The notes under the pieces: model-generated
Told to the model about the DNA's origin: nothing
The model's input: only the letters and a program-made list of their open reading frames with translations
The model's database searches: none
Shown: positions 1 through 64,000 of the stretch, one piece after another
Layout of the letters: each line of letters starts with the position of its first letter
Numbering within the stretch: the stretch's first letter is position 1
Program-made: the position numbers and the translations under genes
Assembly: GCA_963702425.1 (NCBI GenBank)
Contig: CAVPCQ010000017.1
Coordinates: 194,325 to 258,324 of the forward strand
Direction of reading: 5' to 3'
Length of the DNA stretch: 64,000 nucleotides
DNA from: an uncultured Acidobacteriota bacterium
GTDB lineage: Bacteria; Acidobacteriota; Polarisedimenticolia; J045

Positions 1-544
1 GAAGCCTGCGTGCACAGTGCGGCCTGCTGCCGGGGATCGGGTTCGATGAGCTGGTCTTCGGCGTCCCAACTGGCGCTTGGTGAACGCCGCCTTCGCGCAC
101 GCCGCCGGAGGGGAGCCGCTTCAACGGCCCCCAGCGCGGCGCCTGGTACTGCGCCTTCGAGGTCGAGACCGCGCTGGCCGAGGTCGCCTTCCACAAGGCG
201 GTGGAATACGCGGAGATCGCGCGCTTCGACGACAGCGTCACCTACGAGGAGCTGCGCGCTGACTTCAGCGGCGAGTTCCACGACCTGCGCGACGACCCCC
301 GCTTCACCCGCTGCCTCGACCCGGCGAGCTACGTCGCCTCGCAGCGGCTGGCGGAGCGGCTGCTCGAGCGCGGCGCGCTCGGCGTCGTCTACCCGAGTGT
401 GCGCCGGCGGAGCGGGACGAACCTGGCGTGCTTCCGGCCGCGGCGGTCGGGAACGTGCGGCGTGGTGGGGCTTGGCGACTCACCTGGTCGGGCGGGCCGG
501 AGCCGGCGATCGAGGCGGAGTCCCGCACGAGGCGCCGGAAGTAG
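1..544 (+). CDS. RES-domain protein (NAD+-acting toxin family), 5'-truncated by the window and frameshifted
   Basis: Joining frames gives ...LVNAAFAHA..SRFNGPQRGAWYCAFEVETALAEVAFH...SYVASQRLAERLLERGALGVVYPSVRRRSGTNLACFRP, which has the R, E and S motifs of RES domains. The probable stop is TAG at 542-544. Confidence 0.75.
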
Positions 545-596
545 GGGCGCTGCGGCGTGCCGGCCGGGTTCGCGTGGGGGCGAGGTGCCTTCCTGG

Positions 597-624
597 TGGA
601 CACGTAATCCGTGCGCACTATTAT
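597..624 (+). promoter_or_regulatory. sigma70-like promoter for the antitoxin/PIN pair, probably leaderless
   Basis: TGGACA(597-602)-16 nt-TATTAT(619-624), with ATG at 631 only 6 nt downstream. The palindrome GTGCGCAC in the spacer could be an autoregulatory operator. Confidence 0.5.
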
Positions 625-630
625 GTGTGC

Positions 631-874
631 ATGAACCTCACCCTCTCCCTCGACGGCCGGCTGCTCGAACGCGCACGGAAGGTCGCCGCGGCCCGCGGCA
701 AGAGCCTCAACCAGGTGATCCGCGATTACCTCGAGGAGATGACGGGCGGCTCCGATCCCGCGGTGGAGATGAGAGAGCTGCGCGAGCTGAGCCGCCGCTC
801 CCAGGGGCGCTCGAAGGGCGTCAAGATCGTCCGCGACGAGCCTCCACCAGCGGGGCCCGGGACGGAGGGCATGA
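631..874 (+). CDS. Ribbon-helix-helix type antitoxin (DUF6364-like); the C-terminus appears frameshifted into the PIN gene
   Basis: MNLTLSLDGRLLERARKVAAARGKSLNQVIRDYLEE..., a small RHH-like protein directly upstream of a PIN gene. Confidence 0.7.
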
Positions 875-1285
875 GAGAGCGCGCGTTCCTCGACACCAAC
901 ATCCTCGTCTACACCGACGATCATGACGCTCTCGCAAGCAGGCAGCAGCGCTGGACCTGATCGAGCGCTGCCGGATCGCAGGCAGCGGCGTCGTTTCGAC
1001 GCAGGTCCTGCAGGAGTACTTCGTCGCCGCAACGCGCAAGCTGGGCGTGGCGCTGCCGATCGCGCGTCGCAAGGTCGAGCTGTTCGCGCGCTTCGAGGTC
1101 GTGATCCCGGGGTGGACGACGTGCTCGCAGCGATCGACCTGCAGCGGCTGCACGAGTTGTCGTTCTGGGACGCGCTGATCGTCCGCGCAGCGTCGACGGC
1201 GGGCTGCGGAATCCTCTACACCGAGGACCTGCAGCACGGGCAGCGATTCGACGGCGTCACGGTGGTCGATCCCCTCCGGGGTTGA
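871..1285 (+). CDS. vapC: PIN-domain (VapC-like) toxin, frameshifted
   Basis: MRERAFLDTNILVY..., STQVLQEYF..., and LSFWDALIVRAASTAGCGILYTEDLQHGQ are spread over three frames. Confidence 0.8.
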
Positions 1286-1294
1286 CGCCGCCCC

Positions 1295-2332
1295 CTACGC
1301 CTTCCGCTGGGCGCGGATCTCCTCGATCAGCGCCGCGTTGGCGCGCTCGAGCTGCGCGGTTCGCTCGCGCACCAGGAGGTCCAGCTCCTCGTGGAACCGG
1401 CGCTGGAGCTCGTCGGTATCGTCCCGCCCGCTGAGCGTCCGCGCCACCCCCGCGGTGCCGACGACCTCGCCCCGCTCGTCGAAGATCGGCGTCTTGATCG
1501 TCTCGTACCAGCCGTCGCGGCCGTCGCGCGCGACGAGCCGCTCGACGATCCGCTTCGGCCGGCGCAGCGCCAGCACCTCGCGGTCGTCGCGGTCGTAGCG
1601 CTCGGCGATCTCGGCCGGAAAGAGATCGAGGACCGTCCGCCCGACCATCTCCTCGGGCGTCATGCCGGCGCTGGTCGCCATCGGCCGGTTGACCGCGACG
1701 ATCCGGCCGGCGGCGTCCTTGAGCCACGCGAGGTCGGCGATGCTGTCGAGCAGCGCGCGCTGCTGCTGCTGGACGAGGCGCAGCCCGGACTCGATGTGGA
1801 TGCGCTCCAGGATCTCCGCCTGGAGTTCGGCGACCGTGCTCGTGAGCTGCAGCGTGCGCTCGTGGACGCGGACCTCGAGCAGCTCGTTGACCCGCTCCCG
1901 GGCCTCGTCCGCCTGCTTGCGGAGCGTGATGTCGCGGGCGATCCCGACCAGGCAGAGCGGCCGGCCGTCCTCGTCCCGCACGAGCGACTTGACGGTCTCG
2001 TACAGCAGCCGGGTGCCGTCGGGGAACGGCACCCACTCCTCGACCGCGAGAGGTGCGCCCGACTCCATCACCCGCTTGTCGACCGAGCGGTACCAGGTGG
2101 CCTCCGCCTCCGGGAACAGATCGAAGTCCGTCCGCCCGATCAGCTGCTCGCGCGACACGTCGGCGTAGCGCAGGAAGGCCGCGTTGCAGCCGAGGTACCG
2201 CCCGTCGAGGTCCTTGTAGAAGATGAGGTCGGCGATCGCGTCGAGCAGGCCCTGGCGGATCGCGCGGTCGCGCGCCACCTGCGCATCGCTGTCGCGAAGG
2301 GAGATTCCATGCGAGGCGCTCCTGCGGGTCAC
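1295..2332 (-). CDS. Tandem PAS/PAC-domain sensor protein with no output domain
   Basis: Two PAS_4-like units (LIFYKDLDGRYLGCN...GIARDIT and LAWLKDAAGRIVAVN...TIKTPIFDERGEVVGTAGVAR), each followed by a VxERTxQL coiled coil. Confidence 0.85.
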   Translation of the reverse strand: MTRRSASHGISLRDSDAQVARDRAIRQGLLDAIADLIFYKDLDGRYLGCNAAFLRYADVSREQLIGRTDFDLFPEAEATWYRSVDKRVMESGAPLAVEEWVPFPDGTRLLYETVKSLVRDEDGRPLCLVGIARDITLRKQADEARERVNELLEVRVHERTLQLTSTVAELQAEILERIHIESGLRLVQQQQRALLDSIADLAWLKDAAGRIVAVNRPMATSAGMTPEEMVGRTVLDLFPAEIAERYDRDDREVLALRRPKRIVERLVARDGRDGWYETIKTPIFDERGEVVGTAGVARTLSGRDDTDELQRRFHEELDLLVRERTAQLERANAALIEEIRAQRKA

Positions 2333-2478
2333 GCGGTCGGGGGCGCGGCACCGTCGAGAGCTAGGGTAGCGGACGGAGGGTCCGGGCGGGGACCGGAGCG
2401 ACGCCTCCAGTCGGATTTCCGGCTACCCTTCCCGGCCGCGGGCCGGAGTCCGGCCCCGCCGCCCTCCGGGAGGCCGCC

Positions 2479-3471
2479 GTGGATCGTCTCGAACAGATCA
2501 GCACCGGGTTCATGGAGGCCAAGGTCCTGCTCGCCGCAGCGGAACTGAGGCTCTTCGACCGCCTCTCCGGCGGCGGAGCGACCGCGGCCGAGGCCGCCCA
2601 TTCGCTCGGCGCCCCCGTGCGGCCGATCGAGATGATCCTCGACGCGCTGGCGGCGATGGGGATCGTCGAGAAGCGGCAGGACCGCTACCGGAACCTCCCG
2701 GAGTACGAGCCGCGGCTCGTCGAGTCCTCCCCGACGCACTACGTCGCCCTGCTGCGCCACCGCAACCGGCTGTTCCGGCGCTGGGCCTTCCTCGAGGACA
2801 GGGCGCGCGGGCTGGCGCCGCCGCTGCTCGACGACCTGCGCGAGGGGCTGACCGATCCCGTCGCCAACGAGAACTTCATCCGCGCGATGTACGCGGTGTC
2901 GCACGCGAACGTCGGCGCGATCGCCGACCGGATCCCGCTCGACGGCGTCCGGACCCTGGCCGACCTCGGGGGCGGTCCGGGGCACTACCTGGCCGAGTTC
3001 GCGCGCCGCGCGCCCCGGGCCGAGCCGTTCCTGGTCGACCTTCCGCTGACGCTCGACGTCGCGCGGAAGGTCCTGGCGGACACGGAGATCTTCCCGCGGG
3101 TCCGCTTCGTCGCCTGGGACTTCTACGAGGAGCCCGCGCCCCCCGGGATCCCGCCCCTCGACCTGGTCTTCCTCTCGCAGGTCGTGCACGCCGAGGACGG
3201 CGCGAAGAACCGCGCGCTGTTCGCGAAGATCGCCGCGCTCACCGCGCCCGGCGGCCGGCTCGTGGTTCACGAGCGCACGGTGGAGGAGGATCGCAGCACG
3301 CCCTACCCGGCAGCGATCTTCGCGATCAACATGCTGGCGATGACCGAGGGCGGCGCGACCTACACCGCGCGCGAGATCGAGGAGTGGGGACGCGCGGCCG
3401 GCTTCGAGCCCGAGCGGGTGGAACGGCTCTCGCCGCTCTCGGAGCTGATCACCCTGAGAAAGCCGCGCTAG
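2479..3471 (+). CDS. SAM-dependent O-methyltransferase (dimerisation domain + methyltransferase_2)
   Basis: N-terminal KVLLAAAELRLFD, SAM motif LADLGGGPG, and DLVFLSQVVH. Confidence 0.85.
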   Translation: MDRLEQISTGFMEAKVLLAAAELRLFDRLSGGGATAAEAAHSLGAPVRPIEMILDALAAMGIVEKRQDRYRNLPEYEPRLVESSPTHYVALLRHRNRLFRRWAFLEDRARGLAPPLLDDLREGLTDPVANENFIRAMYAVSHANVGAIADRIPLDGVRTLADLGGGPGHYLAEFARRAPRAEPFLVDLPLTLDVARKVLADTEIFPRVRFVAWDFYEEPAPPGIPPLDLVFLSQVVHAEDGAKNRALFAKIAALTAPGGRLVVHERTVEEDRSTPYPAAIFAINMLAMTEGGATYTAREIEEWGRAAGFEPERVERLSPLSELITLRKPR

Positions 3472-4355
3472 AACAGCGCCGGATCGAGCAGCGCGCGGGG
3501 ATCGAAGGCCTCGCTGCCCACCTTCCCGCCCCAGTGCAGGTGCGGCCCGGTCACGCGCCCGGTCGCGCCCGAGAGCCCGAGCGGGCTGCCGGCATCGACC
3601 GCCGCGCCGTCCTTCACGTCGATGCGCGACAGGTGCGCGTAGAGCGTGAACAGCCCGCCGCCGTGGTCGACGATCACGGTCAGGCCGGAGTAGTAGAGGT
3701 CCTTCGCCAGCGCGACCACGCCGGGACCGGCCGCGACGACCGGCGTTCCGCTGGCCGCCTTGAGGTCGATCCCCGAGTGCGGCGACCGCGGCTTGCCGTT
3801 GAAGACGCGCCGCGCCCCGTAGGTCCCGGTCGCGTCGCCGGGGACCGGCTTGACGAACGCGGCGGCCGGCGGCGGCACCGGGCGCAGACGGGCGTAGATC
3901 GCGCCCAGCTCCTTGCGCTCGCGCTCGAGCCGCGCCTGGACCGCCTTCGGCGGCTCGACGTACTTCGGCTCGACCGTCAGCCGCTCCTCCGGAAAGGTCC
4001 GCTTCTCGATCGTCACCGCGAGCGCCCCGACGACCTCCGCGCCCCGCTGCGCGCGCCCCTTGAGATCCACGGCCGCCGCGCCGGGCTTGCGGTCGAGCGG
4101 CACGGCGGTCCAGCCGGACCACTCCTCCTGTCCGTCCCGCTCCCCGGCGCGCGCGAAGAAGACCGGCTTGCCGAGGAACGTCCCCGTCAGCGACGCGAGC
4201 GGCTCGGGAGCGCGGACGACGACGCGCACCGGCTCGCCCGGGGCGACGGCGCGCGCCCGCAGCTCGATCGTCAGCGCCACGGGAGCCTCGCCCCGCGCGG
4301 CGCCGGACGCCACGGCGAGCCCCAACGCCGCGACCAGCACCAGACTCCTCCGCAT
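3468..4355 (-). CDS. M23 family peptidoglycan metallopeptidase, exported
   Basis: Signal peptide, HSGID, YAHLS and TGPHLHW motifs. Confidence 0.92.
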   Translation of the reverse strand: MRRSLVLVAALGLAVASGAARGEAPVALTIELRARAVAPGEPVRVVVRAPEPLASLTGTFLGKPVFFARAGERDGQEEWSGWTAVPLDRKPGAAAVDLKGRAQRGAEVVGALAVTIEKRTFPEERLTVEPKYVEPPKAVQARLERERKELGAIYARLRPVPPPAAAFVKPVPGDATGTYGARRVFNGKPRSPHSGIDLKAASGTPVVAAGPGVVALAKDLYYSGLTVIVDHGGGLFTLYAHLSRIDVKDGAAVDAGSPLGLSGATGRVTGPHLHWGGKVGSEAFDPRALLDPALF

Positions 4356-4359
4356 CGCG

Positions 4360-4938
4360 CTACGGCGCCGGCTGGACGGAGCCCTGGACCTCGAGGGTCA
4401 CGTCCACGTCCTTGCCCACGCGCAGCACGAACGCACTCGGGTCGTTCATCCCCCAGGCGACGTAGGGGATCTTGAAAGTCCCGCTGGCGGTCACCTTCGT
4501 CCCCGTGGCCGTCACGTCGAGCGGGATGGTCAGCGGGTGCGGGCCGCCGTGGATCGTGATCGTCCCGATCAGCTTGAGCTTGGAGACGCCGGTGTTGTTG
4601 AACGGCCCCTCGACCTTCTCCGGCACGAAGACGAACTCGGGGTACTTCGCGCTCTCGAGCACCTCTTCGTGCATCTTCCTGTCGCGGCCCTCGCTGTCGG
4701 TCGTGGCCCTGGTCGCGTCGTAGACGATCTTCCCGGACGCCGTCCCCGTGGCCGGATCGAAGCGGATCTCGCCCGACTCGAGCGGCACCGAGCCGTGCGC
4801 CTTGTGCAGCGTCGCGGCCAGCACGAAGGAGGTCTTCGTCGCGGCCGGATCGACGGTGACGACCAGTTCCCCCGCCATGGCGGCCAGCGAGGCCGTCGCG
4901 ATCATCAGGAAGAGAAAGAAGGCCGTGATCCTGCGCAT
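4360..4938 (-). CDS. YceI family polyisoprenoid-binding protein, exported
   Basis: Signal peptide MRRITAFFLF..., RDRKMHEEVLESAKYPEFVF and GTITIHG motifs. Confidence 0.85.
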   Translation of the reverse strand: MRRITAFFLFLMIATASLAAMAGELVVTVDPAATKTSFVLAATLHKAHGSVPLESGEIRFDPATGTASGKIVYDATRATTDSEGRDRKMHEEVLESAKYPEFVFVPEKVEGPFNNTGVSKLKLIGTITIHGGPHPLTIPLDVTATGTKVTASGTFKIPYVAWGMNDPSAFVLRVGKDVDVTLEVQGSVQPAP

Positions 4939-4949
4939 CGCATCTGCTC

Positions 4950-7019
4950 CTAGGGCCGGGTCCACTGGTTCAGCCACTCGATCACGGTCTCGTGCCAGAG
5001 GATGCTGTTGGCGGGCTTGAGGATCCAGTGGTTCTCGTCGGGGAAGTGCAGGAACCTGCTCGGGATCCCCTTGCGCTGCAGCGCGTTGAAGGTGCCGATC
5101 CCCTGGGTCTCGACCACGCGGTAGTCCTTGCTGCCGTGGATCACGAGCATCGGCGTCTTCCAGTTCTTCACCAGCTCGACGGGGTTGTGCTTCGCGTAGT
5201 CGGGCTTCTCCCACGGCAGGCCGCCGTGATCGTACTCCGGGAACCACAGCTCCTCCGTGTCGAAGTACCCGAAGGCCTCGTCGAGCGTGCCGGAGTGGCT
5301 GACGAGGCACTGGAACCCGTCGGGCCACGCGCCCGCAATCCAGTTGACCATGTAGCCGCCGAAGCTCGCCCCCAGCGCGCAGGCCCGGTCCTTCGACAGC
5401 CACGGGAACTTCGCGCGCGCCGCCTCGAGCCCCTTCTGCAGGTCGACCAGCGGCGCGCCGCCCCAGTCGCCCTTGATCGCGTCGGTGAAGGCCTGGCCGT
5501 AGCCGGTCGAGCCGGTGGGGTCGATCATGATCACGGCGTAGCCGGCCCCGGCGTAGGTCTGCGGGTTCCAGCGGTAGTGGAAGTCGTTGTTCCAGGAGCC
5601 CTGCGGGCCGCCGTGGATCAGGAACGCGATCGGGTAGCTCTTCGTGGGGACGAAGTCGACCGGCTTGACGACCCAGCCGTAGACGGTCCGCCCGGCCGCG
5701 CCCTGGAACGTGAACAGCTCCGCCCCGCCCGTCCGGGCGGTCGCGAGGCGCTCCTTGTTGAAGGCGGTGATCTGCGCCAGGCCGCTGCCGTCCGGCTTCA
5801 CCGTGAACAGCTCGGCCGGCTGCGTGAAGCTCTCGCCGTGCGCCAGGACCAGCCCCGCCGCGGCGTTGACGCCGCCGAAGTTGCCGTCCTTGACCAGGTC
5901 CTTCACCGCGCCGGTCGCGACGTCGATCGCGAACAGCGAGTGGTGGCCCAGGTTGTCGGCCGTCGCGTAGAGGGTCTTCCCGTCCGGCGAGAAGACCAGC
6001 TCCGACGGCGAGCGGTCCCACGTCGGCGCCAGCTCGCGCTCGGTGCCCGTCGGCCAGTCGCGCAGCATGATCCGGAAGCGGTCGGCCTCGTAGCCGGGCT
6101 TCGCCATCGCCAGGTAGGCCAGCGTCTTTCCGTCCGGCGAGAAGACCGGTCGCGCATCCCAGGCCTTGTTCGCCGCGGTCAGGTTGCGCGGAGCCGCCGA
6201 GCCGTCGGCGGGGGCGACGTACAGGTCGAAGTTCGTCGTCCAGGCCTCTTCCGCGGGGTTCGATCCGAGGGTCTTGGCCGAGAAGACGATCGACTTTCCG
6301 TCGGGGGTGAAGGTGTAGTCCTCGGGACCGCCGAAGGGCCGGCCGGGGCAGTCGGCATCCATCCCCTTCATCACGTCGACCGCCGCGCCTCCGGCGACCG
6401 GCACGACGAAGACGTGGTTGCGGCGCCCGTCGAGCCAGGTGTCCCAGTGCCGGATCATCAGCGAGTCGTAGATCGTGCCGGACGACTTCTTCTTCGACTG
6501 CTCGTCGACCCGCTTCGCCGTGCACGCGGCGTCGGGGCAGTCGGCGAAGGTCCGCATCGAAATCGCCAGCGTGCGCCCGTCGGGCGAGATCTGGAACGAG
6601 TCGACATCGAGCGGCTGGCTGGTCACGGCGCTCGCCTCGCCGCCGTCGAGCGGCAGGCGCCAGACCTGGTCGCTGCCGCCGCGCCCCGCTATGAAGTAGA
6701 CCGACCGGCCGTCGGGCGACCAGCGCGGGCTCGATTCGTTCTCGGCGTGCGACGTCATCTGCCGCAGGTTCTTCCCGTCGACGTCGACGATCCAGAGGTC
6801 GGTCCGGCCGCGGTTCGCCTCCAGGTCGGTGGTGCGCACGACGAAGACGACGCGCTTTCCGTCCGGTGAGAGCTGCGGGTCGGAGATCCGCTGCATCGCG
6901 ACGAGGTCCATCACCGAGAACGGGTGGGAGGCGGCCGGGACGACCGCCTGCGCGCCAGCGAGCGGCACGACGAGCGACAACGCGGCCAGGGCAAGCGCCG
7001 CGCACTTCCTGATCGACAT
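4950..7019 (-). CDS. S9 family peptidase (DPP5/acylaminoacyl peptidase-like), exported
   Basis: WD40/TolB-like SPDG repeats, IHGGPQG, GASFGG nucleophile, D in KDYRV and H in DENHW. Confidence 0.93.
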   Translation of the reverse strand: MSIRKCAALALAALSLVVPLAGAQAVVPAASHPFSVMDLVAMQRISDPQLSPDGKRVVFVVRTTDLEANRGRTDLWIVDVDGKNLRQMTSHAENESSPRWSPDGRSVYFIAGRGGSDQVWRLPLDGGEASAVTSQPLDVDSFQISPDGRTLAISMRTFADCPDAACTAKRVDEQSKKKSSGTIYDSLMIRHWDTWLDGRRNHVFVVPVAGGAAVDVMKGMDADCPGRPFGGPEDYTFTPDGKSIVFSAKTLGSNPAEEAWTTNFDLYVAPADGSAAPRNLTAANKAWDARPVFSPDGKTLAYLAMAKPGYEADRFRIMLRDWPTGTERELAPTWDRSPSELVFSPDGKTLYATADNLGHHSLFAIDVATGAVKDLVKDGNFGGVNAAAGLVLAHGESFTQPAELFTVKPDGSGLAQITAFNKERLATARTGGAELFTFQGAAGRTVYGWVVKPVDFVPTKSYPIAFLIHGGPQGSWNNDFHYRWNPQTYAGAGYAVIMIDPTGSTGYGQAFTDAIKGDWGGAPLVDLQKGLEAARAKFPWLSKDRACALGASFGGYMVNWIAGAWPDGFQCLVSHSGTLDEAFGYFDTEELWFPEYDHGGLPWEKPDYAKHNPVELVKNWKTPMLVIHGSKDYRVVETQGIGTFNALQRKGIPSRFLHFPDENHWILKPANSILWHETVIEWLNQWTRP

Positions 7020-7154
7020 CTTCGGCTCCTTCGGGGAACTCGCGCCGGCCGGCGCGGGGAACGGGAGATGCTACTCCGCGGGCGCCGGGCGTCCCATCGC
7101 GGGAGGCGGCGCGGGGGGGGCCCGGGGGGAGGCCGCGGGAAGCGTCCCGCCGGC

Positions 7155-7203
7155 TTGACAGGGGGAGCCGATTGTCCATATTGTCCTATGACATTAGGAC
7201 AAT
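7155..7203 (+). promoter_or_regulatory. Promoter and palindromic GntR (YtrA-type) operator
   Basis: TTGACA at 7155-7160. Perfect inverted repeat ATTGTCCTA-tgacat-TAGGACAAT at 7180-7203, overlapping the start codon. Confidence 0.7.
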
Positions 7204-7643
7204 GGCGATGATCCTCGACCTCGACCCCGCGCTCCCCACCCCTCTCTATCTTCAACTGGTCGAGGGGATTCGCCGCCTCGTGGCGATCGGGGCCCTGAAG
7301 CCGGGCGACCGCCTCCCGACCGTCCGCGAGCTCGCCGTCCAACTCCGGCTCAACCGGAACACGGCCGCCCGGGCGATCCAGGAACTCGAGGCCCGGGGGG
7401 TCGTCCGGACGCGCGTCGGGCAGGGGACGTTCGTCGCCGAGGAGGCCGGCGAGCGGGGCCTCGCGCGAGGCGCTGCTCGAGCTCGCGGTCGACCGGCTGA
7501 TCGACGAGGCGGCCGCGCTCGCGGTGCCGGCCGGGACGCTCCCCGAGCGCGTCGCCGCGCGCGTCGCGGCCCGCGCCAGCGACGCCACGCGCCCGGCCCC
7601 GACCTGCGACGGGGACACCACGCACCAGGAGGACCACCGATGA
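7202..7643 (+). CDS. GntR (YtrA subfamily) transcriptional regulator, apparent frameshift near 7465
   Basis: PLYLQLVEGIRRLVAIGALKPGDRLPTVRELA...NTAARAIQELE...RVGQGTFV. The helical tail ALLELAVDRLIDEAA continues in another frame to TGA at 7641-7643. Confidence 0.85.
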
Positions 7644-8593
7644 CCGGCCCCGTGATCGAGTTCCGCGACGTCACGCGCACCTTCGGTGGCGCCGCCGGCA
7701 TCGGCCGGCGCACGGTGGCGCTCGACCGCTTCTCGCTGGCGATCGAGCCCGGCGAAGTGGTCGCGCTGGTCGGGCGCAACGGCGCCGGGAAGACGACCGC
7801 GCTGCGTCTGGCCAACGGCGTGCTGTGGCCCGACTCGGGCACGGTCCGCGTGCTCGGGCTCGACCCCGCGAAGGACGGCCTCGCGGTGCGCACCCGCGTC
7901 GCGCTGCTCTCGGAGGAGAACGCGCTCTACCCGTGGATGACGGTGCGCGAGATCCTGCACTTCGGCGCCGCGCTCTCGCCGCGGTGGGACGCGCGCTTGG
8001 CGGCCGAGTTCGTCGAGCGCCTGGCGATCGAGCCGCGCGCGAAGATCCGGACCCTCTCGCGCGGCACCAAGGCCAAGGTCGCGCTGGCGCTCGCCGTCGG
8101 GGCGCGTCCCGACATCCTGCTGCTGGACGACCCGACGGCGGGGCTCGACCCGCTCGTGCGGCGCGAGGTGCTGGAGGGGATCCTGGCCGCGATCCACGGC
8201 GAGGGGGGCGCGGTCGTCTACGCCTCGCACCTGATCCACGACCTCGAGCGCGTCGCCGACCGGGTGGTCTACCTCGACGGCGGGCGGATCCGGATGCAGG
8301 GATCGATCGACGAGCTGCGGCGGCGCGTCAAGCGGCTGACCGCGATCTTCGAGGGTGATGCGTTCGAGCTGCCCCCCTTCCCCGGGCTGCTCGACCAGCG
8401 CGTCGCGGGCCGCACGCTCGCCGTGATCGCCGAGCGGCGGGACGGGACGGAGGCCGCAGACCTCGCCGCGCTCGCGGAGCGGTTGCGGGGGCTGGGCGCG
8501 GCGCGCGTGGACGTCGAGGACCTGGGGCTCGAGGAGATCCTCGTCGCCGCGCTGCGCCGGCGCGAGCCCGCGCAGGAGGCCGTCCATGTTTAG
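7640..8593 (+). CDS. ABC transporter ATP-binding protein (YtrB-like)
   Basis: Walker A GRNGAGKTT, LSRG signature, LLLDDPT Walker B and the SH switch. Confidence 0.92.
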   Translation: MTGPVIEFRDVTRTFGGAAGIGRRTVALDRFSLAIEPGEVVALVGRNGAGKTTALRLANGVLWPDSGTVRVLGLDPAKDGLAVRTRVALLSEENALYPWMTVREILHFGAALSPRWDARLAAEFVERLAIEPRAKIRTLSRGTKAKVALALAVGARPDILLLDDPTAGLDPLVRREVLEGILAAIHGEGGAVVYASHLIHDLERVADRVVYLDGGRIRMQGSIDELRRRVKRLTAIFEGDAFELPPFPGLLDQRVAGRTLAVIAERRDGTEAADLAALAERLRGLGAARVDVEDLGLEEILVAALRRREPAQEAVHV

Positions 8594-10496
8594 TGCACTG
8601 CTCGGGAAGGGGCTGAAGCAGCAGCGCGCGATCGTCGCCGCCGGGATCGGGACCGGACTGCTCTTCGCGCTGCTGCTCTGGCTCGCGATCGGCGGGCTCT
8701 ACGGCTCGCGCCCGGTGAGTGCGGAGGACGCGATCGGGTCCGCGCTGTCGCTCGTGCTCGCGCTGGGGATCTGGCCGCTGTGGGCGCTGCTCGCCTTCAG
8801 CCAGGCCTTCACCGGGGACCGCGCCGCGGGCACCGAACCGTTCCTGCTCGACCGCCCGGTCCCGCCAAGGCAGCTGTTCGTGGCGCGCCTGCTCGCGGCC
8901 CTCGCGGGGTGGGGTGCCGTCGCCGGAGGGACCTTCGCGATGCTCTGGGTGCTGGCGCGCACCCACGGCGTTGCGACCGACGGCGTGCTCGGGGCCGGCG
9001 GGATCGGCCTCGCGTTCTCGGCCCTCGCCGCATGCAGCGCGCTCCTTGCGGCGGCGTTGGGCGCCGTCTCGCTGGCCGCGGCGCTGCTGGGCCTGCTGCT
9101 CGGCCTGGCCGCGCTGGCCGTCGCGTTCCAGCTGTTCCGGGCCTTCCCCGTGCTTTTCGAAGCGCTCGGCTGGTTCACGCTCTGGCCGGCCGTCCTGCTC
9201 GTGCTGGCCTACCCGCTGGTCGCCTGGATCGCCTTCACGCGCGGCGAGCCGGCCGGCCGCGGACGCACGGCCCGCGCCGCGACCGTGCTGGCCCTCGCCG
9301 TCGCGCTGATCGCGGTGCTGTTCGTCGCCGCCACTCCGGCGCTGATCCGCGCCGGATACGGCACCGCCACGGGCTACTTCGAGGTCGCCCTCGCGCCCGG
9401 CGGAGGAGGTGCCGTACTCAACGCCTGGCGCCACTTGTGGATCGTCGATCCTGCGACCGGGGCGCGGCGCCGCTTCATTCCGCCCTGGTCCTCCTTCCTC
9501 GGGTGGCGGGCGGACGGTGCGCTGTTCGCGGTCGCGACCCGCGCCACGCGCCTCGGCGGCGAGTCCCGCCGCGAACGGATCGCCTTCTACGACGCTGCCG
9601 GCGGGCGGGCGGCCCCGGACGTCGAGTTGGGCCGGGATGCGGTCCAGATTTTCGGCCTCGGAATGGACGGAGGGCTGTGGATCGGTGACGAGCTGTTCTT
9701 CGTGACCGCAGCGGACGGCGAGGAGCCGTCGCTCTGGCGCGTCCGGCCGGGCGAGGCCGAGGGCCGCCTCGAGGACGCCCGGCTGCCCGCGCTGACGCGG
9801 CCGCTGAGGGGCAGCTCCGACGGGATGCTCTACCTCGTCTCGTACCCGAAACGCGAGCGCGCGTCGCACCCCGTCAAGCCGTCGCTCACAGAGGACGCGC
9901 AGCTGTCGCGCTTCGATCCCCGCACGGGAGTCCTCACGCCGCTCGGCCCGATCTCACCCGGGCGGATCCTCTACGCCGGCCTCGCGCCGAGCGGACGCTA
10001 CTGGCTGGTCGACGCCGGCGACGAGCAGTCGGCACGGCTGGTGGTTCGCACGATGGCCACCGGCGAAGAGTCCGAGTATCCGCTCGGAGACTCTGCGTTG
10101 CTCGAGTGGGAGTGGCTCGCGGACGACCGCCTCGCGCTCGTCGTCGAGCGCGAGGGTCGGGCCCATCTCGTGCTGACCGGACCCGGCGGGAACGGCGCGC
10201 GCGAAGAGCTGGGCAGCTGGCCGGGGCGCCCGGCGTGGGGCTGGCTGCAGGCGTCGCCCGATGGCTCGATGCTGCTGGTGCGCGATCACGCGACGCGACG
10301 GGCACGGGTGCTGCACCTCGCCGACCGCCGCTGGTCCGAGATCGACGCGCCAGCCGGCGCGGCGCGCGCGCCGGGCGGATCTGTTCCCGTCCAGTGGCGC
10401 TGGGCCGGCGAGCGGACGCTCACCGTTCCGGGAGCGAGGGGACCGCTGCTGATCGACGTCGACGATCCGTCGCGGCAGGTCGCGATCGCCTGGTAG
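8586..10496 (+). CDS. ABC-2 type permease fused to a soluble beta-propeller-like domain
   Basis: About 7 hydrophobic helices with AFTGDRAAGTEPFLLDRP, followed by a polar region with SPDG/APSG-type repeats. Confidence 0.7.
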   Translation: MFSALLGKGLKQQRAIVAAGIGTGLLFALLLWLAIGGLYGSRPVSAEDAIGSALSLVLALGIWPLWALLAFSQAFTGDRAAGTEPFLLDRPVPPRQLFVARLLAALAGWGAVAGGTFAMLWVLARTHGVATDGVLGAGGIGLAFSALAACSALLAAALGAVSLAAALLGLLLGLAALAVAFQLFRAFPVLFEALGWFTLWPAVLLVLAYPLVAWIAFTRGEPAGRGRTARAATVLALAVALIAVLFVAATPALIRAGYGTATGYFEVALAPGGGGAVLNAWRHLWIVDPATGARRRFIPPWSSFLGWRADGALFAVATRATRLGGESRRERIAFYDAAGGRAAPDVELGRDAVQIFGLGMDGGLWIGDELFFVTAADGEEPSLWRVRPGEAEGRLEDARLPALTRPLRGSSDGMLYLVSYPKRERASHPVKPSLTEDAQLSRFDPRTGVLTPLGPISPGRILYAGLAPSGRYWLVDAGDEQSARLVVRTMATGEESEYPLGDSALLEWEWLADDRLALVVEREGRAHLVLTGPGGNGAREELGSWPGRPAWGWLQASPDGSMLLVRDHATRRARVLHLADRRWSEIDAPAGAARAPGGSVPVQWRWAGERTLTVPGARGPLLIDVDDPSRQVAIAW

Positions 10497-10533
10497 GCGG
10501 CGCCCGGGCCAAGCCCGGCGGCGGCAGCCCCGT

Positions 10534-11499
10534 TCAGGCCACCCGCCGCCGCAGCGCGTCGAGCGCCTCGCGCAGCTCGGTGACGCTGTCGACGAGGCGC
10601 GCGTCGACCGCGCCCAGCACGCCCGCGTAGGCCTCGGCCGCGTCCCCCCCCACGATCAGACCGACCCCGGCCCCCACCAACCGCCGCAGCCTCTGCAGCT
10701 CGTGCGGAAGGCGCGTGTCGTCGGGCGGATAGATCAGCGACAGCGCTACCCCGCGCGCGGCACTCTGGCGCGCCGCCGCAGCGATCTCGTCCGCGGGAAG
10801 ATCGATGCCGAGGTAGACGACGCGCCAGCCGGCCGCCTCGGCGACGAGCGCCGCCATCAGCGCGCCCAGCTCGTGGATCTGGCCAGCCGGAGTGGCGACG
10901 ACCAGCGCCGGCGCGTGGGCCTGCGGTGACCGGGACTGTCGCGCCCCGACGAGCCAGGCGCGGATCGCCGCGGTCGCGAGGTGCTCGTGCCGGATTCCGA
11001 GCCGCCCGTTGCGCCAGCCCGCACCGATCTCTTGCAGCAGCGGAACGAGCAGTTCCTCGAGCAGCTGCGGAAGGGTCAGCGTGAGCTCCGCATCGGCAAG
11101 CGCCTGTTCGAGGGCGGCCCCGTCCAGCCGTTCCGCCGCCGCGATGCATCGCGCAAGGGTCTCGCCTTCGGAGCGGATCGCTGCGGGCCGCCCGGCCGTG
11201 CCGGTCCCGGGACGCGGACGCGCCTCGTCCTGCGCGACGAGCTGCTCGAGTTCCTCGAGCGGGAGCCGCGCCACGAAGCCGATGCGCCGGCCAGCGTCGA
11301 GCGCCTTCCGGATCAGCGTCAGTCGCGCGATGTCCGCATCCGAGTAGAGGCGGTGCGCGCCGGGGGTGCGTCCGGGGTCGACGGCGTGGTAGCGCCGCTC
11401 CCAGGCCCGCAGGACGTCGGGGGAGAGGCCGGTGGCACGGACGACGACCTGCATCGGGTGCCGGGGCTGGTGGTTGCGGGGGTTTCGGGGTTCGCTCAT
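10534..11499 (-). CDS. carH: MerR-family adenosylcobalamin-binding photoreceptor/repressor (CarH/LitR-like)
   Basis: MerR HTH (LRAWERRY...[10 protein letters not shown]), W-x9-EH motif ([12 protein letters not shown]) and B12-binding motif GQIHELG...VVYLG. Confidence 0.88.
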
Positions 11500-11569
11500 G
11501 GTCTGTCTCGTGTTTGTCTATATTTTTTCTGGAAAGTTCCTTGACAATACTTCATGGAGCCCGTATTGT
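11500..11569. promoter_or_regulatory. Divergent control region: sigma70 promoter and candidate 11-bp-spaced CarH operator repeats
   Basis: TTGACA(11541-46)-17 nt-TATTGT(11564-69) on the + strand. TGTCT, TGTCT and TTTCT start at 11504, 11515 and 11526, an 11-bp period. Confidence 0.6.
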
Positions 11570-11639
11570 CCACCCTGTCGAACGAAACAGACCGCGCCGG
11601 GGGGCCCCCCTCCCCCGGGCTAACAGCAAGGAGGCCCTG

Positions 11640-12152
11640 ATGAACCGCTCGGTTATCCGCCCCACCCTGATCGTCCTCGCGCTCGTTGCCGCCCTCGTCG
11701 CCCCGTCCGCCGTTGCGGGCTCCGCAAAGAGCACGCCCGGCAGCGCTGCTGCCTCCATGAACATCGTTGACACCGCGGTCGCGGCCGGGAACTTCAAGAC
11801 TCTCGTCGCCGCGCTGCAGGCCGCCGGCCTGGTGGACACGCTCAACGGAGCCGGCCCGTTCACGGTGTTCGCCCCGACGGACGAGGCGTTCGCGAAGCTC
11901 CCGCCGGGCACCGTCGAGGCGCTGCTCAAAGACAAGACCAAGCTGGTCGAGATCCTGACCTTCCACGTCGTCTCCGGGAAGGTGACGTCCGGCGACGTGG
12001 TGAAGCTCACCTCCGCGAAGACCGTCTCCGGCAAGACCGCGGAGATCGACACCAGCAACGGCGTGCGCGTCGACGGCGCGCTCGTCGTGAAGGCGGACAT
12101 CCTCGCGTCGAACGGTGTGATCCACGTGATCGACACGGTGATGATTCCGTAA
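11640..12152 (+). CDS. Fasciclin (FAS1) domain protein, exported
   Basis: Signal peptide, [20 protein letters not shown] and [19 protein letters not shown]. Confidence 0.95.
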
Positions 12153-12233
12153 TGCTCTCCGGCCCCGACCCGATCTCCTAACCCATCCCTTTCCACTGAG
12201 CAAGTTCAGTTCACCCGAAACAAGGAGGCTTCC

Positions 12234-12932
12234 ATGACCCGCTCGATCCGCTCGCTCTTCGTGACCGCCCTCGCCGCCCTGGCGATCCTGGTTCCCTCGA
12301 CCGCCCTCGCCGCCGATAACGCGGTCTACGTCGTGCACGGTATCCCGGGGGCCGTGGTCGACGTCTACGTCAACGGTGGCCTCGCGCTCGAGGACTACAC
12401 CTTCGGGACCGTCGTCGGACCGCTGCCGCTCCCCCCCGGGACCTACACCGTGGAGGTCTTCCTGGCGAACTCCGACCCGACGACTGCCGAGGCGGTCATC
12501 CGGCTGGATGACGCCGCGCTGCCGGGCGGCCTGAACCTCTCGCTGGTCGCGGCGTTGACCCCCGGCGGCACGCCGGCGATCCTGCCCTTCGTCAACGACG
12601 TCTCGCCGGTGATGCCGAACTTCGGCCGCCTCGGGCTGCGGCACGCGGCCGACGCCCCAGGCTTCGTCATCAACTCGCGTGGTATCGGCCGCGTCAACTT
12701 CTCCGCCGGCAGCGGAATTGACCTTGACGTGCTCGCCCGGACCTACACGCTCCCCTTCGCGCTCTTCAACGGCGGCAACGGGATGCCGGTCATGGGGCCC
12801 GAGTTCCTGACCGTGAAGACCGGCACCTTCACCATCGGCTACGTCGTGGGCTCCGCTCCCGCAGGGAACCTCTCGTTGGTCACGCAGGAGATCCCGCTCG
12901 AGACGATGAAGGCCGCCCGCGCGCGGCGCTGA
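12234..12932 (+). CDS. DUF4397-like exported protein
   Basis: Signal peptide, VYVVHGIPG..VDVYVNG and RHAADAP repeat motifs. Confidence 0.75.
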   Translation: MTRSIRSLFVTALAALAILVPSTALAADNAVYVVHGIPGAVVDVYVNGGLALEDYTFGTVVGPLPLPPGTYTVEVFLANSDPTTAEAVIRLDDAALPGGLNLSLVAALTPGGTPAILPFVNDVSPVMPNFGRLGLRHAADAPGFVINSRGIGRVNFSAGSGIDLDVLARTYTLPFALFNGGNGMPVMGPEFLTVKTGTFTIGYVVGSAPAGNLSLVTQEIPLETMKAARARR

Positions 12933-12983
12933 CCCTGCTCCGGGGCCTCCCTGCGGCCCCGTTCTCCTTCCTCCCCCGCACCG

Positions 12984-13018
12984 CCGGCCGTGGGCTTCGT
13001 GCCCACGGCCGGTTTTCT
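12984..13018 (+). terminator. Rho-independent terminator
   Basis: Stem CCGGCCGTGGGC / GCCCACGGCCGG followed by TTTTCT. Confidence 0.8.
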
Positions 13019-13050
13019 GTACAGCCTCTTCGCCTGCGAGTTGCAGCCGT

Positions 13051-13587
13051 TCAGTTCGTCTGCGTCTCGAGGTCGGACTTGGGGCTCGTCGTCTTCGTCG
13101 CGCGACACGGACAGCCGTCCTTGTTGCCGCAGTTGCACGTGCCCAGGCAGTCGTCGCGATCCTTCGAGACCACGGTGCCGCACCATTCGACGGTGATCCC
13201 CTCCTTCGCCGCCGCGAGCAGTCCGGCCGGCAGCAACTCCGCCGGGAGCGCGGCGAAGCTGCCAAGCGGCCGGGCGACCTGCCTGGCCTCGGGTTCGTGC
13301 CCGAGCGTGGAGAGCCGGTCGCGCAGCCGGGCGAACGCCGTCGCCGAGACGAGCGCGCTGCCGTCCATCGCGCGGCCGGCCGGCTCGCAGCCGGGAACGG
13401 AGATCTCGGCCAGAACCGTGGGTCCCTGGAGCGCGCGGATCGTCGTCACGTGCTGCTGGAGATCGCAGATGTAGGCGATCTCGAGTGGCGGCGGAGCAGC
13501 GGCGGCGGCCGCGGCTGGGACCGCGAGCACGGCAAGGACGACGAGCAGGGCGGGATAGGTACGGGTTCGGAGCGGGATGGGAAGCAT
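13051..13587 (-). CDS. Hypothetical exported protein with a Cys-rich C-terminus
   Basis: RBS GGAGG, signal peptide, and C-terminal WCGT...CLGTCNCGNKDGCPCR. Confidence 0.6.
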   Translation of the reverse strand: MLPIPLRTRTYPALLVVLAVLAVPAAAAAAAPPPLEIAYICDLQQHVTTIRALQGPTVLAEISVPGCEPAGRAMDGSALVSATAFARLRDRLSTLGHEPEARQVARPLGSFAALPAELLPAGLLAAAKEGITVEWCGTVVSKDRDDCLGTCNCGNKDGCPCRATKTTSPKSDLETQTN

Positions 13588-13801
13588 CGGGGAACCTCCT
13601 TCGGCGGTCGCGGACGCCGCGCCGCAGGCAGGAGAGTCGGGCGCAGGGCGCGGGAATGCGAGCAGGAAGCTGCCGGACCGTCCCCGCCGCGGGATCGGAG
13701 GGCCGCGGGATGCGCCAGTGGCGCGGTGCGCCAGAAAGACGCGGCCAAGGTCACTCTTCAGCCCGGTAATTCCTCGGAAGGGGCGACGGCAAGGGGCCTC
13801 G

Positions 13802-13856
13802 AATCAATGACTTGACCCGACGCGGCGATTCTCCGCCTGCTGGCATCCGCCTTGCT
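13802..13856 (+). promoter_or_regulatory. IHF site plus sigma54 (-24/-12) promoter
   Basis: AATCAA-TGAC-TTG at 13802-13814 matches WATCAANNNNTTR. TGGCATCCGCCTTGCT at 13841-13856 has GG-N10-GC. Confidence 0.65.
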
Positions 13857-13866
13857 CTATTAGGAG

Positions 13867-13995
13867 CGACAAGATCAAGTCGGGACATCGCCGAGAGCCA
13901 GCGACAGGGCAGATGTTCGATGGGCTCCGAAGGCCCGACCTGACCTCCTCCTCCCCTCCCTTGGCCCCCGGTGAAAACCGGGGGCTCGTCTTTTT
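13867..13995 (+). ncRNA. Putative sigma54-dependent small RNA (~130 nt)
   Basis: Lies between the sigma54 promoter and a + strand terminator, with no credible ORF. Contains a CCTCCTCCTCCCCTCCC tract at 13944-13960. Confidence 0.5.
13964..13995 (+). terminator. Rho-independent terminator
   Basis: GCCCCCGGT-GAAA-ACCGGGGGC followed by TCGTCTTTTT. Confidence 0.75.
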
Positions 13996-14007
13996 CGATC
14001 GAGCGGA

Positions 14008-14697
14008 TTACGGCCCGGCGCGCCGCATCACCTGCGCGAGCGCGCCGTCGAACATCGCGCGCGTCAGCCTCCCGGTGTTCGTGTTCTGACGCGACACGTG
14101 GTACGAGTCGATCAGCCACCGCCCGGCCGGCAGTTCGTGTTCCGCGCCGTGCGCGAAACGGTGCGCCGCCGCCGGGAGGCCGAAGCGCGCGAGCAGCGCG
14201 TCGTGTCCGATGCGCCCCAGCGCCAGATAGGCCCTGGTCTCGCCGAGCAGCGCCAGCTCGCGTTCCGTCCACTTCGCGCAGGCGACGATCTCCTCGCGCG
14301 CCGGCTTGTTGGCGGGCGGGGCGCAGCGCACCGCCGCCGTGATGTAGACGTCGTGCAGCACCAGCCCGTCGACCCGATCCCGCGATTCCGGGGCCGACGA
14401 CAGCCCCGCGCGGAAGAGTGCGTCGTACAGGAAGAGCCCCGACGCGTCGCCGGTGAACGGGCGGCCGGTCCGGTTGGAGCCGTGCGCCCCCGGCGCGAGG
14501 CCGAAGATCACGAGGCGTGCCGCGGGATCGCCGAACCCGGGGACCGGCCGCGCCCAGTAGACGTCGCCGCGGTGCGCGCGCTTCTTCGCCCGGCCGACCT
14601 GCTCGCGCCACGCCACGAGCCGCGGGCAGGCGCGGCAGTGCACCAGTTCCTGGTGCAACCGCTCGAGGGGACCGGGTTCGCGGGGGCGAGGCGTCAT
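14008..14697 (-). CDS. Uracil-DNA glycosylase, family 5 (UdgB-like, Fe-S)
   Basis: CRACPRL, GLAPGAHGSNRTGRPFTGD, VRCAPPANKP and SYHVSRQNT motifs. Confidence 0.92.
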   Translation of the reverse strand: MTPRPREPGPLERLHQELVHCRACPRLVAWREQVGRAKKRAHRGDVYWARPVPGFGDPAARLVIFGLAPGAHGSNRTGRPFTGDASGLFLYDALFRAGLSSAPESRDRVDGLVLHDVYITAAVRCAPPANKPAREEIVACAKWTERELALLGETRAYLALGRIGHDALLARFGLPAAAHRFAHGAEHELPAGRWLIDSYHVSRQNTNTGRLTRAMFDGALAQVMRRAGP

Positions 14698-14796
14698 GCG
14701 CGGCATGCTAACGCCTGGCCCGCGAGCCGGGGCAACGGGCGCGCTTTGCGGGCAGGGTCCGGTCGGCCGGAGAATGTCTCCCCGCGGAGGATCGCC

Positions 14797-15516
14797 ATGA
14801 ACTTCGGCCTCATCGATCGTGTCGTCATCGTCACCGGGGCCGCCGGGGCCCTCGGCTCCGTCGTCGCCCGGCAACTCCTCGGCCAGGGTACGCGCGTCGC
14901 GCTGGCGGACCTCGTTCCGGACGCGGTGCGGGCCGAGTCCGGCGCGCGGGCCGCGTCGGAGAGCGCGTGGGTCGCCGAGGCGACCGACCTGACCGATCCC
15001 GCGGCGGTCGCGCGGATGGTCGACGGTACGCTGCAGCGCTTCGGCCGGGTCGATGGTCTCGTCAATATCGCCGGAGGCTACCGAGCGGGCGCGCCCGTGC
15101 ACGAGATGACGCTCTCCGACTGGGAGTTCATGTTCGCGATCAACGTCCGCTCGGCGCTGCTCGCATCGCGCGCCGTGGTGCCTCACTTCCTGCGCCAGGG
15201 TTCGGGCGCGATCGTCAACGTCGGCTCACGGGCGGCGCTGGCCGGCGTCGGCGACGCGGGAGCCTACAGCGCGGCGAAGGCTGTCGTGGTGCGGCTGACC
15301 GAGAGCATGTCGGCCGAGCTGAAGGACCGCGGCGTGCGGGTCAACTCGGTCCTCCCCTCGATCATCGACACCGAGGCCAATCGGGTCGCGATGCCCGACG
15401 CCGACTTCGGCCGCTGGGTCGATCCGGAGGCGCTGGCCGAGGTGATCCTGTTCCTGCTCAGCGACGGCGCCCGGGCGATCCACGGCGCCGCGATCCCGGT
15501 CTTCGGGCGGGCGTAG
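14797..15516 (+). CDS. SDR family NAD(P)-dependent oxidoreductase
   Basis: TGAAGALG, NIAGG and YSAAK motifs. Confidence 0.9.
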   Translation: MNFGLIDRVVIVTGAAGALGSVVARQLLGQGTRVALADLVPDAVRAESGARAASESAWVAEATDLTDPAAVARMVDGTLQRFGRVDGLVNIAGGYRAGAPVHEMTLSDWEFMFAINVRSALLASRAVVPHFLRQGSGAIVNVGSRAALAGVGDAGAYSAAKAVVVRLTESMSAELKDRGVRVNSVLPSIIDTEANRVAMPDADFGRWVDPEALAEVILFLLSDGARAIHGAAIPVFGRA

Positions 15517-15528
15517 CGCGGGCAAGCG

Positions 15529-16368
15529 CTACGGTTTTCGCCCCGCGACGTCCACGCTGGTGAAGTAGTCGACCGGTGTGGTGCCGGCCGGCAGCGACTC
15601 CATGATCCGCCGGTAGAGCGGGTCCTCGAACTGCTGCATCGCGGCGACGTACTCCGGCTTGGGGTTCAGCGTGACGTCCGCCAGGCCGGCCGCTTCCAGG
15701 GCCCGGCGGTAGTCGTCGATCAGAACCGCACCGGCGATGCAGCCGACCCAGGCGACGATCTCCTGCTCGACCGCCTCCGGCAGGGGCCGCAGCAGCGCCA
15801 TGTCCGACACCGCCACGCGGCCGCCCGGCTTGAGGACCCGCGCGATCTCGCGGAAGACCTGCGGCTTGTCGGGCGAGAGGTTGATCACGCAGTTCGAGAT
15901 CACCACATCCACGGAGCCGTCGGCCACCGGCAGGTGCTCGATCTCGCCGAGCCGGAACTCGACGTTGTCGAGGCCGCTCTGTCCGCGATACCAGCCGATC
16001 CCGCCGCGCGCCTTGGCGATCATCTCCGGCGTCATGTCGACGCCGATGACGCGCCCCGTCGCACCGACGCGCGGCCCCGCCAGGAAGACGTCGAAGCCGC
16101 CGCCGCTGCCGAGGTCGAGCACGACCTCGCCCGGCTTCAGCGCGGCGATCAGCGCGGGGTTGCCGCACGAGAGGGCCATGTTCGCCCCCTCGGGAACCGC
16201 GGCCAGGTCCGCCGCCGCGTACCCGATCTGGGCCGCGAACTCGTGCGCCGGCATCGCACCCGGCATCCCGCAGCAACCGCCCGGTCCTTCGACCGCCACG
16301 CGCGCGTACCCCTCCCGCACTTCGCCCCGGATCCGCTCGTCGTTTGCCAGCTTGTCGTTCGTGCTCAT
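15529..16368 (-). CDS. arsM: Arsenite S-adenosylmethionine methyltransferase
   Basis: GCCG, LSCGNP, LDLGSGGG, ISNCVINL and WVGCIAGA conserved cysteines, in an ars operon. Confidence 0.92.
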   Translation of the reverse strand: MSTNDKLANDERIRGEVREGYARVAVEGPGGCCGMPGAMPAHEFAAQIGYAAADLAAVPEGANMALSCGNPALIAALKPGEVVLDLGSGGGFDVFLAGPRVGATGRVIGVDMTPEMIAKARGGIGWYRGQSGLDNVEFRLGEIEHLPVADGSVDVVISNCVINLSPDKPQVFREIARVLKPGGRVAVSDMALLRPLPEAVEQEIVAWVGCIAGAVLIDDYRRALEAAGLADVTLNPKPEYVAAMQQFEDPLYRRIMESLPAGTTPVDYFTSVDVAGRKP

Positions 16369-16805
16369 GGCGTGGCCTCCAGCTGCCTGGGCAGCGTTTC
16401 GATGAAGCTCCTGATCTCGTCACGGACCCGCCGGTACGGGGCGAGCGCGTCCTCTTCGGTCTTCGCGTCGCGGGCCAGCTTCGGCGGGTCGTCGAACCCG
16501 TGGTGCAGGCGCCGGGTCGCGCCGGCGAAGACCGGACAGCGCTCGTCGGCGGCGCCGCAGACGGTGACGACCCAGTCGAAGTCGGTCCGCTCCAGCTGGT
16601 CGATCGTCCGGGAGCGCTGCCCGCGGATGTCGACGCCCGCTTCGGCCATCACCTGCACGGCGCGGGGGTTCACGCCGTGGGCCTCGATCCCGGCCGAGTA
16701 CGGCTCGATCCGCTCACCGTGCAGGGCGCGCGCCCAGCCCTCGGCCATCTGGCTGCGGCACGAGTTGCCGGTGCAGAGGAAGAGGACTTTCAGCCGCGGT
16801 AGCAC
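16365..16805 (-). CDS. arsC: Arsenate reductase (LMW-PTPase/thioredoxin type)
   Basis: CTGNSCRSQMAEG, TVCG...CP and FDDPP motifs. Confidence 0.92.
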   Translation of the reverse strand: MLPRLKVLFLCTGNSCRSQMAEGWARALHGERIEPYSAGIEAHGVNPRAVQVMAEAGVDIRGQRSRTIDQLERTDFDWVVTVCGAADERCPVFAGATRRLHHGFDDPPKLARDAKTEEDALAPYRRVRDEIRSFIETLPRQLEATP

Positions 16806-17161
16806 GCCGTCACCTCCTCGAGGTCCAGCCCGCGCAGGTGCGCCAGGCGCTGGGCGTCATCCCGCACGCCGGGGTCGTCGCGCAGGGTGTCGAGCACCCA
16901 GCCGAGCGCCCAGCGCGCCGCCGGGCTGGCCTCCCGCCGCGCGAGCCGGAAGTAGCGCCACTTGCCGCGCCGCTCCATCTCGACCAGCCCGGCCTGCCGG
17001 AGCTGGTCGACGTGCTTGCTGACGGTCGAGGGGGCCAATTCCAGGAGCCCGATCAGGTGGCACAGGCACAACTCGCCGTCCCGGAGGGCCGCCAGAACCC
17101 GGACCCGAGAGGGGTCCGACAGCGCCTTCGCGATCTCGACCAGCTCGTCCTGGCTGCCCAT
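16790..17161 (-). CDS. arsR: ArsR/SmtB family regulator
   Basis: KALSDPSRVRVL...ELCLCHL...STVSKH. First gene of the ars operon. Confidence 0.9.
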   Translation of the reverse strand: MGSQDELVEIAKALSDPSRVRVLAALRDGELCLCHLIGLLELAPSTVSKHVDQLRQAGLVEMERRGKWRYFRLARREASPAARWALGWVLDTLRDDPGVRDDAQRLAHLRGLDLEEVTACYRG

Positions 17162-17174
17162 GAGAACACTCCGT

Positions 17175-17225
17175 TGATTCGCTAAGTAACGAAGTGAATC
17201 TACGCCGGGGTCCCCGGCGAGTCAA
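17175..17225 (-). promoter_or_regulatory. ars operon promoter and candidate ArsR operator
   Basis: Minus-strand TTGACT(17225-20)-17 nt-TAGATT(17202-197). An imperfect palindrome TTCG-N8-CGAA lies just downstream. Confidence 0.6.
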
Positions 17226-17263
17226 GTCGCCCGGGCGCGGGAGAGCCGTTCCTCGACCAGCTT

Positions 17264-17418
17264 GCGGTAGGGGCCGGCCTCCGTGCCGGCCCGCCCGGCG
17301 CCTGCGGGAGGGGCCGGCCTCCGTGCCGGCCCGCCCGGCGCCTGCGGTAGGGGCCGGCCTCCGTGCCGGCCCGCCCGGCGCCTGCGGCTTTCGGGCCGGC
17401 ACAGAGGCCGGCCCCTAC
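17264..17418. repeat. REP/BIME-like cluster: three 40-bp direct copies plus one inverted copy
   Basis: Core G(T/G)AGGGGCCGGCCTCCGTGCCGGCCC at 17267, 17307 and 17347. The inverted copy is at 17393-17418. Confidence 0.85.
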
Positions 17419-18296
17419 AGCCGGGCGGCGTAGTCCCGGATCAGCCCCTCCACCATGACCCCGATCCGCTGCATGTTCTCGGCCGACGACGCGCCCAGGT
17501 GCGGCGTGAAGATCGTGTTCGGCGCCGAGAGCAGCGGGCTGTCGGCGGCGGGGGGCTCGGAGCAGAAGACGTCGGTGGCGTAGCCGGCCAGCTTGCCGCT
17601 CCGCAGCGCATCGGCGACGTCCTGCTCGACGATGATCTCGCCGCGCGCGGTGTTGACCAGATACGCGCCGTCCCGGAAGTGCGCCAGCAGCGCGGCGTTG
17701 ATCATCCCGCGCGTCTCGTCCAGCAGGGGCATGTGGATCGAAACGAAGTCGGACTGCTGCAGGGTGTCGTGCAGCGAGGGCACGATCTCGGCGAAGTCGG
17801 TGAAGAACTGGTCGGGGTGCCAGCCGACGACCCGCATCTTGAAGCCCCGCGCCCGCGCCGCCAGCGCGAGCCCGATCCGGCCCAGGCCCAGGATGCCGAG
17901 CGTCTTGCCCGACAGCTCCGTGCGCTCCAACTGCCCCTTGGGCCACTGGCCGGCCCGGATCGCCGAGTCGCCCGCGGTGATCCGGCAGGGCATCGCGATC
18001 ATCATCGCGAACGCCAGCTCGGCCACGGCGGTCGTCGACGCTTCGGCCGTGTTGCGCACCAGGATCCCGCGCTGCTCCGCGTAGGGCCGGTCGATGTTGT
18101 CGAGCCCGACCCCGCCGCGGATCACCAGCTTCAGCTTCGGCGCCTTGTCGATGTACTCCTTCGTGACCTTGGTCTTGCTCCGGACCAGGACGATCTCGGC
18201 CTCGGCGACGCGCGCCGGGTCGGTCGTCACCTCGCCGTATCTCTCGAGCATCTTCGGGAGCTGCGCGTCGAACTTGTCGGAGATCAGGATCAGCAT
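17415..18296 (-). CDS. D-2-hydroxyacid dehydrogenase (short SerA-like phosphoglycerate dehydrogenase)
   Basis: RGGVGLDNID, GLGRIG, VNTARG and TPHLGAS motifs. Confidence 0.9.
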   Translation of the reverse strand: MLILISDKFDAQLPKMLERYGEVTTDPARVAEAEIVLVRSKTKVTKEYIDKAPKLKLVIRGGVGLDNIDRPYAEQRGILVRNTAEASTTAVAELAFAMMIAMPCRITAGDSAIRAGQWPKGQLERTELSGKTLGILGLGRIGLALAARARGFKMRVVGWHPDQFFTDFAEIVPSLHDTLQQSDFVSIHMPLLDETRGMINAALLAHFRDGAYLVNTARGEIIVEQDVADALRSGKLAGYATDVFCSEPPAADSPLLSAPNTIFTPHLGASSAENMQRIGVMVEGLIRDYAARL

Positions 18297-18395
18297 GGAA
18301 GCCCTCGCCGCGCGCTCCGGGCGCGCTCGGCTGGCATTCTAGCCCGGGCCCGGGCGGGGCTCCGGGCCGTCGGTCCCGGGAGTAGACTGGCCCCG

Positions 18396-19469
18396 ATGGG
18401 AGCCTCCTCCGCCCCGCGGAACCGCTCCGAGGCCCAGCACCGCGCCGACCGCGTCCGGGCCTTCCAGGACGAGCTTGCCGCGGCGCGCGCGGACGGGGCG
18501 CTGGCCCTCGCCCCGGAACAGGACGCGTCGCTCGGCGCGTACCACGACCGCGTGCTGGCCGAGCTCTCCCGCGCCTTCGACGTCGACGTCTCCGAGCAGC
18601 AGAAGAAGGTCTCGCTGGGGATGCAGGTCGCGGCGCTGGTCGGCGGCTTCGCTCTGGCGGCCAGCGTCGTGCTGCTGTTCTTCCGCGTCTGGGGGCTGAT
18701 CCCGATCGCCGCGCAGGTCGGCCTGCTCGTCGCCGCGCCGGTCGCGATGATGATCGCGACCGACTGGACGTCGCGCCGCGGCGGCCTGCGGTTCACGACG
18801 ATGGTCCTCGCGGCGGTCGCCTTCGCCGCGTTCGTGCTGACGCTCGAGGGGCTCGGCCAGGTCTTCGCGATCACGCCGACGGCGGCGCTGTTCCTGGCGC
18901 TCGCGCTGCTCGCGCTCGTGCTGGCCTACGGCTACGACCTGCGGCTGCCGCTCGCGGCCGGGCTCGTCTGCCTGTCGCTCTGGCTGGCCACGGTCCCGAT
19001 ACGGCTCGCGGGGGGCTGGTGGGGCGGGGTGGACGACCACTTCGAGAACTTCCTCTTCGCCGGGGCGGTCGTCTTCGCGCTGTCGTTCCTGCGGCAGCCG
19101 CGCACGCTGGACTTCCCGCCCGTCTACCGGCTGGTCGGTCTGGTCCAGGTCTTCGTGGCCCTGCTCGTCATGAGCTACGCCGGACACACCAGCCGGCTCC
19201 CGTGGGACGGGGACACGGCCGAGGGGTTCTACCAGGTCGCGTCGTTCCTCGTCGCCGCGGGGATGATCGCGCTCGGGATCGTCCGCCGCTGGCCGGAGAC
19301 GGTCTACCTCTCGACCGGCGCGCTCGTCGTCTACCTCGTCGCCAAGTACTCCGACTGGTGGTGGGACGCGCTCCCGCGCTGGCTGTTCTTCCTGCTGCTG
19401 GGTCTCTTCGCGCTCGCGCTGCTGTGGGTCTTCCGGCGGCTGCGGGCACGGCTGGCGGGGACGCCATGA
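18396..19469 (+). CDS. DUF2157-like polytopic membrane protein
   Basis: About 10 hydrophobic helices, with C-terminal KYSDWWWDALPRWLFFL. Confidence 0.75.
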   Translation: MGASSAPRNRSEAQHRADRVRAFQDELAAARADGALALAPEQDASLGAYHDRVLAELSRAFDVDVSEQQKKVSLGMQVAALVGGFALAASVVLLFFRVWGLIPIAAQVGLLVAAPVAMMIATDWTSRRGGLRFTTMVLAAVAFAAFVLTLEGLGQVFAITPTAALFLALALLALVLAYGYDLRLPLAAGLVCLSLWLATVPIRLAGGWWGGVDDHFENFLFAGAVVFALSFLRQPRTLDFPPVYRLVGLVQVFVALLVMSYAGHTSRLPWDGDTAEGFYQVASFLVAAGMIALGIVRRWPETVYLSTGALVVYLVAKYSDWWWDALPRWLFFLLLGLFALALLWVFRRLRARLAGTP

Positions 19470-20324
19470 GCCGGCGGCTGCCGCTCTGGGCCGGACTCGC
19501 GGTGATCCTCGCCGTCAGCGCGGGGACGCTGCTCGGCGTGCTCTGGAACCGCACCGGCACACCCGATGCCGTGCTGGAACTCGAAGAGCGCGAGCTGATC
19601 CTGCTCCCCGCCGAGCGCGAGGACAGCGGCCGGACGATGACCTGGATCGTCGACGGGTCGCGCGGAGAGTGGTTGCGCCCGACCCCGGCCTGGCTGGACC
19701 GCGAGAAGCTCGGCGCGCTGGGGTTCGACGTGAGCGTCGACCCGCTGACACCCGGCGCGGAGCGTCACTACCAGGTCCAGCCGCCGCGAGCGGTCTTCGT
19801 CGCGCTGGAACTGGGCGGCGACGCGTACCGCGAGTCCCTCGCGGCGTGGACGAAGCGGCTCGAGGAGGAGGCGGCCCGCACGGGTGGGGCCGCACCGACT
19901 GCCGAGCGGCGGGCCGAGATCGAGCGAGAGCTCGCGGCCGCGCCCGGGACGGCCTCGCGCCTTGCGCTCGTGGACGCCGATCGCGACGCGGCCGCGCTGC
20001 GGGCCCGCCATCCCGACCGTCAGAAGGTGGCCCTGCTCCGCGCGGTCCTGCGGGTCCGCTGGCGGGAAGATGCGCCGGGCCCGGACCAGTCGGAGAGGAC
20101 CCGCATCGAGGGGACGCTCAGCGACGTGACCCCCGCAACGCTCACCGTCCCGCCGCGCCTGCTCGCGACGCTCGAGGCCCTCCCGCTCGAGGAGTCGGGA
20201 CCGCAGCGATTCGTCCGCCGAGCGGGTCGCGCTGCTGGGCCGTCCGTCGCGCTACCGGGTGCGCGTCGCCTTCGGGCGCTCGCTCGAGCCGTGGATCGAG
20301 TCGATCGAGCCGCTCGGAAAATGA
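19466..20324 (+). CDS. DUF4824-like membrane-anchored protein, apparent frameshift near 20215
   Basis: N-terminal TM, NRTG..LELEEREL, WLDREKLGALGFD. The family-like tail RYRVRVAFGRSLEPWI is in a shifted frame ending at TGA 20322-24. Confidence 0.65.
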
Positions 20325-20599
20325 AGCGGCGCGCCAGGCTGAGCCGGCGCGCCGTCCCGTCCTCCGGACTGCAGAGAGCTGAGCCTACTGCACCCGGCCC
20401 CCCGACACCCGCACCTGATGCGACACGCTCTTGTTCTTCAGGTTCGCGGCCGGCGCCGTCACCTTGCCGCTGATGTCCCTGCTGAGGGTCAGCTTCCCCG
20501 TCTTGACGACGCCGGCGACGATGGTCTGGTCGCGGTCGACGACGAGCTGCCGCGCGGTGCTCTCCAGCAGGCTGGCGAAAAGGACGAGCAGCAGCTCCC

Positions 20600-20929
20600 T
20601 CAGCTCAGCCGGTCGGCCACCCGGTTGTAGATCCAGGCGATCACCGACCCGCTGATCGTCCCCAGGACGAAGCCCCAGGCGGCGCCGATCAGGCTCCCCA
20701 CGAACGAGACCTTGTAGCCGATGAAGAACTGCCCGAGCAGCTGCAGGTGTGGCCCGACGATCTGGTTGCCGTACTTGTCGACCGGCCCCCCCTTGAGCAG
20801 CAACCAGTTCGTCGCGATGAACACGAGCAGCGCGAACAGGATCCCCAGGACCAGTCCGAGCACCTTGCTGTTCAGGCGCGCGGTAGCCCGGAAGAGCTGA
20901 TCCATCTCGTCTGGCGTGCGACCCTTCAT
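20600..20929 (-). CDS. Small membrane protein, paralogous to the C-terminal domain of the upstream oxidoreductase
   Basis: ARLNSKVLGL...KGGP...VGPHLQLLGQFFIGYKVSFVGSLIGAAWGF. Confidence 0.75.
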   Translation of the reverse strand: MKGRTPDEMDQLFRATARLNSKVLGLVLGILFALLVFIATNWLLLKGGPVDKYGNQIVGPHLQLLGQFFIGYKVSFVGSLIGAAWGFVLGTISGSVIAWIYNRVADRLS

Positions 20930-20964
20930 CGGTGGCCTCACTCCGGGACCGGCCCGGGACCCGC

Positions 20965-22866
20965 TCAAATGTAGTCGAAGAAGTTCCCGAGGGATGCCGC
21001 CTCCGCCCGCCGTCGGATCCACTGGGCGTAGATCCCCAGCGAGAGATTCCTGAGGTAGGCGACCAGCCAGCCGAGGGCGAACCCCCACACGAACCCGTAT
21101 CCCGCGCCGACCAGCGCGCCGGTCCAGCTCACGGTGTAGCCGACGAAGTACTGGCTGAGCAGCCCGAGGTACATCTCGACTGTCGGGCCCCCGCGCCAGA
21201 GGACCCACGCGGTGGCCGCCAGCATGTAGCTCGCGCCCAGGGTGCCGATCGCGGTCCCCAACGCGGCCTTGTGCAGCCGCGCGAAGGCCAAGCGCAGGGC
21301 CTCCCGCATCGGGTCCGGAACCGGCGCGCCGAGCGGCAGCGGGACCCTCGGCTGCGTCGCCTCGAGGGCGGCGGCCTCGGCCGCGCGGCGTTCGGCCTCC
21401 TCGCGCGTGATCTCCTCCTGGTACTCCTGGTCGACGTTCACCGACCAGACGTCGTGCTTCGCACCCAGGACGTTCTCCGCCGCCAGCATCGCGGTCAGCA
21501 TCGAATGGTCCTGGTTATTGTACTTGTGCATCCCGTTGCGGCCGACCAGCTGGAGGTTCGGGAGGCCGTCCAGCCAGCTCCGGATCTCGGCCAGGGCGGC
21601 CGCGTAGACGCCGTCGTAGACCGGGTAAGCCTTGGCCATGCGCACCACGGCCCCGTCCTCGACCTCCGCCGCGCGCACCAGCCCCAGCTGGTCCATCTCG
21701 CGCGCCCCCAGCGCGACCAGCTCCCTGTCGTCCATCGTCCAGAGCCCGTCCCCCTCGAAGCAGAAGTACTCGAGCCCGACGCACGACTTCTTCGGGTCGG
21801 GCACCATCTCGGGGCTCCAGTTCTTGAAGTTCTGGACCCGCCCCACCTTCACGTCCGGGTCGTGGATGTAGATCCAGTTGTCCGGGAAGAGGTCGGGGTT
21901 GTCGACGATCAGCGCGACGGTCAGGAAGTCGCGGTAGCTCAGCTTGTCGGCCGCGGCGAGGATTTCGGCCGGCGGAGGCGGATCGAGCTTGTGGACCAGC
22001 TCGCGCACCGGCATCGTGCTGATGAAGTGCGTGCCCTCGATCCGCTCGGTGCGGCCGTCGACCGCCGCCTCGATCGCTGTGACGCGACCGCTCTCGTGGA
22101 GCACGCGGACCGCGTCGGCGCCGGTCTTCACCTCGCTGCCGGCCTGCTGGATCTTGTCGGTGACCGTCTCCCACATCATGCCCGGGCCGCGCCGCGGGTA
22201 CTCGAACGAGTCGATCAGCGTCTTGATGACGCTTCCCTTGTCGCCGCCGCTGCGCTGCGGAATCAGCGCGTTCTTGACCGCCGTGAGCAGCGACAGTCCC
22301 TTGATCCGCTGCGCGGCCCACTCCGCCGACAGCTCGCTGCAGGGGATCCCCCAGACCTTCTCGGTGTAGGTCTCGAAGAAGATCTTGTAGAGCCGCTTGC
22401 CGAAGCGGTTGGAGACCCAATCGGCGAAGGAGCGCTCGTCCTTCACCGGGAACAGCCTGGACTTCAGGTAGCTCAGCAGGACCATCAGACTGGTCCACGG
22501 GCCGAGGCCGAACAAGGCGTTCGAGGCGCGCAGCGGGTAGTCGAAGAACTTCTTGTTGTAGTAGATCCGCGACATCCGGCCGCGCACCAGGAAGTCCTTC
22601 TCGGGAAGGACCTCGTGCCACATGTCGTCGACCGCTTTCACCTTGGTGAAGAAGCGGTGACCGCCGATGTCGAAGTGGTAGCCGCCGTGCCGTGCGGTGC
22701 GCGAGAGGCCCCCGACCGTGTCGTCCTTTTCGAGGACGACCGAGCGCACCCCCGCCTTGCCCAGTTGGTAGGCGGCGGTCAGTCCGGCCGGACCGGCCCC
22801 GACGATCACGACCTTGCGGCCGTCGGCAGGGGTGGTGGGCGATGGGGTGCGGGGCAGCGAGGGCAT
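20965..22866 (-). CDS. FAD-dependent oxidoreductase (HemY/UDP-galactopyranose mutase-like) with a C-terminal membrane domain
   Basis: GAGPAG, VGGLSRT, FDIGGHRFFTK and GRNGMHKYNNQDHSM, followed by a hydrophobic tail. Confidence 0.85.
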   Translation of the reverse strand: MPSLPRTPSPTTPADGRKVVIVGAGPAGLTAAYQLGKAGVRSVVLEKDDTVGGLSRTARHGGYHFDIGGHRFFTKVKAVDDMWHEVLPEKDFLVRGRMSRIYYNKKFFDYPLRASNALFGLGPWTSLMVLLSYLKSRLFPVKDERSFADWVSNRFGKRLYKIFFETYTEKVWGIPCSELSAEWAAQRIKGLSLLTAVKNALIPQRSGGDKGSVIKTLIDSFEYPRRGPGMMWETVTDKIQQAGSEVKTGADAVRVLHESGRVTAIEAAVDGRTERIEGTHFISTMPVRELVHKLDPPPPAEILAAADKLSYRDFLTVALIVDNPDLFPDNWIYIHDPDVKVGRVQNFKNWSPEMVPDPKKSCVGLEYFCFEGDGLWTMDDRELVALGAREMDQLGLVRAAEVEDGAVVRMAKAYPVYDGVYAAALAEIRSWLDGLPNLQLVGRNGMHKYNNQDHSMLTAMLAAENVLGAKHDVWSVNVDQEYQEEITREEAERRAAEAAALEATQPRVPLPLGAPVPDPMREALRLAFARLHKAALGTAIGTLGASYMLAATAWVLWRGGPTVEMYLGLLSQYFVGYTVSWTGALVGAGYGFVWGFALGWLVAYLRNLSLGIYAQWIRRRAEAASLGNFFDYI

Positions 22867-23086
22867 CCGGCTCTCCGGCGGCCCGGTCGCCCGGAGCCCG
22901 CCGCGGCCCTCAAGATACGGTGTTGCGGGGTGGATTCCACGGGGACCGGGGCCCCTGCCCGGTTTTTGCACGCGGTCAACGCAAACGAGGACCGAGATCC
23001 CCGCTTCGTTGTGGAGGTGGCCACCGCGGCGGGGGGGCCGTGAGCTCCCCGTCGGCGATCGCCTGCGGCCGGGCGTGTCCGCGCTG

Positions 23087-26000
23087 CTAGTTCCACTCCC
23101 CCTGGATGACGAACCCCGCCCAGTAGTACGGCGACGCCCAGCGCTTCTGCCGAGACATCTCCACCTGCGCCGCGCGCAGGGCTGCGGCGGGGCGCTGGCC
23201 GTTCTGCAGCATGCCGCGGTAGAACAGCCGCATCAGTTCGGACGTCGCAAGATCGTCGACGCGCCAGAGGCTGGCGACCACGCGCCGCGCACCGCCATAC
23301 ATGAAGCCGCGTGTCAGCCCGACGAGTCCTTCCCCCCGGACCTCCTTGCCGAGCGCGGTCTGGCAGGCGCTCAGCACGACCAGCTCGACCGGCAGCCTGA
23401 GGTTGTAGATCTCGTTCAGGCGCAGGAAGCCGTCCTGTGGATTTCCGCGCTCGTCGACGAGTGAGAAGACCAGCCCTGACAGCTCGGGGTGGTCGGTGTC
23501 GAGCAGCCCGTGAGTCGCGAAGTGAACGATCTTGAACTGGCCGAGGTCGTCGTTCATCGCCCCCTTCCGGCTGGCTGCAAAACCGGTGGCTTTCAGCAGC
23601 GAGTCGGCCGGCACCATCGACGCGATCATCTCGGCTTCCTCGCGCGAGAACGGCAGGCGGGAGAGCCGCCCGCGCATGTCGGACTGGAGGGCGGCGGCGG
23701 CCGGCCGCGCTGCGCCTTGCTCCCGTTCCGCGGAGAGGACGCGCGGATCGCTCGCATCGAACACGGGGTCCGCGAAGACCGCCACCTGCTTCTTGCCGCT
23801 CGGCCGCCCCGCGGTCTCGACGCGCACCGCCCCCAGTACGGACGCCGAGGGCAGGCTGATGATCTCGTGGTTCGCAATCAGCGGTCTCGCGCCGGCGCCG
23901 ATCCCGTCCTTGCGGCCGACCGGCTCGGGAAGCGACGCGAACGGCACGTACTCCAGCGCTCCGGGCGCGACGATCACGAGCCGCTTGTCCCGCCAGTCCC
24001 GCGCGAGGCGTGCGGCCGCCTTGCCCAGGAGCATTTCGCTGAGCGCCGCCGCCTGCGACGCCAGCTCGGCGTCGGCCCGGGACAGGCGCGTTTGTCGCGC
24101 GGCGCCGTTCTCGTCGCTCCTTGGCTGACGGGCAGTCAGCGCGTCGTAGACTGCGCGAGCGAGCTTTTCGATCGCGGCTCGCGGCGGAAGTTCGTAGCTC
24201 GAGATGGACGAGGGCGTGACCGCCCAGAGCCAGCTCCGCCGCTCGCCGAGCGCGATCTCGAGCAGGACGGTGTCCTCGTCGAGCAGCTGCCCCTGGATCG
24301 CGGCAGCCTTGAGCGACTGCGGCTGCGTCAACGCCGCGTAGCGTGGACTGGAAGCGCGAACCTGCGCCTCGACCGCGCTCAGCTGGTCCGTCAGGTCTTC
24401 GAGCTCCTTCGCGGTGTCCGTCGCCTGCGCCTCGGTGTGTTTCCCACCAAGCAGCCGCTCCCGATCGAACGCCTTGAGATGAACCCGCCGGCGGAGCGCC
24501 TGCTCCCTTGCGAGCAGGGCCGCGTCCGCGCCTTCGCGCGGGTCGACGCCGGACTCCGCGAGCATGTCGAGCAGGCCGCGCGCCCGGCTGCGCTCGCTGA
24601 GCTCGAGGGCCAGCGCCATGTCGCCCGCGCCGGACCGCTCGCGCGGCCCGGACATCAGGATCTCGATGAAGAGCGAGTACTTGTCCTGCACGGTCTCGAA
24701 GTACGACGAGCGCCAGTCCCGCCGCGTGAAATTCTGACGCAGCGATTCGCCGATCCGAACCGCCTCCTCGATCTGCTGCCGCGCCCGATTCCTGTCCCCG
24801 GAGGAGAGGCTCCAATCGGCGAGATGCGAGAGGGTCCGCGACTCGAGGTCGCGGGCCCGCAACGCGCGGGCGATCGCGAGCGCTGCAGTGCTCTCTTCCC
24901 GCGCCCTGCTCAGGTCGCCGAGCCGCGCATGCGCGACCGCGAGCAGGTTCAGGGTACTGGCCTCGGCATAGCGGAGCCCGGCCTCCCGGTACAGCTTCAG
25001 CGCCTGCCCCAGCGGTTCCAGCGCCCGGGTGTCGTGGTGCAGGTCGAGTTCGATACCGCCGAGGATCCGCAGCGCGTACGCCTCCCCGGTAGGGTCCCTG
25101 ATCTCGCGGCTGAGTTCCAGCGACTGCGTGGCGTAGGCCGTCGCCTCTGCGGTGTTGCCCGCGCTCCGGTGGACACGGGCCAGGCCGTTGAGCGCGGAGG
25201 ATTCGCCGTTGCGCTGGCCCATCTTCCGGCTCGCCTCCAGCGCCCGCCGATAGCGCTCCTGGGCATCCTCCCACTCGCCGAGATGCTCGTACGCCACCGC
25301 GAGGTTGTTCTGGACGGACGCTTCGGCCCGCCCGTCGCCGGCACGGATCGCCGCTTCGAGCGCGCGACCGAAGACTTCGGTCGACTTCTGGTACTCGCCC
25401 GTCCCGTTGTAGATCATGCCCATCCGCGCGAGGATGTTCGCGATCCGCCCCGGCTCACGCTCCGGCGAGGTCAGCGCAAGGGCTCGCTCGAAGTCCTCGA
25501 TCGCTGCCGCCACGTCGCCAAGCTCGTAGTGGGCGAGCCCCAGGTCCGACAGAACCCTGCTCTGCCCCGGCCGATCGTTCGCATCGGCCCGCAATGGCAG
25601 CGCACGCTCGTAGTACTCGATCGCCTTCGGCCGGTCGCCGACCCAGCGGTAGTACCAGCCCAGCCGGTTCAGCGTCTCGGACTCCCAGTAGAGGTCGGCG
25701 ATCGCCTCGTGGATCGACAGCGCCGCCAGGTACGACTCCAGTGCTTTCGGCTTGTCGTACGCCGTGTAGGCCGCGAGGCCGACCTGGCTCAGCGCTCGCC
25801 CCTCCTCGCGCTTCCGGCCGGTGCCGCGCCAGAGCGCGAGCGCCTGGTCCGCCGCCGCCTGCATTTTCGCGGTGTCGCCCAGGTCGTAGTAGACGTCGAA
25901 GAGCTCGCCCTGGGTTTCCGCCTCGCCGACAGGATCCCCCAGCGCGCGCCAGAGCACGAGCGCCCGCTCGAGCCTGACGATCGCCGCTCTCCTCTCTTCG

Positions 26001-26509
26001 TCGCTCGTGGCGCCGTCGAGGAGAGTGCGGCCTTCGCCCACGAGTCCCCACGCCTCGACTCGCTCGGGGTCGGACGCCTCCGCGGGCCGCTTCTCCGCGA
26101 GCGTCAGCCCGTACCGTAGCTTCTGCCCGGTGTCCGGATCGCTGGATGCGATCACGAGGCGCCACGTTCCCGACGCGTCGGCGATCGCCGCCATCTCCAG
26201 CGAGACCGGTTGAGTCGCGGCATCGTCGTGCTCGCGCAGCGACCGTCCGTCCGGTGCGATGAGTGTCGCCGACAGCTCTCCGACGAAGATCTCGATCGAG
26301 ATCTCGACGTAGTCACGCGCCCGGGCCTCGAAGGTGAACTCATGGGATTCGCCGGCCGGCAGCTCCCGCTCGACGACGGCGCCCAGAACGAGGTCCTTCG
26401 CTCCGGGCATCGAGCCGGCGAGCGACGCCGAAAGCAGGATCGCGAGCAGCCAGATCGCACCCGACGCCGCCAGCGGGAGCGGGAGCCCGGGCGGCGGGTG
26501 ACGATCCAT
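23087..26509 (-). CDS. TPR-CHAT (caspase-like) protease with a probable signal peptide and N-terminal beta-sandwich domain
   Basis: Hydrophobic N-terminus, about 10 TPRs, and an intact catalytic dyad (HFATHG and LSACQT). Also ASLWRVDD and PYYWAGF. Confidence 0.93.
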   Translation of the reverse strand: MDRHPPPGLPLPLAASGAIWLLAILLSASLAGSMPGAKDLVLGAVVERELPAGESHEFTFEARARDYVEISIEIFVGELSATLIAPDGRSLREHDDAATQPVSLEMAAIADASGTWRLVIASSDPDTGQKLRYGLTLAEKRPAEASDPERVEAWGLVGEGRTLLDGATSDEERRAAIVRLERALVLWRALGDPVGEAETQGELFDVYYDLGDTAKMQAAADQALALWRGTGRKREEGRALSQVGLAAYTAYDKPKALESYLAALSIHEAIADLYWESETLNRLGWYYRWVGDRPKAIEYYERALPLRADANDRPGQSRVLSDLGLAHYELGDVAAAIEDFERALALTSPEREPGRIANILARMGMIYNGTGEYQKSTEVFGRALEAAIRAGDGRAEASVQNNLAVAYEHLGEWEDAQERYRRALEASRKMGQRNGESSALNGLARVHRSAGNTAEATAYATQSLELSREIRDPTGEAYALRILGGIELDLHHDTRALEPLGQALKLYREAGLRYAEASTLNLLAVAHARLGDLSRAREESTAALAIARALRARDLESRTLSHLADWSLSSGDRNRARQQIEEAVRIGESLRQNFTRRDWRSSYFETVQDKYSLFIEILMSGPRERSGAGDMALALELSERSRARGLLDMLAESGVDPREGADAALLAREQALRRRVHLKAFDRERLLGGKHTEAQATDTAKELEDLTDQLSAVEAQVRASSPRYAALTQPQSLKAAAIQGQLLDEDTVLLEIALGERRSWLWAVTPSSISSYELPPRAAIEKLARAVYDALTARQPRSDENGAARQTRLSRADAELASQAAALSEMLLGKAAARLARDWRDKRLVIVAPGALEYVPFASLPEPVGRKDGIGAGARPLIANHEIISLPSASVLGAVRVETAGRPSGKKQVAVFADPVFDASDPRVLSAEREQGAARPAAAALQSDMRGRLSRLPFSREEAEMIASMVPADSLLKATGFAASRKGAMNDDLGQFKIVHFATHGLLDTDHPELSGLVFSLVDERGNPQDGFLRLNEIYNLRLPVELVVLSACQTALGKEVRGEGLVGLTRGFMYGGARRVVASLWRVDDLATSELMRLFYRGMLQNGQRPAAALRAAQVEMSRQKRWASPYYWAGFVIQGEWN

Positions 26510-26548
26510 GCAGGTTCCTCGGTCGGGGCGAGGAGCCGATTATACGCG

Positions 26549-26554
26549 CGGCCC
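26549..26554 (-). promoter_or_regulatory. Candidate sigma70 -10 box upstream of the CHAT gene
   Basis: Perfect TATAAT on the minus strand about 40 nt upstream of the ATG, in very GC-rich DNA. Confidence 0.4.
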
Positions 26555-26631
26555 CTCGCGGGGTCGTGCCGCCGGCCGGGACCGCCCGGGAAATCGAGAC
26601 CACCCGGGAGGGCAGCCGGCGGCGCCGCAGC

Positions 26632-28311
26632 TCACTCGGGATCGGTCGGGTCGGCGAACAGGACCTGCAGCTTCACGCTCCCGTGGCCGAACTGCGGGAA
26701 GTCGGGTGTCGCGATGTTTCCGGGATCGAGGTTCGACGCCGTGTCGTCGGGCGGGAACAGCACCAGGCTGTGCAGGAATGCGGCGATCGCCTGCTGCGCC
26801 CCGGCGGGCAGCCTCGCGAAGTTCGCGCGCGCGCCTTGCGCTTCACCGCCGTGGCGCATGATCACGTCCTGGAGCGTCATGCTGCGGCCGTCGTGGCCGT
26901 ACGGACCGGTCGAGCCGACGCCCCACAGCGCGGTCGACAGGAACTGCGTGCGCAGCTGACCGTCGTATTCGCGCTCGTAGAATGCCGGTCCGACGTCGTG
27001 GCGCTTGAAGTCGGTGTAGATCCCCTCCACGAGGAACGGCTTCCCGAGGGGCGCCTTGCGATGGGGGAACGCACTCCCGTCATCGACATCGCCGTGCAGC
27101 GGTGTCGCGGTGGCATAGAGCGCGTTGAAGATCCCGTGCACCGGGTCGTACGCGGTTCGCACCGACGCCACGCGCCGATCGCGCGAGATCGGCAGGTCGG
27201 GGACATGACAGCTCGCGCAACCGGCCTCTCCGAACAGCCGGCGGCCGGCCTGGGTCTGCTCGCTCTGCTCCCCGCTCGCGGGCGGGAAGTAGTTGAGCAG
27301 GTAGAACTCGAGGTAGTCGACGAGCGCGGTCGGCGCCTCGTTCGTGACCCCGTCGCCGTCGAGGTCCGCGGCAGGGTCGGCGGTCGGCGGACCCTCGATG
27401 GTGTCGCGCGAACCGTCGAAGACGCGTCCGGCCGGGCTCACGACTCGTCCGCCGAAACTGGCCGCCCGGAGCTCCGGATCGACCGCCTGCAGCCCCATCT
27501 CGTTCTGCAGCGCGCCGACTACGAATTCGCGGATCGAGGCCGTGCCGCCATGTGCAAAGAACGGCCTGACCCGCAGGTCGGCGTCGACACCCTCGACCTT
27601 CGAGGCGTCCACCGTGCCGTCAGGCAGTGCGGTGATCGTTCCATAGCGCAGACCCTTGCTCGCGAGCGGGACGATCACTGCCTTGCCGAGCGCCCTCGCG
27701 GCGATCACGGCCCGCGCACGGGTCGCGCGAAGATCCTCCGTGATTTCGTCGCCCAGCATCTCCTTCAGTCCGAGGCCGAAGAGATGGGGCGCATCGCGGC
27801 TGTCGGGCCTCGTCGCGACGTCGCCACCGAAGCCGGCGGAACCGCGCGGACGGCCGTGACACAGAGCGCAGCTGTCGGCCAGGCCGGCACCGATCGCCAG
27901 GTTGGTCTCGATACGGCCCGTGCCGTCGCCGGAGTTCGGACCGAGTCCGTTGGCGAGGCCGAACTTGCGTTGGAAGAGCTGGCGTCCGCGTCGGATCGCG
28001 CGAAACGGATCGCGGGCGATCAGGAAGGCGGACGAGTTCGGAGTCATGTCGTCGCCGCGCCCGGCACCGACTTCGTCCGGCAGCGACTTCGCGATCCCAG
28101 CCCCGGCCGCATTGGGGGCTTTGGTCTTGTCGACCAGTTGGGCCTGCGCGACCGCACTGCAGAGCAAGGACGCGAGCGCCAGGACGACGAGTCGCGTCCG
28201 GTACGGGCCGCTTGCTCCAGGCTGCCGCGTCGCGAGCTTCGGCGGCTCTTCGTTGCAGGCTGGTTCAGCGCCCCGGGGCTTCCACAGCGGCGCAGGTCGT
28301 CCGGCAGTCAT
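26632..28311 (-). CDS. Exported di-heme c-type oxidoreductase (DHOR/thiol oxidoreductase-like)
   Basis: Two CxxCH motifs (CALCH, CASCH), APHLFGLG, YTDFKRHD and LWGVGSTGPYGHDGR. Confidence 0.85.
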   Translation of the reverse strand: MTAGRPAPLWKPRGAEPACNEEPPKLATRQPGASGPYRTRLVVLALASLLCSAVAQAQLVDKTKAPNAAGAGIAKSLPDEVGAGRGDDMTPNSSAFLIARDPFRAIRRGRQLFQRKFGLANGLGPNSGDGTGRIETNLAIGAGLADSCALCHGRPRGSAGFGGDVATRPDSRDAPHLFGLGLKEMLGDEITEDLRATRARAVIAARALGKAVIVPLASKGLRYGTITALPDGTVDASKVEGVDADLRVRPFFAHGGTASIREFVVGALQNEMGLQAVDPELRAASFGGRVVSPAGRVFDGSRDTIEGPPTADPAADLDGDGVTNEAPTALVDYLEFYLLNYFPPASGEQSEQTQAGRRLFGEAGCASCHVPDLPISRDRRVASVRTAYDPVHGIFNALYATATPLHGDVDDGSAFPHRKAPLGKPFLVEGIYTDFKRHDVGPAFYEREYDGQLRTQFLSTALWGVGSTGPYGHDGRSMTLQDVIMRHGGEAQGARANFARLPAGAQQAIAAFLHSLVLFPPDDTASNLDPGNIATPDFPQFGHGSVKLQVLFADPTDPE

Positions 28312-28360
28312 CGGCGTCCTCCCTCGAATCGCGGCCGTCGCCGGCGGGATTCATCAGTAG

Positions 28361-28387
28361 GTGACACCGAAGCGCAAAACGTGTCGC
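28361..28387 (-). promoter_or_regulatory. Candidate ECF promoter, copy 1
   Basis: Minus-strand GCGACACGTTT-N11-GTCAC upstream of the di-heme gene. Spacing is identical to copy 2. Confidence 0.6.
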
Positions 28388-28415
28388 AGTGCCCCCCCGG
28401 AGCCGGGTCGACCCG

Positions 28416-29228
28416 TCAGGGCGTCTCCACGCGGAAGAAGTAGCGCTGAACCTCCGTCTGGCCGGCTGGGGGGCCCGCTTGCCCGAGCGAAAGGAAGTAG
28501 TCCCCCCGGGCGAGGCGCACGGCCGGAACCGTCACGGTCGCCACCGTGTCCTGCGCCGCCGGGCCTGTCGCAGCGTCCGCCGGCCCGCGCCAGACCTCCG
28601 CCCCTGCGAGTGACCGCACCGTCGCGACAAAGGGCGGCTGGCCGTCGATCTCGCCGCGCTCGAGGCGGAAGACGACGTTCCCCCGCCCGGCGACCAGCCG
28701 AACCGTCGGCGTCTGTCCCTCGCCGCGGACCATGATCGCCGGGAGCGTCATCGTCACCTCGGCCAGTTGCAGGGGAGCCGGCCCTCCGTCATTCCCGGTG
28801 CCCGGCGCCGATCCACGAGCCGCGAGATCCGCGCCTCCGCGCGGAGAACGTGTCTGCACGAACCATGCCGCGCCCACCGCACAGGCGGCGAGCGTCGCTG
28901 CGATCGCTCCTGTGGCCAGGGCGCGCCGGCTCCAGCGTCGCCCGAGCCAGCGCCTGCGGCGCAGTGCCAGTTCGATCGCCAGCCGTTCCCGGTGCACGGG
29001 GCTCGCGAGGTAGTGGCTCTCGAACAGCGCGCGCTCGGCCGGCCCGAGCCGCCCGGACAGGTAGTCCCCGACGAGATCCCGCTCGATCTCCGAGAGAAGA
29101 TCGAGCGATTCCTGGCACGCGAAGTACTCGCTTTCGAGAACGTCCGCGTCGCGTTCGGGGAGGGTGCCCATCAGGTATCGGCGGATGGCCGCGGGATCGG
29201 TCGTCGGTGTCGTCATGTCGTCACTCAC
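28416..29228 (-). CDS. Single-pass membrane anti-sigma-like protein
   Basis: N-terminal tandem degenerate ZAS-like helices (RRYLMGTL...; DYLSGRLGPAERALFESHY), one TM segment and a C-terminal beta-rich domain. Directly downstream of the ECF gene. Confidence 0.7.
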   Translation of the reverse strand: MSDDMTTPTTDPAAIRRYLMGTLPERDADVLESEYFACQESLDLLSEIERDLVGDYLSGRLGPAERALFESHYLASPVHRERLAIELALRRRRWLGRRWSRRALATGAIAATLAACAVGAAWFVQTRSPRGGADLAARGSAPGTGNDGGPAPLQLAEVTMTLPAIMVRGEGQTPTVRLVAGRGNVVFRLERGEIDGQPPFVATVRSLAGAEVWRGPADAATGPAAQDTVATVTVPAVRLARGDYFLSLGQAGPPAGQTEVQRYFFRVETP

Positions 29229-29230
29229 TG

Positions 29231-29257
29231 GTGACTAAGGGGTCCGAAACGTGTCGC
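29231..29257 (-). promoter_or_regulatory. Candidate ECF promoter, copy 2
   Basis: Minus-strand GCGACACGTTT-N11-GTCAC spanning the ECF stop codon, just upstream of the anti-sigma start. Confidence 0.6.
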
Positions 29258-29858
29258 CCGGCGCTCGCCCATGCCCCGCGCCGTCCGTCGGACCGGATGC
29301 GCAGCGCCGGATGCAGTCTTCGAGCCGGTCTCGAAGTCGCTGCACGCGGCTGCGCAGCGCGTTGTCGGTCAGGTCGTGGCGCAGTGCGAGACGGCGCCGG
29401 TTCTCGATCTTGTCCCGCCCGCCGTCTTCCGCATAGTAGGCGAGAACCAGGCCGCGGCCCTCCGCGGGAAGCTCGGCGAGGCAACGCTCGAGGCACGCGG
29501 CGATCATCGGCTCGGGGGAGGGCTCGCGGGCCGGGACGCGGGCCAGTTCGCGGGCATCGAGCGGCACGACGGGTGCGGCCGCGCGCCAGCTCTCGCGCAG
29601 GATCATTCGCGCGATCCCGAGCGCGAAGGCGGGCACGTCGGCGACCACGACCCCTTCCTGCAGCTTGCTCCCAAGACGGTCGAGCGCTTCGTCCGCGCAC
29701 TCCTCGGGCCAGGTCGCGCCGCGCCAGTCGAAGAACTTGGTCAGCGTGCGGCGCAGCCGCTCGAACTCCGCGCCGGCCTGTTCGGGGCTCGTGCCCAGCC
29801 GTTCGAGGAGGAGCGCGAAGCCGCGCTCCGGCGGATCCTCGGCGCGCCCGTGCCTCAT
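29235..29858 (-). CDS. ECF-type sigma-70 factor (divergent)
   Basis: Region 2-like RRTLTKFFDWRG..PEECADEALDR...GIARMILRE and region 4-like CLERCLAELP...LVLAYY...NALRSRVQRLRDRL. Confidence 0.8.
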   Translation of the reverse strand: MRHGRAEDPPERGFALLLERLGTSPEQAGAEFERLRRTLTKFFDWRGATWPEECADEALDRLGSKLQEGVVVADVPAFALGIARMILRESWRAAAPVVPLDARELARVPAREPSPEPMIAACLERCLAELPAEGRGLVLAYYAEDGGRDKIENRRRLALRHDLTDNALRSRVQRLRDRLEDCIRRCASGPTDGAGHGRAPGDTFRTP

Positions 29859-30060
29859 CGCTGTCCGTGCCGGGGAGCGAGGGGAACGGGCGCTGCGCAA
29901 CCGGCGCCAGCCCGTGCGCGGCCCGATCCTGTGGACGCGCGCCGCCTCGCCATCGAACAGTTCCCCCGGTCTCGCGTGAGGGGGCGGATGATAGCGATCC
30001 GGCCGGTTCTCCGCCAAGCGAGGCCACGCGGCGAAGGGCGCGCAGGTCGAGCTCCGGCTG

Positions 30061-31185
30061 CTACCGCGGCGACGCCCCCGCCATCCGCCAGGCGAAACGC
30101 GCGGCGTTCCCGACCCCCAGCGAGCGCAGCTTCGCCTGCCCGTCGTTGATCGCGAGGAAACGCTGGAACACCCGCGGCTCGCTGGCCAGCGCCGCGACCG
30201 CGCGGCGCCGCAGCGCCGGGTGGCGCTCGAGCAGCAGCAGCAGGCGGATCATCCGGTAGGGCTCGCGCTTCAACCGCGCGTGCGCCGCGACGTAGCGCGA
30301 CGGGTCCCCCGCGGCGAGCGCCTCGGCGAGCGCCTCGCCCTGCTGGAAGCCGAGCGACAGTCCCTCGCCCGTGATCGCATCGAAGTAGCCCGAGGCGTCG
30401 CCGACCAGCACGACGTTCCCCGCGACGAGCCCCTTCACGCGCTGCCGGAACGGCCCGGCGCCGCGCTCCTCGGAAACCGGCCGCGCCCCCTCGAGCCGCG
30501 CGAAGAGCTGCGGGAAACGGCGCAGCAGCTCGTCGCAGTGCAGACGACCGGGCGGCGCCAGGAACGCCACGCCGACCACGCCTTCGCAGACCGGCGTGAC
30601 GTAGGCATCGGCCCGCTCGCCCCAGTGGACCTCGACCAGGTCGGTCCAGGCGTCGACGGCGTAGTGCCGCCGCACGCCGAAGCGGCGCTCCCGGAACGGC
30701 CTACCCTCGAGACCGGCCCAGCGGCGCACTTTCGAGTGCAGCCCGTCGGCACCGACGATCCAGCGCGCCTCGAGGCGCCCCGCTCCGGTGTCGATCGCGC
30801 GGTGAGCGACGCCGTGCACCGCCTCGCCCCAGTGCAACTCGACGCCGACCTGCTCCGCGCGGCGTGCCAGCGCGAGCTGGAGCTGCAGCCGCCGCACGCC
30901 GAGCCCGTGCCCCTCGGAAAAGCGAGCCTCGGCGACGAGCGCCCCCCCGGCGGGAAGCGGCTCGACGTAGCGCACACCGACGAACGGCCGGCCGCAGTCG
31001 TCGTCCGGGCAGACGCCGAGTCGCGTCAATGCCGCGACGCCGTGCGGCATCACCCCTTCCCCGCAGGCCTTGTCGATCGGCGGCGTGGCGCGGTCGAACA
31101 GCGCGACCGTCATCCCCTTCGCGCGAAGCGCGATCGCGGTCGCCAGGCCGACCGGGCCGCCCCCGACGACGATCGCGTCACGCAC
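30061..31185 (-). CDS. FAD-dependent monooxygenase/oxidoreductase (SrsC-like)
   Basis: GGGPVG, KACGEG, GADGLHS and VGDASGYFDAITGEG. Coupled to the PKS operon. Confidence 0.85.
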   Translation of the reverse strand: MRDAIVVGGGPVGLATAIALRAKGMTVALFDRATPPIDKACGEGVMPHGVAALTRLGVCPDDDCGRPFVGVRYVEPLPAGGALVAEARFSEGHGLGVRRLQLQLALARRAEQVGVELHWGEAVHGVAHRAIDTGAGRLEARWIVGADGLHSKVRRWAGLEGRPFRERRFGVRRHYAVDAWTDLVEVHWGERADAYVTPVCEGVVGVAFLAPPGRLHCDELLRRFPQLFARLEGARPVSEERGAGPFRQRVKGLVAGNVVLVGDASGYFDAITGEGLSLGFQQGEALAEALAAGDPSRYVAAHARLKREPYRMIRLLLLLERHPALRRRAVAALASEPRVFQRFLAINDGQAKLRSLGVGNAARFAWRMAGASPR

Positions 31186-31717
31186 GGTACGCCTCCGCCA
31201 GCGCGCGCTCCTCGGCCGGGATCCGCACCGCCATCAGGATCGCGTTCAGCACGCTGAAGACGATCGCGGTCAGGACCGCCGTGTGCACCAGCGGCAGCGC
31301 GAGGATCTCCAGCGCCACGACCAGGTAGTTCGGGTGGCGCAGAAAGCGATAGGGACCGGTCGCGACGGCGGGCTCGCCCGGCACGACGACGACCCGCGTG
31401 CTCCACCTGTCGCCGAGCGTCTTCAGCAGCCAGACCCGCAGCACCTCCGCCGCCAGCAGCAGGGCCACCGCCGTCAGTGCCAGCGCCGGCACGAACGGCC
31501 GCTCCAGGAGCACGACCTCCAGCGGCGCCGCGACCAGGAACGCGGCGTGCAGCGCGACCATGAAGGGATAGTGCGCCGCCGCGACCTCGCGCCCGCCGCG
31601 CGCCTTCAGCCGTCGGACGTGGACCCGGGCCAGCGACAGCTCCGCCAGGCGCTGCAGGGCGACCAGCGCGACCAGCACGACGAACGCGGCGCGCGTGCCG
31701 CCCGGGAGCGCGCTCAC
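31178..31717 (-). CDS. Isoprenylcysteine carboxyl methyltransferase family protein (SrsB/BpsB-like)
   Basis: QRLAEL, HYPFMVALH, LGDRWSTRV, GPYRFLRHPNY and RIPAEERAL motifs. Confidence 0.9.
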   Translation of the reverse strand: MSALPGGTRAAFVVLVALVALQRLAELSLARVHVRRLKARGGREVAAAHYPFMVALHAAFLVAAPLEVVLLERPFVPALALTAVALLLAAEVLRVWLLKTLGDRWSTRVVVVPGEPAVATGPYRFLRHPNYLVVALEILALPLVHTAVLTAIVFSVLNAILMAVRIPAEERALAEAYRA

Positions 31718-32763
31718 CACTCGAACAGCACCAGCTCCGAGCAGAACCCGGGACCCATCGCGAGCAGCAGCCCTTTCTCGCCGGGCTTCCCCGGCCGCTC
31801 GCGCATCGTGTCGGCCATCACGAACAGCACCGACGCCGACGAGAGGTTCCCGACCTCGCCCAGCGAGCGCCACGACAGCTCGAGCTGCTCCCGCTCCAGC
31901 CCCAGCCCCGCGGCCACCGCGTCCAGCACCTTGGGCCCCCCGGGGTGGCAGACCCACGTCCGGACGTCCGCGCGAGCGAGCCCGTTCTCGGCCAGGAACG
32001 CGTCGACGTCCTTCGGCAGCTGGTTGCGCGCCAGGTCCGGCACCGAGGGATCGAGCACGATCTTGAAGCCGCGCTCGGAGATGTCCCAGCCCATCGCCCC
32101 CTCGGTGTCGGGATAGAAGACCGAGCGGGTCGCGAGGATCCGCGGGCCGGGGGCCTCGACGCGGTCGCCGGTGATGATCGCCGCCGCCGCGCCGTCGCCG
32201 AACAGCCCCGACGCGATCAGGTTGGGCAGCGACAGGTCCTCGCGCTGCAGCGTCAGCGAGCAGAGCTCGACCGCGAGCAGCACGGCGACCTCGTCGGGGA
32301 AGGCCTTGACGTAGTCCGCCGCGCGGGCGACTCCGGCCGCGCCGGCGACGCAGCCGAGACCGAAGATCGGGTTGCGCTTGACGGTCGGCGGGAAGCTCAT
32401 CCGGTTGGAGAGGCGCGCGTCGATCGAAGGGGTCGCGATCCCCGTGACGGAGACGAAGAAGATCGCGCCGATGTCGCCGACGGCGAGGCCCGCTCCCTCG
32501 AGGGCGCGCCGGATCGCCAGCTCGCCGACGTCCTGCGCCACGCGGATCCAGGCGTCGTTCGCCTTGCCCCAGGTCGTGAGGTCCGGGTAGTCGGTGATCG
32601 GGATCGCGAGGTGGCGCCCGCCGACGAGCACGTTGCGATGCAGGTTCTCCAGCCGCGCCTGCTGGTGGGGCGGGAGGTTCCAGTGCGCGGTGAGGGCCGC
32701 CAGCAGCTGGGGTTGGTCGTAGTAATGCGGCGGGACGGCGGTGCCGACCGCGGCCAGGCGCAC
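31714..32763 (-). CDS. Type III polyketide synthase (SrsA/BpsA-like)
   Basis: Catalytic triad GLGCVAG (Cys), CHPGG (His) and GNLSS (Asn), plus MGPGF. Confidence 0.95.
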   Translation of the reverse strand: MRLAAVGTAVPPHYYDQPQLLAALTAHWNLPPHQQARLENLHRNVLVGGRHLAIPITDYPDLTTWGKANDAWIRVAQDVGELAIRRALEGAGLAVGDIGAIFFVSVTGIATPSIDARLSNRMSFPPTVKRNPIFGLGCVAGAAGVARAADYVKAFPDEVAVLLAVELCSLTLQREDLSLPNLIASGLFGDGAAAAIITGDRVEAPGPRILATRSVFYPDTEGAMGWDISERGFKIVLDPSVPDLARNQLPKDVDAFLAENGLARADVRTWVCHPGGPKVLDAVAAGLGLEREQLELSWRSLGEVGNLSSASVLFVMADTMRERPGKPGEKGLLLAMGPGFCSELVLFEW

Positions 32764-32932
32764 GGTGACGTTCCTCCGGGTCGAGGTGGATTTGACGATA
32801 CACCCGGCTTGGTCGAGTCGCCCGCCAAACCGACCGTAACCGCGACGGCGCGACCCGCATCGTTGGATGATAATCGGCTCGGCTTCCGCGACGGGAGCCG
32901 GCCACAGGCGGCGCGCCGCCGGAGGAGTTCCG

Positions 32933-33151
32933 ATGCCCGTGGAAAGTGCCGTCCGCGCGATGGCTGGCGTTCTCGTCCTGGCCAGCCTCGCGCTGGGTCA
33001 TTTCGTCAGCCCGTGGTTCTACCTGTTCACCGCGTTCGTCGGCCTGAACCTGTTCCAGTCGGCGTTCACCGGGTTCTGTCCCGCGGCGATCGTGTTCAAG
33101 AAGCTCGGAGCGACCGGCGAATTCTGCGGCGCGACCCGCAGGCCGGCCTGA
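32933..33151 (+). CDS. DUF2892 (YgaP-like) small membrane protein
   Basis: FVGLNLFQSAFTGFCP signature. Confidence 0.85.
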   Translation: MPVESAVRAMAGVLVLASLALGHFVSPWFYLFTAFVGLNLFQSAFTGFCPAAIVFKKLGATGEFCGATRRPA

Positions 33152-33214
33152 CCGCCGCGCGCCGATACCGCTTCGTTAGTCGCAGCCGGTCGGGCACCGT
33201 CGTATAACCGGCCG

Positions 33215-35257
33215 ATGACTGAAGGCCGGAACCGGCTGGGCGCCGAGAAGTCCCCCTACCTGCTGCAGCACCGGGACAACCCGGTCTGGTGGTACGCCTG
33301 GGGTCCGGAGGCCTTCGCCGCCGCGAGGGCCACGGATCGCCCGATCTTCCTCTCGATCGGCTACTCCACCTGCCACTGGTGTCACGTCATGGAGCACCAG
33401 AGCTTCGAGGATCCCGCGGTCGCGGCCGTGCTCAACGACGGCTTCGTCGCGATCAAGCTCGACCGCGAGGAGCGCCCCGACGTCGACGCGATCTACATGG
33501 ACGTCACGCAGGCGCTGACCGGCCACGGCGGCTGGCCGATGTCGGTCTGGCTCACCCCGGAGGGGCGGCCGTTCTTCGCCGGGACCTACTTCCCGCGCGA
33601 CGCGTTCGTCGATCTGCTGGGGCGGATCGGGCAGGCCTGGCACGCGCGGCGCGACGAGATCGAGGAGCAGGGGCGGGCGCTGGCCGAGGCGGTGCGCGAG
33701 CGCGCCGCAGCCGAGCGCGCCGGCTCGCTCGACGACTCGCTGATCACCGCCTTCGTCGACGGCTGGCGCGGCCGCTTCGACGCGCGGCACGGCGGAACCA
33801 GGGGCGCGCCGAAGTTCCCGCACGCCTACGACATGCAGGTGCTGCTGCGCGCGCACCGGCGGGGCGGTGACCCGTTCCCGCTGCAGGTCGTGACGACGAC
33901 GCTCGACGGGATGGCCCGTGGCGGGATCTACGACCACCTCGGCGGCGGCTTCGCGCGCTACGCCGTCGACGCCGAGTGGTTTGCGCCGCACTTCGAGAAG
34001 ATGCTCTACGACCAGGCGTCGCTGGCGACCGCCTACACCGAGGCCTGGCAGGCCACGGGAAGGCGCGAGTACGAGCTGGTCGCGCGCGAGATCCTCGACT
34101 ACGTCCTGCGCGAGATGACCAGCCCGACGGGGGCCTTCCACTCCGCCGAGGACGCCGACTCGGAGGGGGTCGAGGGCAAGTTCTACGTCTGGACCTGGGA
34201 CGAGCTGTCCTCGCTGCTGCCCGACGACGGGTTCCGCGCGGTCGTCGACGCCTTCGGCGTCACGCGGCACGGCAACTGGGAGCACGGCGCGAACATCCTG
34301 CACCTGCAGGCCGAGCAGGACCGCGCCCGCCGCACCCCCGTCCTCGCGGCGGCGATGGAAGCCCTGTTCGCCGCGCGCGCGAAGCGCATCCGCCCGCACC
34401 TCGACGACAAGGTCCTCGCCGACTGGAACGGCCTGATGATCGCGGCGATGGCGCGGGCCGGCCGCGCGTTTGGCGAGCCGCGCTACGTCGGCGGCGCGCA
34501 GCGCGCGGCGCGGTTCGTGCTGGCGGAGATGCGGCGAGACGACGGTGGGCTCTGGCACCGCTGGCGCGACGGCGCGGCCGGGATCCCGGGCTTCCTCGAC
34601 GACCACGCCTTCCTGGTCCACGGCCTGATCGAGCTTTATCAGGCCGACTTCGACCCGGCCTGGATCGACGCGGCGGAGCGGTTGCAGGCGCGGCAGGACG
34701 CGCTCTTCCGCGGGGAGGGTGGCGACTACGTCGTCCACGACGGAGGAGATCCCCACGTCATCGCGCGCCGGGTCGAGCCGGTCGACAACGTCATCCCCTC
34801 GGGCCGCTCGGTGACGGTCCTGAACCTGATGCGGCTCGGCGACCTGCTGGTGCGTCCCGAGCTGCGCCGGCAGGCCGCGGAACTGCTGGCCGCAACCCCG
34901 GCGGCGGTGCGGCGCGCGCCGGGCGCCTTCGCCTTCCTGGTGCTGGCGCTCGACTACGCGCTCGACCGCGCGAAGGAGATCGCGATCGTCGGCGATCCCG
35001 CCGCGGACGACACCCGCGCGATGCTCGCCGCGCTGACGGCGGGGTTCCGCCCGAACCAGGTGGTCGCGGTGGGGCGCGGCGGCGCTGGCGCGCGGCCCGG
35101 CCTGCTCGCCGGGCGATCGATGCGGGACGGCCGCACCACGGCCTACGTCTGCGAAGAAGGGACCTGTCTCGCCCCGACGACCGATCCGGCAGAGGCCGCG
35201 CGCGCCGCGGCGACGATGATCCCGCTTGGCGGCCGGGACGCACGGGCACCGCAGTGA
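33215..35257 (+). CDS. Thioredoxin-domain protein (YyaL/SSP411 family)
   Basis: [25 protein letters not shown] and [10 protein letters not shown] motifs. Confidence 0.93.
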
Positions 35258-36342
35258 CCGGGATCCTCGGCACCTTCGGCCTGGAGCTCTGGCAGCTGCT
35301 GCGCGAGATGGGCCCGTGGCTGCTCATCGGCTTCACGGTCGCCGGGTTGCTCTCCGTGCTGATCGAGCCGGAGACGATCGAGCGCCACCTGGGCGGGCGC
35401 GGGATCGTGCCGGTGCTCAAGGCCGCGGGGGTGGGCGTCCCGCTGCCGCTCTGTTCCTGCGGCGTGATCCCGGTCGCGGCGTCGCTCCGGCAACACGGTG
35501 CGAGCCGCGGCGCGACGGCCGCGTTCCTGATCGCGACCCCGCAGACGGGCGTCGACAGCATCGCGGTCACCTACTCGCTGCTCGGTCCGCTGATGGCGTT
35601 GGTCCGGCCGCTGGCCGCGCTCTTCAGCGGGATCGTGGGCGGGATCGTGGTCGACGGCGTCGAGGGGCGGCACGACCGACCCGTCGCCCGCTTCGCCGGC
35701 CTCACCGCGCTGCCCGGGTTCGAAGCGCCGGCGGCGGACCCCGCCGCCACACCGACGCCGCGCTGGACCGACCGGCTGAACGACGCGCTCCGCTACGGCT
35801 TCGTCACGCTGCCGCGCGACCTCGCAGGGCCGATGCTCTGGGGCCTGCTGGCCGCCGCCGCGATCGGCGTCGCGCTGCCCGACGACTTCTTCGCCGGGAC
35901 GCTCGGCGCCGGGCTGCCCGGCATGTTGGCGATGATGCTGCTCGGCATTCCGGTCTATGTCTGCGCGACGGCCTCGGTGCCGGTTGCCGCGGTGCTGATG
36001 GCGAAGGGGCTCTCGCCGGGCGCCGCGCTCGTCTTCCTGATGTGCGGCCCGGCGACCAACACGGCGACGCTGGCGGCGGTCTGGAAGCTGATGGGGCGGC
36101 GCACTGCTGTCCTGTACCTGCTGTCGATCGCGCTGACCGCGCTGGCAGCCGGCCTCCTGCTGGACGCGCTGGCCGGCGGCGCGATCGCCCACCAGGCCAC
36201 TCACCACGGCGAGTTCCTGCCCGGCTGGCTGGAGACCGCCTGCGCGATCGCGGTCGCCCTGCTCCTCCTGGCCGCACTGGCACCGCCGCGCTGGACGGCT
36301 ATGATCCTGCGATCCGATTCGCGGAAAGGAGACCTCGCATGA
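35254..36342 (+). CDS. DUF318/ArsP-superfamily permease (SO_0444-like metal efflux)
   Basis: [26 protein letters not shown] and GPATN motifs, with two TM halves. Confidence 0.85.
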
Positions 36343-36632
36343 CCCGTCGCAACCTGCTCGTGACCACGCTCGCGGTCCTGTTCCTGGCGGCCATCGCCTT
36401 CCCGATGGCGCTGGCCGAGGACAAGGCCCCGACCCCCTACCCGCTCGACTACTGCCTCGTCTCGGGCGAAAAGCTCGGCGAGCACGGCGCCCCGGTCGTC
36501 AAGGTGCACGACGGCCAGGAGTACAAGTTCTGCTGCAAGAGCTGCGTCAAGGACTTCGACAAGGACCCGGCGAAGTGGCAGGCCAAGCTCAAGGAAGAGG
36601 TCGCCAAGCAGGGCAAGGAGAAGAAGGGCTAG
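36339..36632 (+). CDS. Exported YHS/TRASH-like metal-binding protein
   Basis: Signal peptide, YPLDYCLVSGEKL and FCCKSCVKDF. Confidence 0.8.
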   Translation: MTRRNLLVTTLAVLFLAAIAFPMALAEDKAPTPYPLDYCLVSGEKLGEHGAPVVKVHDGQEYKFCCKSCVKDFDKDPAKWQAKLKEEVAKQGKEKKG

Positions 36633-36706
36633 TTCCCCGCGAGCGGGCGGCGGCCGCGCAGCGCGCGGCGCCGACTGCGCGGTCTCCTTCCTCCTGTCGC
36701 CCACCG

Positions 36707-37471
36707 ATGCGGCCCTTGGTTCGCGCCCTGCTCGTGTTCGCCGCGCTCGCGCCCGCCGCTGCGGCCGCGGGGACCGCGTCGACAGCGAGTCCGGGCGCCG
36801 ACGGCACGCCGGCCGCCGCCGCCGCGCTCCCCGCGGGTGCCAACACGATGTGCCCGGTGCTCACCGACGAGCCGGTCGACCCGTCGATCTGGGTCGACTA
36901 CCAGGGCCAGCGCGTCTACCTCTGCTGCCAGCGCTGCCGGAAGAAGTTCATCGAGGATCCGGCCCCGTACCTGGCGGACCTCGCAGCGAGCCCCCGCGCG
37001 GGCGGGGACGCGCCCGCGGCCCCGCTCTCCGGCAGGGAACGCCTGGTCCGTTTCGCCGGCCGCTTCCACCCCTCGACGGTCCACTTCCCGATCGCGCTGA
37101 TCGCCGCGGCCGCGCTGTTCGAGATCCTCGGCGCGGCGCGCCGCGACCGGGCGCTGGCCGTGTCCGCCGTCTGGCTCGCGGCGCTCGGCGCCTCCGGCGC
37201 GGTCGCCGCGGCGGCCCTGGGCTGGTCCGCGGCGGCCTTCTCGGCCTTCCCCGGCGACCTGGCCTGGATCCTGGAAACCCACCGCTGGCTCGGCGTCGGG
37301 ACCGCCGCGACGGCGGTTCTCGCCGCGACGGCCGGGGTCCTCTCGCTGCGCCGCGGCGGCGGCTGGCCCTTTCTTTTCCGGCTGCTCCTGCTGGCGGCGA
37401 CGGTGCTGGTTCTCGTCACCGGCTTCTTCGGCGGCACCCTGATCTACGGCTTCGACCACTATCGCTGGTAG
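36707..37471 (+). CDS. YHS domain + DUF2231 membrane protein
   Basis: CPV...LCCQRCRKKF, then HPSTVHFPIAL, HRWLG and GFFGGTLIYG. Confidence 0.8.
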   Translation: MRPLVRALLVFAALAPAAAAAGTASTASPGADGTPAAAAALPAGANTMCPVLTDEPVDPSIWVDYQGQRVYLCCQRCRKKFIEDPAPYLADLAASPRAGGDAPAAPLSGRERLVRFAGRFHPSTVHFPIALIAAAALFEILGAARRDRALAVSAVWLAALGASGAVAAAALGWSAAAFSAFPGDLAWILETHRWLGVGTAATAVLAATAGVLSLRRGGGWPFLFRLLLLAATVLVLVTGFFGGTLIYGFDHYRW

Positions 37472-37534
37472 GGGCCGGGCTCCGTCCCGGCCCGCTTCCG
37501 CGCAAGCGGGCCGCCACGGAGGGCGGCCCCTATC
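37468..37534. repeat. REP-like inverted pair (degenerate)
   Basis: GTAGGGGCCGGGCTCCGTCCCGGCCC with the inverted copy GGGCCGCCACGGAGGGCGGCCCCTAT. Confidence 0.7.
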
Positions 37535-37615
37535 GCTGGTCCCTGAATGGTCGCGAACGGCGCCACGGGCGCCCGCGCAGTGCCTACAATGGAAACAGAG
37601 GGAGGGCTCGCGGCC

Positions 37616-38011
37616 GTGGATTGTCCCGCCTGCCGCCAGGTGCTGATCGTCGTCGAGCGCGAGCGGATCGAGCTCGACTGCTGCGCGGCGTGCCGCGGCA
37701 TGTGGTTCGACGCCGGCGAGTTCGACCTGCTGGCCGAGATGCACGGGCTCGGCCCCGCCGAGCGCGACACGGCGCGCTTCGCGCTGGCCGCGATCGACGA
37801 GCGCGGCCGGCTCTGCCCGCGCTGCGACCGTGCGATGGACAAGGTCTGGTTCGACGAGCAGCACACGATCCTGGTCGACCGCTGCGTGCACGGGGTCTGG
37901 TTCGACCGGGGCGAGCTTGGCCACGCGCTCGAATCGGTCCACCTCGGGCGTTCGGACGCCTGGGGCGTGATGGTGTCGTTTCTCGGGGAGACGTTCCGCC
38001 GACCGGCGTGA
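37616..38011 (+). CDS. Double zinc-ribbon (zf-TFIIB-like) protein
   Basis: CPAC...CAACRGMWFDAGE and CPRC...DRCVHGVWFDRGEL. An alternative start lies at 37589. Confidence 0.8.
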   Translation: MDCPACRQVLIVVERERIELDCCAACRGMWFDAGEFDLLAEMHGLGPAERDTARFALAAIDERGRLCPRCDRAMDKVWFDEQHTILVDRCVHGVWFDRGELGHALESVHLGRSDAWGVMVSFLGETFRRPA

Positions 38012-38035
38012 CGCTCCGTCCTGAAGGGAGAGAAC

Positions 38036-38596
38036 ATGATCGGTGCTCTCGTCGTCCTCGGCGTCCTGGCGCTGCTGGCCGTCTTCCTGGTCGGGCTCTA
38101 CAACGGCCTCGTGCGCGCGCGCAACGAGGTGAAGAACGCGTGGAGCCAGATCGACGTCCAGCTGAAGCGGCGCCACGACCTGATCCCCAACCTGGTCGAG
38201 ACCGTCAAGGGCTACGCGGGGCACGAGCGCGGCACCCTGGAGGCCGTGGTCAAGGCCCGCCAGCAGGCGATCGCCGCGAGCGGCAACGTGGCCGAGGCGG
38301 TCAAGGCCGAGAACGCGCTGTCGCAGACCCTGCGCTCGCTGTTCGCGGTGGCCGAGGCGTACCCCGACCTCAAGGCCAACCAGAACTTCCTGGCGCTGCA
38401 GGAGGAGCTGTCCTCGACGGAAAACAAGATCGGCTTCGCCCGGCAGTACTACAACGACTCGGCGATGCGCTTCAAGAACCGGATCGAGGTCTTCCCCTCG
38501 AACATCTTCGCCAATGCCTTCGGCTTCGCACCGGAGCCGTTCTTCCAGGTCGAGACCGAGGCCGAGAAGCAGGTGCCGCAGGTGAAGTTCCCCTGA
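38036..38596 (+). CDS. lemA: LemA family protein
   Basis: YNGLV, AWSQIDVQLKRRHDLIPNLV, EAYPDLKANQNF and ARQYYN. Confidence 0.95.
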   Translation: MIGALVVLGVLALLAVFLVGLYNGLVRARNEVKNAWSQIDVQLKRRHDLIPNLVETVKGYAGHERGTLEAVVKARQQAIAASGNVAEAVKAENALSQTLRSLFAVAEAYPDLKANQNFLALQEELSSTENKIGFARQYYNDSAMRFKNRIEVFPSNIFANAFGFAPEPFFQVETEAEKQVPQVKFP

Positions 38597-38627
38597 GCCC
38601 GGACGGAGCTCCGGGAGCCCGCGCCCG

Positions 38628-39834
38628 ATGTTCGAGCTGATCCGCGCCAACCAGCGCCGCGGCCGCGCTGCTCGTCGTCGCGATGGCGGCGCTGTTGGCC
38701 GCCGTCGGCTTCGCCGTGGGCGAGGTCCTGGCCCCCGGCGACGGCGGCGTGCCGGGGCTGGGGGCGGGGCTGCTCCTGTGGGGCGTGCTGGGCCTGGTCG
38801 CGTACGGCTCGGGCGACACGATCTTCCTCGGCCTCGTCGGCGCGCGGAAGATCGAGAAGCAGGACCACACCGGTGCTCTGGAACGTGGTCGAGGAGATGA
38901 CGATCGCGGCCGGCCTGCCGAAGATGCCCGACGTCTACATCATCGACAAGGACGCACTCAATGCGTTCGCCACCGGCCGCGGGCCGGACCGCGCGTCGAT
39001 CGCGGTGACGTCGGGACTGCTCGAGACGCTCGATCGCGACGAGCTGCAGGGGGTGGTCGCGCACGAGCTGGGACACGTGAAGAACCGGGACGTTCTTTAC
39101 CTCCTGCTGCTCGGCGCAATGGCGGGCGCGATCGTGATCCTCGCCGACGTCGGGCGGCGGGTGCTCTGGTACGGCCCGCCGCGGCGCCGCACCTCGGACA
39201 AGGGGAACCCGCTGGGGGCGGTGATCATGATCGCGGCCGTGCTGCTGATCGTGCTGGCGCCGCTGCTGGCGCACCTGCTGCAGCTCGCGGTCTCGCGCCG
39301 CCGCGAGTACCTGGCGGACGCCTGCGGCGCGCAGTTCACGCGCTACCCGGACGGGCTCGCCGGCGCGCTCGAGAAGATCGGGCGAGAGGGGGGCGTGCTG
39401 AAGGACGTGCCGCGAACCGTCGCGCCGAGCTTCATCAGCGACCCGCTGGCGAAAGCGTCGCTCGACGAGGAGGGAGCCTCGGCGTGGGGCAGCACCCACC
39501 CACCGCTCACCGAGCGGATCCGGATCCTCCGCGCGATGGGCGGGATGCCGGGCTATGCGCGCTACGACGAGGCGTTTCGCACCGTGACGCGCCGGCCGGT
39601 CGGCGTGATGCCGGCATCGGCGCTCGCCGAAGCGATGACACCGTGCGCGACCCCCAACCCGACCCGCGCACGCGGGCCGACCGCGTGCGCGGCGCCACCG
39701 ACGCGATATGGCAGGCCAAGGACTACGCCTTCATCCCGTGCGCGTGCGGGACGACGCTCAAGCTCCCCCCGGCGTGGGCCGGGCGGCAGGTCGCGTGCCC
39801 GCACTGCGGGACGGCCCACGTGGCGGGCGCGTGA
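38628..39834 (+). CDS. htpX: HtpX-like M48 metalloprotease with a C-terminal zinc ribbon, frameshifted (~38660, ~38870, ~39650)
   Basis: MFELIRAN, NAFATG, HELGH, SRRREYLAD and STHPP across frames. The tail reads IPCACG...CPHCG. Confidence 0.8.
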
Positions 39835-39885
39835 CCGGGCGGATCCACGAGGTCGGCGAGCGAGCGCGGAGCAGGGCGTCATCGC

Positions 39886-40316
39886 GCGTCCTGCCAGCAG
39901 GACGCATTTCCGCGATGACCGTCCCGCAGGCGCTACGCATCCGCCCGGCACCGGCCCCGCATCTTCTCGCCCCGCGCCGTAACCAAAGGTTGCCGTGGGA
40001 GTTCTTGTGACCCGGGTCACGCCGGCCGGCGAAGCCCGCCGCTGGCGCGAGAATTGCTTGGGTACAGGGTGCCCCGGCCCGCCAGCCGAGGCGATGATCC
40101 GTGTCCTGCCAGCAGGACGTACGGGGCCACCCGTCGTCCCCGGAGCGCGACATGCTCGCGAGCCGACCCTCCCGGGACTGGATCGCTCCGGGTCGTAGTC
40201 GGCGCGTTTCGTGGGACTTGCTGGGACCGGGGTCGCGCGCGGCGGCGGCGGCGCCGCTGGCGTGGAGTTTGCTTGTCTCCCGGTGCCCCGGTTCGCCAGC
40301 CGAGGCGATGATCCGT
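39886..40316 (+). repeat. Diverged 215-bp tandem duplication; each unit has a palindrome, a sigma54 promoter and a conserved 35-nt block
   Basis: GTCCTGC-CA-GCAGGAC at 39888 and 40103. TGGCG-N6-TTGCT at 40043 and 40258. Blocks at 40068-40102 and 40282-40316 are 33/35 identical. Confidence 0.75.
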
Positions 40317-40409
40317 TCCACGAGTCTTCCGCCGGCCAGGTTGGGTGTCTCTGAGGGGGGCAGCCACGGACCGGCGGGGCCCCGCCCGCGAGGGCGGGGT
40401 TTTTCTTTT
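40282..40409 (+). ncRNA. Putative sigma54-dependent small RNA (~125 nt)
   Basis: Begins about 10-12 nt after the -12 box and ends at a + strand terminator. The only ATG has no stop before the terminator. Confidence 0.45.
40380..40409 (+). terminator. Rho-independent terminator
   Basis: CCCCGCCC-GCGA-GGGCGGGG followed by TTTTTCTTTT. Confidence 0.8.
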
Positions 40410-40427
40410 CCGGGCCCCCCCCGCCTG

Positions 40428-42200
40428 TCAGTGCAGGCGGAACTCCTCGAGCTTGCGGTAGAGGTTGCTGCGCGCGAGCCCCGCGAGGCGGGCCGCTTCC
40501 GCGAGGTTGCCGCCGCAGCGCTCGAGCAGCCGGGCGAAGTAGATCCGGTCGAAGCGCTGCCGCGCCTCGCGCCAGTTCCCCTCGAGCCCCAGCAGCATGC
40601 CGCCCACCGCCGCATTGGACCCGCCGGCAACCTCCGCCGGGAGCAGGCTGAGGTGCAGCACCGGCCCGTCGGCGAGGGCGACCGCGCGCGCGATCGCGTG
40701 GCGCAGCTCGCGCACGTTGCCGGGCCAGGCGTAGCCGACGAGCATCCGCGCCGCCTGCAGGTCGATCCCGCGGAACGGGTGGCCCTGCACCGCGGCCGCC
40801 TGGCGGGCGAAGGCGCGCGCGAGCGGGAGCACGTCCTCCGGCCGCTCCCGGAGCGGCGGCACGCGCACCACGGCGCCGGCGATCCGGTAGAGCAGGTCGC
40901 GCCGGAAGTGTCCCTGTTCGGCCTCGGCGTGCAGGTCGCGGTGGGTCGCCGCGACGATCCGGACGTCGACCGGGACGGCGGCGGGCGCGCCGACCGGCTG
41001 GACCTCCCCGGACTCGAGCGCGCGCAGCAGCTTCGGCTGCAGCGCCGGCGGCAGGTCGCCGACCTCGTCCAGCAGCAGCGTGCCGCCGGAGGCCTGCACC
41101 AGCCGCCCGGTGCGCTCGCCGACCCCGGTCGCGACCCCCTTCTCGATCCCGAACAGCTCGGCTTCGAGCAGCTCGCTCGGCACGGCGGAACAGTTGATCG
41201 CAACGAACGGACCCGAGCGGCGCCGCGACTGCGCGTGGATCCGGCGCGCGAGCAGTTCCTTGCCGGTGCCGGTCTCGCCGACCAGCAGAACGGCCAGCGG
41301 GCTGGCCGCCAGGCGATCGACCTCCTCGAGCAGCTGGCGGCAGGCCTCGGAGGCGAAGACGAACTCCGGCATGCCCGCCAGCGGGTCAACCCCGGGGAGC
41401 GCCGCAACGGGCGGCGCGTCGACGGCCGGCCCGTCGAACAGCCAGCGCAGCAGCTCGCCGAGCAGCTGCAACTCGGTCTCTCCCGCCGACGGGTGGTCCC
41501 AGGGGTGGGCGCAGAGCACCGTGCCCGTCCCGACCCCCCCGAGCCGCCGCAGGAACACGCCGTCGGGAACCGCCTCGTTCCGCCCCGGCGCCGACGCCGC
41601 GCCGAGCACCGTCTCGAGCGCCGCCGGGAGCGGCTCTCCCCAGGCCGCGACGATCGCCGCACCCCCGGCTCCCAGCTGCAGCAGGGCCACACCGCGCGCA
41701 GCGCCGGCGAGCGCGACGCGGGCGAGGAGTGCGGCCGCGAGCGCGTCGCGATCGGGCGCTTGGGCCAGCAGGTCCGCGACCTCGGCGATCCCCTCGCGCG
41801 AGCCCTTCGCGGCCGGCGTCCGCAGGTCGAACGCGTCGAGCGGCGGCGTCGCCTCCCGGACGCGACGGGGCGCGCCGGGAGGGAGCTGCATTCCGTCGTC
41901 CGATCCCGCGAGCGAGATCCCCTCGCGCAGCGTCAGCAGCACGCGCCCAGCCACGAACCAGTCGTCGGGCCGGACCGTCGCCGAGGCGACGCGCTGCCCG
42001 TCGACCCACAGGCCGTTCATGCTCCCGAGGTCCTCGACGTGCAACGCCCGTCCGCGCAGCTCGAGCTGCAGGTGCCGGCTCGACACGGCCGGATCGTCGA
42101 TGAGGATCTCGCAGGAGGGGTCGCGGCCGGCGTAGAACGTCCCCGAGCCGAGCGGCCAGCGCACCGAGCGTCCATCGATCCGGGCTTCGAGGTAGTGCAA
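40428..42200 (-). CDS. FHA-domain sigma54-dependent enhancer-binding protein (AAA+, Fis HTH)
   Basis: FHA motifs (GRDP..VSSRH..DLGSMNG), GETGTGKE, ELFGIEKGVATGV, LLDEVG, WPGNVREL and a C-terminal HTH. Confidence 0.9.
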   Translation of the reverse strand: MHYLEARIDGRSVRWPLGSGTFYAGRDPSCEILIDDPAVSSRHLQLELRGRALHVEDLGSMNGLWVDGQRVASATVRPDDWFVAGRVLLTLREGISLAGSDDGMQLPPGAPRRVREATPPLDAFDLRTPAAKGSREGIAEVADLLAQAPDRDALAAALLARVALAGAARGVALLQLGAGGAAIVAAWGEPLPAALETVLGAASAPGRNEAVPDGVFLRRLGGVGTGTVLCAHPWDHPSAGETELQLLGELLRWLFDGPAVDAPPVAALPGVDPLAGMPEFVFASEACRQLLEEVDRLAASPLAVLLVGETGTGKELLARRIHAQSRRRSGPFVAINCSAVPSELLEAELFGIEKGVATGVGERTGRLVQASGGTLLLDEVGDLPPALQPKLLRALESGEVQPVGAPAAVPVDVRIVAATHRDLHAEAEQGHFRRDLLYRIAGAVVRVPPLRERPEDVLPLARAFARQAAAVQGHPFRGIDLQAARMLVGYAWPGNVRELRHAIARAVALADGPVLHLSLLPAEVAGGSNAAVGGMLLGLEGNWREARQRFDRIYFARLLERCGGNLAEAARLAGLARSNLYRKLEEFRLH

Positions 42201-42253
42201 CGTCCATCCCCCCCGGGAATGGTGTGCATTGTACGGCGGATGACGGACAGCGT

Positions 42254-42467
42254 GTAGGGGCCGGCCTCCGTGCCGGCCCGCAACGTGCGCCGCGCGGCCT
42301 GCAGGGGCCGGCCTCCGTGCCGGCCCGCAACGTGCGCCGCGCGGCGTGTAGGGGCCGGCCTCCGTGCCGGCCCGCAACGTGCGCCGCGCGGCCTGCAGGG
42401 GCCGGCCTCCGTGCCGGCCCATCGTGTCGTCGGAACGACTCGGGCCGGCACGGAGGCCGGCCCCTAC
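42254..42467. repeat. REP/BIME-like cluster: four 47-bp direct copies plus one inverted copy
   Basis: G(T/C)AGGGGCCGGCCTCCGTGCCGGCCC at 42254, 42301, 42348 and 42395, inverted at 42442-42467. Same core as the 17.3-kb cluster. Confidence 0.88.
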
Positions 42468-43729
42468 AGGTCGCGCAGCAGGGGGTGCGTCAGGCAGTGC
42501 GGTCCGCCGCGCGCACGGGAGAGTTCGTGGCTGGCGATCAGCACGCAGACCCGTCCGGGGTCGTCCGGATCGATCTCCTCGCGGCCGAGCAGCAGGTCCT
42601 CGCCGGTCACGACCCGGAAGCCACGGCGCGCCAGCTCATCGGCCGTCGCGACGTTGCGGTCGTAGAGCGCGATCACGCCCGGCGCGAGCGCGAAGGCGTT
42701 GGCGCCGTCGGTCCACTGCTCGCGCTGCTGCGCGACCGGATCGCTGCCGCCGCAGGGGACCGGCTCCAACTCGACGCCATGGCGCCGCAGCGTCGCCAGC
42801 GGGTGGTCCGCGGCCTGCGCCTGCGGGCCTGGCGCGTGAAGGTCCACCTGGTAGACCCGCGCCTCCTCGAGGCCCCCTTCGAGCATCACCGGCGGGTAGA
42901 CCAGGGCCATCCCCCGATCGATCGGGGTGAACAGCGTGTCGAGGTGCATGTAAGCCCGGCGATGCGGCAGCTCGACGATCACCAGCCAGCGCGGTGCGCC
43001 CTCGCGGCGCGCGAGACCCCGCGCGAGCCGCTGGACGCCGAGGCGGTTCGTCCGCTCCGACAGCCCGACCGCGAGCACGTCCGGCGAGAGGACCAGCACG
43101 TCACCCCCCTCGAGGCAGGGCCGGTGCAGCCCCGCGACGAGGTGCCGTTCGGTGGCGGGATCGAGCGGATCGAAGAGGACCGGCGTCGCGGCCAGCCGGG
43201 GGTGGAAGCGGAAGATCGCGCGCGACAGCAGCGCCTCGCGGTAGCGGGCGGTCGTCGCCATCGCAGCGAAGACGACGCCGTCGCCGACGACGACCTGGGG
43301 GTCGCGCTGGAAGCACCAGTTGGGCAGGGGCGGGAGCTCGTAGAGCTCGTCCACTCCGAGGCCGTCGTGCGACGGGTCCAGGCGCACGCCGCGCACGAGC
43401 ATGTCGACCAGCTCGACCGGCGCGGCCGCGACGAGCCGCTCGCGCGCGGCGGGCGGCAGGTCCTCGGACACGGCGTCGAGGATGTACGCGCGCGCCTCGT
43501 CTCGGGCCAGGGTCTCGGCCAGCAGGTCCTCGGCGAACAGCAGCTCCGCGCCGAAGAGCTGCAGCACCCGCTGGAAGCGACGGTGCTCCTCGCGCGCGCG
43601 GTCGCCGAAGAGGATGTCGTCGAAGAGCAACTCTTCCATCATCGCCGGGACCATGCGGTCGACTTCCGGTCCCGGCTCGTGAACCAGCACCTGCCTGAGG
43701 CGGCCGACCTCCGACGAAACGGAGACCAT
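42464..43729 (-). CDS. arcA: Arginine deiminase family protein
   Basis: SEVGRLRQVLVHEPG, LLFDD, RDP, EGGD, MHLDT, QWTDGAN and ELSRARGGPHCLT. Confidence 0.88.
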   Translation of the reverse strand: MVSVSSEVGRLRQVLVHEPGPEVDRMVPAMMEELLFDDILFGDRAREEHRRFQRVLQLFGAELLFAEDLLAETLARDEARAYILDAVSEDLPPAARERLVAAAPVELVDMLVRGVRLDPSHDGLGVDELYELPPLPNWCFQRDPQVVVGDGVVFAAMATTARYREALLSRAIFRFHPRLAATPVLFDPLDPATERHLVAGLHRPCLEGGDVLVLSPDVLAVGLSERTNRLGVQRLARGLARREGAPRWLVIVELPHRRAYMHLDTLFTPIDRGMALVYPPVMLEGGLEEARVYQVDLHAPGPQAQAADHPLATLRRHGVELEPVPCGGSDPVAQQREQWTDGANAFALAPGVIALYDRNVATADELARRGFRVVTGEDLLLGREEIDPDDPGRVCVLIASHELSRARGGPHCLTHPLLRDL

Positions 43730-43736
43730 CGAAGCA

Positions 43737-44885
43737 TCAGCCTCGTGCCGCGTCGAAGGCATGGTCGAGGTCGGCGAGCAGGTCCTCGGCGTCTTCGAGC
43801 CCGCACGACAGTCGGACGAGCTGCTCAGTGATGCCGATCCGGTTCTTCTCTTCCGCCGGGATCGAGCCATGCGTCATCGAAAACGGGTAGCAGACCAGCG
43901 ACTCGACGCCGCCCAGGCTCTCGGCCAGCGTGAAGACGTGGAGCGCGGCGAGGAAGCGCTCCAGCTCGGCGCGCCCCCCCTTCAGCTCGAACGAGACCAT
44001 CCCGGCGTGGCCGCGCATCTGCTTCTTCGCGACCGCGTGGTGCGGGTGCGAGGGGAGGCCCGGGAAGTAGAGCGTCCCGACCTGCGGGTGGCGGCCCAAC
44101 CACTCGGCGACCGCGAAGGCGTTCTTCTGGTGCCGCTCCATCCGGACTTCCAACGTCTTCATGCCGCGCATCACCAGGTAGCACTCGAGCAGCCCCGGCA
44201 CGCCGCCGGCGGCATTCTGGTAGAACCGGATCGGCTCGTGCAGGTCGGCGCGGCGGGTGACGAGCGCCCCGGCGACGAGGTCGCTGTGGCCGCCGAGGTA
44301 CTTCGTCATGCTGTGCGCGACGAGGTCGGCCCCAAGGTCGAGCGGGGTCTGCCAGCAGGGAGTGGCGAAGGTGTTGTCGACCGCCAGGATGGCCGCGGCC
44401 GGCTTCCCCGCCGCGACGCGCGCGATGTCGATCACGTTGAGCAGCGGGTTGGTGGGCGTCTCGAGCCAGATCAGCTTCGTCTTCGCTTGGGTCGCGGCCA
44501 CGATCTCGTCCGCCGACGAGGTCGCGAGGCAGTCGAACGCGATTCCGTACTTCGCGAAGACGCGGTGGAACAGGCGGTACGTCCCGCCGTAGACGTCGAT
44601 CGTCGAGACGACGTGGTCGCCCGGCTGCAGCAGGTTGAGCACGGCGGTGGTCGCTGCGCAGCCGGAGGAGAAGGCCAGCCCGTGGATCCCGTTCTCGAGC
44701 GCGGCCAGGGTCGCCTCGAGCGCGCGGCGCGTCGGGTTGTCGGTGCGGGCGTACTCGTAGCCGTCGCGCGTCCCGCCGAGGCCATCCTGCTTGAAGGTCG
44801 AAGAGAGATAAACCGGGACGTTGACCGCCCCGGTGCGGGGATCAGGCTCCTGGCCGGCGTGGATCGCCTTCGTCGCGAACTTCAT
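43737..44885 (-). CDS. Cystathionine gamma-lyase/gamma-synthase (PLP)
   Basis: YARTDNPT, ETPTNP, VDNTF, HSMTKYLGGHSD and AESLGGVESL. Confidence 0.92.
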   Translation of the reverse strand: MKFATKAIHAGQEPDPRTGAVNVPVYLSSTFKQDGLGGTRDGYEYARTDNPTRRALEATLAALENGIHGLAFSSGCAATTAVLNLLQPGDHVVSTIDVYGGTYRLFHRVFAKYGIAFDCLATSSADEIVAATQAKTKLIWLETPTNPLLNVIDIARVAAGKPAAAILAVDNTFATPCWQTPLDLGADLVAHSMTKYLGGHSDLVAGALVTRRADLHEPIRFYQNAAGGVPGLLECYLVMRGMKTLEVRMERHQKNAFAVAEWLGRHPQVGTLYFPGLPSHPHHAVAKKQMRGHAGMVSFELKGGRAELERFLAALHVFTLAESLGGVESLVCYPFSMTHGSIPAEEKNRIGITEQLVRLSCGLEDAEDLLADLDHAFDAARG

Positions 44886-46239
44886 GGCTTCTCCTGGCGT
44901 AGAAATGGATCAGGTCGATGCGGGACAGGACCGCCTTGGGCACCCCCCGCTCCATCACGACCGCCGCCCCCGGCTCGCCGAGCAGCATCCGGTAGAGCTC
45001 GGTCACGTCGGACTCGGCGTCGATCTGCGGCAGCGGCGCCCCCATCACGGGGCTCGCCGGCTGCTGGCCGGGATCGACCCCGTCGTGGATCAGCTTCATC
45101 AGCGCCATCTCCTCCAGCGTGCCGACGACGCGGTTCCCCTCCACGACCGGGACCTGCGAGATGTTGTAGCGGTTCATCGCGTCGAGCGCCTCGGCGATCG
45201 CGCCGTTCGGGCGCACCGCGACGATCGGCGGGATGCCGGCCTTCTCCGTCAGCACGTGCGCGACCGTGACGCGCCCCCCTTCCGGCTGCTCCCACAGGCC
45301 GTTCTCCTGCATCCAGCGGTCGGAGAAGACCTTCGAGATGTAGTTGCGGCCGGTGTCGCAGAGAAAGACGACGATCAGCTTGGGCTCGCTCAGGCGCTGG
45401 GCGTAGCGCAGCGCGGCGGCGACGGCGGTGCCGGCCGAGCCGCCGACCAGGATCCCTTCCTCGCGCGCCAGCCGCCGCGCGACGTTGAACGACTCCTTGT
45501 CGCCGATCCGGACGATCTCGTCGATCAGGTCGCGGCGGAAGATCTTCGGGATGTAGTCGACGCCGATCCCCTCGACCTTGTACGGCCGCGAGATGTCGCC
45601 CGAGAGCACGGACCCCTCGGGATCGGCCCCGACGATCACGACGCCGGGGTTCTGCTCCTTCAGGTAACGCGCGGTGCCGGAGATCGAGCCGGTCGTCCCC
45701 ATCCCGGCGACGAAAGCGTCGATCGTGCCGTCGGTGTCGCGCCAGATCTCGGGGCCGGTCGTGCGGTAGTGCGCTTCCGGGTTGTCCGGGTTGGAGAACT
45801 GGTCGCAGAACCACGCGCCCGGAATCTCGCGCGCGATCCGCGCGGCAACGTTGTGGTAGTTCTCGGGGTCGTCCTTGGGTACGGTCTTCGTGACGACGAC
45901 CTCGGCGCCGTAGGCCTTGAGCAGGGCGATCTTCTCCTCGCTCATCTTGTCAGGGAGGACGAAAATGCAGCGGTACCCCTTGACCACGGCGGCCTGTGCC
46001 AGGCCCACGCCGGTGTTGCCGGCAGTGGCTTCGACGATCGTCCCGCCCGGCTCGAGGCGGCCGTCCTTCTCGGCCGCTTCGATCATCGAGACGCCGATCC
46101 GGTCCTTGAAGCTGCCGCCGGGGTTGACCGACTCCAGCTTGCCGTAGAGCACGGCCTTGGTGCCGGAGGCGATGCGGTTGAGGCGCACCAGGGGGGTGTT
46201 GCCGATCGCGTCGAGGACGGTATCGAGGTAGCGGGCCAT
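44842..46239 (-). CDS. cbs: Cystathionine beta-synthase with C-terminal CBS domains
   Basis: NPGGSFKDR, TAGNTG, GMGTTG, YKVEGIG and a C-terminal CBS pair. Confidence 0.9.
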   Translation of the reverse strand: MARYLDTVLDAIGNTPLVRLNRIASGTKAVLYGKLESVNPGGSFKDRIGVSMIEAAEKDGRLEPGGTIVEATAGNTGVGLAQAAVVKGYRCIFVLPDKMSEEKIALLKAYGAEVVVTKTVPKDDPENYHNVAARIAREIPGAWFCDQFSNPDNPEAHYRTTGPEIWRDTDGTIDAFVAGMGTTGSISGTARYLKEQNPGVVIVGADPEGSVLSGDISRPYKVEGIGVDYIPKIFRRDLIDEIVRIGDKESFNVARRLAREEGILVGGSAGTAVAAALRYAQRLSEPKLIVVFLCDTGRNYISKVFSDRWMQENGLWEQPEGGRVTVAHVLTEKAGIPPIVAVRPNGAIAEALDAMNRYNISQVPVVEGNRVVGTLEEMALMKLIHDGVDPGQQPASPVMGAPLPQIDAESDVTELYRMLLGEPGAAVVMERGVPKAVLSRIDLIHFYARRSHEVRDEGDPRRPGA

Positions 46240-46291
46240 CGGGAGGGTCCTCGCCGGGCCGCGCCGAAGGGGCGCGGGGCGGGGAACGATA

Positions 46292-47008
46292 TCACCCCCG
46301 GATTTCCATGCGCAGTCCCCGCGCGTCGTACGGGGGAGCGGCCGGAAGCCGGATCGCGGCGCCCGCCGCGATCGCCTCGGCCGTCAGCGCGAGCGCGGCG
46401 GCATCGAGGACGTCGTCTCGGGCGACGCCGTGCGCGTTCCAGTCCGCGATCGTCCGGGCGTGAGCGCCCCAGCCGTGCGCCGCGAGTGCCTCCAGCCGTT
46501 CCTCCCGCCCGGCGGACCGGCGCTTGCGGTGCCGCATCGGCTCCCCCGCCAGCCGCGCGAACGCCACCTCCGGGTGTCCCTCGTGCATCCACTGCTGGCG
46601 GTCCGGCGTCGCGAAACGGTCGATTTCGGCGATCTTCGGCGCGATGCACCACGCCTGGATCGAGAATCCCACCGCGTCCGCGGAGCTCGCGCGCTGGATC
46701 GCCAGCGCGTGCCGATAGCTCGGCGCCGCGAGCGCCGCGCGCACCGGCGGGGAGAAGACGCTCCGCGCGCGAACGGGCCCAAGCAGCTCCCGTGCGGCCG
46801 CGTCGCACGCCCGGCCGCCGCGCTGCGCCGCGTCGAGCAGACCGATCGGCATGTCGACGGCCACGGCAGTGCAGCCGGACAGGCCGGCCGCGAGCGCGGC
46901 GAACGTGTTCTCGACCAGGATCTCCGGGGCCGAGCCGGGAATGCGGACGACCGCCACCCACCCGGCGCGGCAGCCGTCGACGCCGGCGAACCGCTGGACC
47001 CCGCTCAC
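46292..47008 (-). CDS. DUF429 (RNase H-like fold) protein
   Basis: GVDGCRAGW, VDMPIGL, EGHPEVAF and DDVLDA. Confidence 0.85.
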   Translation of the reverse strand: MSGVQRFAGVDGCRAGWVAVVRIPGSAPEILVENTFAALAAGLSGCTAVAVDMPIGLLDAAQRGGRACDAAARELLGPVRARSVFSPPVRAALAAPSYRHALAIQRASSADAVGFSIQAWCIAPKIAEIDRFATPDRQQWMHEGHPEVAFARLAGEPMRHRKRRSAGREERLEALAAHGWGAHARTIADWNAHGVARDDVLDAAALALTAEAIAAGAAIRLPAAPPYDARGLRMEIRG

Positions 47009-47448
47009 GCCGCCGCCCGGGCCAGCAGCCAGAGTACGAGCACTCCGCGCGTGCTCCACGCCACCGTGCGCAGCCAGTTGCTCATCACGAGCGCGTGGTG
47101 AGCCGCCGCGTCGTACCCGCGCTCGAGTCGACCGTGCCGCGGTACCTGCAGCAGCGCGGTGGAGAGCCAGATCACCGCGACGAGCGCGAGGCCGGCCCAC
47201 GCCGCCGCCCGCGACACACCAGCCGGCGGCGCGACGGCGAGCGCGATCGCCGTCAGCGCCTCGATCAGCATCGGCAGGACGACGACCCACGCCGTGCGGC
47301 GCGCGTTCTCGCGCTGGTAGGCCGCGAAGCCGGCCTCTGAAGTCCGGCCGGGGCCGCCGAGCAGTGGGTAGTGAACGAGCTGCACGAACCAGATCACTCC
47401 GACCATCGTCCACGTCGCCGCGGCGTGGACGGCCAGGAGCGACGTCAC
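47005..47448 (-). CDS. Small membrane protein (GxIWxVQxVHYP family)
   Basis: GVIWFVQLVHYP, QVPRH and NWLRTVAW. Confidence 0.75.
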   Translation of the reverse strand: MTSLLAVHAAATWTMVGVIWFVQLVHYPLLGGPGRTSEAGFAAYQRENARRTAWVVVLPMLIEALTAIALAVAPPAGVSRAAAWAGLALVAVIWLSTALLQVPRHGRLERGYDAAAHHALVMSNWLRTVAWSTRGVLVLWLLARAAA

Positions 47449-48716
47449 GCGATCGTTCCGCGGCGCTCGCTCTCCGCGATCAGCGCCTCCGCCGCGAGCC
47501 GCCCCGAGACCAGCGCGCCGTTGATCGACGGGTTTTCGCGGTGGTCGCCTGCGACGTAGAGCCCGTCGCGCAGGCGCGCGGCCCGCGACGGCGGATCGAG
47601 TTCAGCCGGCGTCGCCGACGGGAGCGCGTACGGGATCCGGTAGGTCCGCAGATGCTGCCAGCCGCGCACGGCCGCACCGAACCACCCGGTGAGCTGGTCG
47701 AGCACGGCGGCCAGCAGCGCCGCATCGCCCAGCGCCGGCACACCGAGCACCGTGACGGAGACCAACGACGCCCCCGGCGGCGCGTAGCCCGGCTGGACCT
47801 GGCTCGGCACGCAGAGATTGTTGACCGGGCCGTCGCCGTCGCCGGCGAGCACCAGGATCGGCTCCGCGACGGGCGCGTGGCTCGCGGCGAAGTAGAGGCA
47901 GGTCACGCCACGCGCCGGGGCCGGCGCCGGGCCGAGATCGCCGCCGGCCAGCCGCGCCGCCTCCGGCCCTTCGGTCGCAACCACGACCGCACGCGCCGGC
48001 AGCCGCTTGCCGCCGGCGAGCGTCACCCCTTCGCGATCGACGCCGACGACGACGGTCTCGCTCCGTACCGCCCCGACCGGCAGGCGCAACGCGAGCTGAT
48101 CGGGGATCGCCTGCATCCCGCTCACCGGCAGTGCGGCGTCGCCGGCCGAGAACATCCGGAAGACGAACTCGAGCATCCGGCTCGAGGTTGAAAGCTCGCG
48201 CTCGAGGAACACGCCGCCGAGGAACGGCCGGAAGAAGGCGTCGATCATCGCGCCGGAGAAGCCGTCGCGGCGCAGCGCTTCCAGCGTGGTCGTCTGCGGC
48301 GCGCGGAGCCGCTCCTCGACCGTGCCACCGCGCGCGCGACGGCGCAGCGCGCGCACCCTGAGCTTGTCGCCGAGGGTCCCGACCGGCGAGGCCAGGCCGG
48401 CGATCGCATCGAGCGGCCGGCGCCACGGATCGGCCACCTTGTGGAACCTCCCGCGCCGGCGGACCAGCGCACCGGGGTAGAACGCCTTCAGCCCGAGCGC
48501 CTCGTGGTCCAGGACCCGCTGCCCCTCGGGATAGGCGGACAGGTAGACCTGGAAGCCGCGGTCGAGCGCGAACCCCTCGACCCGGTCGGTGCGCACGCGG
48601 CCCCCGACCCGATCCGCGCCCTCCAGCACCATCGCGGCAATCCCGTTCTGCTGCAGCCGCAGCGCGCAGGCCAGTCCCGCCAGCCCGCCGCCGATCACGA
48701 TCACGTCGTGCACCAT
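47445..48716 (-). CDS. Flavin amine oxidase / phytoene desaturase-like oxidoreductase
   Basis: GGGLAG, VGGRVRTD, LDRGFQV and SINGALVSGR. Confidence 0.88.
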   Translation of the reverse strand: MVHDVIVIGGGLAGLACALRLQQNGIAAMVLEGADRVGGRVRTDRVEGFALDRGFQVYLSAYPEGQRVLDHEALGLKAFYPGALVRRRGRFHKVADPWRRPLDAIAGLASPVGTLGDKLRVRALRRRARGGTVEERLRAPQTTTLEALRRDGFSGAMIDAFFRPFLGGVFLERELSTSSRMLEFVFRMFSAGDAALPVSGMQAIPDQLALRLPVGAVRSETVVVGVDREGVTLAGGKRLPARAVVVATEGPEAARLAGGDLGPAPAPARGVTCLYFAASHAPVAEPILVLAGDGDGPVNNLCVPSQVQPGYAPPGASLVSVTVLGVPALGDAALLAAVLDQLTGWFGAAVRGWQHLRTYRIPYALPSATPAELDPPSRAARLRDGLYVAGDHRENPSINGALVSGRLAAEALIAESERRGTIA

Positions 48717-48769
48717 GCGTTGCGCGTCCTTCCCGCGCCGGCCTCGCAGCCGGACGTCCCGCCGGTTCT

Positions 48770-50197
48770 CTATGTGACTCCGGCGCTGGTGCTCACCTCC
48801 GCCGCCTCCCGCCCCAGCTCGTAGCGCAGCGCATCCTCGAGCCGCGCGTGCAGGAACGGGAAGCCCGCGTCGAGCAGCCGCCGCGGCTCGACCCGGGCGC
48901 CGTCGAGCAGCAGCTCCTGCCCCATCTCGCCGAACAGCGCGCGCACCGCAAACGCCGGCAGCGGCAGCACTGCCGGCCGGCGCAGCACGCGGCCGAGCGT
49001 CGCCGCCAGCTCGGCCTGTCGCACCGCCTGCGGCGAGACCGCGTTGATCGGGCCGCTCCACGACTCCTCGAACAGCGCGGCGTGCGCGATCCCGACCAGG
49101 TCGTCGAGCGCGATCCAGCTGACCCACTGCCGCCCGCCGCCGATCGGCCCGCCCAGCCCGGTGCGGAACGCCGGCAGCATCTTCGCCAACGCCCCGCCCT
49201 GCGCGGCGATCACGACGCCGAGCCGCAGCGCGACGATGCGGATCCCCGCCGTGCGTGCCGGCTCGAGCGCCGCTTCCCACGCTTGCGTCAGGTCGGCGAG
49301 GAAACCGGTCCCGGGGGGCGCCTGCTCGTCGCACGCGCGGTCGTCGTCGCTCGCGCCGTACCAGCCGATCGCCGAGGCCGCGACGAGCACCCCCGGAGGC
49401 CGCGCCATCCGCGCCAGCGCTTCGCAGAGCAGGCGGGTGGAGGCGACGCGGCTGTCGCGGATCGCCGCCTTCCGCGGCGCCGTCCAGCGCGCGGCGCCGA
49501 TGTTCTCGCCCGCCAGGTGAACGATCGCGTCGCAGCCCTCGAGAGCCGTCGGGTCGAGCGCCCCGCGCGCCGGGTACCACGCGATCTCGCCGGAACCGGG
49601 CCGCGCGGCGCGGCGGACCAGCCGCTTCACGGTGTGCCCGCCGGTAGTCAGGAGCGGCGCCAGCGCGCCGCCCACCAAGCCGCTCGCTCCGCTCATCGCC
49701 ACCACCAGCCGCGGCCGGTCGACGTACGCGGCGTGGCGCGTGAGGTCGTCGCGCGTGCGACGGTGGCGGAAGCGGAACAGCCGCGCCAGCTCGCGCTCCG
49801 CCAGCGCACCGCCGAGCGCTGCGCCCGCCGCACCAAAGGGCAGCCGGTACGCAATCTCGTCCACGAGGCGGCTCGTGCCTTCCCCGTCCGCGACGAAGCG
49901 GTGCGTGTGGACCCACGACGCGAACGGGCCGCGGAGTTGCTCGTCGGTGAAGCACTCGCCGGGGACCGCGTCGCGAAGCACGGCGACCCAGCGGCGGGTG
50001 AGGGGACCAAAGCGTGCGTCGAAGACGACGCGACCGCCGGCGTCGATCCCGCCGCTCTGCTCGACGATGCGCAGCGCCTGCCAGGGCGGGGCGAGCCGCT
50101 CGAACGCCCCGGGGCGCGCGTGCCAGTCGTACACGGCGGGGGCCGGCGCTCGGAGCAAGCTCTCCCGGGTGAAGCGCTGCGGTGTCGCTGCGGGCAT
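48770..50197 (-). CDS. SRPBCC domain fused to a TIGR01777 (YfcH-like) epimerase-family oxidoreductase
   Basis: WHARPGAFERLAPPW and GPFASWVHTH, then SGASGLVG, HLAGENI, ASAIGWYG and WVSWI. Confidence 0.88.
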   Translation of the reverse strand: MPAATPQRFTRESLLRAPAPAVYDWHARPGAFERLAPPWQALRIVEQSGGIDAGGRVVFDARFGPLTRRWVAVLRDAVPGECFTDEQLRGPFASWVHTHRFVADGEGTSRLVDEIAYRLPFGAAGAALGGALAERELARLFRFRHRRTRDDLTRHAAYVDRPRLVVAMSGASGLVGGALAPLLTTGGHTVKRLVRRAARPGSGEIAWYPARGALDPTALEGCDAIVHLAGENIGAARWTAPRKAAIRDSRVASTRLLCEALARMARPPGVLVAASAIGWYGASDDDRACDEQAPPGTGFLADLTQAWEAALEPARTAGIRIVALRLGVVIAAQGGALAKMLPAFRTGLGGPIGGGRQWVSWIALDDLVGIAHAALFEESWSGPINAVSPQAVRQAELAATLGRVLRRPAVLPLPAFAVRALFGEMGQELLLDGARVEPRRLLDAGFPFLHARLEDALRYELGREAAEVSTSAGVT

Positions 50198-50760
50198 CGT
50201 GGGCCTTCCGGTGAGGGGGCTACTCTCCGCCCTGTCGTGCGGGGAAGCCAGCCGGGGCGCCGCAACGCCCGCCCGCGCGCCGAGGCGCTGACGACTAACC
50301 GCTCGTAATCTCCCGGGGCGCCCCTGCGGCCGGCGCCGGCCGAGGTAAAGGCATGACCTGGATGGACTTACCTGTATTGAATCGGCATTCGACCCCGAGC
50401 GCCCGGACCCGCCCCCACCGGACGCCCCTTGACGGATGGGTCGGTAGGGTGTTGTCTATGCGCGATTCGGCAGCGGGGCGCTTGCGCCTCCGCGCCTCGA
50501 ACGAAAGATGGGAGGGCCCAGGCGGCCGCTCGGAACCGATCCGGTGGTGGCTCCGCCGGCCCGAGTCCGGATCGGGAGGGTCCGGCAGTCGGCTGAAGGC
50601 TCCCAATACGGAATGTTTCGGTGTTGCATGCCCGCACCCGGCGGAGGTTTGATCGGCTGCGGGGAGTAAGGGTGAAGTAAAGGTTCGGTGATAGGATCGC
50701 AGCGCGGGATGTCCGCGCAGAAGCGTCTCCGCAGAGCGGAGAGCTTTCGGAGGATGAAAG

Positions 50761-51366
50761 ATGAGTAGAAAGACCCTGTATCTCGGCCTCGTCGTGCTCG
50801 CCCTGGTGGCCCTCGTGGGCTGCGCCAAGCCGCCGCAGGAGTTGGTGAACTCGGTTCAGAGCGCGATCGACGGCGCCAAGCAGGCGGGCGCCGAGATGTA
50901 CGCGCCGGACGCACTCGCCAAGGTCTCCGACCTGTTCACTCAGGCCCAGGCCGAGATCGAGACCCAGAACGGCAAGTTCGCCCTGTTCCGCAGCTACAAG
51001 AAGGCGGAAGAGGTCCTCAAGCAGGCGGCAACCGCGGCCGACACCGCGAAGCAGGAAGCCATCGCCAACAAGGAGAAGGCCAAGCAGGAAGCGACCGCGA
51101 TGATCGAGTCGGCCAAGATGAAGTGGCAGGCTGCCGTCGACGCGCTCGCGCTGGCCCCGGTCGGCAAGGACACCAAGGCCGAGATCGAGGCCATGAAGTC
51201 CGAGCTCACCGCGCTCGAAGGCGCCGTGAAGGAAGCCGAGAACGCGATGGGGACCGAGGACTACCTGAACGCCAAGGCAAAGGCCGAGAGCGTGGCGATG
51301 AAGGCCGACCAGATCGCGTCGGACATCGCCCAGGCGATGGAGAAGGTCAAGGGGAAGAAGCGCTAG
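50761..51366 (+). CDS. Alpha-helical lipoprotein (DUF4398-like)
   Basis: Lipobox LVGC, AKQAGAEMYAP and coiled-coil composition. Confidence 0.8.
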   Translation: MSRKTLYLGLVVLALVALVGCAKPPQELVNSVQSAIDGAKQAGAEMYAPDALAKVSDLFTQAQAEIETQNGKFALFRSYKKAEEVLKQAATAADTAKQEAIANKEKAKQEATAMIESAKMKWQAAVDALALAPVGKDTKAEIEAMKSELTALEGAVKEAENAMGTEDYLNAKAKAESVAMKADQIASDIAQAMEKVKGKKR

Positions 51367-51432
51367 TTCCTGGCCTTCCCGCATTGCCCGGCCCTCGGGT
51401 CTGGAAGCCGAGCGGCCGAGATCGTACGTTAT

Positions 51433-51467
51433 CGGAGGGGGGCGGACCTTCCCGCCCCCCTCCGTTT
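51433..51467 (+). terminator. Hairpin/terminator between the lipoprotein and L,D-transpeptidase genes
   Basis: CGGAGGGGGGCGG / CCGCCCCCCTCCG followed by TTTA. Confidence 0.55.
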
Positions 51468-51517
51468 ATGCAGACCCCGATTCCATGCCTCCTTTCTCGA
51501 CCTGGTGACCGAAACCG

Positions 51518-52678
51518 ATGGCGGGTGAGTGGATCCCTGACGCCGGGACGGCCTACGCGGCCGGTGCCGGCCTCCGTCGCTCGCAGGGCGGCATCCTGAC
51601 CCGGCGGCGCATCGTGCTGGCGGCCGTCTTGCTGGCCGTCCTGGGCACCGGCGGCTTCGTGGGCTGGTATGCCCTCGATCCCCCGCCCCTTCCCGTCAGA
51701 CAGATCGAGAAGGCCAGGGCTGCCCTCCGCGATGCCCGGACGAGCGCCTCGGTCCTGGCCAAGCCTGAACTCGAGGACGCCCGATTCAAGGCGGCGATCC
51801 TCGAGCGTCTCGTCGCCGAAGAACGGGCGAAGCCGGTGCGTTTCTCCACCAACGAGCGGATCGCCCAGCTGGCGTTCGACGTCGAGCGCTCCTCGCGCGA
51901 GGCGATGGCGAAGGCCGAAGCGATCACCGCGCAAGCGGTGACGGAGTCGGCCTCGCAGCGCGGCCTGCTCGAGGCGCGGCTGGCGGAGATCGAGCCGCAG
52001 GTGGGCGCGCTCAAGGGCGACCGCTCGGTGCAGCGAGCCTACCGCCGCGCCGAGCACTCGGTCGAGGAGCTGGCCCAGGTCGAGCGGATGAAGAACCTGC
52101 CGATGATCGCAACCCGCATCGCGGAGGCGTCGGAGGACGTCGACGCGGCGGAGAAGGCGCTCGGCATGCGGATGGAGCGGTTCTCGGACCCGACCCTGCG
52201 CCGCCGCTGGCAGGCCTGGGTGGACGACACGCTGCGTCAGGGCGGGACGGTCATCCTGGTCGAGAAGAAGCGCCAGAAGCTGATCGTGGTGAAGAACCGC
52301 AAGGTGATCGCGTCGTTCGCCGCCGAGTTCGGTCGCAACGGCTTCTCCGACAAGCTGGTGCAGGGCGACGCGGCGACGCCGGAAGGGCGCTATCACGTCA
52401 CCGCGAAGAAGACGACCAGCCGCTACTACAAGGCCCTGCCGCTGAACTACCCGACCGCAGCCGACGTCGCCGAGTACACGGCCGCGAAGCGGCGCGGGCT
52501 GGTCCGCGGGCGCGGACCGGGCGCCAACATCGAGATCCACGGCGGCGGCGGCAAGGGAACGAACTGGACCGAAGGCTGCGTCGCGGTCCGCGACCGCGAC
52601 CTCGACCGACTGTTCCAACTGATCGACGCCGGAACGCCGGTCACGATCGTCGGCTCCGCGCGGCTCCCGGGGGATTGA
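51518..52678 (+). CDS. Membrane-anchored L,D-transpeptidase/carboxypeptidase (YkuD) with a coiled-coil stalk
   Basis: TM segment, GDAATPEG, LNYP and IHGGG...WTEGC. Confidence 0.88.
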   Translation: MAGEWIPDAGTAYAAGAGLRRSQGGILTRRRIVLAAVLLAVLGTGGFVGWYALDPPPLPVRQIEKARAALRDARTSASVLAKPELEDARFKAAILERLVAEERAKPVRFSTNERIAQLAFDVERSSREAMAKAEAITAQAVTESASQRGLLEARLAEIEPQVGALKGDRSVQRAYRRAEHSVEELAQVERMKNLPMIATRIAEASEDVDAAEKALGMRMERFSDPTLRRRWQAWVDDTLRQGGTVILVEKKRQKLIVVKNRKVIASFAAEFGRNGFSDKLVQGDAATPEGRYHVTAKKTTSRYYKALPLNYPTAADVAEYTAAKRRGLVRGRGPGANIEIHGGGGKGTNWTEGCVAVRDRDLDRLFQLIDAGTPVTIVGSARLPGD

Positions 52679-52761
52679 CCCCCTCCGCCGCGTCTGCCGA
52701 GCTTGTCCGCCCGGCACAGTTGTCGTAGCGTGAGGGGCGGTTCGCCCCCGGAGTTTCCCCC

Positions 52762-53511
52762 GTGTCCCAACCCATCGACAACGCCCCCGGCACACCGGTT
52801 CCGCCGCCGGCGACGTCTGTCGCCGCGCCGCCGCGGCCGGTTCCCCGGCGGCCTGTCAGGAGTGGGAGCGGGCGCGGGCGCACGCTGCTGTGGGCGCTCG
52901 CGGGCTTCCTGGGGGTGCTGGCCGGGGCCGCCGGGATCGCGCTGATCGTCGCCTATCTCGGGGGCTACGCCTACGCGCCCGTCGCTTCGGCGGGCCTGCC
53001 CGCATTGCCGACTGCGCCGCCGGCCAAGGCGCTGTCGAAGCTGGAGAAGCAGTTCGCCGCGCTGCAGCCGAAGGGAAACTACATCGTCGTCGACGTGGTC
53101 GAGCAGAAGGTCTGGCTGCGCCGCGGCGACCAGACCCTGCGCGAAGCGGTCTGCTCGGCCGGCACCGGTGCCATCCTGCGCGATCCGAAATCGGGCAAGG
53201 AGTGGATCTTCGACACACCGCGCGGCGTGCGGAAGGTGAAGGAGAAGAAGAAGGATCCGGTCTGGACCAAGCCCGACTGGGCCTTCGTGGAGGAAGGCGA
53301 GCCGCTTCCCAGGAAGTGGAGCGAGCGGATCGACGAAGCGACGCTGGGCGCCTATGCGCTCTACCTCGGCGACGGCTACATGATCCACGGCACGCTCTAC
53401 CAGCGTTACCTCGGCCGACCCGTCACCCACGGCTGCATCCGGCTGGGTGACGAAGACCTGGAAGCGATCTACGCGGCGTCGCCGGTCGGCACGCCGGTGC
53501 TGCTGTTCTGA
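52762..53511 (+). CDS. L,D-transpeptidase (YkuD)
   Basis: FDTPRG and IHGT...THGCIRL. Confidence 0.9.
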   Translation: MSQPIDNAPGTPVPPPATSVAAPPRPVPRRPVRSGSGRGRTLLWALAGFLGVLAGAAGIALIVAYLGGYAYAPVASAGLPALPTAPPAKALSKLEKQFAALQPKGNYIVVDVVEQKVWLRRGDQTLREAVCSAGTGAILRDPKSGKEWIFDTPRGVRKVKEKKKDPVWTKPDWAFVEEGEPLPRKWSERIDEATLGAYALYLGDGYMIHGTLYQRYLGRPVTHGCIRLGDEDLEAIYAASPVGTPVLLF

Positions 53512-54275
53512 TGCGCCGCGCGGTCCCCGTTGCCGCTGTGCTGGCCGCGCTCGCGCTTCCCGTCCTCGGCGGCGGCGACGCTCCCGGGAACGGCGACATG
53601 CGGGCCGCCTTCCTGCAGCACGAGTTCGAGGCGGCGAAGGGCCAGAAGTTCTACCTCGTGCTCGATCCAGCGGCCCGCGTGCTGGAGCTGCGCGTGATCG
53701 GCGTCACGCTCAAGCGCTTTCCGCTCGAGCAGGCGATGATCGGCGTGTCGCGGCTGCGCGGCGGCGGCACGCCGCAGTGGCCGGCGCTCGGGTTCACGCT
53801 CGCGTCCGAGGTCGACGAGCCGGACCGGCCGGTGATCACGCCGCCAACCGCGGGGCAGGAGCAGGCCTCGGTGCAGGCGGCGAGCGCCGCCGCGCCCGCC
53901 CCCGGCGGGGACGCGAGCGGCGACGGGAGCGCCAACGCCAAACCGGCCTCGCTGGCCGACTCGCTCTCCTCCTTCCGCCAGGCGACCTATGCCGGCATCC
54001 CGCCTGTCTACCGGCTGCACTTCGAGCCCAACCTCGACGTGGTCATCCGCGGCGAACCGCCGGCGCAGGATTTCAGGAGCCGGATGCGGCGCCTGTGGTT
54101 CCAGTTCGAGGAGGGATGGACCGGCTTCCGGCACTGGATGAAGGGGCAGCCGATCTCGACGCGAGTGACCCTCTTCATGACGCCCGACGACGCGCGCCGT
54201 CTCTACCTGGCGCTCGACCCATCGATTCCGCTGCTGGTGGAGCCGGTCGGGCTGGCCGGCTCGAGCGGCGGCTGA
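53511..54275 (+). CDS. Exported hypothetical protein, possibly a non-catalytic YkuD-like fold
   Basis: Signal peptide and YLVLDP..LEL..GVTLKRFP resemble a YkuD N-terminus. No H/C catalytic motif. Confidence 0.6.
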   Translation: MRRAVPVAAVLAALALPVLGGGDAPGNGDMRAAFLQHEFEAAKGQKFYLVLDPAARVLELRVIGVTLKRFPLEQAMIGVSRLRGGGTPQWPALGFTLASEVDEPDRPVITPPTAGQEQASVQAASAAAPAPGGDASGDGSANAKPASLADSLSSFRQATYAGIPPVYRLHFEPNLDVVIRGEPPAQDFRSRMRRLWFQFEEGWTGFRHWMKGQPISTRVTLFMTPDDARRLYLALDPSIPLLVEPVGLAGSSGG

Positions 54276-54281
54276 TCCGGG

Positions 54282-55250
54282 GTGCGCGTCGCGATGTCCA
54301 CGTCCGGCGACCGCATGCGCGCCACGGCGACGGCGCTGCTGCGCTGGGTCGACAGCCATGCCGGATCGGAGCGCGAAGGGGAGGGATCGCTCCGGGTCGA
54401 CTGGCTGCGCGTCGTGCCGTTCGTCGGGCTCCACGTCGCCTGCCTCGCCGTGTTCTGGGTCGGTTGGAGCTGGTTCTCCGTGGCGACGGCCGCTCTGCTC
54501 TACCTCGTCCGGATGTTCTCGATCACCGGCTTCTACCACCGCTACTTCTCGCACCGGACCTTCAGGACGACGCGTGCCGGCCAGTTCGTCTTCGCGCTGA
54601 TCGGGATGACCAGCGTGCAGCGCGGTCCGCTCTGGTGGGCGGCGCACCACCGCCACCACCACGCCCACTCCGACGAGGAGCAGGACGCGCACTCCCCGCG
54701 CCGGCACGGCCTGCTGTGGGCGCACGTCGGGTGGATCACCGCCCGCGCCAATTTCCCGACGCGCCTGCGGCTGGTCCCCGATCTCGCGAAGTTCCCCGAG
54801 CTGCGCCTCCTCGACCGCTTCGACGTCCTCGTCCCCGCGCTGTTCGCGGCCGCGCTGCTCGGCCTGGGAGCGGCACTCGAGAGCTGGGCGCCGGAGCTGT
54901 CCGTCACCGGGCCGCAGCTGCTGATCTGGGGCTTCTGCATCTCGACGGTGGCGCTGCTGCACGGCACCTTCACGATCAACTCGCTGGCCCACCGGATCGG
55001 CCGGCGCCGCTATCCGACCGCGGACGACAGCCGCAACAGCTGGCTGCTGGCCGTGATCACGCTCGGTGAGGGGTGGCACAACAACCATCACCGCTACCCC
55101 GCTGCGACGCGCCAGGGTTTCTACTGGTGGGAGTTCGACCCCACCTACTACGGGCTCCTCGTGCTCGAGTGGCTCGGCTTGATCTGGGACCTCAAGCCGG
55201 TCCCGGCGCGGGTCCGGGACTCGTGGCGGACGGAACGGGGGGCGGCCTGA
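54282..55250 (+). CDS. Acyl-CoA/lipid (delta-9-like) desaturase
   Basis: Histidine boxes HRYFSH, HRHHH and HNNHH. Confidence 0.92.
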   Translation: MRVAMSTSGDRMRATATALLRWVDSHAGSEREGEGSLRVDWLRVVPFVGLHVACLAVFWVGWSWFSVATAALLYLVRMFSITGFYHRYFSHRTFRTTRAGQFVFALIGMTSVQRGPLWWAAHHRHHHAHSDEEQDAHSPRRHGLLWAHVGWITARANFPTRLRLVPDLAKFPELRLLDRFDVLVPALFAAALLGLGAALESWAPELSVTGPQLLIWGFCISTVALLHGTFTINSLAHRIGRRRYPTADDSRNSWLLAVITLGEGWHNNHHRYPAATRQGFYWWEFDPTYYGLLVLEWLGLIWDLKPVPARVRDSWRTERGAA

Positions 55251-55266
55251 GCCGCGGGGAGCCGGC

Positions 55267-56550
55267 GTGAGGATCGCGGTCGTCGGGGCGGGGATCTCCG
55301 GGCTGCTCGCCGCGTACATCCTGGGCCGCGAGCACGACGTCACGCTGTTCGAGGCCGACGAGCGGCTCGGGGGGCACACCCACACCGTCGACGTTACGGA
55401 GCCCGACGGCACGGTCCGCGCGATCGACACCGGCTTCATCGTCTTCAACGACTGGACCTACCCGACCTTCATCCGGCTACTCGACCAGCTCGGCGTCGCG
55501 TCGCAGCCCTCCGACATGAGCTTCTCGGTCCGCTGCGCCGAGCGGGGCCTCGAGTACAACGGGGCGAGCCTCGACACGCTCTTCGCCCAGCGCAGCAACC
55601 TGTTCTCGCCGCGCTTCCTGCGGATGGTGCGCGACATCCTGCGCTTTCACCGCGACGCCCCGCGGATCCTCGAGCTGCCGGAGGACGGCTTGACCCTGGG
55701 GCAGCTGCTGGAGGCGGGGCGCTACTCGGCCGGGTTCGTCGAGGACTACATCGTCCCGATGGGGGCGGCGATCTGGTCGGCGCGGCCGGAGACGATGCTC
55801 GGGTTCCCGGCGCGCTTCTTCGTCCGCTTCTTCGCCAACCACGGGATGCTGTCGGTCGACGAGCGGCCGGTCTGGCGGACCGTCCGCGGCGGCTCGCGCC
55901 GCTACGTCGAGGCGCTGATCGGGCGTTTCACGGGCCGCGTGCTGAGCGGCACGCCGGTCGCGCGCGTCGAGCGGCACGTAACGCACGCGCTGGTGACACC
56001 GCGCGGCGCCGAGCCGCTGCGCTTCGACGAGGTCGTCCTGGCCTGCCACGCCGACCAGGCGCTGGCTCTGCTGGCCGATGCCGATCCGGTCGAGCGCGAG
56101 ATCCTCTCGGCGTTTCCCTACCCCGAGAACGTCGCGGTCCTGCACACCGACCCGTCGCCGATGCCGCGCCGGCCGAAGGTCTGGGCCAGCTGGAATTACC
56201 TGCGCCCGGCGGGCGCCGAAGCGACGGACGGCGCGCGGGAGGATCGCCCGACGGGCGATCGCCTCGTCCTGACCTACTGGATGAACCGGCTGCAGGCACT
56301 CCCCGGCCCGCGGAACGTCTTCGTCACGCTGAACGCCGAGCAGCCGATCGACCCGGCAGCGATGATCCGCCGGATCGTCTACCACCACCCCCGCTACACT
56401 CCCGCTTCGGTCGAGGCGCAGGCGCGCTGGGAGCAGATCAACGGCGTGCGCCGGACGTCGTTCTGCGGCGCCTACTGGGGGTACGGGTTCCACGAGGACG
56501 GGGCGAAGAGCGCGCTCGCGGTGACCGAGCGCTTCGGGATGACGCTGTGA
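55267..56550 (+). CDS. FAD-dependent oxidoreductase (UfaD/RSP1091-like)
   Basis: GAGISG, GGHTHT, IDTGFIVFN..YP, SWNY and YGFHEDG. Confidence 0.88.
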   Translation: MRIAVVGAGISGLLAAYILGREHDVTLFEADERLGGHTHTVDVTEPDGTVRAIDTGFIVFNDWTYPTFIRLLDQLGVASQPSDMSFSVRCAERGLEYNGASLDTLFAQRSNLFSPRFLRMVRDILRFHRDAPRILELPEDGLTLGQLLEAGRYSAGFVEDYIVPMGAAIWSARPETMLGFPARFFVRFFANHGMLSVDERPVWRTVRGGSRRYVEALIGRFTGRVLSGTPVARVERHVTHALVTPRGAEPLRFDEVVLACHADQALALLADADPVEREILSAFPYPENVAVLHTDPSPMPRRPKVWASWNYLRPAGAEATDGAREDRPTGDRLVLTYWMNRLQALPGPRNVFVTLNAEQPIDPAAMIRRIVYHHPRYTPASVEAQARWEQINGVRRTSFCGAYWGYGFHEDGAKSALAVTERFGMTL

Positions 56551-57323
56551 GCCGCGCCAGCGCGATCTACGCCGGCTGGGTGCGGCACCGACGGTTCGCG
56601 CCCCACCCGCACGCCTTCTCGTACCGGATCTTCCTGATGTACCTCGATCTCGACGAGCTGCCCGAGCTGTTCCGCGGGCGCTGGCTCTGGTCGGCGGAGC
56701 GGCCCGCGCTCGCGCGGTTCTCACGCGCCGACCACTTCGGCGATCCGGCCGTGCCGATGAAGGCCACGGTGATCGAGAAGGTGCGCGCGGCGACGGGGCG
56801 CGCCCCGGCGGGGCCGATCCGCCTGCTGACCCATCTCGCGTACTATGGCTACTGCTTCAACCCGGTGAGCTTCTTCTACTGCTTCGACGCCGCCGGTGAG
56901 CGGGTCGAGACGATCGTCGCCGAGGTCGACAACACGCCGTGGGGCGAGCGGCACGTCTACGTGCTCGACCCCGCGCGCGACGAGGGGCGCGACGGGCGCC
57001 ACCGCTATCGCTTCCCCAAGGAGTTTCACGTCTCTCCCTTCATGCCGATGGCGATCGACTACGACTGGCGCTTCGTCGACCCGGCGCGGCACCTCGCGAT
57101 CCACATGGACTGCCTCTCCGGCGGCGGGAAGCTGCTCGACGCGACGCTGACGCTGGCGCGGCGGGAGATCTCGGGGGCGTCGCTGGCGGCGGTGCTGGCG
57201 TGGCACCCGTTCATGACCGGCAAGGTCCTGGCGGCGATCTACTGGCAGGCGCTGCGGCTGTGGCTCAAGCGGACGCCGTTCTTCGCGCACCCGGCGAAGC
57301 GGGCCGGCGAGGGTAGTCCGTGA
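56547..57323 (+). CDS. DUF1365 protein (UfaO/RSP1090-like)
   Basis: HRRFAP, FNPVSFFYC, EVDNTPWGERH, KEFHVSPF and IYWQALRLW. Confidence 0.92.
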   Translation: MSRASAIYAGWVRHRRFAPHPHAFSYRIFLMYLDLDELPELFRGRWLWSAERPALARFSRADHFGDPAVPMKATVIEKVRAATGRAPAGPIRLLTHLAYYGYCFNPVSFFYCFDAAGERVETIVAEVDNTPWGERHVYVLDPARDEGRDGRHRYRFPKEFHVSPFMPMAIDYDWRFVDPARHLAIHMDCLSGGGKLLDATLTLARREISGASLAAVLAWHPFMTGKVLAAIYWQALRLWLKRTPFFAHPAKRAGEGSP

Positions 57324-57862
57324 TCGAGCGGATCGCGAACTTCCTGTTCTTCCAGATCGGCTGGGTGGCGACCGTGGCGGGCGCGGCGATGGGGTTTCCG
57401 TGGGCGGGGCCGATCCTGGCCACGGTGCTGGTCGCCTTCCAGCTGGCGGTCGCGCCCGACCGCGGGGCGCGCTTCAAGACGGTGGTCGCGGTCGCCGCGC
57501 TCGGGACGCTGCTCGACACGGTGCTGCGCTGGACTGGCGTGACCGCGTTCCCGGCCTGGCCCGCCACGCCCTGGCCCTGCCCGCCGTGGATCACGGCGCT
57601 CTGGGCGCTCTATGCCAGCACGCTGGGCTCCTCGATGGCCTGGCTGCAGGGCCGGCCGGTGCCGGCCGCGCTGCTTGGCGCGGTCAGCGGGCCGCTGTCG
57701 TACCTGGCGGCGGAGCGGATGGGGGCGGTCGTGCTGGCGGCCGACCCGCTGCGGCGCTGGGGCGTGCTGGCGCTGGCCTGGGCGGTCGCGGTGCCGGTGA
57801 CGCTGGCGATCGCGCGGCACTTCGCTAGCGCGCCCCCCCGAACAGCGCCCGCCGCGCCGTGA
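57320..57862 (+). CDS. DUF2878 membrane protein
   Basis: NFLFFQIGW, PPWITALW and GPLSYLAA. Confidence 0.85.
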   Translation: MIERIANFLFFQIGWVATVAGAAMGFPWAGPILATVLVAFQLAVAPDRGARFKTVVAVAALGTLLDTVLRWTGVTAFPAWPATPWPCPPWITALWALYASTLGSSMAWLQGRPVPAALLGAVSGPLSYLAAERMGAVVLAADPLRRWGVLALAWAVAVPVTLAIARHFASAPPRTAPAAP

Positions 57863-58166
57863 GCAGCTCGCCCAGCCCCGCCGCGCGCCGTGCGCGCAGC
57901 AGCAGGTAGACCGCCGTCACCAGATTCCCCAGCACGAACAGCAGCGCGATCCCTGCGATCGCGACGCGCCGGTCGGCCTCCACCGCGCCGATCCACAGCG
58001 CCGCGAAGAACAGCCCGCAGAACAGGTCGATCAGCGTCACGAGTCCCCATGGGTCGCGGCCGATCTCCCGCATCGCGGTCAGGACGTTCGCCTGCCCGGA
58101 GGCGATCACGATCGTGACGACGAGGGCAGCCGCGAAGAGCACGAAGACGGTCAGCGCGAGACGCAT
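57825..58166 (-). CDS. DUF1475-like small membrane protein
   Basis: DPWGLVTLIDLFCG and LGNLVTAVY, with an RBS. Confidence 0.75.
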   Translation of the reverse strand: MRLALTVFVLFAAALVVTIVIASGQANVLTAMREIGRDPWGLVTLIDLFCGLFFAALWIGAVEADRRVAIAGIALLFVLGNLVTAVYLLLRARRAAGLGELLTARRALFGGAR

Positions 58167-58350
58167 GGATCACCTCTCTCCGCACAGGATCGCGGCCGGC
58201 TGCCGCCGGGCGGACCGGAGGACGACGGGCGGGGACCCCCGGGAGGGGCGCGCCGGAGACCGTCTCGGCCGCGAAAAGGGAGGCTAGCACGGCCCCGAAC
58301 GCATTCCGGGGCTGACCCGCCGCCGGACTTGCGATAGGCTGCGCCCCTCG

Positions 58351-59124
58351 ATGAGCGCCCCTTCCCCCCCGCCGGGCGAGCGCCCGGGACCCGATCCGCT
58401 CCGCCCGCACCCGCTGCTCACCGACTACTACGGCGACGAACAGCAGCGGCGGCGCCAGGTCGACGCGTGGTTCGACGCCTCCGCACCGCACTACAACTTC
58501 ATCACCCAGGCGATGAGCTTCGGCTCCGGGCACTGGTACCGGAAGCAGGCCCTCCTGCGGGCCGGCCTGGGCCCGGGAATGCGCCTGCTCGACGTCGCCT
58601 GCGGCACCGGCGTGATCGCCCGCCACGGGCAGGAGATCGTCGGGGCGAACGGCGTGTCGGTCGGGCTCGACCCGTCGATCGGCATGCTGCACGAGGCGCG
58701 CGCGCGCGGTGTCGCCGGCCTGGTCCAGGCGCTGGCCGAGGCGCTCCCGTTTCGCTCGGCGCAGTTCGACCTGCTGAGCATGGGTTTCGCGCTGCGCCAC
58801 GTCGTGGACCTGCACCGGACCTTCGACGAGTACCGCCGCGTGCTCAAACCGGGGGGCAAGCTGCTGATCCTGGAGATCACCCCGCCGCGCTCGCGCCTCT
58901 CGTTCCACCTGCTCAAGTTCTACCTCGGGCGGGTCGTCCCGCTGGTGGCGCGGATCGGCGGCGGCGGGAGCGGTTCGCAGACGCTGATGCAGTACTACTG
59001 GGACACGATCGAGCACTGCGTGGCGCCGCCGGTGATCATGAAGGCGCTCGAGGAGGCCGGCTTCCGGCAGGTCTCGCGCTACGTCGAGGTCGGGATCTTC
59101 AGCGAATACACGGCGGTGACCTGA
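58351..59124 (+). CDS. UbiE/MenG-like SAM methyltransferase
   Basis: FDASAPHYN..MSFGSGHWYR, LDVACGTG and GFALRHV. Confidence 0.85.
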   Translation: MSAPSPPPGERPGPDPLRPHPLLTDYYGDEQQRRRQVDAWFDASAPHYNFITQAMSFGSGHWYRKQALLRAGLGPGMRLLDVACGTGVIARHGQEIVGANGVSVGLDPSIGMLHEARARGVAGLVQALAEALPFRSAQFDLLSMGFALRHVVDLHRTFDEYRRVLKPGGKLLILEITPPRSRLSFHLLKFYLGRVVPLVARIGGGGSGSQTLMQYYWDTIEHCVAPPVIMKALEEAGFRQVSRYVEVGIFSEYTAVT

Positions 59125-59141
59125 TGTCCGGAGCGGTCGAA

Positions 59142-59171
59142 TTGACAGGTTTTCCACCGACTCACTAGACT
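59142..59171 (+). promoter_or_regulatory. sigma70-like promoter
   Basis: TTGACA-18 nt-TAGACT upstream of the chorismatase-like gene. Confidence 0.5.
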
Positions 59172-59210
59172 CACCTCGCGGCCCGGATCCGGGCGGAGGA
59201 GGACCTCCGG

Positions 59211-60269
59211 TTGAGCGCGATGAGCACGCCGTCTCCGGGTTCCGTGGCGGCCTCGTGGGCCGCGGCAGGCCCGACCGCGTGCCGCGCGGGCTTCGGCCTG
59301 TCGCTCCTCCCTGTCGAAGCGCTCGAGGACGCTGCCCGCCGCGACGCCGGCCGTCTGCTGTTTGCCGTGCGTTACGGGACGCCGCGGGCGGGGCTCGTCG
59401 ACACCCCCTACCCGGCGATCGACATTCCGAACGCCGTTCTCGGCGGCGGCCCGTCGGTCGAACTGTGGCGCTCCCCGGAGCCCGTGCGAGTGCGGCACAG
59501 CGGGCGGTTCGTCTGCGCCGAGAACGGCACCGTGCTGTTCGGAGCCGCGGTCTACCCACTGGGGGCCGACCTCGAGTCCGACGCGGTGGCGCTCTACCGC
59601 GAGCTGCTCACAGTCGCAGCCGACTGCGGGTACCCGGCGATGCAGCGGCTCTGGAACTACCTGCCCGACATCAACGGCGACCAGCACGGCGTCGAGCGCT
59701 ACAAGCGATTCTCCGCCGGCCGCGCGCGCGGGTACGAGGACCAGTTCGGCCCCCCGGCCGAACAGCACTTCCCCGCGTCGACCGCGATCGGCACCACCGG
59801 CGACGCGCTCGTCGTCACCTTCCTCGCCGCCCGCGAGCCGGGGCAGCATGTCGAGAACCCGCGCCAGGTCAGCGCCTTCCGCTACCCGTCGCAGTACGGT
59901 GAGAAGAGCCCGTCGTTCGCGCGCGGGACCCTCTCGCCCGAGGCGCTCGGCCACGCCTTCCTGCTCTCCGGGACGGCGAGCGTCGTGGGCCACGAGTCGC
60001 GCCACGAAGGGGACGTCCGGCGGCAGCTCGACGAGACGGTGCGCAACATCGAAACGCTGTCGGAGGCGGTCGGAGCGGTTTCGGCGCGACCGGCGCCGAA
60101 CCTCGCTCGCTTCGACTACGTCAAGACTTACCTCCGCCGCCCGTCCGATTTCACTGCCGTACGGGATGCGCTCGCACCGCGCCTCGGCCCGTCCTCGTCG
60201 TCCGTCTGGCTGGAGGCCGACATCTGCCGCGCCGAGCTGCTGCTCGAGATCGAGGGGCTCGCGCTCTAG
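59211..60269 (+). CDS. XanB2/FkbO-Hyg5-like chorismatase ('pteridine-dependent deoxygenase-like')
   Basis: RLWNYLPDIN, ERYKRF..GR, PASTAIG, ENPRQVSAFRYP..YG..SPSFARG, SGTASVVGH and ADICRAELLLEIEG. Confidence 0.85.
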   Translation: MSAMSTPSPGSVAASWAAAGPTACRAGFGLSLLPVEALEDAARRDAGRLLFAVRYGTPRAGLVDTPYPAIDIPNAVLGGGPSVELWRSPEPVRVRHSGRFVCAENGTVLFGAAVYPLGADLESDAVALYRELLTVAADCGYPAMQRLWNYLPDINGDQHGVERYKRFSAGRARGYEDQFGPPAEQHFPASTAIGTTGDALVVTFLAAREPGQHVENPRQVSAFRYPSQYGEKSPSFARGTLSPEALGHAFLLSGTASVVGHESRHEGDVRRQLDETVRNIETLSEAVGAVSARPAPNLARFDYVKTYLRRPSDFTAVRDALAPRLGPSSSSVWLEADICRAELLLEIEGLAL

Positions 60270-60517
60270 TCGGTGTCGCACAAGTTCTTCATCAAGAAGG
60301 AGATGTGCGCTGGCGTGAGTCTTACCTGACGACTCTTAGCAGGCAGTAATCGGACTTACCGAAACCTGCGAGCGTTTTTTCGCGCTCCTGCGCATCGGGG
60401 GTGTGACTTTGGACACAGTCAGATTCCCGGTAGCCACGGTACGCTCCCGGCCGGAACACGAGAACCTGCTTCGCGTCGCCCGGCCCGGGCGCGCCGTGTT
60501 CCGGGAGGAACGTCACC

Positions 60518-63500
60518 ATGCGCGGCCGCCGACTCGTCGTCCCCTGTCTCCTGCTCGCCACCGTCCTGCTCTCGAGCGCCCTCGCCGGCGCCGCCGTGCG
60601 ACTGCCCTCCCGCTGGGTCCCCGGCGATGCGGCGATCTCCCCCGCCGCTGCGGACCAGTCGATGGTGTCGCTCGCGCCGGGAGGCGGGATGGTCCTCGCG
60701 CTCTGGTCCGACAATCGTGCGAACAGCACGGGCGGATACGAGGGCGAGACCTCGCGAGACATCTACGGGCTCCGGCTCGACGGCAACGGCACGCCGCTCG
60801 ACGCCGTCCCGTTCGCCGTGACCGCCGCCCGCGCGACGCAGGAGTACCCGCGTGCCGCGTTCAACGGGACGAACTGGCTCGTCGTCTTCGAGAGCTATGA
60901 CCTGACGGGCACCGGGTACTACTACCAGAAGTCGCTCGCCGCGGTGCGGGTCGCGCCGGACGGGCGAGTGCTCGACTCGGCCCCGATCCGGATCTTCAAC
61001 GTGAGCCCGGTGGGCGCGGTGTGGGCCGTCGCCTCGGACGGCAAGGACTGGGTCGTCGCCATGGAGGGCTCGGCGACGGGCAGCGATCTCACCGCGGTGC
61101 GGATCTCGGCGGCGGGGGTCCTGCTCGACCCGAACCCGCGCCTCCTCGTCAAGGAGACCTACTATCTGCGCGGCACGATGCGCCTCGCCTTCGCCGGCGG
61201 CGTCTACCTGATGGCCTACGAAGAGGCGATGACCGGCAGCTCCGAGACCTCAGCGCTGCGCTTCGACGCGTCGCTCACACCGCTCGACCCCGCGCCCCTC
61301 ACCCTCCTGCCCCACCCGATCGGCGCGCTCGTTTCGAACGGATCGGGGTTCTACGCGATCTGGACGGGACAGCTCCCCGACTACAGCGCGGCGGTCTTCG
61401 GCACGCGCATCGACACGGCAGGACAGGTGCTCGACGGCGCCGGCGTCAACATCTCCGGCACCAATTCTCCAGCGGCGTACACGACGAACTCGGTCGCGTG
61501 GGACGGCAATTTCTGGAAAGCGACCTGGGGCGCCGCGTCAGGGACGCGCCTCGCCCGCATCAGTACGGGCGGGCAGGTGCTCGATCCGGGCGGCGTCTCG
61601 GTCCCCGGTCCGCAGACGGGGCCGAGCGCCAGCACCGGAAACGGCAGCGTGCAGCTCGCCTGGACCGTCTACGCCGCGAGCACCAACGACGTCCTGACCG
61701 CCAACATCTCGTCCTCGAACGTCGCCGGCCCGACGCGCACGGCGTCCGTCGGCGCGCCGTCGCAGTCGCAACCCGACCTCGCGACCGGTGCGAACGGCTT
61801 CATGCTCGTGTACCGCAGCATGACCTCGGCCCGGCACCGCATCCTGGCCCAGCCGCTCGACGCGGCCGGCAATCCGCTCACCGCCGAGCCGACCGAGGTC
61901 GACGCCGGCGACCCGAGCGCCCTGCCCGGAGCTCCCGCGGTCGCCTGGAACGGGGCCTACTACATGGTGGCATGGCCGAACGCGAGCGGCGTCGTCGCGC
62001 GGCGGCTCCGGCCCGACGGCTCGCTCGTCGATCCCGCGCCGAGCGTCGCGCTCACCTCCAGCTTCGGCTCGGTCGACGTCGAGGCGCTGGGCGGCGACTT
62101 CCTCGTCGTCGGCCTGCGCTGCGGCTATACCTGCCAGTACATCAACCCCGTCGCCGCCCGCGTGCGCGGCAGCGACGGCCTGCTGCTCGATCCGAGCGCG
62201 ATCGCGCTCAGCGGCACCTACAGCAGCAGCCCGCGCCTGACGGTGCTGGGCGGGCGCTGGCTCGCGGCCTGGCAGGACAACTGGAGCCACGACGATTCGG
62301 GCGCGAGCACGGCGGGGACCTTCATCGACGCCGGCGGCGCACGCTCGAACAGCTTCAGCATCCACGGCCCCTACTCGACCGCCGGCGGGAACGGGATCTT
62401 CAGCCTCGGCCTGGCATCGAACGGCAACCTCGCCCTGCTCGTCCAGTCGCAGGAGCTGACCTCGGGTGTCGAGAACGATCTGCTGGGCGTCTTCATCCAT
62501 CCCGACGGATCGATCGACCCGTATTTCAACATCACGCCCTGGGCCGGCAACCAGTACCGGCCGCGCGTGGCGTGGGACGGGACGAACTTCGTCGCCGTCT
62601 TCCAGGACCAGAAGGCGCGCGTCACCCGCTGGAGCCTCGAGCAGCTGGACGCCCGCTCCGACCTGTTCGGGATGCGGATCAGCCCGGCCGGGGCGATCCT
62701 GGACCCGCAGGGGTTCCTGTTCTCGAACAGCCCCATCGGCGAGGCCTACCCCAACATCGCCGCCGTCGACGGCCGCTCGCTGGTGGCCGCGTCTCTGGTG
62801 CGCAACGAGTCGCCGCTCGCCAATTCCAGGATCGGGTACGAGCTCTTCGGCGCGGGGGGCAACGCGTGGCCGGTAGCGACGGCCAGCGCGGCGCCGGCGG
62901 GCGGCGAGGTGCCGCTCGGGGTCACCTTCAGCTCCGCGGGCTCGACCGATCCGGACGGCACGATCGCGTCCTATGCCTGGGACTTCGGCGACGGCGCGAC
63001 CTCCGTCGAAGCGAACCCGACGCACGTCTACGGCGTCGGCGGGCCGTACGTCGCGACCCTGGCGGTCACCGACACGGCCGGCGCCCGCACGATGCAGGAG
63101 GTGCCGGTCGACGCGGTGACGCCGAACGTGATACCCGTCGCGCACGCCTCCTCCAACCTGACCTCGGGCCGGGCGCCGCTCGACGTGATCTTCTACGCGA
63201 CCGGCTCGTACGATCCCGACGGCTGGCTGGGTAATATCCAGTGGAACTTCGGCGACGGGTCCGAGTCGTGGGGCGCGACGGCCTACCATACCTTCTACGA
63301 CGCGGGCACCTGGACCGTGAGGCTCACGGTCTACGACGCGAGCGGCGCCACCGGAACGGATACCCTGACGGTCACCGTCAGCGCCGAGATCCCGCCCAAC
63401 GCCCCCTCGAACCTGGTCGCCACCGCGGTGACGACGACGCAGGTCAAGCTGACCTGGCAGGACAACTCGACCAACGAGCGCGACTTCTATATCGAGCGCT

Positions 63501-63988
63501 GCACCGGAACGGCGGCGGTCTGCAACGCCTCGCCGGAGCTGTTCTCGTTCCTCGACTGGCCCCTCGCCGATGCGACGATCTACAACGACTACATGGTCGC
63601 GCCGAACACGACCTACAGCTACCGGATCAAGGCCCGCGGTGCGACGGTCGATTCGGCCTGGTCCAACACGGCGCAGGTGACGACGACGCCGACCGGCAAG
63701 CCGGCCGCGCCGAGCCAGCTCACCGCCACGAGCGTGCTGCGCTTCATGCGCGCCAATGTCGACCTGCGCTGGAAGGACAACTCCGGCAACGAGACCGCGT
63801 TCGTGATCGAGCGCTGCAAGGGGAGCGCGTGCACGAACTTCGCCGCCGTCGGGCAGACCGGCGCCAACGCCGTGACGTGGCGCGATACGAACGTCGCGCG
63901 CCGCGCGATCTACCGCTACCGGGTGAAGGCGCGCAACGCGTCGGGCGACTCGGGCTACTCGAACATCGCCTCGACGATGACGCCGTAG
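60518..63988 (+). CDS. Large secreted protein: repeated (V/L)AxxGxx(F/Y/W)xVxW units, two PKD and two FN3 domains
   Basis: Signal peptide, YAWDFGDG and WNFGDG (PKD), LTWQDNSTNE and LRWKDNSGNE...YRVKARN (FN3). Confidence 0.85.
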   Translation: MRGRRLVVPCLLLATVLLSSALAGAAVRLPSRWVPGDAAISPAAADQSMVSLAPGGGMVLALWSDNRANSTGGYEGETSRDIYGLRLDGNGTPLDAVPFAVTAARATQEYPRAAFNGTNWLVVFESYDLTGTGYYYQKSLAAVRVAPDGRVLDSAPIRIFNVSPVGAVWAVASDGKDWVVAMEGSATGSDLTAVRISAAGVLLDPNPRLLVKETYYLRGTMRLAFAGGVYLMAYEEAMTGSSETSALRFDASLTPLDPAPLTLLPHPIGALVSNGSGFYAIWTGQLPDYSAAVFGTRIDTAGQVLDGAGVNISGTNSPAAYTTNSVAWDGNFWKATWGAASGTRLARISTGGQVLDPGGVSVPGPQTGPSASTGNGSVQLAWTVYAASTNDVLTANISSSNVAGPTRTASVGAPSQSQPDLATGANGFMLVYRSMTSARHRILAQPLDAAGNPLTAEPTEVDAGDPSALPGAPAVAWNGAYYMVAWPNASGVVARRLRPDGSLVDPAPSVALTSSFGSVDVEALGGDFLVVGLRCGYTCQYINPVAARVRGSDGLLLDPSAIALSGTYSSSPRLTVLGGRWLAAWQDNWSHDDSGASTAGTFIDAGGARSNSFSIHGPYSTAGGNGIFSLGLASNGNLALLVQSQELTSGVENDLLGVFIHPDGSIDPYFNITPWAGNQYRPRVAWDGTNFVAVFQDQKARVTRWSLEQLDARSDLFGMRISPAGAILDPQGFLFSNSPIGEAYPNIAAVDGRSLVAASLVRNESPLANSRIGYELFGAGGNAWPVATASAAPAGGEVPLGVTFSSAGSTDPDGTIASYAWDFGDGATSVEANPTHVYGVGGPYVATLAVTDTAGARTMQEVPVDAVTPNVIPVAHASSNLTSGRAPLDVIFYATGSYDPDGWLGNIQWNFGDGSESWGATAYHTFYDAGTWTVRLTVYDASGATGTDTLTVTVSAEIPPNAPSNLVATAVTTTQVKLTWQDNSTNERDFYIERCTGTAAVCNASPELFSFLDWPLADATIYNDYMVAPNTTYSYRIKARGATVDSAWSNTAQVTTTPTGKPAAPSQLTATSVLRFMRANVDLRWKDNSGNETAFVIERCKGSACTNFAAVGQTGANAVTWRDTNVARRAIYRYRVKARNASGDSGYSNIASTMTP

Positions 63989-64000
63989 GGGCAGGCCGTC

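Follow-up and report, generated by a model that had tools for sequence, protein, structure and literature searches.

The intergenic region at positions 13,588 to 13,995 of a 64-kb stretch of the Acidobacteriota contig CAVPCQ010000017.1 (the whole stretch analysed is referred to as the window) raised the question of what a sigma54-type promoter and a terminator might serve where neither neighbouring gene lies on their strand. The sequence-only reading had answered with a trans-acting small RNA (sRNA). Its placement of both flanking genes on the opposite strand was correct:

13051-13587, minus strand: hypothetical protein of 178 amino acids, divergent neighbour of the RNA gene (context only)
14008-14697, minus strand: uracil-DNA glycosylase (UDG; Pfam PF03167), convergent neighbour (context only)

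The hypothetical protein had no Pfam match, and an Atlas search with it gave no usable match. It is a Cys-rich protein with a hydrophobic N-terminus, and 15 homologues were found (65–98% identity), one labelled Acidobacteria. The protein is probably secreted and lineage-restricted, with an invariant Cys-rich C-terminus. The UDG had 14 close homologues (76–93% identity), of which the named close matches were type-5/family-4 UDGs. Five contigs apparently common to both homologue lists hint at a conserved gene order. A single genome scan, which used the hypothetical-protein alignment as query, matched 25 stretches, two of which were confirmed as related loci (L001 and L002, from Acidobacteriota/Acidobacteria MAGs; approximately 92% and 73–84% identical to the window, respectively). 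In both loci, the hypothetical protein and the UDG held the same position as in the window, and the gene order and the whole sRNA element were kept. The comparison thus comprised three sequences, only two of them independent given the approximately 92% identity of the window and L001.

The following elements were located on the plus strand between the two genes:

13705-13724, plus strand: possible second, degenerate activator site, containing the first TGCGCCAG; poorly conserved
13725-13741, plus strand: 17-mer GGTGCGCCAGAAAGACG at approximately -143 to -126, putative sigma54 enhancer-binding-protein site
13802-13814, plus strand: IHF site AATCAATGACTTG at approximately -66 to -54, predicted from sequence
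13841-13856, plus strand: sigma54 -24/-12 promoter TGGCAT-N5-TTGCT, the sole TGGCA-N6-TTGCW match in the window
13868-13995, plus strand: predicted non-coding RNA of approximately 127 nt, start inferred at 13866-13868

The promoter was present as claimed. Only 0.02 matches to TGGCA-N6-TTGCW were expected in 64 kb, and two of 100 shuffled sequences had one. The -24 and -12 boxes were identical in all three sequences with the spacer between them variable, and their spacing was GG-N10-GC. A scan of 12900-14900 found no sigma70-type promoter. The IHF pattern WATCAA-N4-TTR also matched once in the window (0.01 expected; one of 100 shuffles), ending 26 nt upstream of the promoter. The consensus, described earlier as perfect, was so in the window, whereas the relatives kept only its core: TCAA-N4-TTR was shared by all three sequences, and the letters of the N4 spacer varied. 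Further upstream, the 17-mer was identical in the window, L001 and L002, and the adjoining block 13741-13800 was identical at only 25 of 60 positions. Its sequence suggests that it may function as an enhancer-binding-protein site. The GC-rich repeats or palindrome reported at 13711-13734 were found as two copies of TGCGCCAG (13711-13718 and 13727-13734), but in L002 the second copy alone was conserved and the repeat or palindrome at 13711 was not. The stretch 13705-13724 is a possible, weak candidate for a second activator site; L002 had GTT-N10-GAC at this position, 18 nt ahead of the main site. An NtrC site (TGC-N11-GCA; PMC10746234) was not preferred for the upstream element, with one mismatch in the window and in L002 and two in L001.

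Compared with L002, the upstream region thus retained three islands, namely the 17-mer (13725-13741), the core of the IHF site and the two promoter boxes. The distance from the 17-mer to the IHF site was 79, 79 and 80 nt in the window, L001 and L002, respectively, and that from the IHF site to the promoter 37, 37 and 48 nt, a difference of 11 bp or one helical turn. DNA looping between an enhancer and the sigma54 polymerase is an established mechanism, and the spacing of 17-mer, IHF site and promoter was kept in helical phase, as such looping would require. The glmY gene, with activator sites, an IHF site and a sigma54 promoter, is described as an example of looping (PMC3045617).

A second sigma54 RNA locus was found in the window at 39886-40410 (plus strand). 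It consisted of a 215-bp tandem duplication of a GTC-N10-GAC palindrome, a sigma54 promoter and a 35-nt transcript start (94% identical), followed by a terminator. The promoters at 40043 and 40258 were each located 155 nt behind a perfect palindrome (39886 and 40101). The locus was convergent with an adjoining gene for an FHA-domain sigma54 activator (an FHA-AAA-HTH protein, 40428-42200) and matched no Rfam family. Positions 13723-13742 agreed with the palindrome of 39886/40101 at 14 of 20 positions, a level reached by 97 of 20,000 random 30-nt draws. Strict GTC-N10-GAC was present at both 40-kb promoters but not at the 13725 site, where the right half was intact and the left half was not. On these sequence similarities, one activator common to the RNA gene and the 39886-40410 locus is plausible.

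The start of the predicted RNA was placed by canonical -12 spacing and a conserved GAC, which gave lengths of 127, 127 and 124 nt in the window, L001 and L002. Approximately 130 nt without a credible open reading frame had been reported between promoter and CU tract. That distance was 87 nt, and approximately 127 nt is the length of the whole transcript; the lack of a conserved open reading frame was borne out. Small frames did exist. The window and L001 shared an ATG at 13913 (58 codons in the window, 90 in L001) and another at 13920 (seven codons), and L002 had a GTG-started 24-codon frame sharing its terminal TGA with the seven-codon frame. However, L002 lacked both ATGs, and no reading frame was shared among the three sequences. 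The long frame crossed the terminator, the conserved core CGACAGGGC was read in different frames, the AGGAG upstream was lost in L001 and there was no Pfam match. That the transcript encodes a small peptide is therefore very improbable. No tRNA or tmRNA was found, and BLAST against plasmids and phages gave chance-level matches only (E 0.9 or worse). The proposed stand-alone, non-coding, plus-strand sigma54 transcription unit was supported as a prediction and conserved in both related loci, and the locus is very probably a genuine non-coding sigma54 gene of some kind.

Within this RNA, three parts were distinguished:

13868-13946, plus strand: 5' rod, an irregular long hairpin with a basal helix of approximately 13872-13890 with 13928-13946
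13935-13962, plus strand: invariant 28-nt stretch, in which the rod masks the first 11 nt and the exposed CU tract 13944-13962 follows
13963-13995, plus strand: intrinsic-terminator-like hairpin of 10 bp with a GNRA loop, and tail CGUCUUUUU

The hairpin (13963-13986) had a GAAA loop, as reported, and was followed by T5 at 13991-13995. Hairpin, loop and U-run were thus all present on the plus strand, but since the short U-run begins 4 nt past the stem, the terminator is not a textbook one. In L002, the closing pair changed from U-A to C-G and the loop from GAAA to GCGA, both loops being GNRA on the plus strand. The plus strand was assigned from the promoter, the U-tail, the GNRA loops and a G-U end pair, whereas the minus strand folded as well or better, making fold energy uninformative on strand. 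The conserved AAAGACG upstream of the promoter (13735-13741) and the conserved CGTCTTT of the terminator tail (13988-13994) are inverted copies. The GUC of the tail was also predicted to pair with the first GAC of the RNA, with about half occupancy.

The strand bears on an alternative in which there is no independent plus-strand RNA of consequence, either because the hairpin ends the UDG mRNA or because the transcript acts only by antisense interference with UDG. The hairpin and the UDG stop are 21 nt apart, no other minus-strand terminator-like site was found in 12900-14900, and, as noted, the minus strand folds no worse. However, the minus strand carries no U-tract, and the plus strand alone has the G-U end pair and the two GNRA loops. 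The predicted RNA ends 12 nt before the UDG stop codon, and enhancer, IHF site and promoter all aim into the RNA stretch and are conserved with their helical phase. Because the U-tail and the GNRA loops point to the plus strand, the hairpin is not a canonical UDG terminator; a hairpin ending only the UDG gene was among the outcomes that the sequence-only reading had named as refuting its proposal. We consider this alternative distinctly improbable.

All three RNAs were predicted to fold in the same order: the 5' rod, the single-stranded CU tract and the terminator hairpin. In the rod, the basal helix joins the first 20 nt to the 11 nt preceding the tract; when the 5' part was shuffled 500 times, 0, 0 and 1 of the shuffles equalled this pairing in the three RNAs. 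Whole-RNA fold z-scores were modest (-1.4, -1.6 and -1.8), and shuffled versions of the rod alone were no less stable than the rod itself (z +0.54 and -0.59). Changes on both sides had occurred in 4 of the 35 aligned pairs (three in the rod), and 4 cells were unpaired. With two independent sequences, these changes are suggestive only as support for the structure, and covariation counts are weak because only three sequences were compared, two of them nearly identical. The conserved CGACAGGGC is located near the rod apex.

The CU tract CCTCCTCCTCCCCTCCC was found at 13944-13960 as claimed, with the pyrimidine run reaching 13962. Its predicted unpaired probability was 0.89, 0.89 and 0.96 in the three RNAs, matched by 6, 2 and 7 of 500 shuffles. 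The full 28 nt were identical in all three sequences, with invariance reaching 9 nt further upstream than the pyrimidine run. Because the strand masked by the rod is invariant while its pairing partner varies, the pattern points to a constraint on this strand from outside the RNA. The segment GACCTGACCT (13937-13946) is fully complementary to 10 nt of E. coli 4.5S SRP RNA, a match noticed after the fact. The Rfam consensus fixes only approximately 6-7 of these 10 bases, and the match was taken as probably due to chance.

Conservation was profiled against L002, where third-codon-position identity was 0.61–0.79 (11 genes). The 3' module of the RNA (13933-13994) was identical at 57 of 62 positions. 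Other non-coding blocks ranged from 0.38 to 0.78, and the -24/-12 box was identical at 13 of 16 positions. An exact run of 37 nt (13935-13971) was the longest non-coding one in the 11.7 kb compared; the 13 longer exact runs were all in coding sequence.

A second CU tract and terminator were observed at the 3' end of fasciclin-DUF4397 genes (window 12962-13013, plus strand; L002 3958-3850, minus strand). This tract, approximately 1 kb from the RNA gene, was partly conserved in L002, its stem well conserved too; it could belong to an sRNA derived from the 3' UTR, or be a 3'-end module of general use. Because a similar tract precedes an ordinary mRNA terminator, a CU tract alone is no proof of a seed. 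Hairpin conservation is likewise not distinctive, given how well the DUF4397 stem is kept; what sets the RNA gene apart is that the 28 nt ahead of its hairpin are invariant. The tract and hairpin of the RNA gene might thus be the lineage's general 3'-end module for termination or stability, with the RNA acting through the rod and CGACAGGGC. Two of the six terminator-like hairpins in the window carried a CU tract (19-20 pyrimidines in the 22 nt upstream), the DUF4397 tract was partly retained in L002 and the offset U-tail might need help. The other four hairpins, however, lacked one (7-13 pyrimidines of 22), and the DUF4397 tract varied in sequence and length, whereas the sRNA tract was invariant, including the 9 nt beyond its pyrimidine run. 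The 5' half of the RNA (13867-13932), through which it would have to act, was identical to L002 at 34 of 66 positions, no better than neutral intergenic DNA. This explanation is improbable.

We favour a reading in which the tract is a seed. It is the conserved, predicted-unpaired complement of the host GGAGG Shine-Dalgarno motif. A GGAGG leader preceded 8 of 39 first ATGs (a first ATG was usable in 39 of the 47 genes listed) compared with 2 of 174 internal ATGs, and pairing of the tract with mRNAs is possible because the organism uses GGAGG ribosome-binding sites. Pairing between tract and leader would involve only 6-9 bp, so that many leaders are possible and none is singled out. Target prediction in the 64-kb window gave no start above background. 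The best duplexes at 47 automatically picked starts, many of them mispicked, reached -33.1 kcal/mol, which is close to the 1% tail of random windows (-31.2 kcal/mol). First ATGs showed no significant advantage over internal ATGs in tract-to-leader energy (p = 0.11), and outside the RNA gene itself no perfect complement in the window exceeded 11 nt, the one of that length lying away from any start. The proposal of a trans-acting sRNA pairing with the GGAGG sites of many mRNAs was thus strengthened by a non-coding unit with an exposed complementary tract, but gained no target above background in the window.

The same results bear on a different role, in which the sigma54 RNA is a decoy whose invariant single strand titrates a pyrimidine-binding protein or a G-rich small RNA. 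The 28 invariant nt exceed the need of a short seed, and no mRNA target stands out in the window. On the other hand, the tract is an exposed complement of the GGAGG motif in use by the host. GGA is the CsrA-decoy motif, and the apical loop of the rod lacks it, so the RNA is not CsrA-decoy-like. A sponge pairing between the sRNA and the 40-kb transcript was rejected as not above background, and the duplex with that transcript (40284-40409; -28.4 kcal/mol) was equalled by 148 of 1500 random 126-nt windows. A precedent exists in GlmY, described as a sigma54- and IHF-driven decoy RNA (PMC4152352, PMC7073468). Overall, we regard a decoy as unlikely, though not negligibly so.

The RNA gene is, on its sequence features, probably an enhancer-, IHF- and sigma54-driven trans-acting sRNA that represses translation through an anti-Shine-Dalgarno seed. 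From the computed motifs, conservation, non-coding status and predicted exposure of the tract, we infer transcription, activator and IHF binding, pairing in trans, repression and processing as follows. An enhancer-binding protein would occupy the conserved site near -135, and IHF would bend the DNA near -60. Sigma54-RNA polymerase would start at approximately 13867 and stop at the hairpin and U-run, yielding an RNA of approximately 127 nt, with its 5' half serving as a structural rod and the invariant 28 nt ahead of the terminator as the functional part. The exposed CU tract would pair with mRNAs transcribed from other loci, at their GGAGG-type ribosome-binding sites, thereby blocking 30S loading and lowering translation of these mRNAs. 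By strand displacement, pairing may spread into the 11 nt that the rod masks; alternatively, the rod may be cut off to give a form of approximately 60 nt, freeing these nucleotides.

A bolder version, which we consider quite unlikely, is a gated broad-spectrum brake on translation. Here, 11 of the 28 invariant nt would stay masked until the rod is opened by a target or a nuclease, the opening would release a mimic of the 16S rRNA tail that silences many GGAGG-led mRNAs together, and the activator would be common with the 39886-40410 locus, possibly the adjoining FHA-domain activator. If true, this would amount to a kinase-controlled sigma54 regulon with RNA outputs. Sigma54-driven and anti-Shine-Dalgarno sRNAs are each already known from Proteobacteria and myxobacteria, and nothing established is overturned; the weight of the finding would grow if a shared enhancer with the 40-kb locus or a gated seed were real. 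The candidate sRNA family is new to Rfam 15 and belongs to an uncultured Acidobacteriota lineage. It is easily testable because the likely seed, the activator site and the boundary for processing can be read from the pattern of conservation. Neither a described sRNA of either kind in Acidobacteriota nor an account of this RNA was found in searches of the open-access literature, and the main texts of PMC12316311 and PMC11109978 did not mention Acidobacteria.

The RNA belongs to no Rfam family. The window had no gathering-level match, including to Pxr, GlmY/GlmZ, Acido-Lenti-1, SRP and 6S. Eight sub-threshold matches in 13600-14100 (E up to 10) were all driven by the hairpin or the CU tract; the best of them reached 16-18 bits, where the thresholds stand at 41 or higher. 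The Burkholderia anti-hemB family RF02837 (16.4 bits; gathering score 49.5), SuhB/MmgR RF00519 (16.3 bits; threshold 41; E 0.82) and Acido-Lenti-1 (11.7 bits; threshold 37; opposite strand) were rejected, as was the Betaproteobacteria toxic sRNA family RF02278, which was absent among the eight. A covariance model of our own was run over the window, L001 and L002 (98 kb). After the three training copies, the next hit was 40304-40411 (16.6 bits, rough E 0.003), which lacked the CU tract and was not accepted as a paralogue.

Several described systems resemble the RNA in part. GlmY/GlmZ of Enterobacteriaceae likewise lie behind a sigma54 promoter with upstream activator and IHF sites (PMC3045617), and the GlrR consensus given there, TGTC-N10-GACA, has the geometry of the palindromes at 39886 and 40101 and of the right half of the 13725 site. 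In contrast to GlmY/GlmZ, the RNA has no sequence or Rfam match to them, its left half-site deviates and it belongs to another phylum. The Bordetella S17/Burkholderia toxic sRNAs and anti-hemB share a variable 5' part and an invariant C/U-rich block of approximately 27 nt directly ahead of an intrinsic terminator. As described in PMC11722255, S17 represses several mRNAs and is processed from a long into a short form; S17 is sigmaA-driven with a 9-U tail, whereas a sigma54-type promoter and a short tail were found here. The anti-Shine-Dalgarno word CCUCCUCCC is common to alpha-r14/NfeR1 and SuhB/MmgR, where it blocks translation initiation. NfeR1 is reported to have three hairpins each with CCUCCUCCC, and to be LsrB-activated and NtrC-repressed (PMC10746234), a three-hairpin layout absent here, where one linear tract follows the rod. 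Myxococcus Pxr is also an intergenic sRNA with a sigma54 promoter, approximately 110 nt and long and short forms, but is described with three stem-loops and a position downstream of the activator gene nla19 (PMC5568312); here, there was no Rfam match and no adjacent activator gene. CT-rich insulators also tie CU-rich anti-Shine-Dalgarno words to sigma54 promoters, but their action, by the account in 10.1101/086108, is in cis on a downstream Shine-Dalgarno sequence no more than 25 nt away, whereas here a terminator follows and there is no same-strand gene. C. jejuni CJnc230 is described as processed from an RpoN-dependent mRNA rather than having its own sigma54 gene (PMC11187230), and in Desulfovibrio a response regulator with an sRNA as target has been reported (PMC3333781).

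Two further features of non-coding DNA were observed. A 31-nt exact match to L002 at 7171-7201, with repeated TTGTCC/AGGACA words, lay just upstream of a gene combining a GntR DNA-binding domain and an ABC ATPase domain in a single open reading frame (7172-8593, plus strand), and is likely the operator of this gene. Arrays of a GC-rich, REP-like repeat of approximately 47 nt were found between genes in the window (17254-17420 and 42232-42474) and in L001 (5989-6327), with copy number differing between the two.

Follow-up and report, generated by a model that had tools for sequence, protein, structure and literature searches.

A locus in a 64,000-nucleotide stretch of DNA from an uncultured Acidobacteriota bacterium (hereafter the window) encodes what appears to be a signalling system that crosses the cell envelope. 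We lean towards the view that its exported, separase-like TPR-CHAT protein acts in the periplasm as a dedicated site-1 protease on a single-pass anti-sigma, and thereby frees an ECF sigma factor for the genes of a di-heme protein and of the anti-sigma itself. The closest known system is DdvA/DdvS rather than Craspase, and the concept of a site-1 CHAT is therefore not new. What is new here is a promoter-like motif of fixed spacing that is linked to the di-heme genes.

Table 1. Features of the locus, listed in the direction of transcription (positions are those of the window).
Feature	Position	Strand	Basis
sigma70-like promoter TTGGCG-18-TATCAT	29988..30017	minus	consensus scan, 9/12 matches
divergent ECF-type sigma factor, 207 aa from ATG	29235..29858	minus	hhalign to ordinary ECFs, homologs
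ECF-promoter-like motif copy 1, in sigma gene 3' end, directed into anti-sigma gene	29231..29255	minus	
candidate single-pass anti-sigma, 270 aa	28416..29228	minus	gene 3' of sigma
Arg168 codon, candidate P1 residue, LxPxxxR↓G loop	28725..28727	minus	conservation, AlphaFold loop
ECF-promoter-like motif copy 2, 5' of di-heme gene	28361..28385	minus	
exported di-heme c protein (DHOR, PF06537), 559 aa, likely regulated cargo	26632..28311	minus	
TATAAT hexamer, 30 nt 5' of CHAT start	26539..26544	minus	read directly from sequence
exported TPR-CHAT protease, 1140 aa	23087..26509	minus	PF12770, TPRs, conserved dyad

The four genes are co-oriented, as the initial annotation had it, and their open reading frames were recovered on the minus strand. 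For the sigma gene, an upstream TTG start (30017) is less likely because the sigma70-like promoter overlaps it. This promoter likely gives basal sigma expression; a consensus scan of the 7.5 kb region found two sigma70-like sites where 0.2 were expected. The TATAAT hexamer before the CHAT gene, a site that the scan did not list and for which no -35 match was found, is possibly that gene's own housekeeping promoter. The reported absence of CRISPR components was borne out by the lack of an array in the window and of a cas1 match in the 91%-complete genome, where the search covered cas1. PADLOC returned only generic matches, to six proteins. The window also holds REP-like tandem repeats.

A conserved trio of sigma, anti-sigma and CHAT genes with a variable cargo gene had been proposed, and the comparison of genomes agrees. 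Among sigma copies with at least 5 kb on both sides, a CHAT gene lies within 5 kb in 66 of 81 and an anti-sigma gene in 78 of 81, against a CHAT gene within 5 kb of 4 of the 33 other sigma-70-family genes of the genome. Order and orientation within the trio vary between loci, and the cargo genes, most of them for exported proteins, vary while the trio is constant. In 401 sampled genomes of the phylum, the sigma factor is present in 49 (up to seven copies per genome) and the CHAT subfamily in 51, with an overlap of 37 by hand count. Eight sigma-positive genomes have neither a CHAT gene near sigma nor a subfamily match; in seven of these the anti-sigma is decayed (missing, truncated, frameshifted or without the Ig/Arg part). 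One genome, G241, combines an intact Ig-Arg anti-sigma with no match to the CHAT subfamily.

The divergence of the sigma factor is evident from profile searches: Pfam gave no match to the protein itself, TIGR02937 missed it, TIGR02989 matched below its cut-off (E 1e-8), and the family profile had no match in the PDB at E≤0.01. The assignment as a divergent ECF sigma is nevertheless sound, as 25 ordinary ECF sigmas of the genome can be aligned to the family profile over 129 columns (residues 48-183; hhalign 97.7%, E 1.4e-12). In one Pfam scan of 44 homologs, Sigma70_r4_2 was matched by 24 and Sigma70_r2 by none; Atlas neighbours carry Sigma70_r2/r4 at 0.97-0.98. As is typical of ECF sigmas, the protein has sigma2 and sigma4 regions only (~200 aa), an anti-sigma encoded at +1 (found there in 126 of the 129 copies whose downstream flank reaches 1 kb or more) and, on sequence evidence only, a bipartite target promoter of fixed spacing near its own locus. 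It would bind RNA polymerase and direct transcription from this motif. A contig scan with the single sequence as query found nothing, and the alignment as query recovered homologs where the single sequence did not. In all, 838 homologs were found at E≤1e-10, and records of the family come from Acidobacteriota, Planctomycetota and Gammaproteobacteria.

The anti-sigma comprises an N-terminal domain (about residues 10-90), a single transmembrane helix (about 103-121), a linker and an Ig-like periplasmic domain (about 155-270), so that the single-pass topology and outer beta domain first described are supported; an N-in/C-out orientation is predicted. A ZAS-like N-terminus had also been suggested. 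This is right for the fold, a helical, ASD-like domain (helices 12-73, pLDDT >90) followed by one conserved transmembrane helix, but not for zinc binding: the domain has no conserved Cys/His column for HxxxCxxC or CHCC ligands, Cys is absent from the first 100 residues in 85 of 124 homologs, and the zf-HC2 match is weak and below cut-off (E 3.5e-4). Fold searches found no match for the N-terminal domain and generic Ig-like matches for the anti-sigma (best Z 8.4, rmsd 3.0, 100 residues aligned); those to phage structures were not read as function.

Position 168 is Arg in 107 of 108 homologs, and the next residue is G/S/D/A in 101 of 107. In the AlphaFold model, Arg168 lies within a loop (163-174) that follows the first Ig-domain strand (E157-162), and it is a candidate P1 residue for CHAT. 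The sigma family also includes fused anti-sigma-TPR-CHAT proteins (L052, L062, L221); these and TPR-type anti-sigmas keep R↓G 35-45 residues past the transmembrane helix, with an unrelated outer domain. A profile search among proteins of 621-2000 aa for longer relatives of the anti-sigma had no match at E≤1e-15, a negative of little weight, since the loci themselves show fused forms. Of the 15 well-flanked loci that have no CHAT gene nearby, 11 keep the Arg (one of them frameshifted), which fits a CHAT acting in trans and also a structural role of the Arg.

The CHAT protein begins with a hydrophobic stretch (13-31) that holds a signal-like helix (14-30), followed by a PPC-like beta domain (45-142; of nine N-terminal pieces scanned, three gave a weak PPC match), a TPR superhelix (147-592) and a protease domain (about 745-1137; PF12770, E 5e-67) that contains H1000, C1049 and D1086. 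All three residues are invariant in 59 of 59 homologs, and the dyad is thus as intact as was claimed. The signal-peptide-like N-terminus is likewise a family trait: by hydropathy (KD), the measure used here for signal peptides, a value of at least 2.0 is reached by 92 of 100 N-termini and 6 of 603 internal windows. The protein is therefore predicted to be exported to the periplasm. Against PDB sequences, phmmer with the CHAT domain gave nothing useful where profile searches gave matches; in Foldseek the best matches are separase, with DdvA third. In a sequence alignment only (E 0.004), D1086 falls on the Asp of the separase motif LWDVTDR. In separase, an invariant Asp (Asp2151 of the C. thermophilum protein) forms a salt bridge with the P1 Arg (PMC10317155), and D1086 may well be the same residue. 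With the His-Cys dyad of clan CD and the acidic S1 residue of its Arg-specific members, CHAT is predicted to be an active Arg-specific protease. Neither R168 nor D1086 varies enough to show covariation.

Modelling of the complex, which the initial annotation had put forward, gives weak support for a contact between CHAT and the anti-sigma ectodomain (0.58 against 0.00 for the best control; runs agree in at least 81% of contacts, partner pLDDT at least 76). Of 157 solved complexes 116 reach the mark for this score, as do 2 of 215 mismatches; only 18 of the 157, but both of these mismatches, do so at ≤0.60. The output gave no interface, so the model is no evidence that R168 sits in the active site.

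The di-heme protein matches DHOR at 40.3 bits (cut-off 22). It has CxxCH at 148 and 365 and a hydrophobic stretch at 42-60, its homologs have signal-peptide-like N-termini, and this combination of two CxxCH with an export signal is that of DHOR and bCcP-MauG-like proteins; solved peroxidases gave weak matches only (E≥0.2). A literature search for a link to DUF928 proteins returned no paper. The motif GACAC(G/A)TTT-N13-CAC precedes 18 of 20 linked di-heme genes and none of the 8 unlinked ones, which served as held-out control. Spacing is identical in all 59 strict matches, PWM sites number 102 in 2.0 Mb against 1 in reversed DNA, and the only two strong sites of the genome are both at the locus. 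Strict matches precede only 9 of 161 anti-sigma genes; the motif also precedes 9 of 99 CHAT genes, and CHAT would therefore itself be an output in some loci. We predict that the motif is a two-part promoter used by the ECF sigma, and copy 1 likely provides negative feedback. The evidence here is limited to other genomes and the held-out control: window matches against shuffles and PWM scores are circular, the pattern and matrix being partly built from them, and reverse-strand counts (7/20, 30/170) were dropped as a control, since two divergent genes have one intergenic region in common.

Since the motif precedes linked and not unlinked di-heme genes, the enzyme is likely an output and not a ligand, which favours the former of the two roles first offered for it, regulated output and ligand. 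A di-heme protein that activates CHAT as its ligand or redox sensor is very improbable, even though no other neighbour of the trio recurs as often (21 loci, the present one among them) and both proteins would be periplasmic: most trios are without it, and 7 of the 10 genomes that have it gave no match to sigma. Cleavage of the di-heme protein by CHAT at the GRG motif was likewise rejected: in a search for an anti-sigma-like site its best score is 0.9 against 17.8, and GRG is kept in unlinked copies as well.

In the mechanism we favour, the TPR/PPC part of CHAT would sense a signal, and the protease would cut the anti-sigma after Arg168, leaving about 45 residues as a periplasmic stub, with the Ig domain held through its first strand only until dissociation. 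RseP, which is present in the genome, would then perform site-2 cleavage and release the ECF sigma, which would transcribe the di-heme and anti-sigma genes from the predicted two-part promoter. A wider reading, to which we give an even chance, is a widespread, modular trans-envelope switch: a periplasmic, separase-like, Arg-specific cysteine protease would cut a portable R↓G, and the sigma promoter of each copy would bring a different exported protein under its control as cargo. The portable site would lie 20-100 residues outside the membrane, in anti-sigmas whose outer domains are unrelated (Ig, TPR or protease-fused), and would serve several ECF groups.

The same cut might instead be constitutive maturation that occurs without a signal, with force, ligand or damage later pulling the pieces apart. 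A cut at R168, after the first Ig strand, would leave a one-strand junction, and self-cleaving anti-sigmas with associated products are known (discussed for DdvA in PMC11506125). This is nevertheless unlikely given the large TPR array and PPC-like domain of CHAT, the allosteric gating of its structural relatives separase, Csx29 and DdvA, and the retention of the site in fused forms with unrelated outer domains. We are equally doubtful that CHAT is a non-proteolytic partner, binding the Arg loop as a pseudo-substrate or cap (a protective one, presumably akin to RseB) or being restrained by the anti-sigma, while a general periplasmic protease is the site-1 enzyme. The invariant dyad and the small residue after the Arg do not suit such a partner, although the weak predicted contact would fit binding without cleavage and DdvA dyad mutants had no phenotype under the tested conditions (PMC11506125). 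Moreover, a P1 Arg turns securin, the separase inhibitor, into a substrate (PMC10317155), and an inhibitor is therefore expected to avoid Arg. Finally, CHAT could be an effector of the regulon that processes exported cargo or foreign proteins, with Arg168 structural, which would agree with the motif before some CHAT genes, the mostly exported cargo and the Arg kept where no CHAT gene is near. We judge this improbable too: the di-heme protein has no anti-sigma-like site and its GRG is not particular to linked copies, the trio stays while cargo varies, R↓G outlasts a change of outer-domain fold, and anti-sigma decay tracks CHAT absence.

In DdvA/DdvS of Myxococcus xanthus, a periplasmic TPR-CHAT is proposed as site-1 protease, followed by RseP (PMC11506125; PDB 8ROT, 8RW5). 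Cleavage is only proposed there, as repression persisted in dyad mutants and phage Mx4 did not trigger cleavage (PMC11506125); the site-1 role could not be tested because the DdvA trigger is unknown. Both systems have an ECF sigma, a single-pass anti-sigma and a TPR-CHAT with a His/Cys dyad on the periplasmic side, here by hydropathy only. DdvA combines anti-sigma, transmembrane helix and TPR-CHAT in one chain, a form found only in Myxococcota and one Comamonas (PMC11506125), whereas the CHAT of this locus, its fused relatives aside, is exported as a protein of its own and carries an additional PPC-like domain. The anti-sigma differs in having an Ig-like outer domain and a near-invariant Arg and in lacking zinc ligands, a di-heme enzyme instead of a CBASS/CRISPR defence island is the likely output, and the family occurs in records of the three phylum-level groups named above.

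The initial annotation had inferred a trans-membrane version of Craspase; the conserved trio and its predicted trans-envelope topology are supported, but the transmembrane DdvA/DdvS is a closer precedent than Csx29/Csx30. Craspase (Csx29/Csx30/CASP-sigma) is a cytoplasmic system that RNA gates through Cas7-11, and the residue before its cut is Met or Leu (PMC10028731). In both, a TPR-CHAT would target an anti-sigma to free an ECF sigma with motif sites in its own locus; Csx29 has no Asp aligned to D1086, and the CRISPR array and cas genes of Craspase loci have no counterpart in the window array search or the genome cas1 search. Separase shares the LWxVxD motif with its Asp, but is eukaryotic and cytoplasmic and cuts ExxR motifs in cohesin. 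In RseA/DegS/RseP and cell-surface signalling cascades, the site-1 enzyme is a general serine or tail-specific protease, whereas the present system would use a cysteine protease dedicated to the locus. Two-step proteolysis of single-pass anti-sigmas of the RseA/DegS/RseP type is described in PMC10028731. ECF54 sigmas are also encoded near TPR-CHAT genes, but are found only in Actinobacteria, with no anti-sigma identified and with carboxypeptidase-regulatory and subtilase neighbours (PMC7826278 supplement); the present locus has an anti-sigma, and homologs in Acidobacteriota records.

The split system gives separable soluble parts, the mature CHAT and a 126-residue ectodomain, with one bond predicted to be cut (after Arg168), Asp1086 as the matching S1 residue and a predicted reporter promoter. 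The cleavage question is thus open to direct tests, both in vitro and in E. coli. Sigma, promoter and protease form a candidate orthogonal part set. Most bacterial TPR-CHAT proteases are without a known substrate; if the modular switch is real, it would provide defined natural substrates for them outside CRISPR, with cut site and promoter predicted to the residue.

All four genes of the set described in the initial annotation, encoding a sigma factor, an anti-sigma, a di-heme protein and a TPR-CHAT protease, are present as claimed and share one orientation. The sigma has zero Pfam family matches and matched NCBIfam ECF models only weakly. Despite the missing Pfam match it is an ECF sigma, since a profile of 44 homologs aligned with 25 ordinary ECF sigmas of the same genome (97.7% over 129 columns) and its Atlas neighbours bear Sigma70_r2/r4. 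The window holds no CRISPR array, as had been stated, and a search of the source genome, which is 91% complete, did not find cas1. Tandem REP-like GC-rich palindromic repeats occur at 17260-17424, 37467-37539 and 42247-42420; they were rejected as CRISPR, with periods of 40 and 47 nt, near-identical units and no spacers. Two other minus-strand stretches can be mentioned. At 30061-32763 lie genes for a type III polyketide synthase and an FAD monooxygenase together with a membrane methyltransferase-like frame; two of the three have Pfam support. The group resembles alkylresorcinol srsABC clusters and appears unconnected with the sigma/anti-sigma/CHAT module. At 15529-17161, ArsR-like, ArsC-like and arsenite-methyltransferase-like ORFs were read by eye from the translations.

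Window coordinates of the four genes and of the two copies of the promoter-like motif
Feature	Position	Strand	Basis or context
Sigma	29858-29235	-	ORF
Anti-sigma	29228-28416	-	ORF; zf-HC2 match weak
Di-heme protein	28311-26632	-	PF06537 above family cut-off
TPR-CHAT	26509-23087	-	PF12770 (E 5e-67), plus TPR families
Motif copy 1	29231-29255		Ahead of anti-sigma gene; weight matrix, partly circular
Motif copy 2	28361-28385		Ahead of di-heme gene; weight matrix, partly circular

Homologs of the sigma come chiefly from Acidobacteriota records, with some from Planctomycetota and Gammaproteobacteria. Within the phylum the sigma matched at 102 places, spread over 49 of 401 genomes, and in none of five sampled genomes of the same family, so the window's copy may have been acquired laterally. 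The survey for a conserved trio that the initial annotation had proposed drew on 60 regions with the best phylum matches, 31 named genome loci and, out of 198 loci from metagenomes, the best 80. This gave 171 sigma copies, which are not all independent, as they include kin and several near-duplicate metagenome loci. The trio is indeed conserved. Among the 129 copies that have 1 kb or more of downstream DNA, 126 are followed by an anti-sigma homolog, and sigma and anti-sigma very probably form a functional pair. Where at least 5 kb was available on both flanks, a CHAT gene lies within 5 kb of the sigma in 66 of 81 copies (40/54 in the phylum sample alone), compared with 4/33 for other sigma-70-family genes of the same genome. 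It may stand upstream, downstream, divergent or convergent, and the linkage therefore outlasts rearrangement. Of the 401 genomes, 51 have the CHAT subfamily (E<=1e-55), and 37 of these, by hand count, are among the 49 with the sigma. Of nine CHAT loci fetched from genomes without this sigma, three (L230-L232) adjoin anti-sigmas with an Ig-like, Arg168-type outer domain, which apparently belong with other ECF groups.

The source genome (G000) encodes related sets. A second ECF/anti-sigma/exported TPR-CHAT set on contig C18 (L202:4792-11084) has a zinc-type anti-sigma with TPR, a P-rich R|G motif (a candidate cut site) and an apparent frameshift; an AAA-like gene sits between anti-sigma and CHAT, and a kelch-repeat cargo gene is divergent. 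The third, on contig C32 (L203:5405-9524), combines an ECF sigma and a zinc-type single-pass anti-sigma with Arg right after the TM; its CHAT is frameshifted and has a hydrophobic tail at the C-terminus, and its FG-GAP cargo is divergent. On contig C37 (L205:6771-12424) an ECF sigma is accompanied by a TPR/CHAT gene and by a small partner that looks soluble; this set may be a cytoplasmic version. Contig C25 (L204:3818-10523) carries a tandem pair of genes for exported TPR-CHAT proteins, and no sigma lies within 5 kb of them.

The signal-peptide-like N-terminus first noticed in the window's CHAT protein proved to be a family-wide feature. Judged by hydropathy, not SignalP, a 12-residue stretch at or above 2.0 lies just ahead of the N-terminal beta domain in 92 of 100 homologs, compared with 6 of 603 internal windows. 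In the window's protein a helix is modeled at 14-30, S-L-A falls at 29-31 and a lipobox is absent; this N-terminus reads as a Sec signal, and export is predicted. Anti-sigma homologs have a single hydrophobic helix preceded by basic residues, which implies an N-in/C-out orientation. In the anti-sigma model (pLDDT 85.8) the N-domain is helical, residues 127-147 form a disordered linker, and a beta-sandwich follows whose structural match to Ig/TIG folds is generic. The predictions thus support the single-pass architecture annotated initially and the extracytoplasmic beta domain; zinc ligands of the ZAS type are absent. In two same-family anti-sigmas (L222:8553-9107 and L225:6872-7408) the periplasmic tail is short and closes with a conserved segment that contains Cys. 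Neither has a CHAT close by, and they possibly use a different input route.

Within the outer domain, conservation peaks at Arg168, the candidate P1 residue. It is Arg in 107 of 108 aligned homologs (of 116 candidates, 8 rows were dropped as frameshifted or duplicate; when 124 homologs were aligned automatically the figure was 98%), with the runner-up Arg column at 70%, and it is followed by G, S, D or A in 101/107. In the model it lies in loop 163-174, between strands 1 and 2, where confidence is below that of the flanks. In CHAT, E958, E1060, D1086 and the two residues of the dyad, H1000 and C1049, previously read as intact, are invariant (59/59 homologs). The top structural matches of the CHAT model are separase, DdvA and Csx29. 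In the alignment (E 0.004), D1086, the candidate S1 Asp, falls opposite the Asp of separase LWDVTDR, which we take to be the one that binds the P1 Arg. For separase, a review describes an invariant Asp (Asp2151, C. thermophilum) binding P1 Arg (PMC10317155), and another paper supports an acidic S1 residue for clan CD enzymes specific for Arg (PMC4626109). The alignment places no Asp at the equivalent position of Csx29, which is reported to cut after Met or Leu (PMC11506125). Within the same sigma family, fused anti-sigma-TPR-CHAT proteins (L052, L062, L221) and TPR-type anti-sigmas (L059, L061, L189) all have R|G 35-45 residues past the TM in an unrelated outer fold; this Arg is the top-scoring one of the first 330 residues in the four scored, and for the L189 CHAT it ranks second.

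Modeling of CHAT (275-1140) with the anti-sigma ectodomain (145-270), suggested in the initial annotation, gave 0.58 against 0.00 for the best control, with contacts agreeing at least 81% between runs and partner pLDDT at least 76. The mark for this score was reached by 116/157 solved complexes and 2/215 mismatches, and at or below 0.60 by 18/157 and both mismatches; the prediction lends weak support to contact. As the output came without an interface, it is uninformative on the placement of R168. Less probably, CHAT could bind the anti-sigma non-proteolytically, cleave it constitutively with the pieces dissociating later, or itself be the effector. The sigma occurs without the subfamily CHAT in twelve genomes. 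In four, a CHAT of a more divergent kind is adjacent or fused, and in seven of the other eight the anti-sigma is absent, truncated, frameshifted or without its Ig/Arg part, leaving G241 with an intact one. The sole aligned anti-sigma without Arg has no CHAT within the 10 kb fetched, up to the contig end. However, against cleavage after Arg168, the Arg is kept at 11/15 well-flanked loci without a neighbouring CHAT. A CHAT of the subfamily is encoded elsewhere in most of these genomes and may act in trans, although the Arg may also be structural.

Reading of upstream regions gave a two-part motif, CGACAC(G/A)TTT-N13-CAC, with identical spacing in 59/59 strict hits. It stands ahead of 18/20 linked di-heme genes, the window's included, a set from which the pattern itself was drawn, and ahead of 23/170 sigma, 9/161 anti-sigma and 9/99 CHAT genes (shuffle means 0.1-0.4). 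A weight matrix found 102 sites in 2.0 Mb of loci compared with 1 in reversed DNA, and just two strong sites in the 5.1 Mb source genome, both of them the window copies. From its asymmetry, fixed spacing, orientation and co-inheritance, we infer that the motif is the promoter of this sigma. The di-heme family occurs in 10/401 genomes, 7 of them without the sigma, and none of eight di-heme copies unlinked to the sigma has the motif, the best scores being negative. This held-out control is decisive on motif linkage, and the di-heme gene is therefore recruited cargo. It is the most frequent neighbour (21 loci) and is often divergent from the sigma. The di-heme enzyme had been proposed as either regulated output or ligand; the motif counts favour the former, which is very likely. 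Scoring of the di-heme protein found no anti-sigma-like Arg site. Further motif-led or recurrent neighbours are mostly exported, namely a second di-heme family and FG-GAP, Ig-repeat, RTX-repeat, DsbA-like, TonB-type, clostripain and S53 proteins. The second, unrelated di-heme family (L084:8536-9930, L151:6720-8219; two CxxCH, no Pfam match at 1e-5) recurs in 5 loci with the same motif upstream, which suggests that di-heme enzymes were recruited more than once. At L140:517-6591 three motif-led genes encode proteins without Pfam match, one apparently a long coiled coil, and a related ORF in L121 is also behind the motif.

The reading that we favour, as slightly more likely than not, is a signal-gated CHAT cut after Arg168, followed by RseP, freeing the sigma. 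A sigma70-like promoter would likely supply basal sigma and anti-sigma, with CHAT possibly made from its own promoter (TATAAT at 26544-26539). A periplasmic signal would bind the TPR/PPC-like part of CHAT and align the dyad, the anti-sigma would be cut after Arg168, and RseP, which is present in the source genome, would gain access once the Ig domain is lost. The freed sigma would then transcribe the di-heme gene and more anti-sigma.

The closest known system, with the same working principle, is DdvA/DdvS of Myxococcus xanthus, in which CHAT is proposed as a site-1 protease acting in trans, truncated DdvA is acted on by RseP and CHAT cleavage is left at the proposal stage (PMC11506125; homologous loci in its table S7 could bear on range). 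The window's set falls outside the DdvA family, as its CHAT is not fused, its anti-sigma lacks the zinc ligands present in DdvA and there is no defence regulon. Cleavage of an anti-sigma by a TPR-CHAT protein is proven for Craspase, the type III-E Csx29 system (PMC10028731), where it is cytoplasmic, in contrast to the periplasmic cleavage predicted here. ECF54 is CHAT-linked and has no anti-sigma, unlike the window's set; the same supplement may contain further groups (PMC7826278). No paper on a split periplasmic system was found in the literature searched, which covers few subscription journals. New here are the promoter-like motif and the control held out from it, the assignment of the di-heme gene as an output, the tally of correlated decay and the separase-Asp alignment. 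The trio is a real and conserved set, a split version, not described so far, of a mechanism that is known but unproven, and it yields unusually precise predictions.
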